Shown here piece after piece: positions 1 through 64,000 of a DNA stretch of 64,000 nucleotides. Location: NCBI RefSeq assembly GCF_009914755.1, contig NC_060947.1; one strand, written 5' to 3'. The notes under the pieces were generated by a model. The model worked only from the letters and a program-made list of their open reading frames with translations. It did no database searches and had not been told where the DNA came from. Origin of the DNA: the human T2T-CHM13v2.0 reference genome, Homo sapiens. A program made the translations under genes and the position numbers. Every line of letters begins with the position of its first letter. The first letter of the stretch is position 1.

Positions 1-124
1 AGCCAAATTAGAAGCACAGATTTTGTAGGTAGTTTTACATCAGATTCGGATTCATCTACATTTCTTTCTTGTTTGTGTATGTGTCTGTTTGTGTGGATTT
101 TTGTTTTGTTGCTTTACATTTTAG

Positions 125-270
125 AATTCTTAAGGAGCATCTTGGGGAACAGGAAGTTTCCATCTCATTAATTGTGGACTCTGTGGAAGAAGGTGACTTG
201 GGAAATTACTCCTGTTATGTTGAAAATGGAAATGGACGTCGACACGCCAGCGTTCTCCTTCATAAACGAG
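125..270 (+). CDS. IL1RAPL1: IL1RAPL1 internal coding exon (exon 8; end of third Ig domain, [48 protein letters not shown])
   Basis: Acceptor tttAG at 123-124, donor G|GTGAGT at 270/271, 146 nt; Ig DxGxYxC motif (DLGNYSC); splices in frame to 21832 (G|AG = Glu). Confidence 0.96.
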
Positions 271-424
271 GTGAGTGTAACCTTCTAAGCTTCGGTGGTC
301 AACTGAATGTATGATGGGAGAAAAAATCATTGGGAACCAAGAAACAAATTTAGTTTTGTTTTTCTCCACAAAGTTCTCCTAAATAAAATAATCATATTTG
401 CATTAGAGCCACCGAGGCAAACAG

Positions 425-1041
<617 letters not shown>

Positions 1042-1834
1042 TTAAGTCAAAGATTGTATTTCTTACTGGAAGATTGCTCCTTTAGTGTAAGAACTGTCTG
1101 GTGAATTCCCCACTGCAGTATTTTTTGACATATTGTTTCTGCCTTGGATAACTTTCATTTGTACAATAGTCTCCAATGATGAATAATAATGCATTTTTAA
1201 GTAAGATAAGCTGTGGTTAAGTGCAATGTCTGTTGTGCTAACTCTGCCTCTACAGCACCCCATCACCTTTTGCATAGGGTTAAGTGCATTTAAATGTATA
1301 TTGAATTGTTTGAAATAAGTGACAACTGTAAAATGTGAGCCATTCCTGTTAGTAAAATTGTTTGTGTATATTACAAGAGAAAAATAATTTTTCTACATTA
1401 TGCTAAGTTAAAACTTTCTACTCTTTGGAACAAGCACACTTGATGTTCTCTTACTCAGCAAATTTACAACGATTTTAATTTCAAAGCCCGTGTTTAATCC
1501 TAGACTCTTTGAGGTTTGAAAAGAAAGAGAACATTGAAGGCTGTTCCCCCTTCTTTATTGGGCAATAGATTCCCTTTGAATAATATTACTGAATGCTGTT
1601 AAAATAGACACCTCTGTTGTCAAGGTGACTATGGTACTAAAATAGTCTACCTTTTAGGGATGTGAGTCAAGGAGAAAGGTATGCAGCAGCTAACAATATG
1701 ATTGTATCTTTCTATAGTTTAGTATATAGCCAATCAAGGAAGAGATTTTAGTAGAAATATCATACATATACAAGGACAGAAGTAGCTTCTCATAGTTAAA
1801 AGCAACTTAAGTGTTGTGTAATTGAACTTCTTAT

Positions 1835-2140
1835 CCTGCCATAACATCTTCTGAAGTGATCTATCAGCTTATACTGGATCACATTCCCTTCTCAAGGAAG
1901 TCCATTTTATCTTTGGAAAAATCCGTTAGAAAGCATTTCACTTTCACTGTCTATCCATTGGCCCTAGTTCTGTACTTTTAATCACTCTTCCCCAAGACAG
2001 CCCTTCAAGTGTTTGATGACAGTCACCATGAGTCTCTGAACCTTTACTTCACTAGATTCAGCCTCTTTAGCTTCTTTTACTCATTCTTCATTTGTATTAG
2101 CGAAATACTTTTACCATTCTGGTCACTCTCTTGAATCTGC
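1835..2140 (-). mobile_element. L3/CR1 LINE fragment (ancient)
   Basis: acagcccttcaagtgtttgatgacagtcaccatg...ccattctggtcactctc resembles antisense L3 consensus. Confidence 0.6.
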
Positions 2141-4131
2141 TTTAATTAAAGAGTTTGAATTAGTCCTCAAAAATGGAGTTAGGGGAGAGAAGATATAGGG
2201 CACATAAAAATGTGTTGACTTGAACAACATATTTTGGGGGGGGACAAGGGAGGGGTGACAGTTAAGTAGGAATCAAAGGAGAAGGGGAGGAAAATGAATT
2301 ATATCTAAGGATAAAGCTATTAAAGCTCTGTTTTTACAGAGAGGCACACAGCCAAGAAGGGGTCAAAAAACCTCCAGGCTAAGTTGCCCAAAGCTATGAA
2401 ACCTTCCATTTCTAGAAAAATAAATGAAGAATGAAGAAAATTATTTGAAATTTTTTCCAGTAATATTTGATTTCCTAAACATGAAAAAAATGTGGTCAAT
2501 GTTAGAGTATTCTTCAGTACTTAAGTCTTTTAGTATGTTTTTCAAATATGCGTTTATACCAACGGCATTTTATTCTTGATAAATAAAAGCATTAACAAGC
2601 CAAAAAAAGGTCCTTCCAAGACATGTACTCCAAAAGTCCCTCTTAAAGTGAATGTATGCCTTCCTTTTAAGGGAGCTGCAGCAAATGAGTCATCAATTCA
2701 CAAAGACACCAATGGATGCAATTTCCTGCTCTTGAGGGACTCATGATTATATGGAATGATCTATCCCACCCATCTTGGGGGGATAAAAAGGACTTTCGTT
2801 CACATATGACATGACCTGAACTTTACCAGCCCTGCAAGGTTCAGGAGAACAGCACACAGCATATATGAAATTATAGGTTTGGGTCTTTGATCATTGAGTC
2901 TCTAAAAAGTCAAATGTCTGTCATGCTAACAATTATGTAATTATCAGGTGAGTTGCTATATTACTCAGAATACTAAGGCTTAGATAAGGAACTGGAAGCT
3001 TTCACTATTAATTGTATTTTTCTGCCACTTACTCATAAATTCCTTAACTTATAAGCCTTCACAGTCTTCCCTTTTAAAACCTCCCTAGAGAGACATGTTC
3101 AAACATTTGTTGAATACTGATCTTGTATACCACAAGCTGTCATTGCTTCTGACAGGTAAACCTTCCAGGACATTCCTTTGCCAAAATTATCTAAGCAATT
3201 TTTCCTTCACTGTTACCTTTTGTTCATTATCATTGACATAATAAAATGATTTCAGAGCCCTCCAATGGGTGGTATGGATTCTTTGAAACATTGCTTCCTT
3301 GTATCAAATGTGTCTTCCTTAATGCCAAGGGGATACTATAATAAATAATTCAGCTACATTTGAGCTAGGCTATGTTCTGGGTCAGCCTTTTATCTGCGTA
3401 AAAGAATCATAATTCCATGAAAGCCTGCAGAAAATCTACCAAGAAATTTGACCATAGAAAAATCTTGCTCGAGAATATCCAAAGTTGCCAATTCCTGCAG
3501 CCAGAAAAGGTATTAGGTTCATCAGAATCTCATCAGACATGCAATATAGATATATTTCACTTACTATACAGAGCACTAGAATATGCAGCAAGAGAAAGAC
3601 AGAGAATGAAACGGCAAGGCCCATGGGCCATATTGGTTTATGACTGCCCTGCTCCTTACTCTTCACTCCTGCCAGAAGCTTCTATTCAATCCTCTTTGCC
3701 AGACTCTGGCCTGGCAAGCTTGAGCATTAGATCCTGGCTTCAAAAATAATAATCAAAGTAAAGCGCTGACAAATTAGATATTGGGTTATTTCTTGTTCTT
3801 GTTATTGCTCATACTTGATTGAATTCCACATCTGAGTCTTTGAATCTTTTACCCAGATACACTTGCTACTGCCTGTCCAACACACACTGAACACTGACCT
3901 TCAGTTCTCCTCCAAAGCTCTGATCTGTCCTATTCTCTCCATTTTTTACATTTTCCATTTCTCTGACACAAACAATAGTCCAGGTAGATACCTAGAAGTA
4001 TTGTGCTCTGACCTCAGGCCTAGACACTCTTGTACCCATCAAGCTGTCTCAGATTCCTTCTTCACTCTCTGTGCCTTCTGTCTATACTCTCATTTTGAAT
4101 GACCTCACAGTGTAGACATGTTTATTATCTT

Positions 4132-4378
4132 AATGGTTAAGAGCATGGACTTAGGAGTAGGGCTGGCTGTGTTCAAAACCCAACTCTGTTCTTACTAGCT
4201 GTGCTATCTGGGGCAAATTACTTAATCACTTTGAGCCTCAAATTTCTCTTCTATAAAATGGGAATAATAATAAGACCTCTCACATAGAGCAGCTGTGAGG
4301 ATTCAATGAACTCGTATGTGTAAATACTTATCACAGTGTCTGACACATACTTAGCACCCAAAAAATGTTAAGCTATTA
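4132..4378 (+). mobile_element. MIR SINE, near full length
   Basis: tggttaagagcatggac...gggcaaattacttaatcactttgagcctcaaatttctcttctataaaatgggaataataa...gtgaggattcaatga. Confidence 0.9.
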
Positions 4379-5585
4379 CAAGATTTCCTTGCTCTAACTA
4401 TGTGATACTCTGGCTAATGAAGGATGCAGCAATTGTGTGTTCCATTAAAAATTCCCTGAATTCTAATTCATCTTTCATTAAAATCATCAGCTTTAGCTCC
4501 AGCAATTTTGTTCTGTCAATTCTGAATTTGACTTTATAATAGATATACTGTGGTTTGAATGTACTGTCCTAAAGGATAATTTTGTTTATTTATTCATGCA
4601 TTTAATGATGACTAAGAACCTACTATGTGCCTGGCATTTGTGCTGGCCAAAGTTACAGGCATGAAAATTAAAATTAAATGAACAGGAAATAAGGACTAAT
4701 ATAATTTGGAATGCCATCCACTACTTTTTAAATTACAGTGATATTAAACATTCCTAATGTATGATTGTGCTTCCTAGTGAATGTTTCACTTTGAAACTGT
4801 CACATTGGGGATGTTCATTAGCAATCTTACTCTGAAGGGTTGTTTCCTTATATGGATTACAAAAATATGGCAATTCATTAATCAAAATTTAGTTTGGGAA
4901 CTGGCAAAGTATCTATCTGAGAGACTCAGCACTAGTTAATAATGATAAACATCTAGGTTTTCTTTATTTCCCATCTAACCCATTTTACTTCTTGTGTGCA
5001 CTCTCTTTATCCCTTCAAAGAATGTAATCGATAGAAATTAGACCTGCTCAATAAACTCCCTAGACCTAAAAGTATCTTTAGTAATGTAATTAAGTGCACA
5101 TCATTTAGGATGCATTGTTTTAAAGCCAGATGAATTTAAACCCAGTGGACTCCTTTAACCCTTCTTGTAACGAATCATCCTTGTAATATGTGCCCCATCC
5201 TTGTTAGTATTTGCCTAGTGAATTTATTTACTGAGAGTTACAGTAAGGTCATAAAACGGTGCAAACTTCTTTTGGGGCTGGCCATTTGACGTCTTTGACC
5301 ATTGATTTCAGAATATGTTAAAGCCAAACTTCGTTCAGAAATCAAAACCTCCTACCTCTCTTTATGGCAGCATTTCCCTAGAAAGACAATGACCCATTAA
5401 AAGCTGAGCTAATGTCAATGAAATGGATACTTTTACTGAGTCTTAGCTTATGCAGTGCCAAAATATTAAGGAATTTTAGTAATGTTGCTGCAGCATCTCC
5501 AAATAAAAGTCAACAAGTTTAACAAATTCTCTCCTTGGATAAGATTTGACATTTTATAGTCAAAATTTTCTTCTGTCCCGTAACT

Positions 5586-5632
<47 letters not shown>

Positions 5633-5640
5633 GGGGGGGG
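5586..5640 (+). repeat. Poly(T) tract (~42 nt) followed by a G9 run
   Basis: Directly visible. Confidence 0.95.
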
Positions 5641-5712
5641 CTTCTCTGCTCATTTGTATAAGACGTCTAATAGCACAAATTATCCAATACTAATGATTTT
5701 GTACCTCTGCAC

Positions 5713-6022
5713 TTCTTTTATTATTTATGTTTATTTTTACAGACAAGGCCTCATTCTGTTGCCCAGGCTAGAGTGCAGTGGTGTAATCATGGCTCACCGC
5801 AACCTCGAATTCCTGGGTTCAAGCAATCCTCTGGCCTCAGCCTCCCTTGTGGCTAGGACTACAGGTGCATGCCACTACACCTGGCTATTTAAAAAAAAAA
5901 AATTGTAGAGACAGGGTCTCCCTATGTTTCCCAGGCTGGTCTTGAACTCCTCGGCTTAAGCGATCCTCCTGTCTCAGTCTCCCAAAGTGGTGGGATTACA
6001 GGCATGAGCCACTGTGCCCAAC
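5713..6022 (-). mobile_element. Alu (J-type), antisense
   Basis: Diverged reverse-complement Alu with J-like features (atcatggctcac, ctccctatgtttcccagg). Confidence 0.92.
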
Positions 6023-6196
6023 TCCCTGTGTGCTTCTTGATACGGATATTCCAACAAGGCTATTGATTGCCACCAAAGTTGCAGACATGACTATTAACCA
6101 CTTGAGCTATTTCCTTAGACTTAGAATATATTATTTAAATGAGATTAATCCCAAGTTAGTTATTTTTTTGCCTCAACCGTGAAATGTTTTGAAGGC

Positions 6197-6300
6197 TTTT
6201 TTTTTTTTTGAGACGGAGTCTCGCTCTATCGCACAGGCTGGAGTGCAGTGGTGTGATCTCAGCTCACTGCAACCTCCACCTCCTGAGTTCAAGCAATTCT
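6197..6300 (-). mobile_element. 5'-truncated Alu (3' ~90 nt of right arm) with target-site duplication
   Basis: T-tail then gagacggagtctcgc...ttcaagcaattct; flanked by ttgaaggc(c)tttt at 6189-6200 and 6302-6314. Confidence 0.9.
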
Positions 6301-6811
6301 GTTGAAGGCCTTTTGATCCTAGTTTTTGCTAATCAGTTTTAATATGGAAGTATGTCATGTAACATTGTTTGGCCTCTTAGCCATTTTGGTCACACAGTTT
6401 TCTTCTCTATGAATGAGAATAACCAAGTAGCATCATTGTTAGAAAAGAAAAGGACCATTGTCTGCTGATGATTAACTTTTTTCTCAATTAATAAATGACA
6501 AGAGGGTGATCCTGGACAAAACCAATGTCGAGGGCCAAGAATAATAAACTCTTTAGTCTTTAATCATGCCTGTTGATCATTCATGTGGGCCAAAGCTCTT
6601 AAATATTTAATTATACATGGTTATAGTCACTGGAAGTCCTTTTTTGCTTTATTGAGTTTTACACTTGTTTTCTTAACTAAATGTTCAATTCTTGATACAG
6701 ATCTTTAACTAGTATTTCTCTCTTACATGCTTCAAAGTACCAAACCTACTTAGTAAATGTGATGAATGGGCTGATTAAGTGTATTCTGAGTGATCTAAAC
6801 TTTGTCTATAG

Positions 6812-7026
6812 CAGGATTTCTCAATCTTGTCACTACTGACATTTTGGGCTTGATAATTCTTTGTCGTTGTGGGGGCTGTCCTGTGCATTGTAGACCGTTT
6901 AGCAGTACTCCTAGCCTCTGCCCACTACATGTCAATACAACCTTCCTCAGTTATGAAAATCAGAAATGTCTCCAGACATTGCCAGATGTCCCCAGGGGTC
7001 AAAATTGCTCCTGGTGACAAGCACTG
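6812..7026 (-). mobile_element. MER20 (hAT-Charlie DNA transposon), full length
   Basis: caggatttctcaatcttgtcactactgacattttggg...tgtctccagacattgccagatgtcccc...cactg; degenerate 8-bp TSD gtctatag/ctctacag. Confidence 0.9.
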
Positions 7027-7263
7027 CTCTACAGTATAGATATAAAAAACTCAGTCTTCCTGGAAATGATTTCAACACTTAAGCTGCTCAATGTAGGGAA
7101 ATTCAAAATAGAAGGACAAGTATTTTAATCTTGAAAACCTTCCAAGATTATACCAAATGTGACTAGAAGGTCAACAGAATGGCTGTTCTTACACCATAGG
7201 AATTGACAAAAGTTAGGTTTCTTCTATTTCCATGCTTAGAGAGTCAGCTAAAAGCCCCTAGAC

Positions 7264-7420
7264 CAGTGCTTCACAAACTTTACAGTATGCACAAATCACC
7301 TGGGAACTTTGTTAAAAAGCAATTCATTAGCCTGGGGTAGGACTCAAGATTCCAATTTCAATCGAGTTCCTTATTGGTGTTGCCACTATTGGTCTGTGGA
7401 CCGCAGCTGGCATACCAAAG
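7264..7420. mobile_element. MER5A-like hAT MITE
   Basis: cagtgcttcacaaacttt...aatcacctgggaactttgttaaaa...ggtctgtggacc. Confidence 0.75.
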
Positions 7421-8069
7421 CCCTTGCCTAGACAATAGATCTTTCTAATTAGCTTGGTAGCCTCTAATAGGTAAAGAGAAACTAGTTATCTTGAGCTCAC
7501 TGTCTCCATGAGAAAGGAACCAAAGCTGAGTAGAGCCAGTCAGTAGGACTGTTTTTAATTAATTGCCTCATTCTTTTTACATGGTCAACACCTTTGAACC
7601 TATTTGAACAGTGGTTCATTGCCCTCACACTCTACTCTTAATGAGGTTACTTGTTTCACCTATTCAATGAATTGTGCTATATAACATACTTGCTACTCAG
7701 AGAGATGTCTGACAGGGCATTTTCTTCAAGTATTCAAATAATTAACCTCTTAAATGAAGAGGGCCCTCACTGTTGGACCCATTTCCTATTTATCTCATTT
7801 TTTAAAAAGGAAATAAACTTAGGAATGTCTCAACGACATATATATGGATATACACATATGTTTTAGCCTATGCAAATAGGTTGAATCTCAGCCTATGCAA
7901 ATAACATATGGAGGAACACGATGTATGGTGAACACGAAATACTGCTGATTTTCTGTTTTGAACACTTACTTGTATTCAGCTAACTCTCAATTAAGTGTGG
8001 TAAGAAAGGATGGAAATGGTATGGAAATTGAACTGCCACATATTATTGGTCAATGATATGCTTCAAAAG

Positions 8070-8146
8070 CAGGAGGGAGGGAGGGAGGGAGGGAGAGAAG
8101 GGAAGAGAAGGGAAGGGAGGGAAGGAAGGAGAGGAAAGAAGGAAAG
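8070..8146 (+). repeat. Purine-rich (GGGA)n/(GGAA)n simple repeat
   Basis: Directly visible; includes five GGG runs with 1-nt spacers. Confidence 0.9.
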
Positions 8147-8265
8147 ACCATAGACCATAGCAACACAGACTGGTTAAAACCATCTCTCCGAGTTCAAAAG
8201 TTTAATTCATTTTAAAAGGCATCTGTCTAGCATCTAACAGAGGCTATAAAACACAAGTATTTTTA

Positions 8266-8370
8266 CAGCTGAAGCAACTAAACTAGTGTGTGTATAGTCA
8301 ACAGTACACAATGTATTTGAATACTGCCAATTTTTATGTGACCACTGAGCTGCCAGTGGCAGCAGTCTAC
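8266..8370 (+). repeat. Inverted repeat arm 1 (pairs with 10168-10272)
   Basis: 88/105 identical, ungapped, to the reverse complement of 10168-10272 (hand alignment). Confidence 0.93.
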
Positions 8371-9479
8371 TCAAGTGAGGGCAGAAGGAATCCACTGGAA
8401 CTCATATCGATGTATTAGAAAATGATAAACAGGCAGTGTAGAAAAAATAATTAAGTTTAAAACATTTGCAGGAAGCCCACAGAAATTATCTAGCACACAG
8501 CAAAATTCCACTTGTGTAATCAGAGATTCCAAACAAGATAGTATATTCCTAGCCACCACCTACCAACAACCAACCCCTCACTCCTCCTTCTCAGAACCAC
8601 CTTCATATTTTCATTATTTCTGGGTCAAAACAACCTGTTGATTGACAATACTTCATAATCCCACTACAAATCTCACTTCACTGCAGGCTGCTTAAAAGAG
8701 ATAATTCATATAATGCTGTTGTTTGAAAAAGCGACAAATCATTCTAATTCAACAAATATGTATTGAGTGCCAGCTATGGGCAAAGCACTGGGTTAGGCAT
8801 CCTTACTAGTGGACTGACTGACCGCTGCCAGAAGGATATCTACCACCATCCTGGAGCATTAAAACAGCATTTTTGGGAAGAGGGAGATAGCTGTGCATTT
8901 TTATGGCTGCAAATTCCTGCATTTGGTAGAGAAATGGCACAACTGGGTCATAAAATGCAAGGTATAACTTTTAATAAGTAGTTCCTGTACGTTGAACTTT
9001 TGACAACCAGGTCAGTAAAGTGAGAAATTAGACATGACGCATACAAAAATGCTAACTACTATCTCGGGTCATATAGTAGGGAGAAAACGTGTTGATTTCC
9101 AGTAAATTACCATGGTAACTTGTATAGATTTTAGTGTTGAGAATTACATTTGCCATCTGTGGGAAATATATTATCTTTTTGTATCTAATTTTAGGGCATG
9201 TGTTCTATTTTTAGCATGTGTTCTATGAAAAATAATAAATTGGGAGGCCAATTTGGATAAATTAAAAGTGGATATTAAAATGCTATAAAAATAGAATTTA
9301 TTTTTAATTCAAAAAGAAAATCCAGTAGTACATTTAGGAAAGCACACAAAGGTCATTTTTAAAACCACCTCAAAATTGTTACCATTAAGCGAAATTTGAT
9401 ATGAATGAGAATTGACTAAAAAGTGAGAAATTCTGAACTGTGATAAAAAAAAATGGACAGTTACCTGAGAGTATTTTGC

Positions 9480-9600
9480 TTTTGACTCTTTAGCTTTGTG
9501 TGACCTAGAGCCAATCTCTTTGTGTCATTGTTCTTCAGTTTTATCATTTGTAAACTAATTGCCCCTAGCCGCACTGTGGGAATCTTGAAAGAGCATATAT
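9480..9600 (+). mobile_element. Degenerate MIR core
   Basis: tagctttgtgtgacctagagccaatctctt...cttcagttttatcatttgtaaa. Confidence 0.55.
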
Positions 9601-10167
9601 GATACTGGGTGACTAATAATATACATTAGACCATTTGTCAGATTTTACAGATTCTCTGAGTTTTTACACATTGTGCCTCAATTTTGCCAATTTTGAAAGT
9701 GAGATATGGTGGTTGCTCTTCCTAGGGATTTTCTTATGCCTTAAGTGTTTGAAAAGTTGACTCAGATCTTTAGATGGCAAGTTTCTGTAACTGCAAAGTA
9801 GAAATTACAATTCCTTACGACATGCAACTGCAGTTCAAAGTACCGACTTACAATGGTTGCCAAATTCATGCAAACTAAAGTGGAAGAGGCCATTTTCAAA
9901 GCCTGAAAGTATTAAATATAAATTACCTGACTTAAATCAGCTTAGAATTATAATTCTACTCTGTATGTGATGTAAAATGAATTTGACTTAAAAATTTATT
10001 TATACCACCTCACAATTTCAAGGTAATGACTCACAACTGCTTGGGTCCATTTCTAATTCTCCCCAAACAAATATGTCTGTAACATTTAAATACCTTAATG
10101 TTGAAAGCAACTTAAAGAAATACATTAAAGATACCGCAATAAAATTCTATTTAGTTAGGCTTCTTCG

Positions 10168-10272
10168 GTAGACTGCTACCACTGGCAATTCAGCAGTCAC
10201 ATAAAAGTTGGCAGTATTAAAATACATTTTCTTCTGTGGGCTGTTCACATACTAGTTTAGTTTCTTCATCTG
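10168..10272 (-). repeat. Inverted repeat arm 2 (pairs with 8266-8370)
   Basis: gtagactgctaccactggcaattcagcagtcacataaaagttggcagtatt...actagtttagtttcttcatctg is the reverse complement of arm 1. Confidence 0.93.
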
Positions 10273-10714
10273 AAAAACAATGCAATTAGTCAAAATGAAA
10301 TTTGAAATTTTTACCTCCTCTAAAATCAGATGATTGACTCCACGTTTTATGTGAATATTCATAAACTGTTGCCAAAACTGATTATTATTTATGAAGAGAA
10401 AAGCTCCACAGTGGTGTTTAAAAAATTCCTGTTAGACTTGCATTGCTGAACCAGGCATCTTTAAATGATAGTTGCATAAACAGATAGGCAAATAAATAAA
10501 TAATTAGGCTAAAGTGGTTACCAAGAGAACTCTTAGCAGAACATAGCTTGCAAACCACACTGGACAAATTCCATTCCAAACTGTCCAGAATAAAAGGCAA
10601 AATATAAGCTATTTTGTAGTACTAGTATTTAAAGCCATAGATCAATTACCTATGTTAAGGCTACATGAAAACCTAATACATTAGAAAGAGATGCATTAAA
10701 TAATTTAGTGAAGT

Positions 10715-10830
10715 ATTAACAGTGGTTACCTCGAGGTGGCATGATTCCATGTGATCTTTAATTTCTTATCATCCTTATGCATTTTTCAAATTCTTTACTA
10801 AAAGCATGTTTTATAGAGTCAGAAGAAAAG
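10715..10830 (+). mobile_element. Old L1 (L1ME-like) 3' fragment
   Basis: ttaacagtggttacctc...atttttcaaattctttactaaaagcatg. Confidence 0.5.
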
Positions 10831-13265
10831 TGAGAAAATAAATCTATTTTGGTATAGCTACTGAATATTTTTGAAAATGCTTATAGGAAACCTATCATTA
10901 CTCTCTGCTATAAAATCAAGTTATTTACACATTTTTCAAGTATATTGAAATCTATTTGCTTGAATATGTACTCTTGCTCCCACTTTGTCTATTTTATAAA
11001 AAAACATTTTAGGGGACACCTTACTTCTACATTATTTTCTCAAGCCACTGCTAGTTTTCATATGCTGAAAATCAATACATACAGTGGGATGATAAGGTAA
11101 TGCTCTATTCTTTGTGAAGCAGAGCTATGTTATGCTATTTTGGTAAAAGATAATTCATTATTGAGGACAAGCCCTTCATGTATACCAGTACAGAGGCCAC
11201 TAAACTATGTGAGCCACAGACTTCTTCTCAAGTTTGTCATGGTTTAAGGAACCATTTACTGCTCCCTTTGGATGAGGCAAGTAATGGTAGGGTCTCCTAT
11301 TGGTAGCTCCCAAAACATGCTCATTTTTTCATAGATTGTTAATGGGGAGGGGGGATTTTTTTTTTAAAGGTTAACAGAGTCTTGAAAGCATCTCTTTACA
11401 AAATGAGAAAGAAAGGCAAATTTACCACTATTTTCCTCAGCATGTTTATGAATTCAGAAGTGTTCATAAACATTCAACATAGAGAATAAATATATTTTTC
11501 TGTTATTCCCACTGGGGGAAATGAACCAACATATGATTTTTGCTTTAATGCTTTGTAACTCTGGAATCACCAAGATTTTGCATGAAACTTGTCTCAAGAG
11601 ATAAACTATTACCAACAAATTTTGCCACACACATTTTCTTCTAATGCTTTCAGTAAGTCAGAAATCCATTAAACCCCTAAAGAAACAATATTAAAATAAT
11701 AACATAAAATTCTGAAGTTTATTAATGTATCCCATTTGTATATTGCAATACAATCAGTTTATATGTGTGTACAATATTTTCTAAATGTAGTTCCATCAAT
11801 TAAATATACTATAAATCATCATACTATATTTGTTTAGAAGAGTTCAATATTTCTGTAGAAAACATGGCTTCTTCTATTGGTTATCTAGGCAGTCCAGATG
11901 TTCTGGGTTCTTTGGCCAATCCAAAGCATTCCCAATGGAAGACCAAATTGTTCTAACTATGACAATATACCCTCTTGAGGAAAATTGCTTTCAGGATAAA
12001 CATCACATCCCTTAACAAGGAGTAAAATGGCAATGCCACCTTCACTCTGACAGTTTTCTCTCAAGAGATGTTTTGTAACATTCCATCTGTGCCTGTCTGT
12101 TTGTATGACATGTTAAGAAGGAAATTCCTAGTAGAGGGAAAGCAATACTTTTCTAAGGTATTTTCTTTTAGGCATCAGTGAAGTTTGACACCTTGATATA
12201 CAATAGCCCTGTCTTCTAAGCTGGTCACCTGAGGCCCTTTTTGTTTGTTATTATAACAGTATCTTCCTTCTTTGTCTGTCTTCTCCCCATCATACTTAAT
12301 CTTATGAGATCTGAGATAAAGGAAGCCCCATCTGAATACTTTGTACCTGTATGTGTGTGCAAACACACATAATGGTCTGTGTACATCTCACATTATAGTC
12401 TTTAGATAGAAATATTTCAAACACTGCCTTTATAATCTAAAGGGGAAAGGTTTTCTGCAATAAAGCTCTGTCTGTGTTAGTAACTTCACAGTATACATTT
12501 TGAAAATATATGGCAATTTTTCCCAAGGGAGAATCATTGTCCTATTGTACTGACCTAACTTTGCGAAACCTGGTTTAATGGGTTCCATGAATCCGCAAAC
12601 AAATATTTATTGAAAAGGTACATGCTATTTGCTTTGAAAATAAAAAAAGATAACATATTCTAGCTGAGAAATCAAAGCATGAGTTTGCCTACCTTCACCT
12701 ATCACATCACACATTCATTTTCCCAGTGCTCCAGACCAAACTACTTGCCAAAATCCTTTGCAGCTACCTTTGCATTGTGTCATTCTGTGTCTGACCCCTG
12801 TCTCTAAAATACTCCTACAGAAACACACACACATACAAATACCCCAACTGAATTTCTCATCTGGCTTATAATTGTGATACTTATAATGTAGCATTTCTTA
12901 TATAAAAGGGGTCTAGCACAGTGACACTTAAGTGCTCAATAAATATCAGCTCTTATTATTATTATTTATTATTATCTGCTTACATGTCTGACTCTGAAAC
13001 TAGACATGAGCACCTTTAACGCAAAAACATATTTCATCCATCACTTTCACTTTATCACTAGAACTCAAAAGCACTGTACCTGGTACAGAGAAGGCACTTA
13101 TAAAACAAATAGAAAATGTATGTATTAGTAAGAAAATTTGAATAGCAGTATCAAAGATGTGAAGCAGTACATGATTGATTTCCAAATGTCAAGTGAATAC
13201 AAACATTCTTAGTTCTGTAAGTCTATACAAGACTGTATTGTCATTAGCTTTGTGAATGAAAAAAA

Positions 13266-13520
13266 GAACAGAAACCAAACACCACATGTTCTCACTCATA
13301 AGTGGGAGTAGAACAATGAGAACACAGGGACACAGGGAGGGGAACATCACACACCGGGGCCTGTCTCAGGGTGGGGGCCTAGGGGAGGGATAGCATTAGG
13401 AGAAATACCTCATGTAGATGACAGGTTGATGGGTGCAGCAAACCACCATGCCACGTGTATACCTATGTAACAAACCTGCGCGTTCTGCACATGTACCCCA
13501 GAACTTATAATAAAAGAAAA
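13266..13520 (+). mobile_element. L1PA (about L1PA7/8) 3' end, 5'-truncated
   Basis: catgttctcactcataagtgggag...gggtgcagcaaaccaccatg...catgtaccccagaactta. Confidence 0.92.
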
Positions 13521-13744
13521 TGGAACAATAATTTTTAAATCTATACTATGAAGTTGATCATTTTTCTATATATTAAAAGTTTATTCCTAACTTAATGGAC
13601 TGAATATTAATGCTATAATTATACCTTATCAGTTGCTTGAACCTTAGGATACATTGACTAGATACACAGACATATTCTTGGAATTTTAGAATAGAAACAC
13701 ATAAAACCTAGCTTTTTATTCAAAATTGGGTTTGTTCTTAATCA

Positions 13745-14590
13745 TCTAATCAGTCATTCATTTTCACTGAATATCTTTAATGTGTCAGATAGTTAGCAAG
13801 GTATTTGGGATAAGTAGTGAAAGATATAGACAAAATAGACAAAAAAAAAAAAAAAAGAGAGAGAAGACAAAAAACTTGTCCTGATGGAATTTAAATCCCA
13901 GTGGAAGACAAATAATAAACAATAATACATTTATTGATAAGCAAATGAAATATTATGTTATATAGTGATGAATACTATAAAAAATAAAGACAAGTAGATG
14001 CAAAATGCAGCCACAGGTTTGTGACTTGGAACGAGTGGTCAGTGTATCCAATTGAGAAGGTGCCGTATGAGCAGAGACTTGAAGAAGCAAAGAGAGAGGC
14101 ATGTAGAAATCTAGGGGAAATACTCTCTAGTCAGAGGGAAGCCAGAGCAAAGGTCCTAAGATAAAGTCATTGCTTACAATGTAAAACAATAAACAAAACT
14201 AACTCTGATATAATTCAATATGGTAAATGAAAAAAAAAAGGAACAGGAAATACATGTTCTAAAGAGGAAAAAAATCACGTTTAGTTGGAAAAGTTATATT
14301 GGAAGTGCAAGATCCTAACCTTTCCTTGAAGGACTGGTTGGGTTTTGGTAAATGAAGAACTTCTGGTTTGGAACAAAAAACTCATGTCAAATTTAATTTA
14401 CATTAGAAGGATGATTATGGCTAAAGGTTAGTTAGCTGCTTCAATTAAAGGAATAAAGAAACTTAAATGCCCACATAAGGGGTTTAGACTTTGTTCCATG
14501 GGCAATGTAAATCAGCTAAGAGATCCTGCAGAAAATTCCAGGGTGAAGACATGATCTGGGAAGATGAAATTGAAGGCTTTGTGCAGATTC
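13745..14590 (-). mobile_element. L2 LINE fragments
   Basis: tcattcattttcactgaat...cttgtcctgatggaattta...tgagcagagacttgaag...gggtttagactttgttccatgggcaatg. Confidence 0.65.
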
Positions 14591-14696
14591 GTGTACAATA
14601 GCTGTAAATAACAGAATTTTAATACAAAGGTAATCAACCTGAAGTACACTCTAATTACAATAACACTTGCAATTATTATCTTACAATTTGACCTTT

Positions 14697-15710
14697 TATT
14701 TTTTAACTTTCTATTTTGGAATACAAAAACTGCAGATATTATAGAAAATTACAAGAACAGTGCAATAAATTTTCATATATCTTCTCCACCTAGATTTACC
14801 AATTAATAGATTTGCCACATTTACCTTATCTCTCTTCCTACATATAGGTAGGTAAAAAGAGCTGCACTACATATACACACACACACACAACATATCATTG
14901 CTAAACCCCATGAGAGCACATTGCAGACACTGAAACTAAATTCTTCAATGTGAATCCCCTAAAAACAAGAATTTTTTATGTAACCAGGATACATTTATCA
15001 AATTCAGGAAAATTCAAAATTACAAAATGCCATTGCCTATGATATAGTCTATATTCAAATTTCAAAAATTGTCCCAGTACATACCCTTTACACCATATTT
15101 ACCATCTAGGATAATGCACTGCATTTAACTGCCAATTCTCTTTAGTCTCCTTTAATCTGGTATGGTTCCTCAGCTTTTCTTCGTCTTTGATAACACTGAC
15201 ATTTCGAAGAGTAGAAGCTAGATGGTTTTATTTTTTATAGTTGTCCCTCAGTTTGGATTGGCTGGACATTTCCTTATTTTTTTTGGATGTTTATGTGTTT
15301 CTGGCTATAATACTACTTAAATGATATTGTGCCCTCTTATTGCAGTACACCGGGGGTGGGGGGGATGATATCAAGTTGTCCCGTTATTGGTGATGTTAAA
15401 TTTGGTCACTTCCTTAAAATGATGTCCATTTTTCCCCAGTGAGGAGGTACTATGAGACGGTGTGAATATCCTGCCTCACCAATCTTTCAACCAATAATTT
15501 TAACGTCTATTGATAATTTTTGCCTGAATCAATTATTATTATGATGGCTGAAAAATGGTCATTTCTAACTATATCGTTCATTTCATATTTACCGGTTGAC
15601 ATTCTGCTCTTAGGGAGAGCTTTCCCTTCTTGTTGGTTTATTTGTAACTAATATGAACACATGGATTTGTGCTTTATTCAGTTACTGCCATTATTCATTT
15701 TAACTCATCT
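14697..15710 (-). mobile_element. Old L1 (L1MC4/5-like) 3' region
   Basis: atagaaaattacaagaacagtgcaataaa...cacctagatttaccaatt...tttgccacattt; tctttagtctcctttaatctgg. Confidence 0.75.
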
Positions 15711-16700
15711 TTTAAAACATACCACCTATGAATACTTCTTAATTCACAGAGAGAAAAACCAGCTTAACACCCTTCTTGCCTAGTTGAAAGAGAAAAAAAG
15801 CACATTCCAAGGGTAGGCTCTAGCATGCTGTGAAGAGAATGTTACACTTTTTCTTCTAGCCTTTCATTTTATTTTTCACTTTGAATAGTTCATTAACACA
15901 TAACAATGAAGTTCCAAGGACCTGTGGGACCTTAGTCTAACTGGGCTCTAATGATGGGTCCTAGCCAACAACCATATTTGCATTTTGATTGGCAGTAAGT
16001 AGAAGTTAATTTGGTGCTTCGTCTAAAAACCTCTTTCCAAATGGCAAAATATACTACTTTGGAGGTAATCTTTTGCCCAAATGTTTGGTCATACAGATTA
16101 AGCCGCTCCATTCAGGGATCATTTTTATTTTTATTATTATAATTTTGGGGGTTTATACCCTGACTTCCCAAAAAGGACTTTTGCAAGATCAAAACTGTTA
16201 TTCTTACATACTGGTTTGTACTTTCCCAAAACATTTTCTTCCTTTATGTGAATAGCAGCTTGATTTGTTAATGTGTTTCCCCCACCCCCCGCAAAAATAA
16301 CTGCTTTTAAATTACACTGATGTATTGTAGAACTGAGTTGAGTATCTTTGTAGGCTGAGCATAATTATCCTCCTGCCAGGAACAAATAAGTTATACTGCT
16401 CCAGAGAAATAAATATGCATATGAATTTATGTGGATGGATAAATTCTTATAAACTTTAGCTCTTTATAACACAATGAGAGAAAAAGAAATGTACCTGGTG
16501 AGGCTAATGAATAAACTGGGATCATTATAATGTCTGTCATGCATTTTCCCCACAAACTTGCATTTTACTGCATATAAATGAGGGAAGAACACTTCAAAAG
16601 ACTTTTTATAATGAACGAACCAACTTTAGGATAAACTACACAAAAGTAAGCCATCTAAAATCTTCAGTTATACCTTCTGGCAAAATTCTATATATATAGG

Positions 16701-16702
<2 letters not shown>

Positions 16703-16740
<38 letters not shown>
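16703..16740 (+). repeat. (CA)n microsatellite
   Basis: About 19 units. Confidence 0.95.
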
Positions 16741-16742
<2 letters not shown>

Positions 16743-18769
16743 TCAAATAGAGATACTGACTAAAAACTGCAAGTCAAGAGTTCAAAAATACATATGAACT
16801 TTTACTTACTTTGTTAAAAGCTTTACCTTTTCGAAGATTTCTAGCAGAAAATGTTTGCAAACAATAACACCAGGTACAGGCCAAGAAAAGAACATAGTTT
16901 CCCATAGTATACTAGGTAATTGCAGCAAGATCAGTGGAAACCAAATGCATTTATTATTTGCAATGTAATTCAATATACTAAGAGATGGCACGCACTTTAT
17001 TTTAATTAGCTGTTTCTTTTAAGGGGTTGCTTGCTCCCACTGTCTTGATAAGAAAAAATTGTAGTCATTGCTCAAAATGCTTGTAGCAAATCTAGTTTTA
17101 AATTGAAACAATTTATTCCAAAGCAGTCTACTACTGCAGCAATAATCAATGTGTTTTCCCTTAGCCTGTACTGGAGCTTTCCTAGGACTATTGTTAATTG
17201 CCTGTAACTAAATGATCGCTGGGGCCCTTAAATGCAACTCTTTGGCACTTGTTCATTTGTTGTTTTTAACCAAATGCCAGTTTTCCCTAGGTTTTGCCTA
17301 GCAATTTTGCTTTACAATTTTCAATATTCAGTCTCAGTCCCTTAAAGGGGGCAGAGTCTATCATTTTAACAAAATACACAAAGGCTAAACAGATTTTAAA
17401 AGGTCTGCATTTCTCCTTCTGTCCTCAGATGTTGAATTGTGCTGAAATGATATCTTTTTATTTTTTAAATGCTGCCACTCCAGGCAACTTGAACTAGAGC
17501 TGAAAAGTAGATCCCATTTCAAAGGGAAAATGACATTTGCTGGGGCAACACCATTTACATTGTAATGTAAAGATAAAATACAGCAGTGGGCCCAAATGAT
17601 TTCTCTTAACTGTGACAGAATTTAATCCTTAGTAATTTTGTATAACCCAAAGGATAAGCAATAATAGGTAGCGCATGTATTAATGAATCTGTCTGGCTTG
17701 GAGCAAAAGAATACAGAGGCTAAATCTAATGCACAATTTTCTTTGAAAGGGTTTTCATATGCTATATAAACCAGTGTGACTTAAATAGAAAAAAAATTTA
17801 ACTTGCATACATGTATAATGTGTAGGCTTGTATATTACACTCCTGCATAGAAATATTGTAATAACTGAGGGGCAGGCACTGTGCACCATGGGGAAAGACA
17901 CATTTCCATTTTGTTCCTGACCTCTTTATAAGGACATTATAAGAACACTATGCTTCTGCAATGTAATACTACAGAAGTCTCTGGGGGAAAGTCTGTGATG
18001 CTCTCAGGATCTCAGGATAAATTAGCTCCTTGTAAATTCTGTTTCTTTAGACTTGTTTTTGGTATTCCTATTATTAGTAAATGACTATCTATGGCCCAGA
18101 AGAATTATTCTTGCTTATTGCTCATTCTCTAAGCATATATAACTTTTCATATGTTTGTACCCTAAAGGAGTTTTTCATGTGACACAAGACTGTTTCTGTA
18201 ACTGCTAAGCTACATCAACCCTGCTCTCTTTTTCTTATTATATTTTAAACAACACTATTGATTGGCTATGTAGAGTATTCTAAGTAATGTATATCATTTC
18301 TTAAATGGCTCGTGACATGTAGCAATGGGAGTAACTCCTATCTGGGTAATTACTTTGCTAAAAATAAGAAGGACTTATTTTCATACAATTTTTCTCTAAT
18401 TTACCTGTATTCAATTTCTCAAAATTAAAAAAGTATGTAGAGACCAGTATTATAAATACCATCTGGAGAAAATGAGAGTTCTGTTTATTAGATTGATCAG
18501 ATTATATTTCAGGCAAATATTTTTTATTATTTCCAAAGCTCCTCGACTATCTATGGGCACTTAAGGCATGCCACATGCCCAGCCCCTGTGTAGTGCCTCC
18601 AGATATAAAGAATGTGCTTGGGGGCACCGTAAAAGAATCATTCCCTGCCTGGGCCCTTATCTACAGCAGAGCAGCTTTCCTGACTCCCAGCTTTCTTCCC
18701 ACACTTCTCCCCACATAGGCCTTTGGTTAGAACTTACGTTTTTCTTAAAAAAAGAAAAATCAAAATGTT

Positions 18770-19390
18770 AAAGAATTGAAATATGATTCACATAATATAA
18801 AGCGTGTAGCTCTAAGTGTTTGGCTAAATGAGTTCCGACAAATATAAACACTTGTGTATCCACACCATAAACCTATTTCCTTTACCCCAGAAAGTTTCCT
18901 CTTGCTCCATTCCAACAAGTTTCCCTTCACTCATCATCAATGAATCTATTTTCTGATTTATGTCACTATGGATCATGTTGGTCTGTTCTTGAGTGTAATT
19001 TAAATAGAATCATACAGTAGGTATTATTTCTTGTCTGGCTTCCTTTTTCTAACATAATTTTGTGAGAGTCATGCATGTTTTGCGTATCAGTAGTTTACTA
19101 CTTTTATTGCTGAGTATATTCTATCATATGAACATACAATAGTTTGTTCATCATTTCCTGTTAATGGACATTTAAGTTGTCTCTATTTGTGGCTGCTGTG
19201 AATAAATAAGACTATTCTGAGCATTCTCATACAACTCTTCTTGCAGATATCTGCTTATATTTCTCTTGGACAAATACCTAGGAGTGGAACTGCTATTGAT
19301 ATGGTAGATTTTTATTTAATTTTATTAGAAATTACCCCAAAGTTTACAATGTGGTAATATCACTGGGTACTCTCACTAGCAATGTTTGGG
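18770..19390 (-). mobile_element. Old L1 (L1ME/L1MD-like) 3' region
   Basis: ccccagaaagtttcct...aaatagaatcatacagtag...tttctcttggacaaatacctaggagtggaactgct. Confidence 0.8.
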
Positions 19391-20035
19391 AGTGGAAGCT
19401 AAGTGTTCTTGATTCTTTTTCCATTTCTTTTTTTGTACAAGAAATTTTTGAGTGGTAAATTCCTAGTGTTTAATATACTAAATTAGAAAATCTTAAAAGA
19501 AGCCATAGTCAAAATGCTTATTTCTCACATTATATCCAATGTATTTTAAATCATATCTTCCTGATGTATAAATCACCCTGTGGGCATAAGTTAGAATTTT
19601 ACACAGGCTTCTGTGTATGGTGGAGTTTATTATCTTGAGTGAACAAGACCCAATGTATCCCCACAGGATTAGCCGCTCACCCTTTCTGTTCATATAATAG
19701 GGGGAAAACATTATACTGAAGAGCTTTTTGTATTTTGTTCCTGGTATTTTTGTAGTACTGTCTTGTGTGGTTCCCCACAATGTTAATCAGATAAGCTGCT
19801 GGAGGTATTTTTCAGTGTTTTACACTTCATATTAATTTACTTAGACTCTAAAAGAGTTGATCTCACTTTATTTTTTCTTAGATGCATACAGTTCAATCGT
19901 TTTAAATAAGATTTTCTTCAATTTCCCATTTAATTTTAATAATTACAGAAAAACACACTTGATTAAACAGCAGTTAATGTGTTGTTTATTAAACTGTAGA
20001 ATTAGAAATCAAGGGCTAGGTAATAGGAAATATGA

Positions 20036-20479
<444 letters not shown>

Positions 20480-21605
20480 TGATTTCACCCCATTTGTGAG
20501 AACTCAGGACTGATCTGATAACCTGAGGGTACTTGTTACCAGCAAAACCGTGGATCATTTTAAAGTTCTCAGTCTAAGCTTACATTGACTGTGTTATGAA
20601 ATTAGATAACTTACTGGTGGATTCTGAATTACAGAATCAAGAATAACATTATTTTACAGCTTTAATTTCAGAAATGTTTATATTTAATTGTAGTTAAGGA
20701 AACTAGTACTTTTCAAGGTAGTTGTCAACTGCAGGGAACAATGGCTACCCATCAGTAACAACATTTGGGCTGTGATGATTACCGACAACGCTTAAAGTGA
20801 GTTTCAAAAATCTATGCATGATGGCTTACTATTTAAATACCAATATCCTTATTTTTGTTACAATGTCCATGGTTCTAAAGAAGGAAAAAATAACAAAAAA
20901 TTTTATCTCCAAGTTTTCCTGATAAGTTTTGATCTAAGGTAGATATTCAGTAGAAAAAGGAGAATTTGTATACAGTGAGTGTCAAGAAAATTCCTTTTTT
21001 GGATAGAACGTAGTAACATGCCTGGTAAAAGGGGAAGCAAAAATCTTAAAAAGTAAACGGTTGAATGAAAATAAAACACCACCAACATATTCATATACTG
21101 TCCCATCCACTAGGAGGCCTACTTCTTACACCCAAAAAGCATTCAGCCTCCAAGATTATGGTAGACCACCTTGGTATCACTGTATTCAGGAAGATACAGC
21201 AGAGGAGCTATTGCTCCTGGCAGGAGTCAGCAGACAGCATTCATTAGATAGTCTTCCCAACATTCTATGCAACAATCCACAGTGCTCTCCTGAAACTGTG
21301 TTGTTTGACCTCTCACCTTTCTTTGGCCCCCAACCCACAGGTGACAGCTCAAGTGAGAGGGATCAAGATTCTCATTGGGAGAGGCCAAAAGTCATCCTGG
21401 CTTAAAAGCTTCATATCCACAGGAATCAGTATTTATTTTATCAACCCCATAAGCATAGCTTCCGGGATCTCCACAAGTGATACATTTATATAAGAGAGTT
21501 ATGGTACTCTGTTAAACCCAATATTATAGTTTCCAATCAGATATTTACAATTCTCTTAATCCAAATGCAAGCTACCAACCAAGGTTCATTTTTACCACAA
21601 GCAAT

Positions 21606-21658
21606 GTTGCTTAGCAACATGGTTGTCACATACCACCTTATCTAGTTACCAAGGAAAC
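21606..21658. promoter_or_regulatory. Pair of RFX X-box-like motifs
   Basis: GTTGCTTAGCAAC (21606-21618) and GTTACCAAGGAAAC (21645-21658) versus X-box consensus GTTRCC(N0-3)RGYAAC. Confidence 0.45.
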
Positions 21659-21831
21659 AGAGCTAGAAAGTTATCAAAAGGTCAAATTCTCATGCAAAAA
21701 GGAAAGGGGTTGTGTCAACCCGTTAACCCACATCTGATCTCATCCAGGAAAATGTGAAATCAAACTGAGTTTAATTTATGATTTTGGATGTGAATACCAT
21801 ATAATTCCCCATTGTGGTTTTTTCTTTCTAG

Positions 21832-21975
21832 AGCTAATGTACACAGTGGAACTTGCTGGAGGCCTTGGTGCTATACTCTTGCTGCTTGTATGTTTGGTGA
21901 CCATCTACAAGTGTTACAAGATAGAAATCATGCTCTTCTACAGGAATCATTTTGGAGCTGAAGAGCTCGATGGAG
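21832..21975 (+). CDS. IL1RAPL1: IL1RAPL1 exon 9, transmembrane helix ([48 protein letters not shown])
   Basis: Pyrimidine tract and AG at 21830-21831; donor G|GTAGG at 21975/21976; 144 nt, phase 1/1; hydrophobic segment then IL-1R-family juxtamembrane sequence. Confidence 0.97.
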
Positions 21976-22733
21976 GTAGGATGTTACCTCTTTTATTGTT
22001 CTTTCTGAATGTTCTAATTTCTTTCTTGTCTTTGTTTTATTAAGGGGAAAAAAATTACGTGCATAATCAATGGCAGCAGCTCGTATATTCTTTCAGTGCT
22101 CAGTTTGTAAATTTCTCTTTTGTAAGGAAATGTGTGATGCTTTATAGCCAATACTGTAGGTATTTTCCTCTGAAAGTTGTAAAGCAACACCTATCCATTT
22201 TAGAATTGTATTCCAAACACTTACAAATTACAAACACTGATTGCAATGCCATCAGAGTGTTCCTTTTCTCTCACCTTGTAATCAGGACTGAAAGGCCAGT
22301 TTTACTTTTTTTTAGGTAAGGAGTGTCTCTTTTAATTGTGTTTTCTAGCCCAGTAGTTTGAAGCGAATCTCAATTTGCTCCTGTTTAGACTGATCCGTTA
22401 TAATAAACTGTACTGAGTATTTTAAATTCATCCAGCAGTCTTTTCAATCTTGTTTATTTAGCTATATTTAGATAGCCTAATTTTTATTCCAAGTGTGGAC
22501 CAACAGAAAAATGCACAAGCACATTAATTTCATAGTAATGCATCTCATATTTTTACTGTACGTAGACAAATAAATATTGTTTTGTGGAAATCATAATTAG
22601 TATTTGCTTCTGGTCACCAATGAATATGTGTACAATCTAAGAGGAAAATGGAGTCCTTAAAATTCAGCTCCCTAAACTGCACATTAGACTTATGTTTTTA
22701 AAAAATAACAAAAAGGAAAATAAACTAAGATAA

Positions 22734-23101
<368 letters not shown>

Positions 23102-23477
23102 TCATCATATTTATATACTGTTTTTTTTTCAGTGATTTTCAGTTTTGCAGTAAATGGTACCAAGGAAAATGAGGCAATTGCCTATGTTGCCACGTTTCCA
23201 GGGTCCTCTGGAATAATAAATCCACAAGCAAAACTAGTTTTGCAGGTTTGTAAAGAGAAGTGGTTTATTCAGAATGCCTAACACTCCTCTTGGTTTACCC
23301 TTCTCTCCTTCCCATTAGGGTGAAGCCTGAGCTGCAGCAAAACCCTTTCTTTTTCTTAAGTTTTTAATTGCTGATTTGCCTATTTGTTTCTAACTTTCTT
23401 GCCTATTGATGCAAATTATTATTATTACTATTGCTGCTGTTTTAAAGAAATATAAGGACTTTGCCATTGTCGGAACT

Positions 23478-23700
23478 ACTGTTGAATGAGCACCAAGCAT
23501 AGTGCTAGGCATTCTTAGAGTCATTCTTGCTAACCCTCACAAACATCCTGAGGTCAATATTGTAATCTCCATTTTACTGATAAGGCAACTGAGACTTTCA
23601 GAGGTTAAATAACTTACTCAAGAAGATAACACAAATACTGTAAGTGTCCAAGATGGGATTTGAAAATAAGTCTATTCCCAAAGCCTTTATCTTATCGGAT
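23478..23700 (-). mobile_element. MIR SINE
   Basis: ctccattttactgataaggcaactgagactttcagaggttaaataacttactcaag. Confidence 0.85.
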
Positions 23701-26700
23701 ACTCTCTATTATTTGTATTTTTTTTAAATTTAGTATGTTCAGTATCATCTAAAGATCTACTGTTGTTTGCACAATTAGCACAGTACATGGTATTTGAAAA
23801 AGCACATTACCTAAACAAGTCTCCCCTTTTCTATTAACCCTGTTTTGAATATGTTTATTTTGTGTTCTGAATGAGATGAATCATTTTACCAAACTATCAA
23901 TTTCTAGGGCAGTAATCTGTCATTTTCTGAATGTAGAAAATTCTGGAATATAATGAAAATGAATTAATCATACGCAGTGGAACTTTCAGTGATTCGAAGT
24001 TTCGTTTAGTGGGTCCTGCTAATTGTAAACACTTCAGTGACTGACTTGGGTAGCCTTACCATATTTCATTGCTGTTCTGAAGCTGCTGGGTTCTCAGTTT
24101 TTTAAAAAATGTTTTAAGTAAGAAAACAAAGCAGACAGACACTAACAAACAGTATTCTAACAGATGAGAAGGTTCTCTTGGAAAGCAATTTAGTTAATAA
24201 ATCCTTTAGCGATTCTTAGAACTCTGTCTCTGAGGCCATCTTAAGCACAATCGAGGGTCTAACTATTAGGGCTTTTCTTGAAATGCCACTGAAAATGAAT
24301 TAGACCCAAAGAAAACCAAGATAACAAACTTAACTGTCATCTGGAATATGTTAATGTACAAGTTATTCCCCTAAAAAGCGGGGGGCAGGGGGAAGCAAAG
24401 ACTGTCAAGGCAGTGATTGTTCAAATGGTTTTATGGGAAGAAATTATTACTAGAACCGCAATCACATGTTCAGCCTCCCTATATTAAAGCAGACCCGTTC
24501 CTGCTGAAATGGTGGTCAGGGCCCCACTCTTAACTCGTATCTCCCGCTGCATCACACCTAACCTCTAGAACTTCCAGACACTGTTTTATCAGAACCATAC
24601 AGCAGTACTAATAATTATATAGCAAGTTTAAAATCTATATCTTAACAAAAGTTAGAAGTGTATAATTGCAACTTTCTTTAATTCTCTAGTGCTCTAAAAC
24701 CATTCAGCTTGGCTCTCAAGTTCCCATTTCTACTGAGAAAAAACTCATAACCTTGCTTCTCCAAGATTACTCCGTCACTTCTGGTTTGGAATTCAGCTTC
24801 TTGTGGGTTAACACTCAGTTGAAAATTGGAATATTCCATTTCCCTTCTTCTCTTTTACTCTTGTTTAAACCTGTTTCCAGGGAACTCATATGTAGCTTTC
24901 TGGTAAAGGAAAAAGTCACCTGGTGCATATGCCATCCCTTCCTCACTTGAGATACTACCACCTGGTCTTTGGACATGTTGAGCACTGACTTCTGAAGGCG
25001 TAGATCCTTGTCATGGCCTCCAGTCACAAGTTTCACACACTTGCCCAGATGTTTCTCCCTTGGGAATTTCAGACATTCTTACCTGTGTTTCTAGTCCCAT
25101 AAACTCGGCTACACGCATACCCACCTTCCCATTAAAAAAAAAAAAGTAATCATCTTCTTCATCCTTTGCCTCTTTCATATACGGTTTCCACATTGAGTGC
25201 AGGATTTCTCTATGAAGTTTACAGTTTCCCAAGATTTTCCCTGGGAAACTTGACACAAATCCTCGCCCTTCTCAGATTCTGCCTCAAACCATATGAAGTT
25301 CTGTTATCCTCTTCTCCTCTCTGTGGCCCTGAGGGCCCCCTTCTCAGAAACCCATGCAGGCTGTAAACCTTAGTCACAGCCCCTTAGAGCCTCCTATACA
25401 TGCTTTTATGGTCAAAGAATGGTCTACTCTTCCAATAGTGAAAAACTTCTCTGACATCATCAAATCCCCATGCTTCCTAGCTCTGCAAGCTTTTTCCTCT
25501 TCCAAAGAAGAGATGGCTATTCAACAAAACCCAAGGCTTTGTAAATTCTTGTCTTTTAAAAAATGTAATTTAGAGTCAAACCTGAGTATTGCCTTCTTTA
25601 TTCATGGCTATCATATTTACCTTCCCTGAAGGGGTAATTTATAAAATACTTTTGAAAGTAAGATAAGGCAAAAAGTGTGAAAAATAACCAGGGAAAAATG
25701 TTTAATAATATCCTACTATAGCAATATGATAATAATAGATTCAATGGCCATTTATTGAATAACAAGTGATGTGTTGACTACTTTATCAATAATCAGAGAA
25801 TCACACAATTAGAAAGACAGAATTTAAGCTCCGGTCTAAATGGCTCTAAATTCCAAGATATACAGCCATTTTATCAGACTTGCAGATGGAGTTTCTGGCA
25901 TCAGGGACACATTCACTCAGTTCCTTTGGAGTCATTACAAAAGGCATTACCTGGCTATATCAGTTCTTTATCAGAAGGATTATGATTGATATAGAAGGAT
26001 TCTAATATTTTTTAAAGATAGAACATATTGATGCTTTTCTCTCTCAGTTCGTTCACATCACTCCTTGTTCCCCTCTATATAACCTTACATTTTATTATCT
26101 CCCCTGCATTCAGTCCTTAGCATTTCCAATTCCACAACACTCCCCGCCCATACTCATTCTTTGTCATCCTCCATTTTACACCTCAGTTCCTGGTATCACC
26201 TTCTATCTCATTGGCCACACTTTCCCCTCATATGCCATTTCTAATTAGTCATCAATATCAGTCAATTGCACCTCTCAAAAATAGATATTTTCCTTACCCT
26301 TAATTGCAACTGCTTTGTCCAAGCCTCCTACACCACCCTCTTGTTTTCATTCTCTACTTCTCTATCTTATCCTTCACATTCTAACAGAATTATCTAAGTA
26401 CAAATTTACTGTTCCATTTTTTAAAATGCCTCCATTTTGCCTGCTAGAACAGTCTAGACTTAGCTCAGAAAGCAATTGCCATCAAAGGGTGACCCACCTT
26501 ACTTTTGTAGCATTGCCACCCCCATGGGATCTCAACATGCAGAGTTCTAGTTAGAATAAGATGTTAGTCTTTGTAATAACACAGCTATTGAGAATGAACC
26601 TAAGACAATGTAATCTTGCATAATTCTCTGAGGTTTTTGGGGAAAATGAAGTAACCACAATGGTTAAGGGGAGGAGAAGATACGCTATCCCCCTACCACT

Positions 26701-29700
26701 TTGATTCCACAATAAAAGGAAAGAAAGTTTGGATAAATTCTGCCAGAAAAATATTTATTAGCAGACAGCCTTATCACTCAACTTATAAATCAGAAGAAGT
26801 TCCAATTCTGTTGTATATGTGTGTGTTTGTGTGCATGTATGAATCTGCATGTGTGCATGCTTTTCAGAAACCTTGCAAGAAATTTTCTCCCAAGGCAAAT
26901 GTGGCAATACTCCAGTGGTAGGATTGAACTCACCTTCTGTTGACATCCAAGAATAATTTTCATCAAGACCATTTTGGAATTAAGCCTAGAAGATCTTCTC
27001 CAAGGGGGCAGACCACTGGCCCTGCTAGATTTTTGTAAGGGTGGGAATGTGTTTCTAAATTGTGTTAAGTAATTCATATGTCTTGATTAACACTGATTTT
27101 ACCATGGAAATACCATTTCCAAGACCCATTGTACACAGTAAAAAGCCACTATCTTTAGCAATGAAACTTGATTTCTAATATCCATTGTGTTAATTGATGA
27201 AGCATCTACTTTTGATCAGAAATATAGTTTAAGTGCTTGTAGTGACCGCCTCTGGAGTGTTGCCTCATTTTAGTTAAATGCTTGCTGACCATCCTAATAA
27301 GGGCAAGCTACTGTCTTTAGAGTAGAACTTATACTAACAAAGTACCACCACCATTTATGCTGGAAAGATTTTAAAAAACAATACAGACATCACAACAGTG
27401 TTAGACTCCTTTGCTCCTCCATGTCTCTGAATGGAGTGTCCCTTCAAGTTTTGTTTAAAGTTATAATCCTACTTTATATATTTTTTTCAGAGTGTAAAAT
27501 GGTTTTTGTTGTTGTTTTCAGCTTTTTTTCCTTCTCTGACTATGAAGTATGTGGGGCATGCTTACTCATAATGACGCCAGGGCAAGCTTATAAGAACACT
27601 GTAATCACTAACACGAATCCTATTTTAAAGATGAAGAAAGAGATCTCCTAGTCCTACGTTGGGAGTTATTACAGGCATTGAACAAAATTAGTTAGAGCAA
27701 TTTTTTATAATCTCCACCTCCATCTCAGAAAATGTGAACATCTGTTCCATTTCAGGCATATTAAGCACATTGGCATCTATGAAATCTTAGGCCATAGAAT
27801 TTCTTTTTCTTTCTCTTTCAATGACAAGGTCACTCACTATTCATAGTTTCAGGAATTATTGTCCTCATGTCCATCAGTGAAACATAGTACCTCTGCAAAT
27901 CATTTAAAAACCTTATAGGGATTTTTTTTGGTGTTTTTTTTTTTTTTTGGTGGGGGGGTGGGTGGTGGTGGTAGTTAGACCATTTACATACACAGGAATA
28001 ATCTTTAGAAGCTAGAACAAGTTTTTGGATCCCAGAAGGAGAGATGTAGAGTTGTTCTGGGTATATGACTTGCCTCAAATCATTAACTGTTAAATGGTAG
28101 GAACCGAGGCTTCTTATCCCAAATCTTGTGCTCCCTTTGCTATTCTGCTACTTTTTAATCCCCTTAAGACTTCTGAATCTATGTTGCCTGCTGCCCTCTT
28201 AGGGATACAAGAGAAGGAAATAAATATCTATAGAATGACTCCTTTGGACCAGGCATTTTGCTATATGATGGGGTCTCATTTAATTTTAGACATCTTCAGG
28301 AAGGTGCTATTTTATAGATCAGGAAATATAGTCCCAAATGAGTTATATAAAAAGTTATGGCAATCAAGATTTGAGCTAAGCTTCTGGGTGTTTTTTTCAC
28401 TACTTTATACCACAGATATTTTAACTAGTATCAAATTTAAGTGTTTGAGAACTTATAGATTCAAATAATCCAGAAAAGTACCAAATGGCACAACATGTGA
28501 ATTAGAACAGTACTGTAAATACTTCAAACTGTACAAGTCAAGCAAATTTATTTTACAACAATTGCCAGAGGTTGTCATAGCAGAATTGAAAAGCAAAATT
28601 TATTAAGACAATGACATTCAATAATCATAAAATCAAACCATTAAGGTTTTATATATCTAATGTTTATTCATTCAAAGATATATGATCTCTGAAGATAATT
28701 TTATTTGAAAAATCATATCTTGAAAACTTGAGAAAGCATATGATGGCAAATCTGAGACATAAGAAGAAATGTGACTTACTTTTTGAAAACTATAATTTAT
28801 TCAAATTTTATCAATGCAAATTTTTAATTATCACAGTTTTCTGTGATGATATGCCACACTTAAACATACAAAATCAACTTTTAGGATTAAAAAAAGATGA
28901 ACTATACAATTTATCTTTGAACCCTCCTCCAGTTTCATTTTAGGAATCCATTTACTGAATGACAGCCTCTGCCACTAGTCAATTTCACTTATGTGATTCA
29001 TATATACTTGAGAACAAAAAAAAAAAGAAAAAAAAAAAAGGAATGGCCAGCTGCCAAAAACATTTGACAACTATTCAGTAAGTGTTTAGAGGTTAAAAAC
29101 TCCCCCAAACCGGATGTCATACTTAAAACATTTCTACTGTCAGTAAATCTTTTTTCTAGCCAAATCCAATACAGCCACTACCTTCAACTTGAAAAGTGAG
29201 TCTTCAACCTACATTTTCTTAAAAGCTGTGTTATTCTAAAATAATCCCGCAGATTCCTTGCTTCCTCAGTCATTTTAAAGAACATTGAGGGTATTATCCT
29301 CTCATATGTTAAAGAGAAAGGTGCATTTATCTATAACCTTTCCAAACCCTCTTTTCATTCCTGAACATAATGCCATTTTTTCCTTCTTCATCAAGAGTTC
29401 TTAATATTTTAAATTCATATTTTTTATTTGTTAACGCCACAGAGTCCAAACTTCCTTCTTTCCTCTCAAAAATGTTTTTATAAAACATCAAAGCTTTTAG
29501 TTAATTCAATTTAAGAAGAAATATCTGCTGGACTTGTTGATTGACTTCAAGTAACCAAACAACTAGTTGAATGATTGGATCTTGTTTTTTGTTTGTTTGG
29601 TGGAGCATATCTGCCGGGGTCTTTTGAAAGTCATAAGAAAGAGTAACTTAATGACTACATTGCAGATTATAAAGAATTACTACAAAGAGTGTGTATACCA

Positions 29701-30654
29701 GCTGTTTTTCATCTCTGCTGTGAACAGAATTATAGTTGATGCTTAAATTGCAGAGGATTTTGAGAATAAAGCTCAGAATAAGAAATAGACTCTTGTACCA
29801 ACCTATAACTACTTTTAAGCTGTTTATAAATGAAAGTTGAATTTAAATTATCCTAGCCCTATCCTTTAAAAATATTAGCATAATTTTGTTTTTCATGGTT
29901 ATAAAGATGTCAGCTTTTCAAAGTTTCACCAGTCACATGAAGTTCATACACATTAAACTATGTCAATTTATGTTCTTTCTTATATCAAAACAATCTAAGA
30001 TGTACTATCCAAGATGCATATACAGTTGGTAATTGAAAAAGGGAAGACACCTTAGAATCCATATGATTTTGAGTCAAAAAACATTGCTGAATTTAGTATG
30101 GCATCTGGCACTCTACTTCCGGTCTGACAACTTTTCAAATCATGGGTTTGCTTCTGATGGTAAATAAATGCCTAACCCATTACTGCACTGATGCAGACTC
30201 TGGAGAAAGAGAGAAATTAGATATCACTCAAGTGTCCCATTGGTTTGAGGATGGTGCTGCAGATGCTTGAAAGAGGCTTTCTACCAGTATAATCTACTTG
30301 GAAACAACTCCATTATAACTGGGAGATACTAACTTAAGTACTATAAATACATCCAGATGACATAAGGAGATAGAAAACTAACTGATGTCATAGCACCAAT
30401 TCCTAAATTTCATTTAAGATTAATATGGTTATTTCATATATTAGTCTAGGCAAAAATTTATCCCCTTTTTGATAAAAACATGAATTCTTAGCTATTTTAT
30501 TGGGAGTATATCTCCTCTAAGTATTAGGACGATCTATCATGGAGCCGAGGGGGCAAGGTTTAGTTTTTATGATGTTGTGGTCAAATACCTGGCAGATAAC
30601 TGCAGTTGTTTGGTGTCATTGAGACCTCTGCATGCCTATATCCTGTTCTAGAAC

Positions 30655-31158
<504 letters not shown>

Positions 31159-31384
31159 AACCCTAATGTCTTTTCATGAATCACAGTAAGAAGCTACAGT
31201 TCAAGAGTATTCCAAAGGAGCCTTGCTAAACTCTGAACCACAGCTCCTAGTAATTCCTTGAGAAGTCAGAGCAGCATGGAGTCTACATCTCCAAAGCAGT
31301 CTCTCCTGAGAAATGATCCGAGTCTTGAGAAAAATCTCAAAATTAGCTATCGGGTGTGAGTCATGTGATACCAAAATGAAAGGC

Positions 31385-32250
31385 CATTCGTTCATTTCAT
31401 CAACTGATAAACTTGAGCATCTACTAAGCCCCAGTCACATACCTGAGCTAAGGATCTCATAGTCTAAGAGAGAAGATAAGATATAAGCAAAATCATATAA
31501 TACATGGGAAAAATCATCACTTCCAACTGAGGGAAATCAGGCTAACCTTCAAGGAAAACAAGCTAAAAATGCAGCTGCTGATTATTTAGACAATAAGTAG
31601 CCACAGATATTTTTTAAGCCACCATAACACATGATCAGTGGTAAGGTCTGGGAAGGTAAATTTGGTGACTCTCTTCTCCAGAAGGAGAAGGAAATGGAAA
31701 GGGAAGACCACTCAAATATAATTATAACAGCTGAGATATGAGTAGGGCCTAACCTAGAATGGAAATAGAATCCAATAGATTTGTACCAATGAATGGCGAT
31801 GAGATTATTAGTAAAGATAAGGGATAGGTGGAACGCGCATCTGAAGTTTTGACATTAAAGAAATGAGATTTTTATGTTACTAAAATTAAAATGAAATAAA
31901 AGATGAAGAACACAGCTTGAGATGGGAAGCTTGTTACGTTGTGAGCATGTGAAGTGTGAGGTGCATGATGAAGATGCAAATTAAAGTGTTCAGGTTACAG
32001 GTAGGAGTGGGGGACTGTCATAATTCAGGAGAAATAGAACAGGATCATGCATCCAAATTGAGGAGGCATCTACACAGAAGTGATGTTATGGAAGTTGATG
32101 TTATGGAAGGAAAGGATATTTTTAAGGGAAAGTGGGCTGAAAGAAAAATGAAGTGGACCGCAGAAAACATCTTGCAGAAAGACGGTATTTATGGGTTGGA
32201 AGAGAGGTTTCCATGAAAGAAGCAGGGGAATCAGAGACATAATGTTATAT
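31385..32250 (-). mobile_element. L2 LINE fragments (degenerate)
   Basis: cattcgttcatttcatcaac...ttgagcatctact; purine-rich antisense L2 body. Confidence 0.55.
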
Positions 32251-34085
32251 AAGCAAAGGCGATATTTATCTGAAATTTACCAGTATGGGTGGACCAGTTG
32301 TTTACATCTCGTCTGATTTCTGAATGCTCCGTTCTTACTGGTGTTCATATGTTGATATGGCTTTAAAATAATCTTAAGCCTAGAGAAGATATGAGGCAAT
32401 GAATGAGGATCTAATTATTACACAACCCCAGTTGAGGGGAGTTTCAACACTTTGCACTACTTTGTGGCAAACTGGAAAAGAACAGATTACCAGAAAGAAA
32501 ATAGCATATGCCCAAAATAATACTACAATCCACAATCTGGCCTGAGGAGTCCTTCCATTATTAGCCTGTGACTCCTGAACTACCCTTAGTAATACATTTA
32601 TCTCTTAGGAATGTACTATTTATTTGTCTGCATCTCCTGCTAGGCTAGAAACTAATGACCAATATTGTAAAGAAAGTTTAATATCTCATAGGTAATGCAT
32701 GTGAATAGTTAATGAATATTTTAATTAATTATTAACCGATATTATGTACTGACTTTATTGTGTGCTTTCATGATTTCTTACTCAACTAAAGTGTTTACAT
32801 CAATGAGTGGTACAATTATAGATTGTACTGGCCTATGGGCATATAGCTTTTCTATAGCAAATATAATAATTATTTTTGGAGAAAACTAGATTTTGTTTTT
32901 TAAAATGTACAACTATATGCTGGCTAAAGAATAAAGGAAATGCCAAAATATGACACATTTGGTATGATTGTTTTTCTTAAACTTTTTTGCCCTAAAAGCT
33001 GCTGTTTAAAAAACTCTTCTATAGCTGAAGTTTTTATTCCAAGTATCCTATAGTGAAGTTGTTAGTGCCTTATATACCTGTGTTAACTTTACATGTAGCA
33101 AACACTTTTCTGAGTTTGCCCTGAAAAGTTATAATCATAGAATGATTTCTAGATGGCTCAAAATTATCAGACTACTAGAATTAACACACATGTATATATC
33201 TCAGGAAGTGAATTTTAGTGTCCTTGAAGTCAAAAGGATTGTCCCAAAGCCACCCAGAACAATGGTGAAGAATGTCCCTCTATCGTTGATGTTTCATAGC
33301 CCAAATATTTTAAGTTCTATGCTTAATGCAGAGTTCATTTTATTCTGAAATTTATGAGTGTTTCAATTTAACTTGATCTAATCATCAAGTAATACACTGC
33401 CTATCATCAGGGAAGTGCAATAGAGAGCTAAAGACATTGATATTGGTAGACTCAGCATATCAACAGTATTTAAAATTTAAGTGAACTATGAATCTTGATA
33501 TCTTAGTCGAAAAAGGAAATTGACCAAAGAAAGACTATCCGGAAGATAAATGATTTCTTATTCTTAGAAACAACAAGTGAGAAATCTGAGATGGTATATT
33601 AGAAAAATTAAGATAAAGATAACAAATGATTGATAGTAGTCCTCAAATATTTAAAATTTTCTCATGTAAAAAGGGGGAAGAGTAAGGAGAGAAATGAGAT
33701 TTTAGAACTAAGTTTCTTTTACTTACATTCTACTTCTTGATTCTTATGAACAAACTGATTAGCATGATGAAAAATAACTTGGCAATATTTTATGTGTAAG
33801 ATGAGTGGAGACCAGAAAAATAATGTCTTTCTATAATCATTCATTTTAATAATATTCTCCATCCCAATATGCAAGAACTGACTCCTAGTAAAAAATTAAT
33901 TCTCACAAGTTTGGTTTTATTTTCTCCCCAACAGAAAATCAACACAGCACACATAATCTAAAAAATCATTCATTCACAATTAAGTCAGTTGCCGTTTTCT
34001 CTCTCTTTTTTCAACTGGGTAAAATGGCCAAGGGTAGAATCAGTTGAACGTAAGAGCATACTGATATCCAAACATATGGCTTTTA

Positions 34086-34506
<421 letters not shown>

Positions 34507-34623
34507 TCAAAATTCAACCCTTTGTACCTCCAAACTAGTTTTAGAATCATTGAACTCAATGAAACTTAATGAAGGCTTCATTTTTCGGTCTTTCAGAAAT
34601 GGGACATTTGGAGACGTTTATGA

Positions 34624-35022
<399 letters not shown>

Positions 35023-35260
35023 TGAAATTTAATTTTTGCTAGCTCAGAGAAAAGATACTCCATTACTGTATAAAGCATCTCATTTTGTGAGCCTTGACAT
35101 TGAAAGAAACCAAATGAGAGATTTGTACCGGGAAAAAAAAATATTGCTGACATTAGGAGAAGCAAGTCCCAAACTCTATTCAGTGAACTAGTTTCATTTA
35201 ATTTCTGAAAGAGAATCTACTAGGACTTTCTGGACCAAATTTTCCATTCACTCATTTTGA

Positions 35261-36001
<741 letters not shown>

Positions 36002-36834
36002 CAGAAAAGCAAGGGACATCCCGTCCCTGGGAGGTTGAGTGGAATCTGCAGTCCAGTGCCTGGAACTAAATCCTCGACTGCTGCTGTTAAAAAACATGCA
36101 TTAGAATCTCTAGAACACGAGGAAAAACAGGGTCTTGTACATATGTTTTTTGGAATTTCTTTGTAGCATCAGTGTCCTCCTGTTTTACCATGTCTTTTAC
36201 CATTACATTTTTTGACTTTGTTTTATATGTCGTTGGAATTTGTAAATTTACATTTTTTTTAAAGAAGAGACTGATGTGTAGATAGAAAACCCTTTTTTTG
36301 CTTCATTAGTTTAGTTTTAGAATGGGTTTTTATTTTATTTCCTTTTTTAAAATTTTACTTTGCTTTTAACATTTCCTTGGGGTGCTTGGACAAATCTATC
36401 CGATGGGACAAGGAGCACCGGATTCTTTCTCGGGTTCTGCCTAGCATCAACTGGGCCACGTCGGCCTTCAGAGAACAGTGCAACAAATGCCAGCATTGCC
36501 ATTCGGGGGAAAAAAAAAAAAAAAAAAAAAAGATGAGAAGAACACTTGTTCATAGGAGGGCCCCACCAGTCAGAGCCCTGAATCTCTTCCTTGTCCCACC
36601 TCATTCCCCACCTCTACCTTTCTAATGGCGGCATGATGTGTAAACTCTGTGCAGGGGTGGGGGCGGGTCTAACTGTCTTAACATTCAAGTCACTGCTCTT
36701 CAGAATACACTCTAGACCCAAAGGTGTGCTAATCACTTCACAGTGACCACTACAGAGTACTAAGAAGAGAAGATCAAGGGCATGAAATTGGGGAAGAGTG
36801 TTATTTCCGTTTTTTAAATGAGTTGATGTACCCT

Positions 36835-36938
36835 TATATATATATACATATATATATAAATATAAATATATATAAAAACAACAAAACAAAACAAAAAAAG
36901 AAAAAAAAACAAAAAACAAAAACAAAAAAAAAAAAAAA
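36835..36938 (+). repeat. (TA)n plus A-rich low-complexity tract in the 3'UTR
   Basis: Directly visible; ends in an A run of about 15. Confidence 0.9.
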
Positions 36939-37883
36939 TCAAGCCCTATATTTGATCACTTCCTGGAAAGGCATGAATGTGTTTGTGGCTGTTTTTGTTT
37001 AATCTTCTACTTCCTCTTTTCCCTCTATAATTTCTCTGCAAATGAGATTCTGTGCAAATGCCAGGCAAGTTAATTCAAAAGAGTGAATCAACGCAAGTCA
37101 AAATGAAATTTACACTGAAGGCTTCCAAACCAAAGGGAAGGACAGGATGTGTCATCAAATATGTTTTGTCACCTTGTATTATACAAAATGTTATTTTCTA
37201 AAGAGTCAGAGAAAATCTGTGAAACTTATTGTGCGGCCCCCTTGTAATTAAATGTTAACTCCCTTGTATTTAATTTTCAACACTACATTAAGAATTAAGT
37301 GGTTTCAGTTTGTGGACATAAGCAACACTTATTAATATCAAGGTGTTTAAGAACTCAGGAGGTCAAACATATGAATACCAACAGAGATCAGTATTTTCAA
37401 AATAAACATTATTTATACAAAATAGTTTTTAAATTAGATCAGAAAGTATTTAAAATAATTAATTTTACTGTATAAAGAATTTGCTTTATTTTAGCTATGT
37501 AATTCTATCTTTCAGAAAACAGAAAGCTGATGCTCCCAAGAAGTTCATCCCTTACCATTTAGCTTTATGTTTGAAATCAATGACATAAGCAGCTAATTCA
37601 TATTCATGTGAAGGTTGATGCAAAATCAATCACAAAGGAATCTGCAGAGGGCAGAGTTGTTAAAAGGAAATATTACCTATGTAGCTTTTAGTTTTTAAAA
37701 AAAATCAATGTGATAAAAACACTGATAATAGAACTTATACATTAATTTAGTGATTCATTGTAGGAACTCCCATCCCAGTCATCATCTGTGGGCCTGTGTA
37801 GTGACTATCGTACGTTTGGTTTATTCCTACCACCATTTAGTGAGAAAACAATTCTACACTTTTGGTCACAATAGTAAGGTGGC

Positions 37884-37910
37884 CACACACACACACACAC
37901 ACACACACAC
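37884..37910 (+). repeat. (CA)n microsatellite
   Basis: About 13 units. Confidence 0.95.
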
Positions 37911-40028
37911 GTGTAAACTGCAATAGGGTTCATTGGGGAGGGTGAGGTTAATTTGCAAATATATGAAGAAGAAGTGTAAGCATTTGTAACAATGAAAAGG
38001 TCTCAGTATCTGTGTGACAAGGTAAAGGAGCCTTGGGATGTGCATTGATTATTATTTGCTTAAAAATTGTTTATTTCCCTGACAACTCGCCTGTGTCCTT
38101 CTCTATAATCTGTTCTTTATTCCCGTGCTCTCCCCTTGGATCTGTGTCACATTTTCACAAACCAGAACTGAAGCTGCAAGGACACATAAAACTTTAAGGT
38201 CAGCTTTGCACATTGGGTTATTTTCAGAATCTGAGAAGGCCATTGTTTACTTTGTACTATGGACAGCTGTCAGGGACTGGTGGCAGTGTACCTCACTGGA
38301 CTGGATTCCAAACTCCCCCAGTGCTCAGAAAACTGTAAACGTGGCAATGGCCTGATTTATCTCTTTGTTTTTTAATTTTTCTTTTCAGTGCACGATGGAA
38401 GTGTGGAATAAATGTAGAGGAAGTAATCAGACCACAGTCATATTTTAGGCATCCATAGGTGTTAATTTAGCTGCATTGGGAGTGCATTTTTTGTTCTATT
38501 TTTAGTGTAGATTTAAGCACTTTGAATAGCATGATTCAGGGATTGATGGGTAATATTTGATATTCTCACAACTTATGAAACTTCTTTTTCCTCTAATGCT
38601 TTGTCATATTTAAAAAATGAAATAAATGCAAAAGAAGCTATCTATAGCTTTAGAAACATTCCTCCCAAGTATTCCTCTATCAGCTCCATGTGAGAAGAAA
38701 TGAAGGAAACTGTCATGTGTTCACGTGCTCTATGTTTAACAAAAGTTCTGTTAGAACTCACAATAAAAAGAGAAAAAAATCAATGTCCCCTAGTGCTTAG
38801 GTTTCATCCTTCGCTTTTTTCAGTGGGGGCTGTGGGGGATAAGAATATTCTAGTTGTAAAAACACAGTTGAAAGTGTGAATATGTTAGCCAAGCTGGGGG
38901 AGAGAATGGACTTCCAGACTTGGACATACGTGATGTTTGGTATTGCCTGTTTTTCATCAATTGCCGCTCGAGCTCTGAACGACACATTGTGGATTCAAAA
39001 GATCATCCGGTTCTTTAGTGTAACCTCTACTTGCTGCTTATGAGCATCCTACCCCTTATTTGGGTGCTCAAAACTTTTGCTTATTTAATTTGTACTGCAT
39101 TCCTTAGGTCTCCTGTGGGCAGAGAAGACATTTGTATCTCATGTAGACAGCTGATTTAAGTTTAGATCAATTCTATGAAACAAATCTGAGACATGAGTTA
39201 AGAGACCTGAATCTACTATATTTCTATAGCTAAAAACACTCGATTGCTCAAACAGTAAACCACTTTGTGATTATAACTTTCTTCATAGTATATGTATTTG
39301 GACCCTATCAACTTAATCTTAAAATATAGATGCTGGTTTCTTCCATATTTCATTGCTATCTAGCATTTTATAACAAGAATATTAACTGAGAGCCAACCCT
39401 TAAACTGTAAGTCTTGTTTATCCTAGAATAGTCATTAACTTTTCAGATATCATTTATATAAATTAAGATCACCATTTCTAGGAAAACATTGATTCATACA
39501 TTTGTGAATTATTTTTGGATTCTGGAATGATGCCCTAGTTCTCTTTTTTGTAAGGAGTATTTTTTTAATCTTGTGATTAATTTCTTTATTTATTAGGTTA
39601 AGTTTGTAACATTAGTCCCAGAAGAAAGCATATTGAAATTTAAAGGATAGCATCAGCATACAAATGAAATGACTGACTGGAAGTAAGAGAATACACAGAC
39701 ATAGAAGAGGAAAATCCCTTCCTGTCTCTGATCTGAACTTGCTTGGTCATTAATCTCATTATTGACATAGCTGATTAATAGAGGTGAAATATTATTAAAT
39801 AGGTTAGAAATCCCATCTACAGACAGACACACATTCCCTATTGCTGAGGAACTTTTCTAACAGTATATACAGTTATTACCAAAAGATGGTGATGCAACTA
39901 GAATCCCTAAAAGGAGAAGCTTATCAATGGAAACAGAGGCTATTCCTTGCCTTATCATGAATCCTTTACACTTCTTTATTGTTCTGAACAAAGAAGGTAA
40001 CCAATAATCAAAGTTTGATTATCCTTAA

Positions 40029-40185
40029 TAGTAGATCTTAATCTTGGGTTCAAGGATACCTTGTGTCTATAAAAAGGAATAAAATAACAAAGCCCTTGAA
40101 ATTCCAGACAAAATTGTTAATGTGCGTAAAACGGTGTTCGTCTGGGTGTGAGTCTCAAGACATCTAGCACCTAAAAAGCTACTGA
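40029..40185. mobile_element. Possible ancient hAT-Charlie (MER103C-like) remnant
   Basis: Weak resemblance: tcttaatcttgggttcaagga...cccttgaaattccagacaaaatt...tctcaaga. Confidence 0.35.
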
Positions 40186-41078
40186 TGTTTGGATTTAGAA
40201 GATATTCTCAGAAACTGATATTCAGATAAACCCACATAACTTACAGGCATTGTTTTGTCTACCACTGTCTACCTTCATTCATAAAAACTCTGGAGATAAT
40301 TATTGTTCTACTAGAGACAAGTCTCCTTCCAAAATGGCCTGGCTTTGTGGGAGACCCAGCATACTGTAAACAAAAATTTTGTATGATGACAAATAATTCA
40401 TGCTCAGATAAAAACTAATTGGCTATCATTGTTGTGATAATCTTACTCATGTCTTCACCCATTCTAAAAATAGTTTGGGGTGTGTGAAATTATGTCATTT
40501 GGCAATGATGCCTTATTTCAGTAAATTTATTTATGATTTATGTTTAATTATTTTTCCTACAACATAACTAAGAATTCATCCAGTACAGGAAAAGAAGAAA
40601 CAAACATTTGACATGTTTTTCTAAAAAAAAAAAAAGAAAATCCCACCAAGTTTTTTTTTAGGCAAAGATTTAGAAGTGGCTATATATTTGATTTTCAACA
40701 ATTATGATTTTGCCAGTTTCATAACTTATGATATGACTTTGGAGGAATATGAAGAATTTTGAGAATAAAGTTAGGTAGTGGTTATTTAAAGTTTTACTCT
40801 TACTTGCGATTGGTAGCAAGGTGAAAGGTTATTCTATGTTAATAAATTGAGATACTGTCACAAGGAGCTTTAAGATCTAACCAAATTTGAATAAAGCAAG
40901 AGAAGGATGATATGATGATGAGTTAATCCTAATCCTAAATGAATGTGCCTTGTCATCATCAAATTTCCATCACATCCATAGAAAATGGATATAATTTTGG
41001 ATGTAAAAAAATTGGAGCTCAATTCCAATCTTCTATCAAGTATCATTTCTTCCTTCTAGGCTCAGAACATAAAACATG

Positions 41079-41080
<2 letters not shown>

Positions 41081-41118
<38 letters not shown>
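41081..41118 (+). repeat. (TG)n/(TATG)n microsatellite
   Basis: Directly visible. Confidence 0.95.
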
Positions 41119-41119
<1 letters not shown>

Positions 41120-42239
41120 TTCTCTTGCTCATTTGAAAATTTTTCTCTAAATAGCCTCTGGGTCCACTGACAAACTCATGTTTCTGAATTCTTCGTTAAA
41201 GTAAGTAAAGTACTATTGTTTCTTCTACCATTCACTATCTTCATTGATGCATTCCCCGTGGTCCATAAGTGTTTAGCATATTCTCTTTTTAACAAGGGCA
41301 ATCACTCTTAAAAAATCATTACACTATGTTCTCTCCACTACTAAATGAACAGAATCGGAAAAACTGCACATGAACTTGAGAGTATTACATGTAATATTGA
41401 TGTGTAAATTTTAACCTTCATAATCCAGATAACATTAAGTTTCAAAGGGCATGCTGTGTCATTAAAAAAAGATTTAATGTGAAATGACATTATTACATAG
41501 TGCATGAAAATGTGGCAAAGTAATTTGGATCTATCTTTACTAGTCAATGAGAGATTAAATTTGGGGAGATCAGATGTGACCGTTTAGGTTAATTCTCAAC
41601 TGGGATGAAGACATCTTAATGTTAGGATACATGGGTGGTTGTCCATATTCCTTGCAGTATATGCTCCTCTTAACTAGAATCCTTAGTGTATTCTTTCCAC
41701 CAAAGTAGTGGAGGTATGTTCACATAATCTGCTATTGAACTGCAAAAACTTTTACAGTTTCAGAGTTTGAGGGAACCCAAATAGGAAAATTGATGGAGTC
41801 ATTTTCCTCTGCTGGTGTTCAAGTCAGATTTGAAACTCAGACACTCTCAGATCTGTTCAACAGTCAGTAAAAAGTGCATTTTTACATAGTGTTTCCCTTT
41901 AGTTTTGCCTACCCTCTTGATTTTGTACAATCTAGAATGTATGTAACTCATGCGTAGGTGATGGAGGCGCTTTTTTTCTTAGAATACTTACAATTATATA
42001 TTTGGTTTTGCTTTGACTAGCAATAGGAAAATAGACAAATACAAGTGTAAAAATGAGAAATTTTAAACTCAAATTATAATTTGTGTTTTATAGTCGTTTC
42101 ATAAGTCTGTTGCTCTCTATGAGTATGCTCTCTATATATCCTGTAAAAATAAATTTATATGTTACATAGAAATTCAAGAAATTAAATTATTTATTAAGCT
42201 ACAAATGTTTCTTCTGGTTTCTACCTGATCATAAATGAA

Positions 42240-42300
42240 AATAAATTAAATAATGTGTCGTTGGAACATATGTAAGTACGTTTGTTAATTTGATAACTCT
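42240..42300 (+). terminator. Candidate distal polyadenylation site
   Basis: Overlapping AATAAA (42240-42245) and ATTAAA (42245-42250), CA at 42267-42268, then GT/T-rich tgtaagtacgtttgttaatttg; additional AATAAA at 42148 preceded by TGTA. Confidence 0.5.
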
Positions 42301-43400
42301 TGTTAAACTTTTCCTTCCCTCTTTTTATGTCTGTATAAACTTATAATTCTTAGGCCTAATTCCTATTGTGATGGTGAAGAAAGAGACTTAAGAATGCCCA
42401 GTTGGCTGGAAAAAAAGAAAAGAAAAGAAAAACCTTCTTTAAAAATCAAGCCCATTTACAATCCCTTTTTTTTCTTCACTACTGGATTAAGGAGAGGTTT
42501 GAATCAGTAACTCAGTAACTTAAAAGTCATTATCACATTAATGGTTTTCTCAAGGTTAAATTCCACATTTGTCCCTTTATTTTATAAAATTATTTGAGAA
42601 ACAGAAATGAAAGGAATGATAACATGTGAGTCCTTCTTTGCTGTTTCCTTTCCTTACTTCTTGCTCCCCAGGTATTTTATTCCTTTCTTTTTAAGGTACT
42701 ACTCACATAATGACCTTAAAATAAAGTCCCCTCAGGTAACATTTTAAAGTGACCAAGATCTTTAATCATCTTGTTTTTCTGCTCTGTTCGCATCTACTTG
42801 AAGTGCACAGTCAATCCTAAAGGGAAATGTTTTTGGCCTTACTTCTTAAGTTTAAGATAAATAACCTTATTATTTATTTGGGAGGAGGAGAATGGTGGTA
42901 AATCTTTCCATCATAAGCATAACAAGTGAACAACCATAAGCGTCTTAGAATGAATGAGCTGTTTAAGCAGAATGCATATCTTAAAGAAACAGCCTTTTAA
43001 GAAACACTTATCAAAGATGAAGCAGACATGAATCATTATGAAAATTTAAAGTAATAGTTACAAAAGGCCCCGTAAGGTTATTTTAGATTGGATTTCAAAG
43101 TAATTAGCATATTTAAACTTTCTTAAAGCCATTTCTACCTCAGTAGGATTTTTAAATGTGAGAAAATAAACTATTGAAAAAATAAAATGTTATAAGGATC
43201 ATAAATCAGTGTATAATTTGCATAGTACATTTTAAATTGTGAATCATATTATAGCATATGACCCATTATTCAAAATATCAGGAGAGACCTCTATAGTTGA
43301 AGAAAGTTTGGGATTGTTTGTGCACTTCAGACACACACATAAATTCTCAGGAATTTTAATTACATTCATACTATTGACAAGTGGTTAAAAGACTGATATG

Positions 43401-43858
43401 GGCTGGGCGCGGTGGCTTACGCATGTAATCCCAGCATTTTGGGAGACTGAGGCTGGCTGAGGCCAGGAACGTGGCCTCAAAGACTTTGAGACAAGAATGA
43501 GGTGGATGTATTTGAGGAAGAAAAGGAAGGCCATTGGCTGGGCGCGGTGGCTCACGCCTGTAATCCCAGCACTTTGGGAGGCCGAGGTGGGTGGATCATG
43601 AGGTCAGGAGTTCAAGGCCAGCCTGGCCAACATGGTGAAACCCCATCTCTACTAAAAATACAAAAATTAGCCGGGTGTGGTGGTGCACACCTGTAATCCC
43701 AGCTATTCAGGAGGCTGAGGCAGGAGAATCACTTGAACTATTAGGGAGGTGGAGGTTTCAGTGAGCTAGTATCATGCCACTGCACTCCAGCCTAGGTGAC
43801 AGAGCGAGACTCCTTCTCAAAAAAAAAAAAAAAAAAGAAAAAGAAAGAAAAAAAAGAT
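43401..43858 (+). mobile_element. Chimeric Alu: 5' Alu fragment (43401-43456) + 78-bp non-Alu segment (43458-43535) + full AluS (43536-43858)
   Basis: One TSD aaa(g)actgatat (43388-43399 / 43859-43868) brackets the whole unit; 43458-43818 matches 51601-51961. Confidence 0.93.
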
Positions 43859-44719
43859 AAACTGATATTAATGAGATATCTTCAGAAGATTCCTAATTAA
43901 TATCAGCTCTATATGGGCAAAATAGAAACAGAGAATGAGAAAAAAATAAGAAAATCATAATAGTGGTGACCCAATCACTTAATTGCTGTGGGATTTTCAG
44001 CATTTATATATGGCCTGTAAGAGTAATTAAAACAAATTCCTTAAGATTGCATTTTCTATCAAGGTTTAATGCCTGGTGTCACCATTCTAAGGCAATGTAG
44101 GTACTGCAGAACCCAGATGAGTATGTGGTGAAGGGTTTAGTAAGATTCTGAAGGATAGAGAACATCTCAATTTGACCAATAATTTAGCTAACTGTTGTTT
44201 GACTAAATTAGATACTTTTATCCTCAGTGATATGTCAGTTGGGTTTTGGTGGTACACAGAGGGAGATTATTATTTGAGTAGCTCTGTATTTGATTTAAAA
44301 ATCGCCAGTATTTTTAAAAAACTTTAGTACATTACATTAAACTCAAGACTTTATGGATACTCTTAATAGTTTTGCTTACACAGTAGAATAATATATATAC
44401 ACCGTTATTTAAATTAAGACATAGGTAAATAATATTCTAGGAAAGGTGACATATGGCAAAAGTCATCCAGACTGTGAATGACTGGTTTATGGAAAAATTG
44501 AGGCCAATTTTCTAACCTCTTGAATAAATAAACAAATAGACAAACAATTACTAATAAAAGGTAAAACGTCTCAAAAAACAGAAAAGAAAAGCACACAAAA
44601 GCCAGCATAAATGATAGCACTATAAGTTTATGAAAATCAATAGCTGGTTTAAATTAAGCAAAGAAATATCCTACTTCTATAGTTCTTGGCAATAAAGAAC
44701 AATATTGCTCTTTATAAAT

Positions 44720-44819
44720 TTAGTTAAGAAAGCTAAATCCAGCTTTGCCATGGAATATGTGACTTCTAAAAAGTAATTGTACTGCCACTTAGCAAAAAAA
44801 CAAAAATAAAAAATAAAAA
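44720..44819 (+). repeat. Dispersed direct copy of 45647-45737 ending in an A-rich tail
   Basis: ttagttaagaaagct...agctttgccatggaatatgtg...aaaaagtaattgta...ttagc + A-tract at both places. Confidence 0.92.
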
Positions 44820-45094
44820 GGAACAATATTGTTCTTGGCAATAAAGAACAATTATGAACTTGAAAAGAAAACTGGGCTCAGAACGCAAGTCATTTCTTAG
44901 GTGGTCTCAGGCTGAACTAAGATCCATTTCTCAGTATACTTTTCCTAAATGAAATAGAAATTGTATTACGAAATATTATAATGTATGGATAGAGATAATA
45001 ACTTTGGCATGCTTGATACTGTGACATAAAGATTTGGTGAGGGGTGAAATAGTTCATAGCATCCTTCCAAGGGATCTATTAACAAGAATTTGAA

Positions 45095-45430
45095 GTCCTA
45101 GATTCACTTAGAATCACCTGGGAAGGTTTAAAAAGTCCCGGAGTCCCAAATATTCAGACATAACCAAGCAGTCTTGTGTTTGTACCTAATGTGAGCATTT
45201 TTTAAGTAAGCTCTTCACATGATTCCACAGAACAACCAGAGTTGAAAACTATTCAATGATGCAGGTCTCCAATTTTAGGCACCAGAAGAAGTGCCTGGAA
45301 AGCTTGTTAAAAGTGCACATGCAGATTGAGCCTCAATGGGACTGAAGTGGGGCACAAAATATATTTACTTAACAAACTTTCTAGGTGATTCTAATGTGGA
45401 GGCCCACAGACCACTCTGAAAAACACAGGT
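45095..45430. mobile_element. Two adjacent MER5-type hAT MITEs
   Basis: ttagaatcacctgggaagg...ccagagttgaaaactatt; cctggaaagcttgttaaaa...aggtgattctaatgt...cagaccactctgaaaaacac. Confidence 0.7.
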
Positions 45431-48400
45431 GCAGGATTCGTTGTTTCTGTAATTAAAAATGCCGCCACTCTGTGGAATGCAAAATTGAAGATTCCAGCAG
45501 ACACATATCACCATAAACTAGGTCTTCCTTTTTAAATAATTCCTCCCAAATTGCTAATCAGAACTCATGATGAAGTCTTGATTTAAAAAACCTGAACTAT
45601 AGAAAATTACACTTTGAGAATTCCTCATGAAGAGGAAAATAAAAAATTAGTTAAGAAAGCTGAGTTCAGCTTTGCCATGGAATATGTGGCTTCAAAAAAA
45701 GTAATTGTATCATTTAGCAAAAAAAAAAAAAAAAAAAGTAATTAACAGTTAAGTGTTAAATAACAATACATCTCCCTTCTGAGAGAATACAAGTCTACTG
45801 TAGCTTCTATTTTTTAAAAATAGCAAAATTTGACAGGAATGCCAAAGACATTTGTTGTGAAAATAAATATACAAATATTAAATTAGTTAAATTAGTTGGA
45901 CTTAATTAACAATTATGTTTACTCAAGTTAACAACCAATTCATCAAAAGATTAACACCAATGAAGGGTTTTCAAATGTTGCTTAGCATAAGAATCACTTA
46001 CAGCATTTGTTAAAAGCTTGAATGAGTTCCTGGCTCACATTCCAAAACAATTGAACTCCAGGAAATTTTTACAATCATGTAATTTGGGGAGCATTATTCT
46101 AGTAAATGTCATAAACTACAAGGCTATCTTCTTACAGTGCCAATAAATGTAGTTAATTCTACATGAGATGATCATTTAAACGCATTATCTTGCATTTTTT
46201 CAGCAAAATGACAACCTACGCAACGATGACAAACCAGTTGGTTCTTTATTTTATCCTTCAATCGCTTACTCTGACAATACAGTTCCAGCCACGTATGTTT
46301 ATTTTACTGGGCTAATTTTGATCTCTAGACTCCTTGTTTTGCCTGAAATGACTACCAGAGTTGAGGTTGTTAGCTTATGTTTCTTAAGGAGAATGTATTA
46401 TTTGATGTAAGATTCTCATGAACCAATCATGTCACTGATTCTAAGTATTAATACATATTTCAAGGACATGATTGTTGTTAGTTGAAAGAAAAATATTCTT
46501 ATACATCCTTCACAGAGTAGCCACATCAAAGAGTTTCTGGAGAGTTGGCTTTAAGTTTCTAAAGATCCCACTCATAACCTAGTGACTTCCACAGTCACTG
46601 TAGGCCTTCTTACCATCTGGGCCTTTATAACACTAGAACATGCAAAAAATAATATTCAACAGTAAATTTTATTGGGTGAAGCATAGCCTTTGATATTTCT
46701 ACACTAAACTGAAAAATATACCAATTTAGCTTGATTTATTTTCAGAATGTATTCTGGACAACAACAGTTCAGAATCATCAACTGTGACAACGAGAAGCAT
46801 TTAGTGCGCTAAATTGGTATACATGTGTGCATACATGTGTAATGTGTATGTACTGTGAAATGAAAAATGCACATCATCAATATCTTTAAATAAGCCTAAT
46901 CAGTATATGTGCTACATTAAATAAATAGCTATGAGTTCCCAAGGCAATGCACTCCATCAGGAAATTACCCAGTGAATCCTTTTTGCATAGGCTAAAAATA
47001 AATACCCAGGTTTCTGTTCAACTAACTTTTCTTTAAGGACATGCATTTTATCTTAAAGAAAAGAGTCAGCTCATTCTTACTTCTCCCATAAAAATTCTAT
47101 GATTGTCTCTATTTTCTACTTTTTCCATTACATGGTAGCCCTGAATAATTTATTTATAAAGAATTGAGGAGGTATTGCACTCAGCAACTACCATAAGAAA
47201 AGCCTGTGAAAGCACCAAAGCTATTACCATGGATTTCCTATCTTTTGGACAATTTTATTTTTCCAGGGCTGTGAAATGACATTTTTTTTCAGATTCCATT
47301 TAAATTACATCCTCAGCAAATAACATGTCCTCAGCAAAGCCTAACTTTAGAAATACAGCTACTGATAAGATTTATTTTTAGTTTCCTCTTTACAGAATCT
47401 GTGCCATCACTGACGTGAAATAGAAACACAATAGAATTAAGTAAATGTACAACTGGTGATTTTGGAGTACTGCACCTTAAGTATTCTGCACCATGAGGTG
47501 ACCTTGTATTCATAGTCATCTTCAAAATGGGCATCTGAATGACTGTGTATCTTTATGAGAAAACTGGACATGGTTGAGAAATCACAGGAAGGAGATAGCA
47601 GAGATTTCTACTGGTGTAGTGCTGGAGAAGTGTAATTTTGTGTTGATAGCTCTAAAGATTTTAACTTCGGCTTATAGATAAGACTATATAGCTGACTGTA
47701 GCAAGTATAACATACTTAGCATTTGTACTTTCATGTTTAAGAGGGAAGGAGATCAGTCACTAAATATGAATGCTGCATATGTTAGCAATAGAGATAGTGA
47801 TTTTGTAACTTTAATTGCACTTGCCTTAAATCTTTTTCCAAAAAGAAATTATATATATAAACAAATAAGATGAGGATGGTTAAAGAACATTGTTTAGAAA
47901 TAGGCAAGTTCTGCGCTGATTATCCTTTTTTACATAATTTAATGCATAACGGCAGAGTATATTTGCCAGATCCATGTCAAGAGTATATGAGCACATAACA
48001 GCAGTTTGTATAAGCACAGGTGTTCTATGTTTAGATTAAAAATTAACCATGATAACTTTTGGTGTGACTGCTTTCAATTTCAAAAAGTTGGATGTTTAAA
48101 GATAAATTTATTACTTGCATAAGAATATTTTTGTATAATATTGGGAAAGGTTTAAAAGATGGACTTGCTTTATGGAGTGCAACTTTCAGAGAAAATAAAC
48201 AGGGTATGTGTCCAGTTTGTAAAATGTTTTCTTTCAAGATTACGCTTTCTCTGGTTAAATGCAAGGATGTGATGACTTGAAATACATTTTTGTGTGAATT
48301 GAACAATACCACCACCAATAACAAAAAATAAAGCAATGTGAATAAGTTGCGTATGCAAACTTCTTTTAATCAATGTTAGTAGATCCTGAAAACAAAAAAG

Positions 48401-48948
48401 GAGATCCATTTTTGTGAAAATAATGCTAGTAATAATTATCAACGAGGTTGACCATTTGATGCATAAACATATATCCATATCCATTCTAAAAAACATTTAA
48501 AAGTTTTCTCTTTGGAAACATTTTTATTCTTCATTCTTCAGTCTAAAATTATATTGATTTTCTAATATTAAAAACAATAAGTTAATAGCACCCCATAATT
48601 CTTATTAAATATTTATGACATCAAAATTAATATTATATATGAAGATAGTTCTTGAATTCTATGTATACCTGTTTGCGAATATAGGTCTTGGGGTAAACAT
48701 ATTAGAAAAGTTACGAGAACAAATATATTTAGGAAAATAGCATCCTGGTCAATATTTATTATGTATATCTCTCTCTCTGATATAAATATATACATGTATA
48801 TATATATCTACTGTATATATACATATATATTCCTTATAATTTAGTTATATTTAGTTTAGATACCCAGCATTGAAATCTATAAATGTAATTATGAGTTGGT
48901 TTGGGGAATCAAGTAGTAGCTACAAAGATGAAAATGTCCCTTAAAGAG

Positions 48949-49273
<325 letters not shown>

Positions 49274-51254
49274 CTAGATCATTTAAGAAGGTAATCATTC
49301 CAGATAAGATGAGGGGATTTTTTATATATGTTTTTCTATGTATTATCCAATAAGTGGTTTTAAGTTAGTTCTATAAACTCCTAATTAAGAAAAAATAGAG
49401 AAACTGAAAAACAGCATTCTTAACTGGGGACGAGATTTGTGACAAGAAAACCAGAAAAAGAATCACATGTTTTAGACATGATGCATTGTACATGATGCAC
49501 AATGAGGTGTGAAAAAGTAATAAACTAATAATATAGACTTTTTTTTTAAGTTTGGAAAACATTTCTTCCAAGAGGCCAAAGGCATTAAAATGAAAACCTA
49601 ATTTCTGTTATATCACAGATGTTTCTATACCCATGGTACGTATTACTGCTTCTTAATGATGCACAATTATTCTATATTTTGAACATCTGTGTAAAAGTTT
49701 GCAGTTATTACTGTATTAGGTCATGCCCCGAGGAAACGCCAAAATCAAGAGTGGGTGGATGCAGTTGCTCAAAGTAGTATTACAGGCATTTATTTGGAAA
49801 AGTAAAAGAGCATTTAGATCAGTCAAAATAACAATGGAACATTAACCCATATGAATTGACCCTTAGGTGTTACTTTTTCACCCACCCCCAATTGTCTCAG
49901 TAGAATATGAGTGAATCAAAAATATTGGCATATGCTAATTGTTTTTCTTATAATTCATCTAAGAATTTGACCAAACTAACAATGTAGAATCCTTCTTTTT
50001 GACCCATCTCTCTAATCTCTGTCTTAAAACAGAAAAAGGAAGGACCCCCACCACAAACACACACCCACAGAGTGGATTTTTTCTCTTTTCTCCAATGTTC
50101 CGTGCTTCCTTGCTCCAGGTCTGTATTGTGATTATAGAATACAATCTTTCTGTGATGGTGTCAACAGAAGCAAGGAGTCAGGTGAAGAACAGATCAGCAA
50201 GGTAGCAGTTGGGTGGGCCGCCAAGGTTGAAGGTGCAAAAGTCTGATCTTGAGTTGTCAAAGTCTACATCTGTTAACAGAGCTAGGAATGACCACTCTCC
50301 CTTGGACAGACTCATGCTAACCAGGTATTTAAGATTCTGTCTTCAAAAAAATGAGAATTACTAATTGTGGTCAAAAAGACCAGAATGTTCTCACTGCCTT
50401 GTTAGAAAGCCAAGTCATAATCAGAAACTTGAGAAATGTGGAATGATAAAGAAGAAAATGAACAGAAAGTACTTAATGTCAATTGTCTTGATGGATTTGT
50501 CTCCACCACTGAGAAATAATTGCTATTCTGTCTCTTTTCTGGTTATTTTCTTCCTTACACAGAGCTAGAAAGATAGAGACAAATTCTGACTACTCATGTT
50601 TTCTTAGTCTGGACTCATAGATGCCCCAACCCTCTTATTAAATAGTATAGCTTCAGATATAACAATATAGCCACGCCTGATTCTCTCTGCCTGGAATATG
50701 GGTATTAACTTCTCAGGCATTCATTTGTAAATCTCTGCTTTGAATAGCTGATCTTCTTGAGCACTTTGTCTAAGATAACCTAAATCTTCAACTTTGGGGT
50801 CAAATGTTGCTTTTGGTGAAATGAGCTCAATACACAATTAAGACCTATTGATTTGAGCTGATAATGTTTAATAATTGAAGTACCCATTGTCAACCTCATT
50901 ATTCTTTTAAAATGTAGGGAGAAAGAGCACCAGATAAATATTCCCAGGGCTTGTTTTAAGGGTCTGGCAGAGGAGAGCAGCTGTTTACTCAGTTTATCTG
51001 TTTTGATCTTTAGTAGACCTCCCTTTAAGATTACATTTGCCAGAAGTTTTCATCAGCTAACTTAACCACATGGAAGCCATAGCTGGGACAGCAGGATAGC
51101 GTAAAGAGCAGAGAAGTCACTTACATTAAGTTGAGAGACCTTGAGCATGTTATGTTATCTCTTTTACCCTCAAATTCCACATTTATATAAAAAAAAATAA
51201 AAGTAGACAGTAATACCTTTCATGAAGGTAAACTGTAAAAGTTCCTTCCTTCCT

Positions 51255-51678
51255 TACTTCATTCACTCATTAATGCCAGGCCTTGTTCCAGGTGCTGGGA
51301 ACATATTGGAGAATCACATAGTCAATATTCCTGATCCATGGGGTCTTACTTTCTGGTAGAGTATGAGAAAAAAGGCAAGTCCCTTAATCAGTGAGAAAAT
51401 TTCAGACAGTGATACATGCAATGACAGTATAAAATAGGAAGATGTGATAGGAAATAACTACCTGGGGAAGTTAATTTTGCATAGTTATTACTGAAAGCTA
51501 CTTCCAAGAGGTGAAATTATGGCTGGACGTAGAATCAAGAGAAGCGGACAACCAGGGAAAGATCTGGCATTAATTGCCATTCCATCCAAAGAACTGATCT
51601 TGAGGCCAGGAATGTGGCCTTAAAGACTTTGAGTCAAGAATGAGGTGGATGTATTTCAGGAAGAAAAGGAAGGCCATT
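51255..51678 (-). mobile_element. L2 LINE fragment (host of the Alu at 51679)
   Basis: ttcattcactcattaatgccaggccttgttccaggtgctggga...ccatggggtcttactttctggt. Confidence 0.7.
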
Positions 51679-51972
51679 GGCTGGGCACGGTGGCTCACGC
51701 CTGTAATCCCAGCACTTTAGGAGGCTGAGGTGGTTGGATCATGAGGTCAGGAATTCGAGACCAGCCTGACCAACATGGTGAAACCCCGTCTCTACTAAAA
51801 ATATAAAAATTAGCCAGGCATGGTGGCACGCACCTGTAATCCCAGCTACTCAGGAGGGTGAGGCAGGAGAATCGCTTGAACTATTAGGGAGGCGGAGGTT
51901 GCAGTGAGCTGAGATCACGCCATTGCACTCCAGCCTGGGGGACAGAGTGAGACTCCATCTCAAAAAAAAGAA
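51679..51972 (+). mobile_element. AluS with private gaacTATTAggga variant
   Basis: Perfect 18-bp TSD aagaaaaggaaggccatt (51661-51678, 51973-51990). Confidence 0.97.
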
Positions 51973-52046
51973 AAGAAAAGGAAGGCCATTATTGTTGGGA
52001 CATTGTGAATACAGGCTTAAAATTTATATGTATATATAAACTGTAA

Positions 52047-52085
<39 letters not shown>

Positions 52086-52216
52086 ACATAGCACATAGTA
52101 AGTACTAAATGCTGAAAGAGTAGGTAATATTACTGAAGGCAGGTTGGGGATCAGATTAAAAATTTTGCTTGTTTTAATGTTAAATGAAAATATGTGTAGT
52201 ATCTTTTGATTCCACC

Positions 52217-52521
<305 letters not shown>

Positions 52522-52877
52522 ACCTTTTTTTCTTTTTTCAAAATATATTTGATTTGGAGTTTATCACTGATCTCCAGGACGTCTTTAATAGGTTGCAATT
52601 AAGAGCATTTATCTTTACTTCTCTAAGTATTTCATCAAATCAGCTGTAAGAAAAGCTAAACCAAACCAAAATCTACACTCAGTTTAAGGACCTGATATGC
52701 TGTATCAGAGCAATGGGCTACTCAAGGTCTATATGGTTTTGGGGGGTAGGGGTAGCAGATTAAAGATGGGCATGAAATGCCTGTGTTTGAACCAATGCAA
52801 TAGTCTCCTCTCACTTCTCCAAGATTTGCAAAAAAAGAGCTGGGAAGGAAGACAGGTGCAAAGATGCCTGGGAGAAA

Positions 52878-53393
52878 TGTATTGATTTAGTTCTCTGTTG
52901 GTCTATAACAAACCACCCCAAAAGCCAATGGCTTAAAACAAGCATTTTATTATCCCTCGTGAGAACTGACTGGTATCAGCTGGAATCAGCTGGGTGGTTC
53001 TTCCACTGGTCTCATTTAGGGCCTCTCCTGCAGTTGTGGTCATATTGGAGATGGGGATAGAGTCATGTGGAAGCTAAACTGGGATGCTAAGATGACTGCA
53101 CCTCTCTTCCTCTCCATATAGTTCAGGGCCTCTGTTTTCCACTTGGCCCCTCTCTACCTGCTCCCTCCAGGAGGCTACTAGACTTCTCACATGGAAGTTC
53201 GAGTTTTTCAAAAGTGCAAAAGTGGAGGCAGCTAGGCCTGCTTAAAGTTTACCATGACCTTCACCACATTACATCAGTTTCAACGAGTCAAGTCAGAAGC
53301 CTACCCTAGATTCACTGCGGGAGGGGGCCACATTAGGGCATACATTCAGAAATATGTGGTTCATAGGAGTCATCTTTCAAGACTGGCTACCAC
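52878..53393 (-). mobile_element. MLT1 (ERVL-MaLR) solo LTR
   Basis: tataacaaaccaccccaaa...tggcttaaaacaagcattttatta...cagctgggtggttctt...ggctaccaca. Confidence 0.75.
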
Positions 53394-54904
53394 AGAATCA
53401 GTGAGAAAAAAAGGATGTGTGGGGCTGATGCTTCCATGTAGAGCCCAGTGTACTGTCTCACCTCACGAAACCATGGTATGGTTGGTCTTTGAGAGGCAGA
53501 AGATCAACAGCTGCCATCAGCATCTAGGAAAAACTGTCTAATCTCAAATGCTCATTATTAACACCAAAATTTTCTTAAAGTACACAAGCAGAAAAATTCT
53601 CTCTTCTTTCCTCTTCCCCTTTTTATTTATAAGGGTTCTTTCTTGTTTTAGTCAAAACTTTATCGCTCTGCTTACAGAAGAATAGACAGCCAGGTATTTG
53701 GGGGAGATTTTATATTGAGGTTCAGTTTTGCTGGTATTGAACTAATGCTAAACCTCCATAAGCAAAGACCCCAGGGATGACTTCTTATATAAATAAAAAT
53801 TCAGAGGCACATAAATTACTTTTTTATCTTAAGTCCTCAAAACTGGGTACAAAGCACAGATACAGTTTCCTAGCCAAGAGGTCATAATAACCTTTTGAAC
53901 AAGAATGAAGAAGCTGAAGCTATATTAAATTCTCATTAGCATTTCTTTGATCAAATGTATGTTTTCCTCCTTTTCACAACTTTTTTTTCAAATGCAAATA
54001 TGTGCTTAAACATTAGCCACTGAGCTGCAACTGGGAGAGCATCCGCAGAATGTTTAAATATGCAAATTAGCACCACAGAGAGGAAAAGATGAACCTTCTC
54101 TACTTGGCTCTTTTGTACACAGCACCGAGCACTGGAAAGTACAATTAAATAGAGTCTCTCTGAACTCCTCAATCAAGAAGTATATGTTATCAACTGAACT
54201 CTAAGTGGCTATGCTGCCAGAAGTCTTAGCAAAATGCCACATGTGCCCAAGAGAGATTCCAAATGGAATACAATTACAGTTAAATTGAGATACCTATTAA
54301 GGAAAGTGGCCCAAATCTGTGTTCATATAGATCAAATACAAAGTTTTATTTGAAACTGGGCTCAGTCCTTTCATCTGTGGATGATTTTTAAAGTAAATAT
54401 GGATGACCAATATGAACTGATGAAAGTAGAGGCCTGTAGGAGTAAACCTTCCAGGGTACCTTATCTAGAGGAAACTGCCCAATTCAAGAAAGAGTGACAT
54501 TTACTAAGATGTTGACTTTTTTTTCAAAAATATTAACAAATGCAAATAAGTCTACACATGCCAATTAAGTGATGCACCAAGTGTTGGTGAAGTCATGAGG
54601 AGATGAGGAAATGAGCATGCTTATTAACTACAGGCTGAAGGGTAAATTGGTACAATGGTCTTTTTAGAGTGAAAAGATGGTGTCAATTTTCACCTACCTG
54701 AAGCTTTTCTTCTCTTTAAAATCTGTTCACTAACCTACTACTGTCTACTGAACATTCCATTGAGAGCCTTATCCACAGTGTCTAGAACACCATAAGACTG
54801 GAAGTATGCATTTTAATTTGGCGTCTTCACACACAGAACCAAACTCCCTTATTCTAACTCTGCCACCTCCTAATTACATTCCTCTCTCCTCCTTCTCTTT
54901 TTGT

Positions 54905-55725
54905 TAAATTTTTTTATTATTTATTTTAAAATTTTGTGGGTACATAGTAGGTGTATACATTTATGGAGTGCATGAGATATTTTGATACAGGCATACAAGC
55001 ATAAAAATCATATCCAGGTAAATGGGGTATCCATCACCTCAAGCACTTATCCTTTGTGTTATAAACAATCCAATTATACTCTTACTTAAAAATGTACAAT
55101 TAAATTATTATTGACTATAGTCACCTTGTTGTGTTATAAAATACTAGATCTTATTAACTCTATCTAATTGTTTTTTGTACCCATTAACTCTCCCCACTTC
55201 CCACTCCCCCACTAACCTTCCCAGCCTCTGGAAACCATCCTTCTACTCTCTATTGCCATGAGTTCAGTTGTTTTAATTTTCAGTTCCCACAAATAACTGA
55301 AAAGATGTGACGTTTGTCCTTCTGTGACTAGCTTATTTCACTTAACATAATGACCTCCAATTCCATCCATGTTGTTCAAATGACAGGATCTCATTCTTTT
55401 TTATGGCTAAATAGTACTCCATTGTGTATATTTACCACATTATCTTTATCCATTCGTCTTTTGATAGACACTTAGGTTGCTTCCAAATCTTGGCTATTGT
55501 GAACAGTGCTACAATAGACATGAGAGTGCAGACATCTCTGCAATACATTGATTTCCTTGCTTTGGGAATATACCTAGGAGTGGGATTGCTGGATCATATG
55601 GTAGCTCTATTTTTAGGTTTTGATGAATCTCCAAACTGTTCTCCATAATGGTTGCACTAATTTACATTTCCAATGAGAGTGTACAAGGGTTCCCTTTACT
55701 CCACATCCTCAATAGCATTTGTTAT
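54905..55725 (-). mobile_element. L1MA (L1MA1-3-like) 3' end, interrupted by HERV-H
   Basis: gtgggtacatagtaggtgtata...gatacaggcat...ccatcacctcaagca; resumes at 61430. Confidence 0.88.
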
Positions 55726-56128
55726 TGTCAGGCCTCTGAGCCCAAGTTAAGCCATCACATCCCCTGTGACCTGCACATACACATCCAGATGGCCAGTTCC
55801 TGCCTTAACTGATGACATTCCACCACAGAAGAAGTGAAAATGGCCTGTTCCTGCCTTAACTGATGTCATTATCTTGTGAAATTCCTTCTCCTGGCTCAAA
55901 AGCTCCCTTACTGAGCACCTTGTGACCCCCACCCCTGCCCGCCAGAGAACAACCCCCTTTGACTGTAATTTTCCTTTATCTACCCAAATCCTATAAAACA
56001 GCCCCACCCCTATCTCCCTTCACTGACTCTCTTTTCGGACTCAGCCCGCCTGCACCCAGGTGAAATAAACAGCCTTGTTGCTCACACAAAGCCTGTTTGG
56101 TGGTCTCTTCACACGGACGCGCATGAAA
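55726..56128 (+). promoter_or_regulatory. 5' LTR7
   Basis: TGTCAGGCCTCTGAGCCCAAG start, two type-I repeats (cctgccttaactgatg), TATAAAA, AATAAA, end ...gcatgaaa. Confidence 0.95.
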
Positions 56129-56130
56129 TT

Positions 56131-56148
56131 TGGTGCCGTCACTCAGAT
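56131..56148 (+). other. Primer-binding site, tRNA-His
   Basis: TGGTGCCGTcACTCaGAT, two mismatches to TGGTGCCGTGACTCGGAT. Confidence 0.9.
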
Positions 56149-56919
56149 CAGGGGACCTCCCTTGGGAGATCAATCCCCTGTCCTCCTGCTCTTTGCTCCA
56201 TGAGAAAGATCCACCTACGACCTCAGGTCCTCAGACCCACCAGCCCGAGGAACATCTCACCAATTTCAAATCCAGTAAGCGGCCTCTTTTTACTCTCTTC
56301 TCCAACCTCTCTCACTATCCCTCAACTTCTTTCTCCTTTCAATCTTGGCGCCACACTTCAATCTCTCCCTTCTCTTAATTTCAATTCCTTTCATTTTCTG
56401 GTAGAGACAAGAGACACATTTTATCCGGGGACCCAAAACTCTGGCGCCGGTCACGGACTCAGGAAGGCAGCCTTCCTTTGGTATTTAATCACTGCAGGGA
56501 CACCTCTGATTATTCACCCATGTTCCATTGGTGTCTGATCTCCGCAGGGACGCCTGCCTTAATCATTCACCCACGTTCCCTTGGTGGCAAGTCAATTGCG
56601 GGGACGCCTGCCTTGGCTGCTCAACCACGTTGCAGCCCAGGGCTGCTCCCCACCACCTTCTCTGTGTCTCTATCCTTCTCTTTAAACTTGCCACCTTCAC
56701 TATGGGAGGCAACTTCCACCCTCCATTCCCCCTTCTTCTCCCTTAGCCTGTGTTCTTAAAAACCTAAAACCTCTTGAACTCACACCTGACCTAAAACCTA
56801 AATGCCTTATTTTCTTCTGCAATGCTGCTTGACCCCAATACAAACTTGACAGTGGTTCCAAATAGCCAGAAAATGGCACTTTCAATTTTTCCATCCTACA
56901 AGATCTAAATAATTATTGT

Positions 56920-59900
56920 CCTAAAATGGGCAAACGGTCTGAGGTGCCTGACGTCCGGGCATTCTTTTACACATTGGTCCCTCCCTAGTCTCTGTTCCCA
57001 GTGCAACTCGTCTCAAATCTTCCCTCTTTCCCTCCCGCTTGTCCCCTCAGTCCCAAACCCAAGCATCGCTGAGTCTTTCTAATCTTCCTTTTCTACAGAC
57101 CCATCTGACCTCTCCCCCTCCTCGCCAGGCTGAGCTAGGTCCCACTTCTTCCTCAGCCTCCGCTCCTCCACCCTATAATCCTTTTATCACCTCCCCTCCT
57201 CACATCTGGTCCAGCTTACAGTTTTGTTCCGTGACTAGCCCTCCCCCACCTGCCCAGCAATTTACTCTTAAAAAGGTGGCTGGAGCTAAAGGCATAGTCA
57301 AGGTTAATATTCCTTTGTCTTTATCCCAAATCAGATAGCGTTTAGGCTCTTTTTCAACAAATATAAAAACCCAGCCCAGTTCATGGCTCGTTTGGCAGCA
57401 ACCCTGAGATGCTTTACAGCCCTAGACCCTAAAAGGTCCAAAGGCCGTCTTATTCTCAATATACATTTTATTACCCAATCTGCTCCCAACATTAATCTCC
57501 AAAAATTAAATTCCGGCCCTCAAACCCCACAACAGGAGTTAATTAACGTCGCCTTCAAGGTGTACAATAATGTAGAGGCAGCCAAGTAGCAACATATTTC
57601 TGAGTTGCAATTCCTTGCCTCCACCGTGAGACAAACCCCAGCCATATCTCCAGCACACAAGAACTTCCAAATGCCTAAACCGCAGTGGCCAGGCGTTCTT
57701 CCACGCCTGCCTCCCCTAGGAGCTTGCTACAAGTGCCAGACTGGCCAACAGGCCAAGGAATGTCCACAGCCCGGGATTCCTCCTAAGCTGCGTCCCATCT
57801 GTGCGGGACCCCACTGAAAATCGGACTGTTCAACTCACCTGGCCGCCACTCCCAGAGCCCCTGGAACTCTGACCCAAGGCTCTCTGACTCCTTCCCAGAT
57901 CTTCTTGGCTTAGCGGCTGAAGACTGACGCTGCCCAATCGCCTCGGAAGCCCCGTAGACCATCACAGACGCCAAGCTTTAGGTAACTCTCACAGTGGAGT
58001 GTTTAAGTCCGTCCCCTTCTTAATCAATACGGAGGCTACCCACTCCACGTTACCTTCTTTTCAAGGGCCTGTTTCCCTTGCCTCCATAACTGTTGTGGGT
58101 ATTGACAGCCAGGCTTCTAAACCTCTTAAAACTCCCCAACCCTGGTGCTAACTTAGACAATACTCTTTTAAGCACTCCTTTTTAGTTATCCCCACCTGCC
58201 CAGTTCCCTTATTAGGCCGAGACATTCTTTTAAGCACTCTTTTTTAGTTATCCCCACCTGCCCAGTTCCCTTATTAGGCCAAGACATTTTAACTAAATTA
58301 TCTGCTTCCCTGACTATTCCTAGGCTACAGCTGCACCTCATTGCCGCCCTTCTTCCCAGTCCAAAGCCTCCTTCACATCCTCCTCTTGTATCCCCCCACC
58401 TTAACCCAAAAGTATAGGATACCTCTACTCCCTCCTTGGCGACGGATCATGCACCCCTTACCATCTCATTAAAACCTAATCACCCTTACCCCGCTCAATG
58501 CCAATATCCCATCCCACAGCACGCTTTAAAAGTATTAAAGCCTGTTATCACTCGCCTGTTACAGCATGGCCTTTTAAAGCCTATAAACTCTCCTTACAAT
58601 TCCCCCATTTTACCTGTCCTAGAACCAGACAAGCCTTACAGGTTAGTTCAGGATCTGCGCCTTATCAACCAAATTGCTTTCCCTATCCACCCCGTGGTGC
58701 CGAACCCATATACTCTCCTATCCTCAATACCTCCCTCCACAACCCATTATTCTGTTCTAGATCTCAAACGTGCTTTTTTTTTTTACTATTCCTTTGCACC
58801 CTTCACCCCAGCCTCTCTTCACTTTCACTTGGACTGACCCTGACACCCATCAGGCTCAGCAAATTACCTGGGCTGTACTGCCTCAAGGCTTCACAGACAG
58901 CCCCTATTACTTCAGTCAAGCCCAAATTTCTTCCTCATCTGTTACCTATCTCGGCGTAATTCTCATAAAAACACACGTGCTCTCCCTGCCAATCGTGTTC
59001 AGCTGATCTCTCAAACCCCAAGAACTACAAAACAACAACTCCTTTCCTTCCTAGGTTGGATACTTTCGACTTTAGATACCTGGTTTTGCCATCCTAACAA
59101 AACCATTATATAAACTCACAAAAAGAAACCTAGCTGACCCCATAGATCCTAAATCCTTTCCCCACTCCTCTTTCCATTCCTTGAAGACAGTTTTAGAGAC
59201 TGGCCCCACCCTAGCTCCCCCGACTCATCTCTTTTCATTACCCACAGCCGAAGTGCAGGGCTATGCAATCGGAATTCTTACACAAGAACCGGGACCGTGC
59301 CCTGTAGCCTTTTTATCCAAACAACTTGACCTTACTGTTTTGCCCAGCCCTCGAGTCTGCGTGCAGCAGCCGCGGCTGCCGCCCTAATACTTTTAGAGGC
59401 CCTTAAAATCACAAACTATGCTCAACTCACTCTCTACAGTTCTCATAACTTCCAAAATCTATTTTCTTCCTCACACCTGACACATACACTTTCTGCTCCC
59501 CGGCTCCTTCAGCTGTACTCACTCTTTGTTGAGTCTCCCACAATTACCATCGTTCCTGGCCCGGACTTCAATCTGGCCTCCCACATTATTCCTGATACCA
59601 CACCTGACCCCCATGACTCTATCTCTCTGATCCACCTGACATTCACCCCATTTCCCCATATTTCCTTCTTTCCTGTTCCTCACCCTGATCACACTTGGTT
59701 TATTGATGGCAGTTCCACCAGGCCTAATGGCCACACACCAGCAAAGGCAGGCTATGCTATAGTACAAGCCACTAGCCCACCTCTTAGAACCTCTCATTTC
59801 CTTTCCATTGTGGAAATCTATCCTCAAGGAAATAACTTCTCAGTGTTCCATCTGCTATTCTACTACTCCTCAGGGATTATTCAGGCCCCCTTCCTTCCCT

Positions 59901-60420
59901 ACACATCAAGCTCGGGGATTTGTCCCCACCCAGGACTGACAATTGGCTTTACTCAACATGCCCCGAGTCAGAAAACTAAAATACCTCTTAGTCTGGTTAG
60001 ACAATTTCACTGGATAGGTAGAGGCCTTTCCTACAGGGTCTGAGAAGGTCACCGCAGTCATTTCTTCCCTTTTGTCAGACATAATTCCTCTGTTTAGCCT
60101 TCCCACCTCTATCCAGTCTGATAACGGACCAGCCTTTATTAGTCAAATCAGCCAAGCAGTTTTTCAGGCTCTTAGTATTCAGTGAAACCTTTATATCCCT
60201 TACAGTCCTCAGTCTTCAGGAAAAGTAGGACGGACTAATAGTCTTTTAAAAACACACCTCACCAAGCTCAGCCACCAACTTAAAAAGGAATGGACGATAC
60301 TTTTACCACTTTCCCTTCTCAGAATTCAGGCCTGTCCTCGGAATGCTACAGGGTACAGCCCATTTGAGCTCCCGTATAGATGCTCCTTTTTATTAGGCCC
60401 CAGTCTCATTCTAGACACCA
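56920..60420 (+). pseudogene. HERV-H gag-pro-pol remnants (multiple stops and frameshifts)
   Basis: PPPY motif and degenerate zinc knuckle (CYKCQTGQQAKEC); RT segments (QYPIP, NSPILPV, YRLVQDLR, LDLK, WAVLPQGF); RNase H/integrase remnants 59690-60400. Confidence 0.9.
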
Positions 60421-61017
60421 GACAACTTGGACTGTGCCCCAAAAAACTTGTCATCCCTACTACTTTCTCTCTAATCATACTCCTATTCACCATTCTCAAC
60501 TACTCGTAGACGCCCTGCTCTTGTTTACACTGCCAGTTTACACTGTTTCTCCAAGCCATCACAGCGGATATCTCCTGGTGCTATCCCCAAACTGCCACTC
60601 TTAACTCTTAAAGTAAATAAATAATCTTTGCTGGCAGGACTATGCTGAATCTCCTTAGGCACTCTCTAATTGGATGTCCTGGGTCATCCCAATTCTTAGA
60701 CCTTTAATACCTGTTTTTCTCTTTCTCTTATTCCATTTAGTTTTTCAATTCATACAAAACCATATCCAGGCCATCACCAATAATTCTACATGACAAATGT
60801 TTCTTCTAACAACCCCACAATACCACCCCTTACCACAAAATCTTCCTTCAGCTTAATCTCTCCCACTCTAGGTTCCCACGCCACCCCTAATCCCGCTGGA
60901 AGCAGCCCTGAGAAACATCACCCATTCTCTCTCCATACCACCCCCAAAAATTTTCGCCGTCCCAACACTTTACCATTATTTCATTTTATTTTTCTTATTA
61001 ATATAAGAAGACAGGAA

Positions 61018-61429
61018 TCTCAGGCCTCTGAGCCCAAGCTAAGCCATCATATCCCCTGTGACCTGCACGTACACATCCAGATGGCCAGTTCCTGCCTTAA
61101 CTGATGACATTCCACCACAAAAGAAATGAAAATGGCCTGTTCCTCCTTAACTGATGACATTGTCTTGTGAAATTCCTTCTCCTGGCTCATCCTGGCTCAA
61201 AAGCTCCCCTACAGAGCACCTTGTGACCCCCACTCCTGCCCACTAGAGAACAACCCCCTTTGACTGTAATTTTCCTTTACCTACCCAAATCTTATAAAAC
61301 GGCCCCACCCTTATCTCCCTTCGCTGAGTCTCTTTTCGGACTCAGCCCACCTGCACCCAGGTGAAATAAACAGCCTTGTTGCTCACACAAAGCCTGTTTG
61401 GTGGTGTCTTAACACGGACGGGAGTGAAA
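61018..61429 (+). promoter_or_regulatory. 3' LTR7
   Basis: About 25 substitutions and 2 indels versus the 5' LTR (hand count); AATAAA retained. Confidence 0.95.
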
Positions 61430-61909
61430 GTTATTGCCTCTCTTTTGAATAAAAACTATTGTAGCCAGAGTGAGATGATGTTTCATCACAGTTTGGATTT
61501 GCATTTCTCTCATGATCAATGATATTCAGCACCTTTTCATATACCTCTTTGCCATTTGTATGTATTTTTTTGAGAAATGTCTATTCAGATCTTTGGCCCA
61601 TTTTTAAATAGGTTATTAGATTTTTTCCTATAGAGTTGTTTGAGCTCCTTATATATTCTGGTTATTATTCCATTGTCAGACATATATAGCAAATATTTTC
61701 TTCCATTCTGTGGGTTGTTGTTACACTTGTTCATTGTATCCTTTGCTGTGCAAAAGCTTTTTAACTTGATATAATTCCATTTGTCCATTTTTGCTTTGGT
61801 TGCCTGTACTGTGGGGTATTACTCAAGAAATGTGTGCCCAATCCAATGTTCTGGAGAGTTTCCTCAATGTTTTATTTCACAGTGTCATAGTTGGAGGTCT
61901 TATATTTAA
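61430..61909 (-). mobile_element. L1MA continuation after HERV-H
   Basis: agcatttgttat|tgcctctcttttg is collinear across the provirus; degenerate ORF2 C-terminal sequence ([16 protein letters not shown]). Confidence 0.85.
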
Positions 61910-61910
61910 G

Positions 61911-64000
<2,090 letters not shown>

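What the first reader, a model, noticed from the sequence alone, without database searches (positions are those of the whole stretch)
8266..10272. Ungapped 105-bp inverted repeat pair 1.8 kb apart in IL1RAPL1 intron 8: candidate long-range RNA duplex
Seen: 8266-8370 matches the reverse complement of 10168-10272 at 88/105 positions with no indel. Of the 17 mismatches, 5 are G.U pairs on the sense pre-mRNA, giving 93/105 paired, and 4 are A-C pairs, which ADAR favours. The G.U count shows no real strand bias (5 sense vs 4 antisense). The arms are not Alu, L1, MIR or any repeat I recognise, and the spacer is ordinary AT-rich DNA holding a badly decayed MIR. Inference: either a constrained ~100-bp intronic dsRNA stem in a neuronal gene (looping, editing substrate, or control of splicing/polyadenylation before the TM exon), or the long TIRs of an unnamed DNA transposon (ends read TA|CAG...CTG|AA), or a local inverted duplication.
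Basis: partly seen in the sequence, partly recalled or inferred. Interest (0 to 1): 0.8.

Follow-up and report, generated by a model that had tools for sequence, protein, structure and literature searches.

The report
Old local inverted duplicate in intron
Two 105-115-base stretches 1.8 kb apart in an intron of the human gene IL1RAPL1 are reverse-complement copies of each other, found nowhere else in the genome, and look like the decayed relic of an old local copying accident rather than a jumping gene or a selected RNA structure.

Summary
8266-8370 matches the reverse complement of 10168-10272 at 88 of 105 places without a gap. The match stretches to 115 nt at 83% (8261-8375 / 10163-10277) and stops sharply at all four edges.

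Genome-wide, two 33-place patterns taken from the arms hit only the two arms at up to 3 mismatches. All 32 looser near-matches that I examined resemble the arms only over the pattern itself. So the arms are not copies of a repeat family. Only their outer ~19-22 nt carry a common MIR-like motif (3779 genome matches against 139 for the control).

Nothing supports a DNA transposon: no symmetric target-site duplication, no Pfam match above cut-off, no Rfam match.

The 17 mismatches look neutral. There are 5 G.U and 4 A.C pairs, one CpG has decayed differently in the two arms, and K2P distance is 0.18.

Best reading: an old, single, local inverted duplication, made by a template switch or by a small inversion with staggered breaks. 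The pre-mRNA could fold it into a ~105-bp imperfect duplex (-137 kcal/mol). Function is unshown. No other species' genomes were available, so age and constraint are untested. Interest is low.

The parts
8261..8375 (.). Left arm of the inverted duplicate (ungapped core 8266-8370)
   Evidence: 88 of 105 identical to the reverse complement of the right arm; 115 nt at 83%; blastn E 7e-27.
10163..10277 (.). Right arm of the inverted duplicate (ungapped core 10168-10272)
   Evidence: The only other genome place matching the arm patterns at up to 3 mismatches.
8376..10162 (.). Spacer, 1787 nt, ordinary AT-rich intron sequence (GC 34%)
   Evidence: No further inverted or direct similarity between the two halves. 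Frame 1 of the + strand holds 42 stops. Longest stop-free stretch is 77 aa. No Pfam match above cut-off in the 11 of 23 stop-free stretches that I scanned. No Rfam match. Composition.
8261..8282 (+). MIR-like motif at the outer end of the left arm
   Evidence: Matches positions 115-136 of the MIR-like profile built here, E 0.18.
10256..10278 (-). MIR-like motif at the outer end of the right arm
   Evidence: Profile positions 114-136, E 5e-4, but biased because 29 of the 54 profile members were chosen by this motif. The unbiased count for the 19-mer at up to 2 mismatches is 3779 genome places against 139 for the control.
9486..9591 (-). Decayed MIR-like copy in the spacer (strand is relative to the profile)
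   Evidence: nhmmer E 2.7e-5, profile positions 63-182; Smith-Waterman against shuffles p 0.002.
8754..8807 (+). Second, weak MIR-like piece in the spacer (profile positions 2-55), opposite in orientation to the first
   Evidence: nhmmer E 1.7; Smith-Waterman against shuffles p 0.006; 7 short genome matches to 8735-8800 at 79-91% identity.
8343..8344 (.). CA in the left arm against TG in the right arm read in the same sense: the two decay products of one ancestral CpG
   Evidence: One search lists the mismatches. The inference that the ancestor was CG is mine.

Best explanation
A stretch of about 110 bp of unique intron sequence was copied once, in reverse-complement orientation, to a place about 1.9 kb away. 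Since then both copies have decayed neutrally to 84% identity.

Two known processes give exactly this layout. One is a replication or repair template switch that copies a nearby stretch from the opposite strand. The other is a small inversion whose break at one end was staggered by about 110 nt, so that fill-in left an inverted copy at each end of the inverted segment. I cannot tell these two apart here.

What is shown: the pair exists, it is unique in the genome, it has sharp edges, and it lacks transposon hallmarks. What is inferred: the mechanism, and an age of tens of millions of years, taken from K2P 0.18 between the arms (about 0.09 per copy) and mammalian neutral rates that I recall.

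Consequence: in IL1RAPL1 pre-mRNA the arms can pair into an imperfect duplex of about 105-115 bp that loops out 1.8 kb of intron 8. Such a duplex is long enough to bind ADAR, from established knowledge of inverted Alu pairs. Both arms lie in one intron, 8 kb and 11.5 kb from the flanking exons, so I expect no effect on splicing.
For: - Real and significant: 88 of 105 identical, ungapped; E 7e-27 against 0.17 for the next best match.
- Unique pair: the 33-place middle pattern and the 33-place inner pattern each hit 2 places in 3.1 Gb at up to 3 mismatches, namely the two arms, with 0 control hits.
- Looser patterns give 46 against 19 and 29 against 1 (that control carries CpGs, and my uniform expectation is about 36).
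- I examined 32 near-matches: 28 of the 44 non-arm matches (3 of these were first fetched), plus 1 of the 27 non-arm matches. All align to the arm profile only over the pattern itself, at most 40 profile positions.
- Homology ends sharply at both ends of both arms, with no gapped extension.
- The spacer carries old MIR debris, as expected of pre-existing intron and not of a young element's interior.
- Neutral-looking differences: 9 transitions and 8 transversions; G.U 5 against A.C 4 on the sense strand and 4 against 5 on the antisense strand; a CpG decayed to CA in one arm and TG in the other.
- Known precedents: the four-point template-switch model has event types that create an inverted repeat with or without an inverted spacer (PMC5453318, passages). 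[quoted passage not shown]
Against: - No outgroup genome was available, so I have not shown that one arm is younger than the other, nor that the ancestral state lacked it.
- The published short-range template switches are much smaller. The paper's filters speak of fragments of 10 bp or more within tens of bases (PMC5453318). This case needs a 105-115-nt copy 1.8 kb away.
- The staggered-break precedent is from Drosophila, not mammals.
- A T/A and G/C skew test for inversion of the spacer was uninformative: spacer TA skew -0.043 against a background of 0.026 +/- 0.075.
- The transition:transversion ratio of 9:8 is lower than the roughly 2:1 I recall for neutral human change, though with n = 17 this is not significant.
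- Mismatches bunch at 8288-8309 (8 in 22 nt), which a single uniform decay does not predict.
- The whole-genome DNA search tool is insensitive: one search missed the partner arm. A very old or very small family cannot be fully excluded.
- chrM is not among the 24 contigs.
Confidence: 0.6

Rival explanations
1. The arms are the terminal inverted repeats of a DNA transposon, a non-autonomous copy of about 2 kb that inserted here.
For: Long inverted ends with sharp outer edges that read CAG...CTG. TA lies before the left end. A 7-of-8 direct match, AAACACAA against AAAAACAA, lies near the ends.
Against: - That 7-of-8 match is asymmetric: it sits 9 nt outside the left arm but flush with the right arm. 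It lies in A-rich sequence, and I tried 306 boundary pairs, so it is about chance level. No symmetric target-site duplication of 2-10 nt was found, and the TA is present on one side only.
- There is no other copy of the ends in 3.1 Gb at up to 3 mismatches in 31 or 28 specified bases. A family whose copies are about 8% from consensus would give many.
- No near-match extends beyond the pattern.
- The interior holds old MIR-like debris. It has no Pfam transposase match in the 11 of 23 stop-free stretches tested; the best hits are Daxx at E 0.023 and DUF6525 at E 0.098, both below cut-off.
Confidence: 0.07
2. Whatever its origin, the pair is kept by selection as a long-range RNA duplex in IL1RAPL1 pre-mRNA. 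It would act as an editing substrate, an intron-looping element, or a source of small RNA.
For: The predicted duplex is strong: -136.6 kcal/mol on the sense strand against -49.9 +/- 3.7 for 100 shuffled partners, with 95 arm-to-arm pairs in the minimum-energy fold of 8241-10297. There is no indel in 105-115 nt. The host gene is neuronal (hub table).
Against: - G.U is not favoured over A.C among transition mismatches (5 against 4), and the antisense strand pairs nearly as well at -129.4 kcal/mol.
- A decayed CpG breaks two adjacent pairs, and eight mismatches bunch within 22 nt.
- Both arms lie in one intron with no exon between them, 8 kb and 11.5 kb from the nearest exons (hub table), so exon looping or back-splicing control is not expected.
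- No Rfam family matches.
- A search of papers for IL1RAPL1 with A-to-I, intron and dsRNA listed 10 papers, none of which contained the gene name.
Confidence: 0.08
3. The arms are two separate insertions, in opposite orientation, of one uncharacterised repeat or small-RNA or organelle pseudogene, for example a divergent MIR-type SINE.
For: The outer 19-22 nt of both arms are a high-copy MIR-like motif. A few MIR-like loci align weakly to arm-profile positions 1-40, 1-45 and 1-71 (E 8e-4, 0.03, 0.1). chrM is not in the 24 contigs searched.
Against: - The rest of each arm shows no similarity to the MIR-like profile: local alignment p 0.31 and 0.20; anchored global alignment z -0.05 and 0.15, against z 14.4 and 6.7 for two good MIR copies in the window.
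- The outer and inner flanks are not MIR-like either (p 0.61-0.94).
- By recall, independent copies of so old a family would be about 55-65% alike, not 84% without a gap.
- No parent or sibling copy turned up in the genome, and no Rfam family matches.
Confidence: 0.07

Closest known systems
Inverted repeats created by replication template switching (four-point model, Loytynoja and Goldman 2017, PMC5453318; passages read)
   Same: A nearby stretch is copied in reverse complement. This creates a new inverted repeat, with or without an inverted spacer, that can fold as RNA. No selection is needed.
   Different: The published events are short and local (fragments from 10 bp, switch points within tens of bases). 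This case is 105-115 nt copied across 1.8 kb, and the event itself is not observed because no ancestral sequence is at hand.
Inversion-linked inverted duplications from staggered breaks (Ranz et al. 2007, PMC1885836; passages read)
   Same: Non-repetitive sequence is duplicated in inverted orientation at the two ends of a segment. Reported sizes are 46 bp to about 1.9 kb. [quoted passage not shown] Reported identity is about 88%.
   Different: That work describes large Drosophila inversions. Here the segment is only 1.8 kb, in a mammal, and I could not test whether the spacer is inverted (the skew test was uninformative).
Inverted Alu pairs in introns as dsRNA and ADAR substrates (established knowledge, recalled; the abstract starts listed, such as PMC2533698, speak of Alu-Alu dsRNA)
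   Same: Two inverted copies within a few kb in one intron, about 85% complementary, predicted to form a long imperfect duplex. In this window the other 7 of the 8 inverted pairs of 80 nt or more within 5 kb lie in the hub's masked ~300-bp stretches.
   Different: The arms here are unique sequence, one third the length of an Alu, and no editing data were available.
TIR DNA transposons and MITEs
   Same: Inverted ends with sharp outer edges that begin with CAG.
   Different: No target-site duplication, no family, no transposase trace, and old repeat debris inside.
Genome-wide 'inverted duplicates' of mammals (Chen et al. 2017, PMC5398296; abstract and sections 6 and 12 read)
   Same: The same class of object. 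That census counts 4,315,271 inverted duplicates in human, many of them in non-repetitive sequence, and argues that some expressed, stable ones may act as hairpin RNAs.
   Different: The census allowed spacers of at most 1000 nt, so this pair (1787 nt) falls outside it. Most of its members are far shorter.

Membership tests
TIR DNA transposon | Terminal inverted repeats | tested here: met
   115 nt at 83% complementary.
TIR DNA transposon | Target-site duplication directly flanking both ends | tested here: not met
   A scan of 17 x 18 boundary pairs and lengths of 2-10 nt found only an asymmetric 7-of-8 match in A-rich sequence. TA is present on one side only.
TIR DNA transposon | Other copies of the family in the genome | tested here: not met
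   Two 33-place patterns at up to 3 mismatches hit only the two arms. All 32 looser near-matches examined fail to extend. A very old or tiny family is not excluded.
TIR DNA transposon | Transposase gene or its remains, in autonomous copies | tested here: inconclusive
   I scanned 11 of the 23 stop-free stretches (those of 50 aa or more) against Pfam and found nothing above cut-off. Non-autonomous copies need none.
MIR (CORE-SINE) | Similarity to the family consensus along the element | tested here: not met
   Only 22 profile positions match. The rest of each arm gives z about 0, against z 14.4 and 6.7 for positive controls. The profile was built here from 54 genomic copies, and naming it MIR rests on recall.
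Template-switch product (four-point model) | A stretch that is the exact reverse complement of nearby sequence | tested here: met
   now decayed to 84%.
Template-switch product (four-point model) | Ancestral or sister sequence lacking the copy, explained by one switch event | not testable with these tools
   No non-human vertebrate genome is held.
Inversion with staggered breaks | Segment between the duplicates inverted relative to an outgroup | not testable with these tools
   The strand-skew proxy was uninformative.
ADAR-edited intronic dsRNA | Intramolecular duplex of tens of base pairs in a transcribed region | tested here: met
   In silico only: -136.6 kcal/mol and 95 arm-to-arm pairs in the minimum-energy fold. 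The region lies in intron 8 of IL1RAPL1 (hub table).
ADAR-edited intronic dsRNA | Clusters of A-to-G mismatches in RNA reads | not testable with these tools
   No RNA-seq or editing database is at hand. The paper search listed nothing for this gene.
Known structured RNA family (Rfam) | Match to a covariance model | tested here: not met
   0 matches at E up to 1 in 7800-10800, both strands.

The most novel reading that the evidence does not exclude
The pair is not a passive relic. It would be a maintained long-range duplex of unique (non-Alu) sequence in the pre-mRNA of a neuronal, X-linked intellectual-disability gene, edited by ADAR in brain. Alternatively, it could be a site where the 1.8-kb spacer flips between the arms as a human or primate inversion polymorphism.
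Probability: 0.07. Interest if true: 0.45.

Novelty: new member of a known kind. Interest (0 to 1): 0.17.

Why it matters
If the neutral reading holds, this is one more fossil of a local inverted copying event. It is useful mainly as a clean, datable example that such events can reach about 110 nt across about 2 kb in a mammalian intron, and as a non-Alu place where intronic dsRNA could form. It would matter more only if cross-species data showed constraint or RNA data showed editing. Neither is indicated by anything I could test.

Tried and rejected
- Whole-genome DNA search with the left arm found only the arm itself and missed the partner arm, so that mode is too insensitive for this question. 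I used mismatch-tolerant patterns instead.
- A first attempt to build a MIR profile from the 7 short matches failed, because they share only a motif of about 45 nt. A genome search with the spacer MIR found only that MIR itself.
- Single-sequence nhmmer with the arms found nothing but the partner arm.
- MIR origin of the whole arm is rejected. Rfam gave nothing.
- window.fa carries no soft-masking (0 of 64000 bases in lower case), so NCBI's masking of the arms is unknown to me.
I scanned only stop-free stretches of 50 aa or more.
- Strand-skew test for spacer inversion: uninformative.
I therefore have no background rate beyond this window, where 1 of 8 pairs is of this kind.
- Paper search for editing or dsRNA in IL1RAPL1: none of the 10 listed papers contained the gene name.

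Full report
**Observation**

The window at 8266-8370 matches the reverse complement of 10168-10272 at 88 of 105 places with no indel. The repeat finder extends the pair to 8261-8375 and 10163-10277: 115 nt, 83% complementary, 1787 nt between the arms. One search counts 20 mismatches in those 115 places.

On the sense (+) strand the 17 core mismatches are 5 G.U, 4 A.C and 8 others. So 93 of 105 places pair when G.U is allowed, and the antisense strand has 4 G.U. The ends read TA|CAG ... CTG|AA.

The match is far beyond chance. Arm against arm gives nhmmer E 7e-20 and 8e-21. A sensitive blastn of 6500-9300 against 9300-12000 gives E 7e-27 for the pair and 0.17 for the next best match. Similarity stops abruptly at all four edges, and no gapped extension exists.

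**Is it a repeat family?**

The assembly holding the window (24 contigs, 3.1 Gb, without chrM) can be searched.
- A DNA search with the left arm returned only the arm itself and missed the partner arm. That mode is therefore insensitive.
- Mismatch-tolerant patterns are better. I used a 33-place pattern from the middle of the arm (31 specified bases) and a 33-place pattern from its inner end (28 specified bases). Each hit exactly two places at up to 3 mismatches, namely the two arms, with 0 hits for the reversed control. A family whose copies lie about 8% from consensus, as these arms would, should give many hits.
- Shorter patterns that could catch older families gave 46 against 19 control hits (23 places, up to 3 mismatches) and 29 against 1 (20 places, up to 2 mismatches). 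The control contains CpGs, and my uniform expectation is about 36.
- I examined 32 near-matches: 28 of the 44 non-arm matches (3 of these were first fetched), plus 1 of the 27 non-arm matches. All resemble a profile of the arms only over the pattern itself, at most 40 profile positions.

I conclude that the pair is unique in this genome. A tiny or very old family is not strictly excluded.

**The MIR-like motif**

The outer 19 bases of the right arm (10258-10276) lie within 2 mismatches of 3779 genome places, against 139 for the control. From 29 such places I built a profile and iterated it to 54 copies. By recall, its consensus is that of MIR.

What the profile finds:
- good MIR copies at 4129-4358, 23472-23696 and 431-647;
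- a decayed copy in the spacer at 9486-9591 (E 2.7e-5);
- in the arms, only 22 positions at the outer ends (right arm E 5e-4, biased by my choice of seeds; left arm E 0.18).

The rest of each arm is not MIR-like. Local alignment against shuffles gives p 0.31 and 0.20. Anchored global alignment gives z -0.05 and 0.15, against 14.4 and 6.7 for two good copies. The flanks of the arms are not MIR-like either (p 0.61-0.94).

**Transposon test**

- Inverted ends are present.
- No symmetric target-site duplication of 2-10 nt exists at or near the edges. The best candidate is a 7-of-8 match in A-rich sequence that sits 9 nt outside one arm and flush with the other. TA lies on one side only.
- There are no other copies (see above).
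- Frame 1 of the spacer's + strand has 42 stops, and the longest stop-free stretch is 77 aa. The 11 of 23 stop-free stretches of 50 aa or more have no Pfam match above cut-off.
- The interior carries old MIR-like debris. That suits pre-existing intron sequence, not the body of an element young enough to keep 84% identical ends.
- Rfam finds nothing in 7800-10800.

**Signs of selection for pairing**

There are none.
- Transitions in a stem give G.U or A.C with equal chance. Here the counts are 5 and 4 on the sense strand and 4 and 5 on the antisense strand.
- At 8343-8344 one arm has CA and the other TG. These are the two decay products of a CpG, so the same ancestral site decayed independently in each arm and broke two adjacent pairs (the ancestral state is my inference).
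- Eight mismatches bunch in 8288-8309.
- K2P distance between the arms is 0.184. With recalled mammalian neutral rates, that puts the copying event tens of millions of years back. I did not measure this age.

**What the RNA could do**

The arms co-fold at -136.6 kcal/mol on the sense strand and -129.4 on the antisense strand, against -49.9 +/- 3.7 for 100 shuffled partners. In the minimum-energy fold of 8241-10297, 95 pairs join the two arms.

From established knowledge of inverted Alu pairs, such a duplex could bind ADAR. But both arms lie in intron 8, about 8 kb after exon 8 and 11.5 kb before exon 9 (hub table), with no exon between them. Looping out the spacer should not change splicing.

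**Mechanism**

Two described processes give an inverted copy of unique sequence at a short distance.
- The four-point template-switch model has event types that create an inverted repeat, with or without an inverted spacer. The published events are much shorter and closer (PMC5453318, passages). Flanking inverted repeats of 3 to 75 nt per flank accompany human-chimpanzee microinversions (PMC8755829, passages).
- In Drosophila, 17 of 29 inversions carry inverted duplications of non-repetitive sequence at their ends, 46 bp to about 1.9 kb long. [quoted passage not shown] The authors ascribe this to staggered breaks (PMC1885836, passages).

A strand-skew test for inversion of the spacer was uninformative.

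Inverted duplicates as a class are very common in mammals. A census counts 4,315,271 in human, with spacers limited to 1000 nt, so this pair would not have been counted (PMC5398296, abstract and sections 6 and 12).

**Limits**

- No non-human vertebrate genome, editing database or RNA contact map was available.
- Within this window, the other 7 of the 8 inverted pairs of 80 nt or more within 5 kb fall in the hub's masked stretches of about 300 bp.
- Whether NCBI masked the arms is unknown to me.

**Verdict**

This is a real, genome-unique, old local inverted duplicate. It is most likely a neutral relic (confidence about 0.6). It is a new instance of a known kind and of low interest, unless comparative or RNA data show otherwise.

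Noticed in passing
window 8754-8807 and 9486-9591: Two MIR-like pieces in opposite orientation cover complementary parts of the profile: positions 2-55 (weak, E 1.7, shuffle p 0.006) and 63-182 (E 2.7e-5). This is the pattern expected if an inversion of about 0.8 kb once broke a single MIR near profile position 56-62. It could also be two unrelated fragments.
   Followed up: partly
window 8071-8147: A 77-nt run of pure purines (GGA/GGGA-rich) lies 113 nt upstream of the left arm. By recall, such tracts can stall replication, which might bear on a template switch. This is speculation only.
   Followed up: no
window 8349-8363: A 15-nt palindrome, GCTGCCAGTGGCAGC, lies inside the left arm (read). 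The right arm has it in decayed form. My note gives slightly wrong coordinates.
   Followed up: no
window 30852-31042 / 34250-34440; 48943-49247 / 52221-52527; 51678-51985 / 52215-52522; 846-1013 / 5697-5864: Seven other inverted pairs of 90-191 nt at 73-88% within 5 kb, all in the hub's masked stretches of about 300 bp (presumably Alu pairs). The first pair lies just upstream of exon 10.
   Followed up: no
window 4129-4358 (-), 23472-23696 (+), 431-647 (-): Well-kept MIR-like copies, found with the profile built here (E 3e-43, 8e-27, 4e-22).
   Followed up: no
G000 C2:113962108, C9:71941, C9:42216108, C9:77084013, C9:80526265: The same 23-mer with the same 3 mismatches occurs at five places on two chromosomes, presumably a segmental duplication family. 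It is unrelated to the arms beyond the pattern.
   Followed up: partly

What the first reader, a model, noticed from the sequence alone, without database searches (positions are those of the whole stretch)
43388..45743. Two independent local copy-paste insertions with the same geometry just past the gene end: possible cis RNA-templated insertion
Seen: both events (43458-43858 from 51601-51972; 44720-44819 from 45647-45737) copy non-Alu local sequence from downstream into an upstream site. Both keep the IL1RAPL1 sense orientation, end at a genomic A-tract of the donor, and are bracketed by short duplications. They lie 1.3 kb apart, just after the predicted distal poly(A) site. Established: L1 ORF2p TPRT primes on A-rich RNA and leaves TSDs. 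Inference: nascent read-through RNA still tethered to the locus was internally primed and reverse-transcribed into nearby DNA. A DNA-level alternative (SDSA or polymerase-theta templated insertion, where A-tracts also supply homology) is not excluded, and n=2.
Basis: partly seen in the sequence, partly recalled or inferred. Interest (0 to 1): 0.72.

Follow-up and report, generated by a model that had tools for sequence, protein, structure and literature searches.

The report
Local copy-paste insertions near IL1RAPL1
Two short stretches just downstream of the IL1RAPL1 gene are real copies of nearby sequence pasted 1-8 kb upstream, and they look more like scars of break repair that copied neighbouring DNA than like a new RNA-based mechanism.

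Summary
Both duplications are real, and each exists only as this local pair in the whole T2T genome. The description of event 1 needs correcting. It is 78 bp of unique flank plus a complete Alu, copied from 51601-51963. It sits inside another Alu, whose first 57 bp (43400-43456) lie between the left flanking repeat and the copied flank. That fragment and the last ~75 bp of the Alu are more diverged than the donor-derived middle (p=0.007-0.04). No other Alu in the genome carries the fragment's private changes. The flanking repeats, the TT|AAAA site and the long A tail therefore most likely belong to an older recipient Alu, not to the copy event.

Event 2 (44713-44818, from 45640-45737) does end at a donor A19 tract and is bracketed by a 16/18 repeat. 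That repeat lies in a 25-bp tandem repeat, so a reconstruction without a duplication is also possible.

A scan of 314 kb found three more unique local duplications without these hallmarks, one of them inverted. IL1RAPL1 lies in fragile site FRAXC.

My best reading is DNA-templated local repair or template switching (about 0.5). A locally templated L1-type reaction remains possible for event 2. Interest is modest.

The parts
43387..43399 (+). Left flanking repeat of the E1 block (AAAAGACTGATAT), preceded by GGTT. Probably the 5' target-site duplication of an older recipient Alu.
   Evidence: It abuts Alu position 1 of the fragment, not the copied segment.
43400..43456 (+). 57-bp 5' fragment of a recipient Alu ('Alu-A').
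   Evidence: Aligns to Alu positions 1-57. It has 5 non-CpG differences from the local consensus in 57 bp. No other Alu in the genome lies within 2 mismatches of its 43-mer.
43458..43535 (+). Copy of the unique 5' flank of the donor Alu, including the donor Alu's 5' target-site duplication.
   Evidence: 74/78 identical to 51601-51678. Only these two copies exist in the genome.
43536..43743 (+). Alu body proven to derive from the donor, up to the shared private TATTA indel.
   Evidence: Own non-CpG changes: 2 in 209 sites.
43744..43818 (+). Last ~75 bp of the Alu. Its origin is uncertain; it probably remains from the recipient Alu.
   Evidence: 5 own non-CpG changes in 75 sites, against 2 in 209 upstream (Fisher p=0.015; p=0.044 if an adjacent pair counts as one event). 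It shares only two CpG transitions and one reversion at a decayed consensus site with the donor.
43819..43851 (+). A-rich tail (A18 G A5 G A3 G A4).
43852..43868 (+). Right flanking repeat (AAAAGATAAACTGATAT).
   Evidence: The 8/8 core is shared with the left repeat, and a 4-nt indel separates the rest.
51601..51678 (+). Donor flank. Its last 18 nt (51661-51678) are the donor Alu's 5' target-site duplication.
51679..51972 (+). Donor Alu body (to 51961) and short tail (A8GAA).
51973..51990 (+). Donor Alu 3' target-site duplication (18/18 with 51661-51678). It is absent from the copy.
44683..44712 (+). Left side of the E2 target: 25-bp unit 44683-44707, overlapping the left flanking repeat 44695-44712 (AAGAACAATATTGCTCTT).
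44713..44818 (+). E2 inserted copy, with a 26-nt interrupted A tail (the A run spans 44794-44819).
44819..44856 (+). Right flanking repeat 44819-44836 (16/18 with the left one), overlapping the second 25-bp unit 44832-44856 (23/25 with the first).
45640..45737 (+). E2 donor segment, ending in a pure A19 tract (45719-45737) and starting in an A-rich stretch.

Best explanation
Both events are local templated insertions. While a chromosome break or a stalled replication fork was being repaired, a DNA end copied a stretch of nearby DNA on the same chromosome and was then rejoined.

Event 1 happened inside a pre-existing, older Alu at 43400. An end within that Alu paired with the like-oriented Alu 8 kb downstream. 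It copied leftwards through about 210-280 bp of that Alu and ran 78 bp out into its unique 5' flank. It was then joined without homology to the other broken end at Alu position 57. The product is a mosaic: old Alu 1-57, donor flank, donor Alu, then the old Alu's 3' end, tail and target-site duplication.

Event 2 is a roughly 106-bp patch copied from 0.9 kb downstream into a 25-bp tandem repeat. The A-rich tracts at both donor boundaries served as switch points. Its break may have been a staggered (L1-endonuclease-like) cut, which would give the 18-bp duplication.

Shown: the copies, their direction, the mosaic pattern, and the structures at the junctions. Inferred: the repair pathway and the DNA nature of the template.
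For: - Locality is built into this model. Each element exists only as the local pair genome-wide.
- The E1 flanking repeats bracket an Alu 5' end, not the copied flank.
- The Alu fragment (5 non-CpG changes in 57 sites) and the last 75 bp (5 in 75) are more diverged than the donor-derived middle (3 in 209). Fisher p=0.007, or 0.013 if an adjacent pair counts once. The donor lineage itself is homogeneous, 6/209 against 2/75, p=1.0.
- No Alu in the genome carries the fragment's private changes. There are 102 hits at <=3 mismatches; only the fragment itself has 0, and none has 1-2.
- In the surrounding 314 kb, 16 low-copy local pairs were found. After setting aside 5 tandem pairs, 2 pairs of old low-identity repeats, 1 MIR-like pair, 2 repeat-derived pairs and 1 LTR-like pair, E1, E2 and three further dispersed duplications remain. 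These are D1 and D2 (direct, each a unique pair) and D6 (inverted, carrying an Alu tail plus that Alu's 3' target-site duplication plus flank). None of the three has a flanking duplication.
- Literature. Alu gene conversion is reported to act within about 10 kb (PMC8230782, introduction passage). Homologous repair that ends outside homology is finished by microhomology end joining or template switching (PMC5104497, abstract). [quoted passage not shown]
Against: - E2 has all three L1-type marks: a 16/18 repeat abutting both ends, found nowhere else at that spacing in the window; a pyrimidine-rich nick site; and an A-tract end.
- All three A-ended donors (E1 apparent, E2, D6) have A rather than T on the + strand.
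- The E1 mosaic rests on small counts (p=0.007-0.04).
- The left junction of E1 shows no usable microhomology.
- A 10/13 match between the left flanking repeat and the 13 nt just upstream of the donor segment (about 3e-4 per position) is not used by this model.
- No outgroup sequence was available, so no empty site was seen.
Confidence: 0.5

Rival explanations
1. An L1 ORF2p nick was primed on an A tract of a nascent or chromatin-tethered read-through transcript from the same locus, and this was reverse-transcribed into nearby DNA (target-primed reverse transcription in cis).
For: - E2 has an 18-nt flanking repeat (16/18), unique at that spacing in the window.
- Its site, AATA|AAGAAC, is endonuclease-like, and the copy ends at a genomic A19 tract.
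- A donor only 0.9 kb away cannot be explained by ordinary retrotransposition in trans.
- The annotated gene end (36899) lies in a genomic A-rich tract, so transcripts may run further than annotated.
- Screens for templated insertions required distant donors, so local events would have been missed (PMC5110952, text read).
- Retrocopy insertion is reported as not fully random with respect to nuclear contacts (PMC10733166, abstract).
Against: - For E1 the duplication, the TT|AAAA site and the tail fit an older recipient Alu.
- The E2 repeat lies in a 25-bp tandem repeat, which allows a three-unit reconstruction without any duplication.
- There is no positive sign of RNA: no splicing, and no AATAAA or ATTAAA signal before the A19 tract (read).
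- The donors lie 8.7 and 14.7 kb beyond the annotated gene end.
- Neighbouring local duplications lack the hallmarks.
- n=1 after E1 is removed.
Confidence: 0.2
2. A hybrid model for E2. An L1 endonuclease staggered cut supplied a T-rich 3' end. This end annealed to the nearby A19 tract in exposed single-stranded DNA (for example at a replication fork) and was extended on DNA, not RNA.
For: - It explains the flanking duplication, the nick site, the A-tract end and the locality together.
[quoted passage not shown] The authors cite biochemical work showing that ORF2p can extend DNA ends on a DNA template (PMC11702581, passages read).
Against: - It carries the same doubt about whether the 18-nt repeat is a true duplication.
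- In that paper the local pieces accompanied retrotransposed sequence, whereas E2 has none.
- Sequence alone cannot separate this model from the RNA version.
Confidence: 0.15
3. Ordinary retrotransposition in trans that landed near its source by chance. For E1 this would be a chimeric retrocopy in which the reverse transcriptase switched from the flank-plus-Alu RNA to the 5' end of another Alu RNA.
For: - The E1 block as a whole is bounded by repeats, has a TT|AAAA site and has a long A tail.
- Alu-containing chimeric insertions formed by template switching are catalogued (PMC13174262, section read).
Against: - By my estimate, the chance of landing within 10 kb of the source is about 1e-5 per event, and two events are needed.
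- In that catalogue most Alu parts are full length, not 57 nt.
- The fragment is much more diverged than the rest, and no source Alu with its changes exists.
Confidence: 0.03
4. Not local copies at all: two members of a dispersed repeat family, or an assembly artefact.
For: The genome search is insensitive to old repeats. It missed an 84% MIR-like partner.
Against: - The E1 copy shares the exact Alu insertion point, the donor's 5' duplication and a private indel with the donor.
- The E2 core 22-mer has no 1-mismatch hit genome-wide and a single 2-mismatch hit, which does not extend beyond the seed.
- The copies are 9-14% diverged, unlike an assembly duplication.
Confidence: 0.02

Closest known systems
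Partial Alu-Alu ectopic gene conversion between neighbouring Alus (PMC8230782)
   Same: A like-oriented Alu lies 8 kb away. An internal tract of the recipient is replaced by donor sequence, giving a hybrid element. The reported range of action is about 10 kb.
   Different: Here the tract runs out of the Alu and brings in 78 bp of the donor's unique flank. The recipient's first 57 bp are kept as a separate upstream fragment.
Non-canonical termination of homologous repair / long-tract gene conversion (PMC5104497)
   Same: Copying starts by homology, ends where the second end has no homology, and is closed by end joining. Complex breakpoints result.
   Different: That work is a reporter assay between sister chromatids. 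Here the event is an ancient germline one between dispersed repeats, and the junction shows at most 1 nt of microhomology.
Templated sequence insertion polymorphisms, class 1 (L1-type) and class 2 (break patch) (PMC5110952)
   Same: The insert sizes are similar: 73-414 bp in the experimental set. E2 looks like class 1 (duplication, L1-like site, A end). D6 and E1 look like class 2.
   Different: Published cases come from distant loci, and class 1 cases carry untemplated poly(A) after a cryptic signal. Here the donors are 0.9-8 kb away and the A tracts are genomic.
Templated insertions linked to microhomology-mediated break-induced replication (PMC8421209)
   Same: A nearby template is copied by a polymerase that switches template, and such events occur as germline variants.
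   Different: As defined there, those insertions are short, inverted and templated within 100 bp. These are 106-360 bp, direct, and 0.9-8 kb away.
L1-associated complex insertions with locally templated genomic DNA (PMC11702581)
   Same: ORF2p-made breaks can pick up sequence templated from DNA near the integration site.
   Different: Those insertions also contain retrotransposed RNA-derived sequence. E2 contains only the local copy.

Membership tests
L1 ORF2p target-primed insertion (retrocopy / class 1 templated insertion) | A target-site duplication of about 7-20 bp directly abutting both ends of the inserted segment. | tested here: inconclusive
   E2: a 16/18 repeat abuts both ends and is unique at that spacing. 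It lies in a 25-bp tandem repeat, so a three-unit site with no duplication is also possible. E1: the repeats abut an Alu 5' fragment and an A tail, not the copied flank.
L1 ORF2p target-primed insertion (retrocopy / class 1 templated insertion) | An endonuclease site resembling TT|AAAA at the start of the duplication. | tested here: inconclusive
   E1: GGTT|AAAAGA is a perfect site, but it is probably that of the older Alu. E2: AATA|AAGAAC is a partial match in 66% A+T sequence.
L1 ORF2p target-primed insertion (retrocopy / class 1 templated insertion) | A 3' A-rich tail at the junction. | tested here: met
   E1 tail 43819-43851; E2 A run 44794-44819. The donor A tracts are genomic (A8GAA and A19).
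L1 ORF2p target-primed insertion (retrocopy / class 1 templated insertion) | Evidence of an RNA intermediate, such as splicing or untemplated poly(A) after a polyadenylation signal. | tested here: not met
There is no AATAAA or ATTAAA in the 30 nt before the E2 donor A19 tract (read). The tails correspond to genomic A tracts. This lowers membership, not the possibility of internal priming.
Alu-Alu ectopic gene conversion / synthesis-dependent repair with end joining (E1) | A homologous recipient element existed at the site before the event. | tested here: inconclusive
   An Alu 5' fragment sits at the left repeat, and a tail plus repeat sit at the right. The fragment is more diverged than the donor tract (5/57 against 3/209, p=0.013), and no source Alu exists for it. 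No outgroup was available.
Alu-Alu ectopic gene conversion / synthesis-dependent repair with end joining (E1) | A homologous donor nearby in the same orientation. | tested here: met
   The donor Alu is at 51679-51961 on the + strand, 8.1 kb downstream.
Alu-Alu ectopic gene conversion / synthesis-dependent repair with end joining (E1) | A mosaic: donor-specific markers confined to an internal tract, with recipient sequence at the ends. | tested here: inconclusive
   Donor markers (the flank and the TATTA indel) reach 43743. Beyond that point, own non-CpG changes rise from 2/209 to 5/75 (p=0.015, or 0.044). The counts are small.
Replicative template switching (FoSTeS / microhomology-mediated break-induced replication) (E2) | Microhomology at both junctions. 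| tested here: inconclusive
   At the 3' junction an A tract meets A-rich target sequence. At the 5' junction the overlap is at most 1 nt. With 8.5% substitutions since the event, fine mapping is blurred.

The most novel reading that the evidence does not exclude
Event 2, and perhaps D6, may record an L1-endonuclease-initiated, target-primed synthesis. Its template would come from the immediate chromosomal neighbourhood: either nascent read-through RNA or exposed single-stranded DNA about 1 kb away. That would be a local 'retro-duplication' route that retrocopy and templated-insertion screens cannot see, because they require distant donors. The near-constant 0.93-1.02 kb spacing of four direct local duplications in 314 kb could be its length scale.
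Probability: 0.2. Interest if true: 0.7.

Novelty: new member of a known kind. Interest (0 to 1): 0.3.

Why it matters
If these are ordinary repair scars, they are useful worked examples. They show how a pre-existing Alu or a tandem repeat at the target can imitate the target-site duplication, endonuclease site and poly(A) tail of retrotransposition. Scans for 'cis retro-insertions' must rule that out first.

They also suggest that dispersed local duplications of 50-400 bp are common here: five in 314 kb of a fragile-site region.

If event 2 is instead a locally templated L1-type reaction, it would point to an unrecognised source of small duplications near transcribed or replicating DNA.

Tried and rejected
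- **Repeat-family origin of E2.** Rejected by a whole-genome 22-mer search and by flank comparison.
- **Reverse direction for E2 (45.6 kb as the copy).** Rejected. There is no flanking repeat there, and the 44.7 kb copy interrupts the tandem repeat.
- **Copies as a long target-site duplication around an inserted element.** Rejected. The DNA between the E1 copies is mostly unmasked according to the annotation note, and no poly(A) or poly(T) abuts the inner ends in D1.
- **Ancient tandem duplication of a ~0.9-kb unit.** Rejected. There is no similarity outside the 105 bp.
- **Pair 8260-8370 / 10277-10168 as a third event.** Set aside. It looks like the MIR core (recalled, not tested), and the genome search is insensitive to it.
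- **Pair at L037:9327-9632 / L038:1365-1668.** It has weak hits on two other chromosomes, so it was dropped as a probable LTR pair.
- **Alu subfamily assignment of the fragment and the 3' end.** This rested only on recalled consensus features, gave mixed signals, and was not used.
- **A mis-aimed query.** One genome query used the wrong coordinates and gave nothing usable.
- **Literature.** No paper describing L1-type insertion templated by local nascent RNA came up in the full-text searches. That is a limited search, not proof of absence.

Full report
**What is there**

BLAST of the window against itself confirms both pairs. 43458-43837 matches 51601-51980 at 90.8% over 381 bp. 44713-44816 matches 45640-45741 at 85.7% over 105 bp. 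Both pairs are in direct orientation.

The window is chrX:29,512,001-29,576,000 of a 3.1-Gb assembly that can be searched. The unique 5' part of event 1 (E1) finds only itself and its copy in the whole genome, 2 of 2 matches at 95%. The event 2 (E2) donor finds itself, its copy, and a 30-nt A run.

That search misses old repeats. It failed to find an 84% partner of a MIR-like element. I therefore also searched a 22-mer that is identical in both E2 copies. It has 48 hits at <=3 mismatches, against 2 for the reversed control. Only the two local copies have 0 mismatches, one hit has 2, and the rest have 3. None of the 6 other loci fetched extends beyond 37 bp. Both events are therefore genuine local duplications of otherwise unique sequence.

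**Anatomy of E1**

In fact only 78 bp (43458-43535, which is 51601-51678 at 74/78) is unique. The remainder (43536-43818) is a complete Alu. It gives SRP-like Rfam hits and aligns with 44 other Alus.

The donor Alu (51679-51961) has its own perfect 18-nt target-site duplication, 51661-51678 = 51973-51990. The copy contains the 5' one but not the 3' one, so the 51.6-kb locus is the source. The copy and donor Alus also share a private TATTA indel (43739-43743) that is absent from the consensus of the 44 other Alus.

The copied flank does not abut the left 'bracketing duplication'. Between them lies a 57-bp fragment that is the exact 5' end of another Alu (43400-43456). The order is:
- GGTT | AAAAGACTGATAT (43387-43399)
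- Alu positions 1-57
- one C
- donor flank
- Alu
- A-rich tail (43819-43851)
- AAAAGATAAACTGATAT (43852-43868)

**Is the outer Alu older?**

I built a majority consensus from the 44 other full-length Alus found in 314 kb. Partial Alus were dropped by requiring query coverage 12-275. I then counted differences that are not CpG transitions.

| Segment | Non-CpG changes | Sites |
|---|---|---|
| Copy's Alu up to TATTA (own changes) | 2 | 209 |
| Copy's Alu after TATTA (own changes) | 5 | 75 |
| Donor's Alu up to TATTA (own changes) | 6 | 209 |
| Donor's Alu after TATTA (own changes) | 2 | 75 |
| 57-bp fragment | 5 | 57 |

For the copy, before against after TATTA gives Fisher p=0.015, or 0.044 if two adjacent changes count as one event. 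The donor is homogeneous (p=1.0). Fragment plus 3' end (10 in 132) against the middle (3 in 209, counting the shared TATTA indel as one event) gives p=0.007, or 0.013.

After the TATTA marker, the copy shares only two CpG transitions and one reversion at a decayed consensus site with the donor.

A 43-mer of the fragment has 102 genome hits at <=3 mismatches. Only the fragment itself has 0, none has 1 or 2, and the listed 3-mismatch hits (all but two were shown) are scattered over other loci. No surviving Alu could therefore have supplied the fragment with its private changes, so those changes are best read as accumulated in place.

Together this favours a mosaic. An older recipient Alu contributed the fragment, the last ~75 bp, the tail and both flanking repeats. 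Its middle was replaced by the donor flank plus donor Alu. On that reading the TT|AAAA site, the duplication and the poly(A) belong to the old Alu's own insertion and say nothing about how the copy was made. The counts are small, so I put this at about 0.75.

**Anatomy of E2**

The 106-bp insert (44713-44818) ends in an interrupted A run of 26 nt (44794-44819). The donor (45640-45737) ends in a pure A19 tract and begins in an A-rich stretch.

The insert is abutted by AAGAACAATATTGCTCTT (44695-44712) and AGGAACAATATTGTTCTT (44819-44836), which match at 16/18. A repeat this good at this spacing occurs at 2 of 64,000 window positions, both of them E2 itself. The site reads AATA|AAGAAC.

These are the three classical L1 marks. 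However, the target also holds two copies of a 25-bp unit (44683-44707 and 44832-44856, 23/25), whose 21-nt core occurs exactly twice in the window. Two reconstructions give whole numbers of units:
- two units with a true 18-bp duplication;
- three units with no duplication, the insert replacing a few bases of the middle unit and joining through A-rich microhomology.

I cannot separate these without an outgroup. I lean 55:45 to a true duplication.

There is no AATAAA or ATTAAA in the 30 nt upstream of the donor A19 tract (read).

**Ages**

- E1, copy against donor: 11 non-CpG differences in 287 sites (3.8%). That is 8 in 209 in the Alu and 3 in 78 in the flank; the fourth flank difference is a CpG transition.
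- E2: 6 substitutions in 71 aligned non-tail sites (8.5%), plus 3 indels.
- The two do not differ significantly (p=0.12), so a single complex event is not excluded.
- With a recalled neutral rate of about 0.5-1e-9 per site per year, both events are tens of millions of years old. This is an inference.

**Context scan**

I fetched 250 kb flanking the window. I ran a self-BLAST of the resulting 314 kb.

The filter was: pairs <=15 kb apart, >=45 bp long, with >=35 bp not hit elsewhere in the 314 kb. This gave 16 pairs:
- 5 tandem pairs;
- 2 pairs of old repeats at 70-73% identity;
- 1 MIR-like pair;
- 2 repeat-derived pairs in one cluster (D3, D4);
- 1 LTR-like pair, which has weak hits on other chromosomes;
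- E1 and E2;
- three more dispersed duplications (D1, D2, D6).

D1 (115 bp, 94%, direct) and D2 (39-47 bp, direct) are unique pairs genome-wide. They show no flanking duplication, and D1's homology probably continues past an A tract.

D6 is inverted and 8.9 kb from its source. It carries the last 30 bp of an Alu, that Alu's tail, its 3' target-site duplication and 85 bp of flank, and it ends at an A5 tract. It has a CCAG overlap at one junction, no flanking duplication, and sits beside an (AT)n stretch.

Local copy-paste without retro hallmarks is thus common here: 5 events in 314 kb. With that density, finding two events within a few kb of each other is unremarkable.

**Mechanism**

Retrotransposition in trans cannot explain donors 0.9 and 8 kb away. 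By my estimate the chance is about 1e-5 per event. A local mechanism is therefore required.

For E1 the best fit is homology-initiated repair between two like-oriented Alus. The copying overshoots into the donor's flank and is ended by non-homologous joining. Three sources bear on this:
- Alu gene conversion is reported to act within about 10 kb (PMC8230782, introduction passage seen).
- Non-canonical termination of homologous repair by microhomology end joining and template switching is documented (PMC5104497, abstract seen).
- IL1RAPL1 lies in the fragile site FRAXC (PMC8683627, passages seen).

For E2, three routes remain open:
- template switching at A-rich tracts;
- an L1 endonuclease cut whose T-rich end was extended on a nearby DNA A tract;

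[quoted passage not shown] Published templated-insertion screens required distant donors and so could not have seen local events (PMC5110952, parts 1-2 of the text read). Alu-containing chimeras formed by template switching are mostly full-length Alus (PMC13174262, one section read), unlike the 57-nt fragment here.

**Unexplained**

- The 13 nt just upstream of the donor segment (51588-51600) match the left flanking repeat at 10/13. Only 22 other of 63,988 window positions do as well. Yet the Alu fragment lies between that repeat and the copied flank, so no simple model uses this match.
- The start-to-start spacings of the four direct pairs E2, D1, D2 and D4 are 927, 1021, 987 and 933 bp.
- A runs of 5 or more outnumber T runs 24 to 5 in 43-46 kb, whereas the rest of the window is balanced.

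**Verdict**

The RNA-in-cis idea gains no support from E1 and stays open for E2. Overall this is a new instance of known kinds of repair scar, and its interest is modest.

Noticed in passing
L016:6351-6464 and L016:7372-7484 (chrX 29,318,351 / 29,319,372; inside IL1RAPL1): D1 is a unique local direct duplication, 94% over 115 bp and 1.0 kb apart. It has no flanking duplication, and its homology probably continues past an A tract with a ~20-bp indel.
   Followed up: partly
L028:2415-2460 and L028:3402-3447: D2 is a 39-47-bp direct local duplication 0.99 kb apart. It is a unique pair genome-wide.
   Followed up: partly
L038:7871-8001 and L039:6726-6849 (55-64 kb past the gene end): D6 is an inverted local copy 8.9 kb from its source. 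It carries an Alu 3' end, the tail, that Alu's 3' target-site duplication and 85 bp of flank. It has no flanking duplication and a CCAG overlap at one junction, and it lies next to a palindrome and an (AT)n tract.
   Followed up: partly
L031:2547-2766, 2850-2909, 3552-3698: This is a cluster of one inverted (60 bp) and one direct (148 bp, 90.5%) local duplication of partly repeat-derived sequence. It may be a complex local rearrangement.
   Followed up: no
E2, D1, D2, D4 (window and loci above): The start-to-start spacing of four direct local duplications falls in 927-1021 bp, although pairs up to 15 kb apart were allowed.
   Followed up: no
window 36875-36939: The annotated IL1RAPL1 transcript end (36899) lies inside a ~65-nt genomic A-rich tract. 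The annotated end could be an oligo-dT internal-priming artefact, and the real 3' end may lie further downstream.
   Followed up: no
window 51588-51600 vs 43387-43399: There is a 10/13 match between the sequence just 5' of the E1 donor segment and the left flanking repeat at the target (about 3e-4 per position).
   Followed up: partly
window 43000-46000: There are 24 runs of A5+ against 5 runs of T5+ on the + strand. The rest of the window is balanced at about 3.5-3.9 per kb each.
   Followed up: no
window 8260-8370 and 10168-10277 (inverted): This 84% pair over 111 bp resembles the MIR core (recalled, not tested). The whole-genome search returned only the query itself, which shows its insensitivity to old repeats.
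   Followed up: partly
window 58164-58288: A tandem duplication of a 63-bp unit at 96.8% identity.
   Followed up: no
L037:9327-9632 and L038:1365-1668: These are 306-bp direct repeats at 95% identity, 2.0 kb apart, with weak hits on two other chromosomes. They are probably the two LTRs of an old element. The left copy is followed by a 13-nt repeat of its own end.
   Followed up: partly
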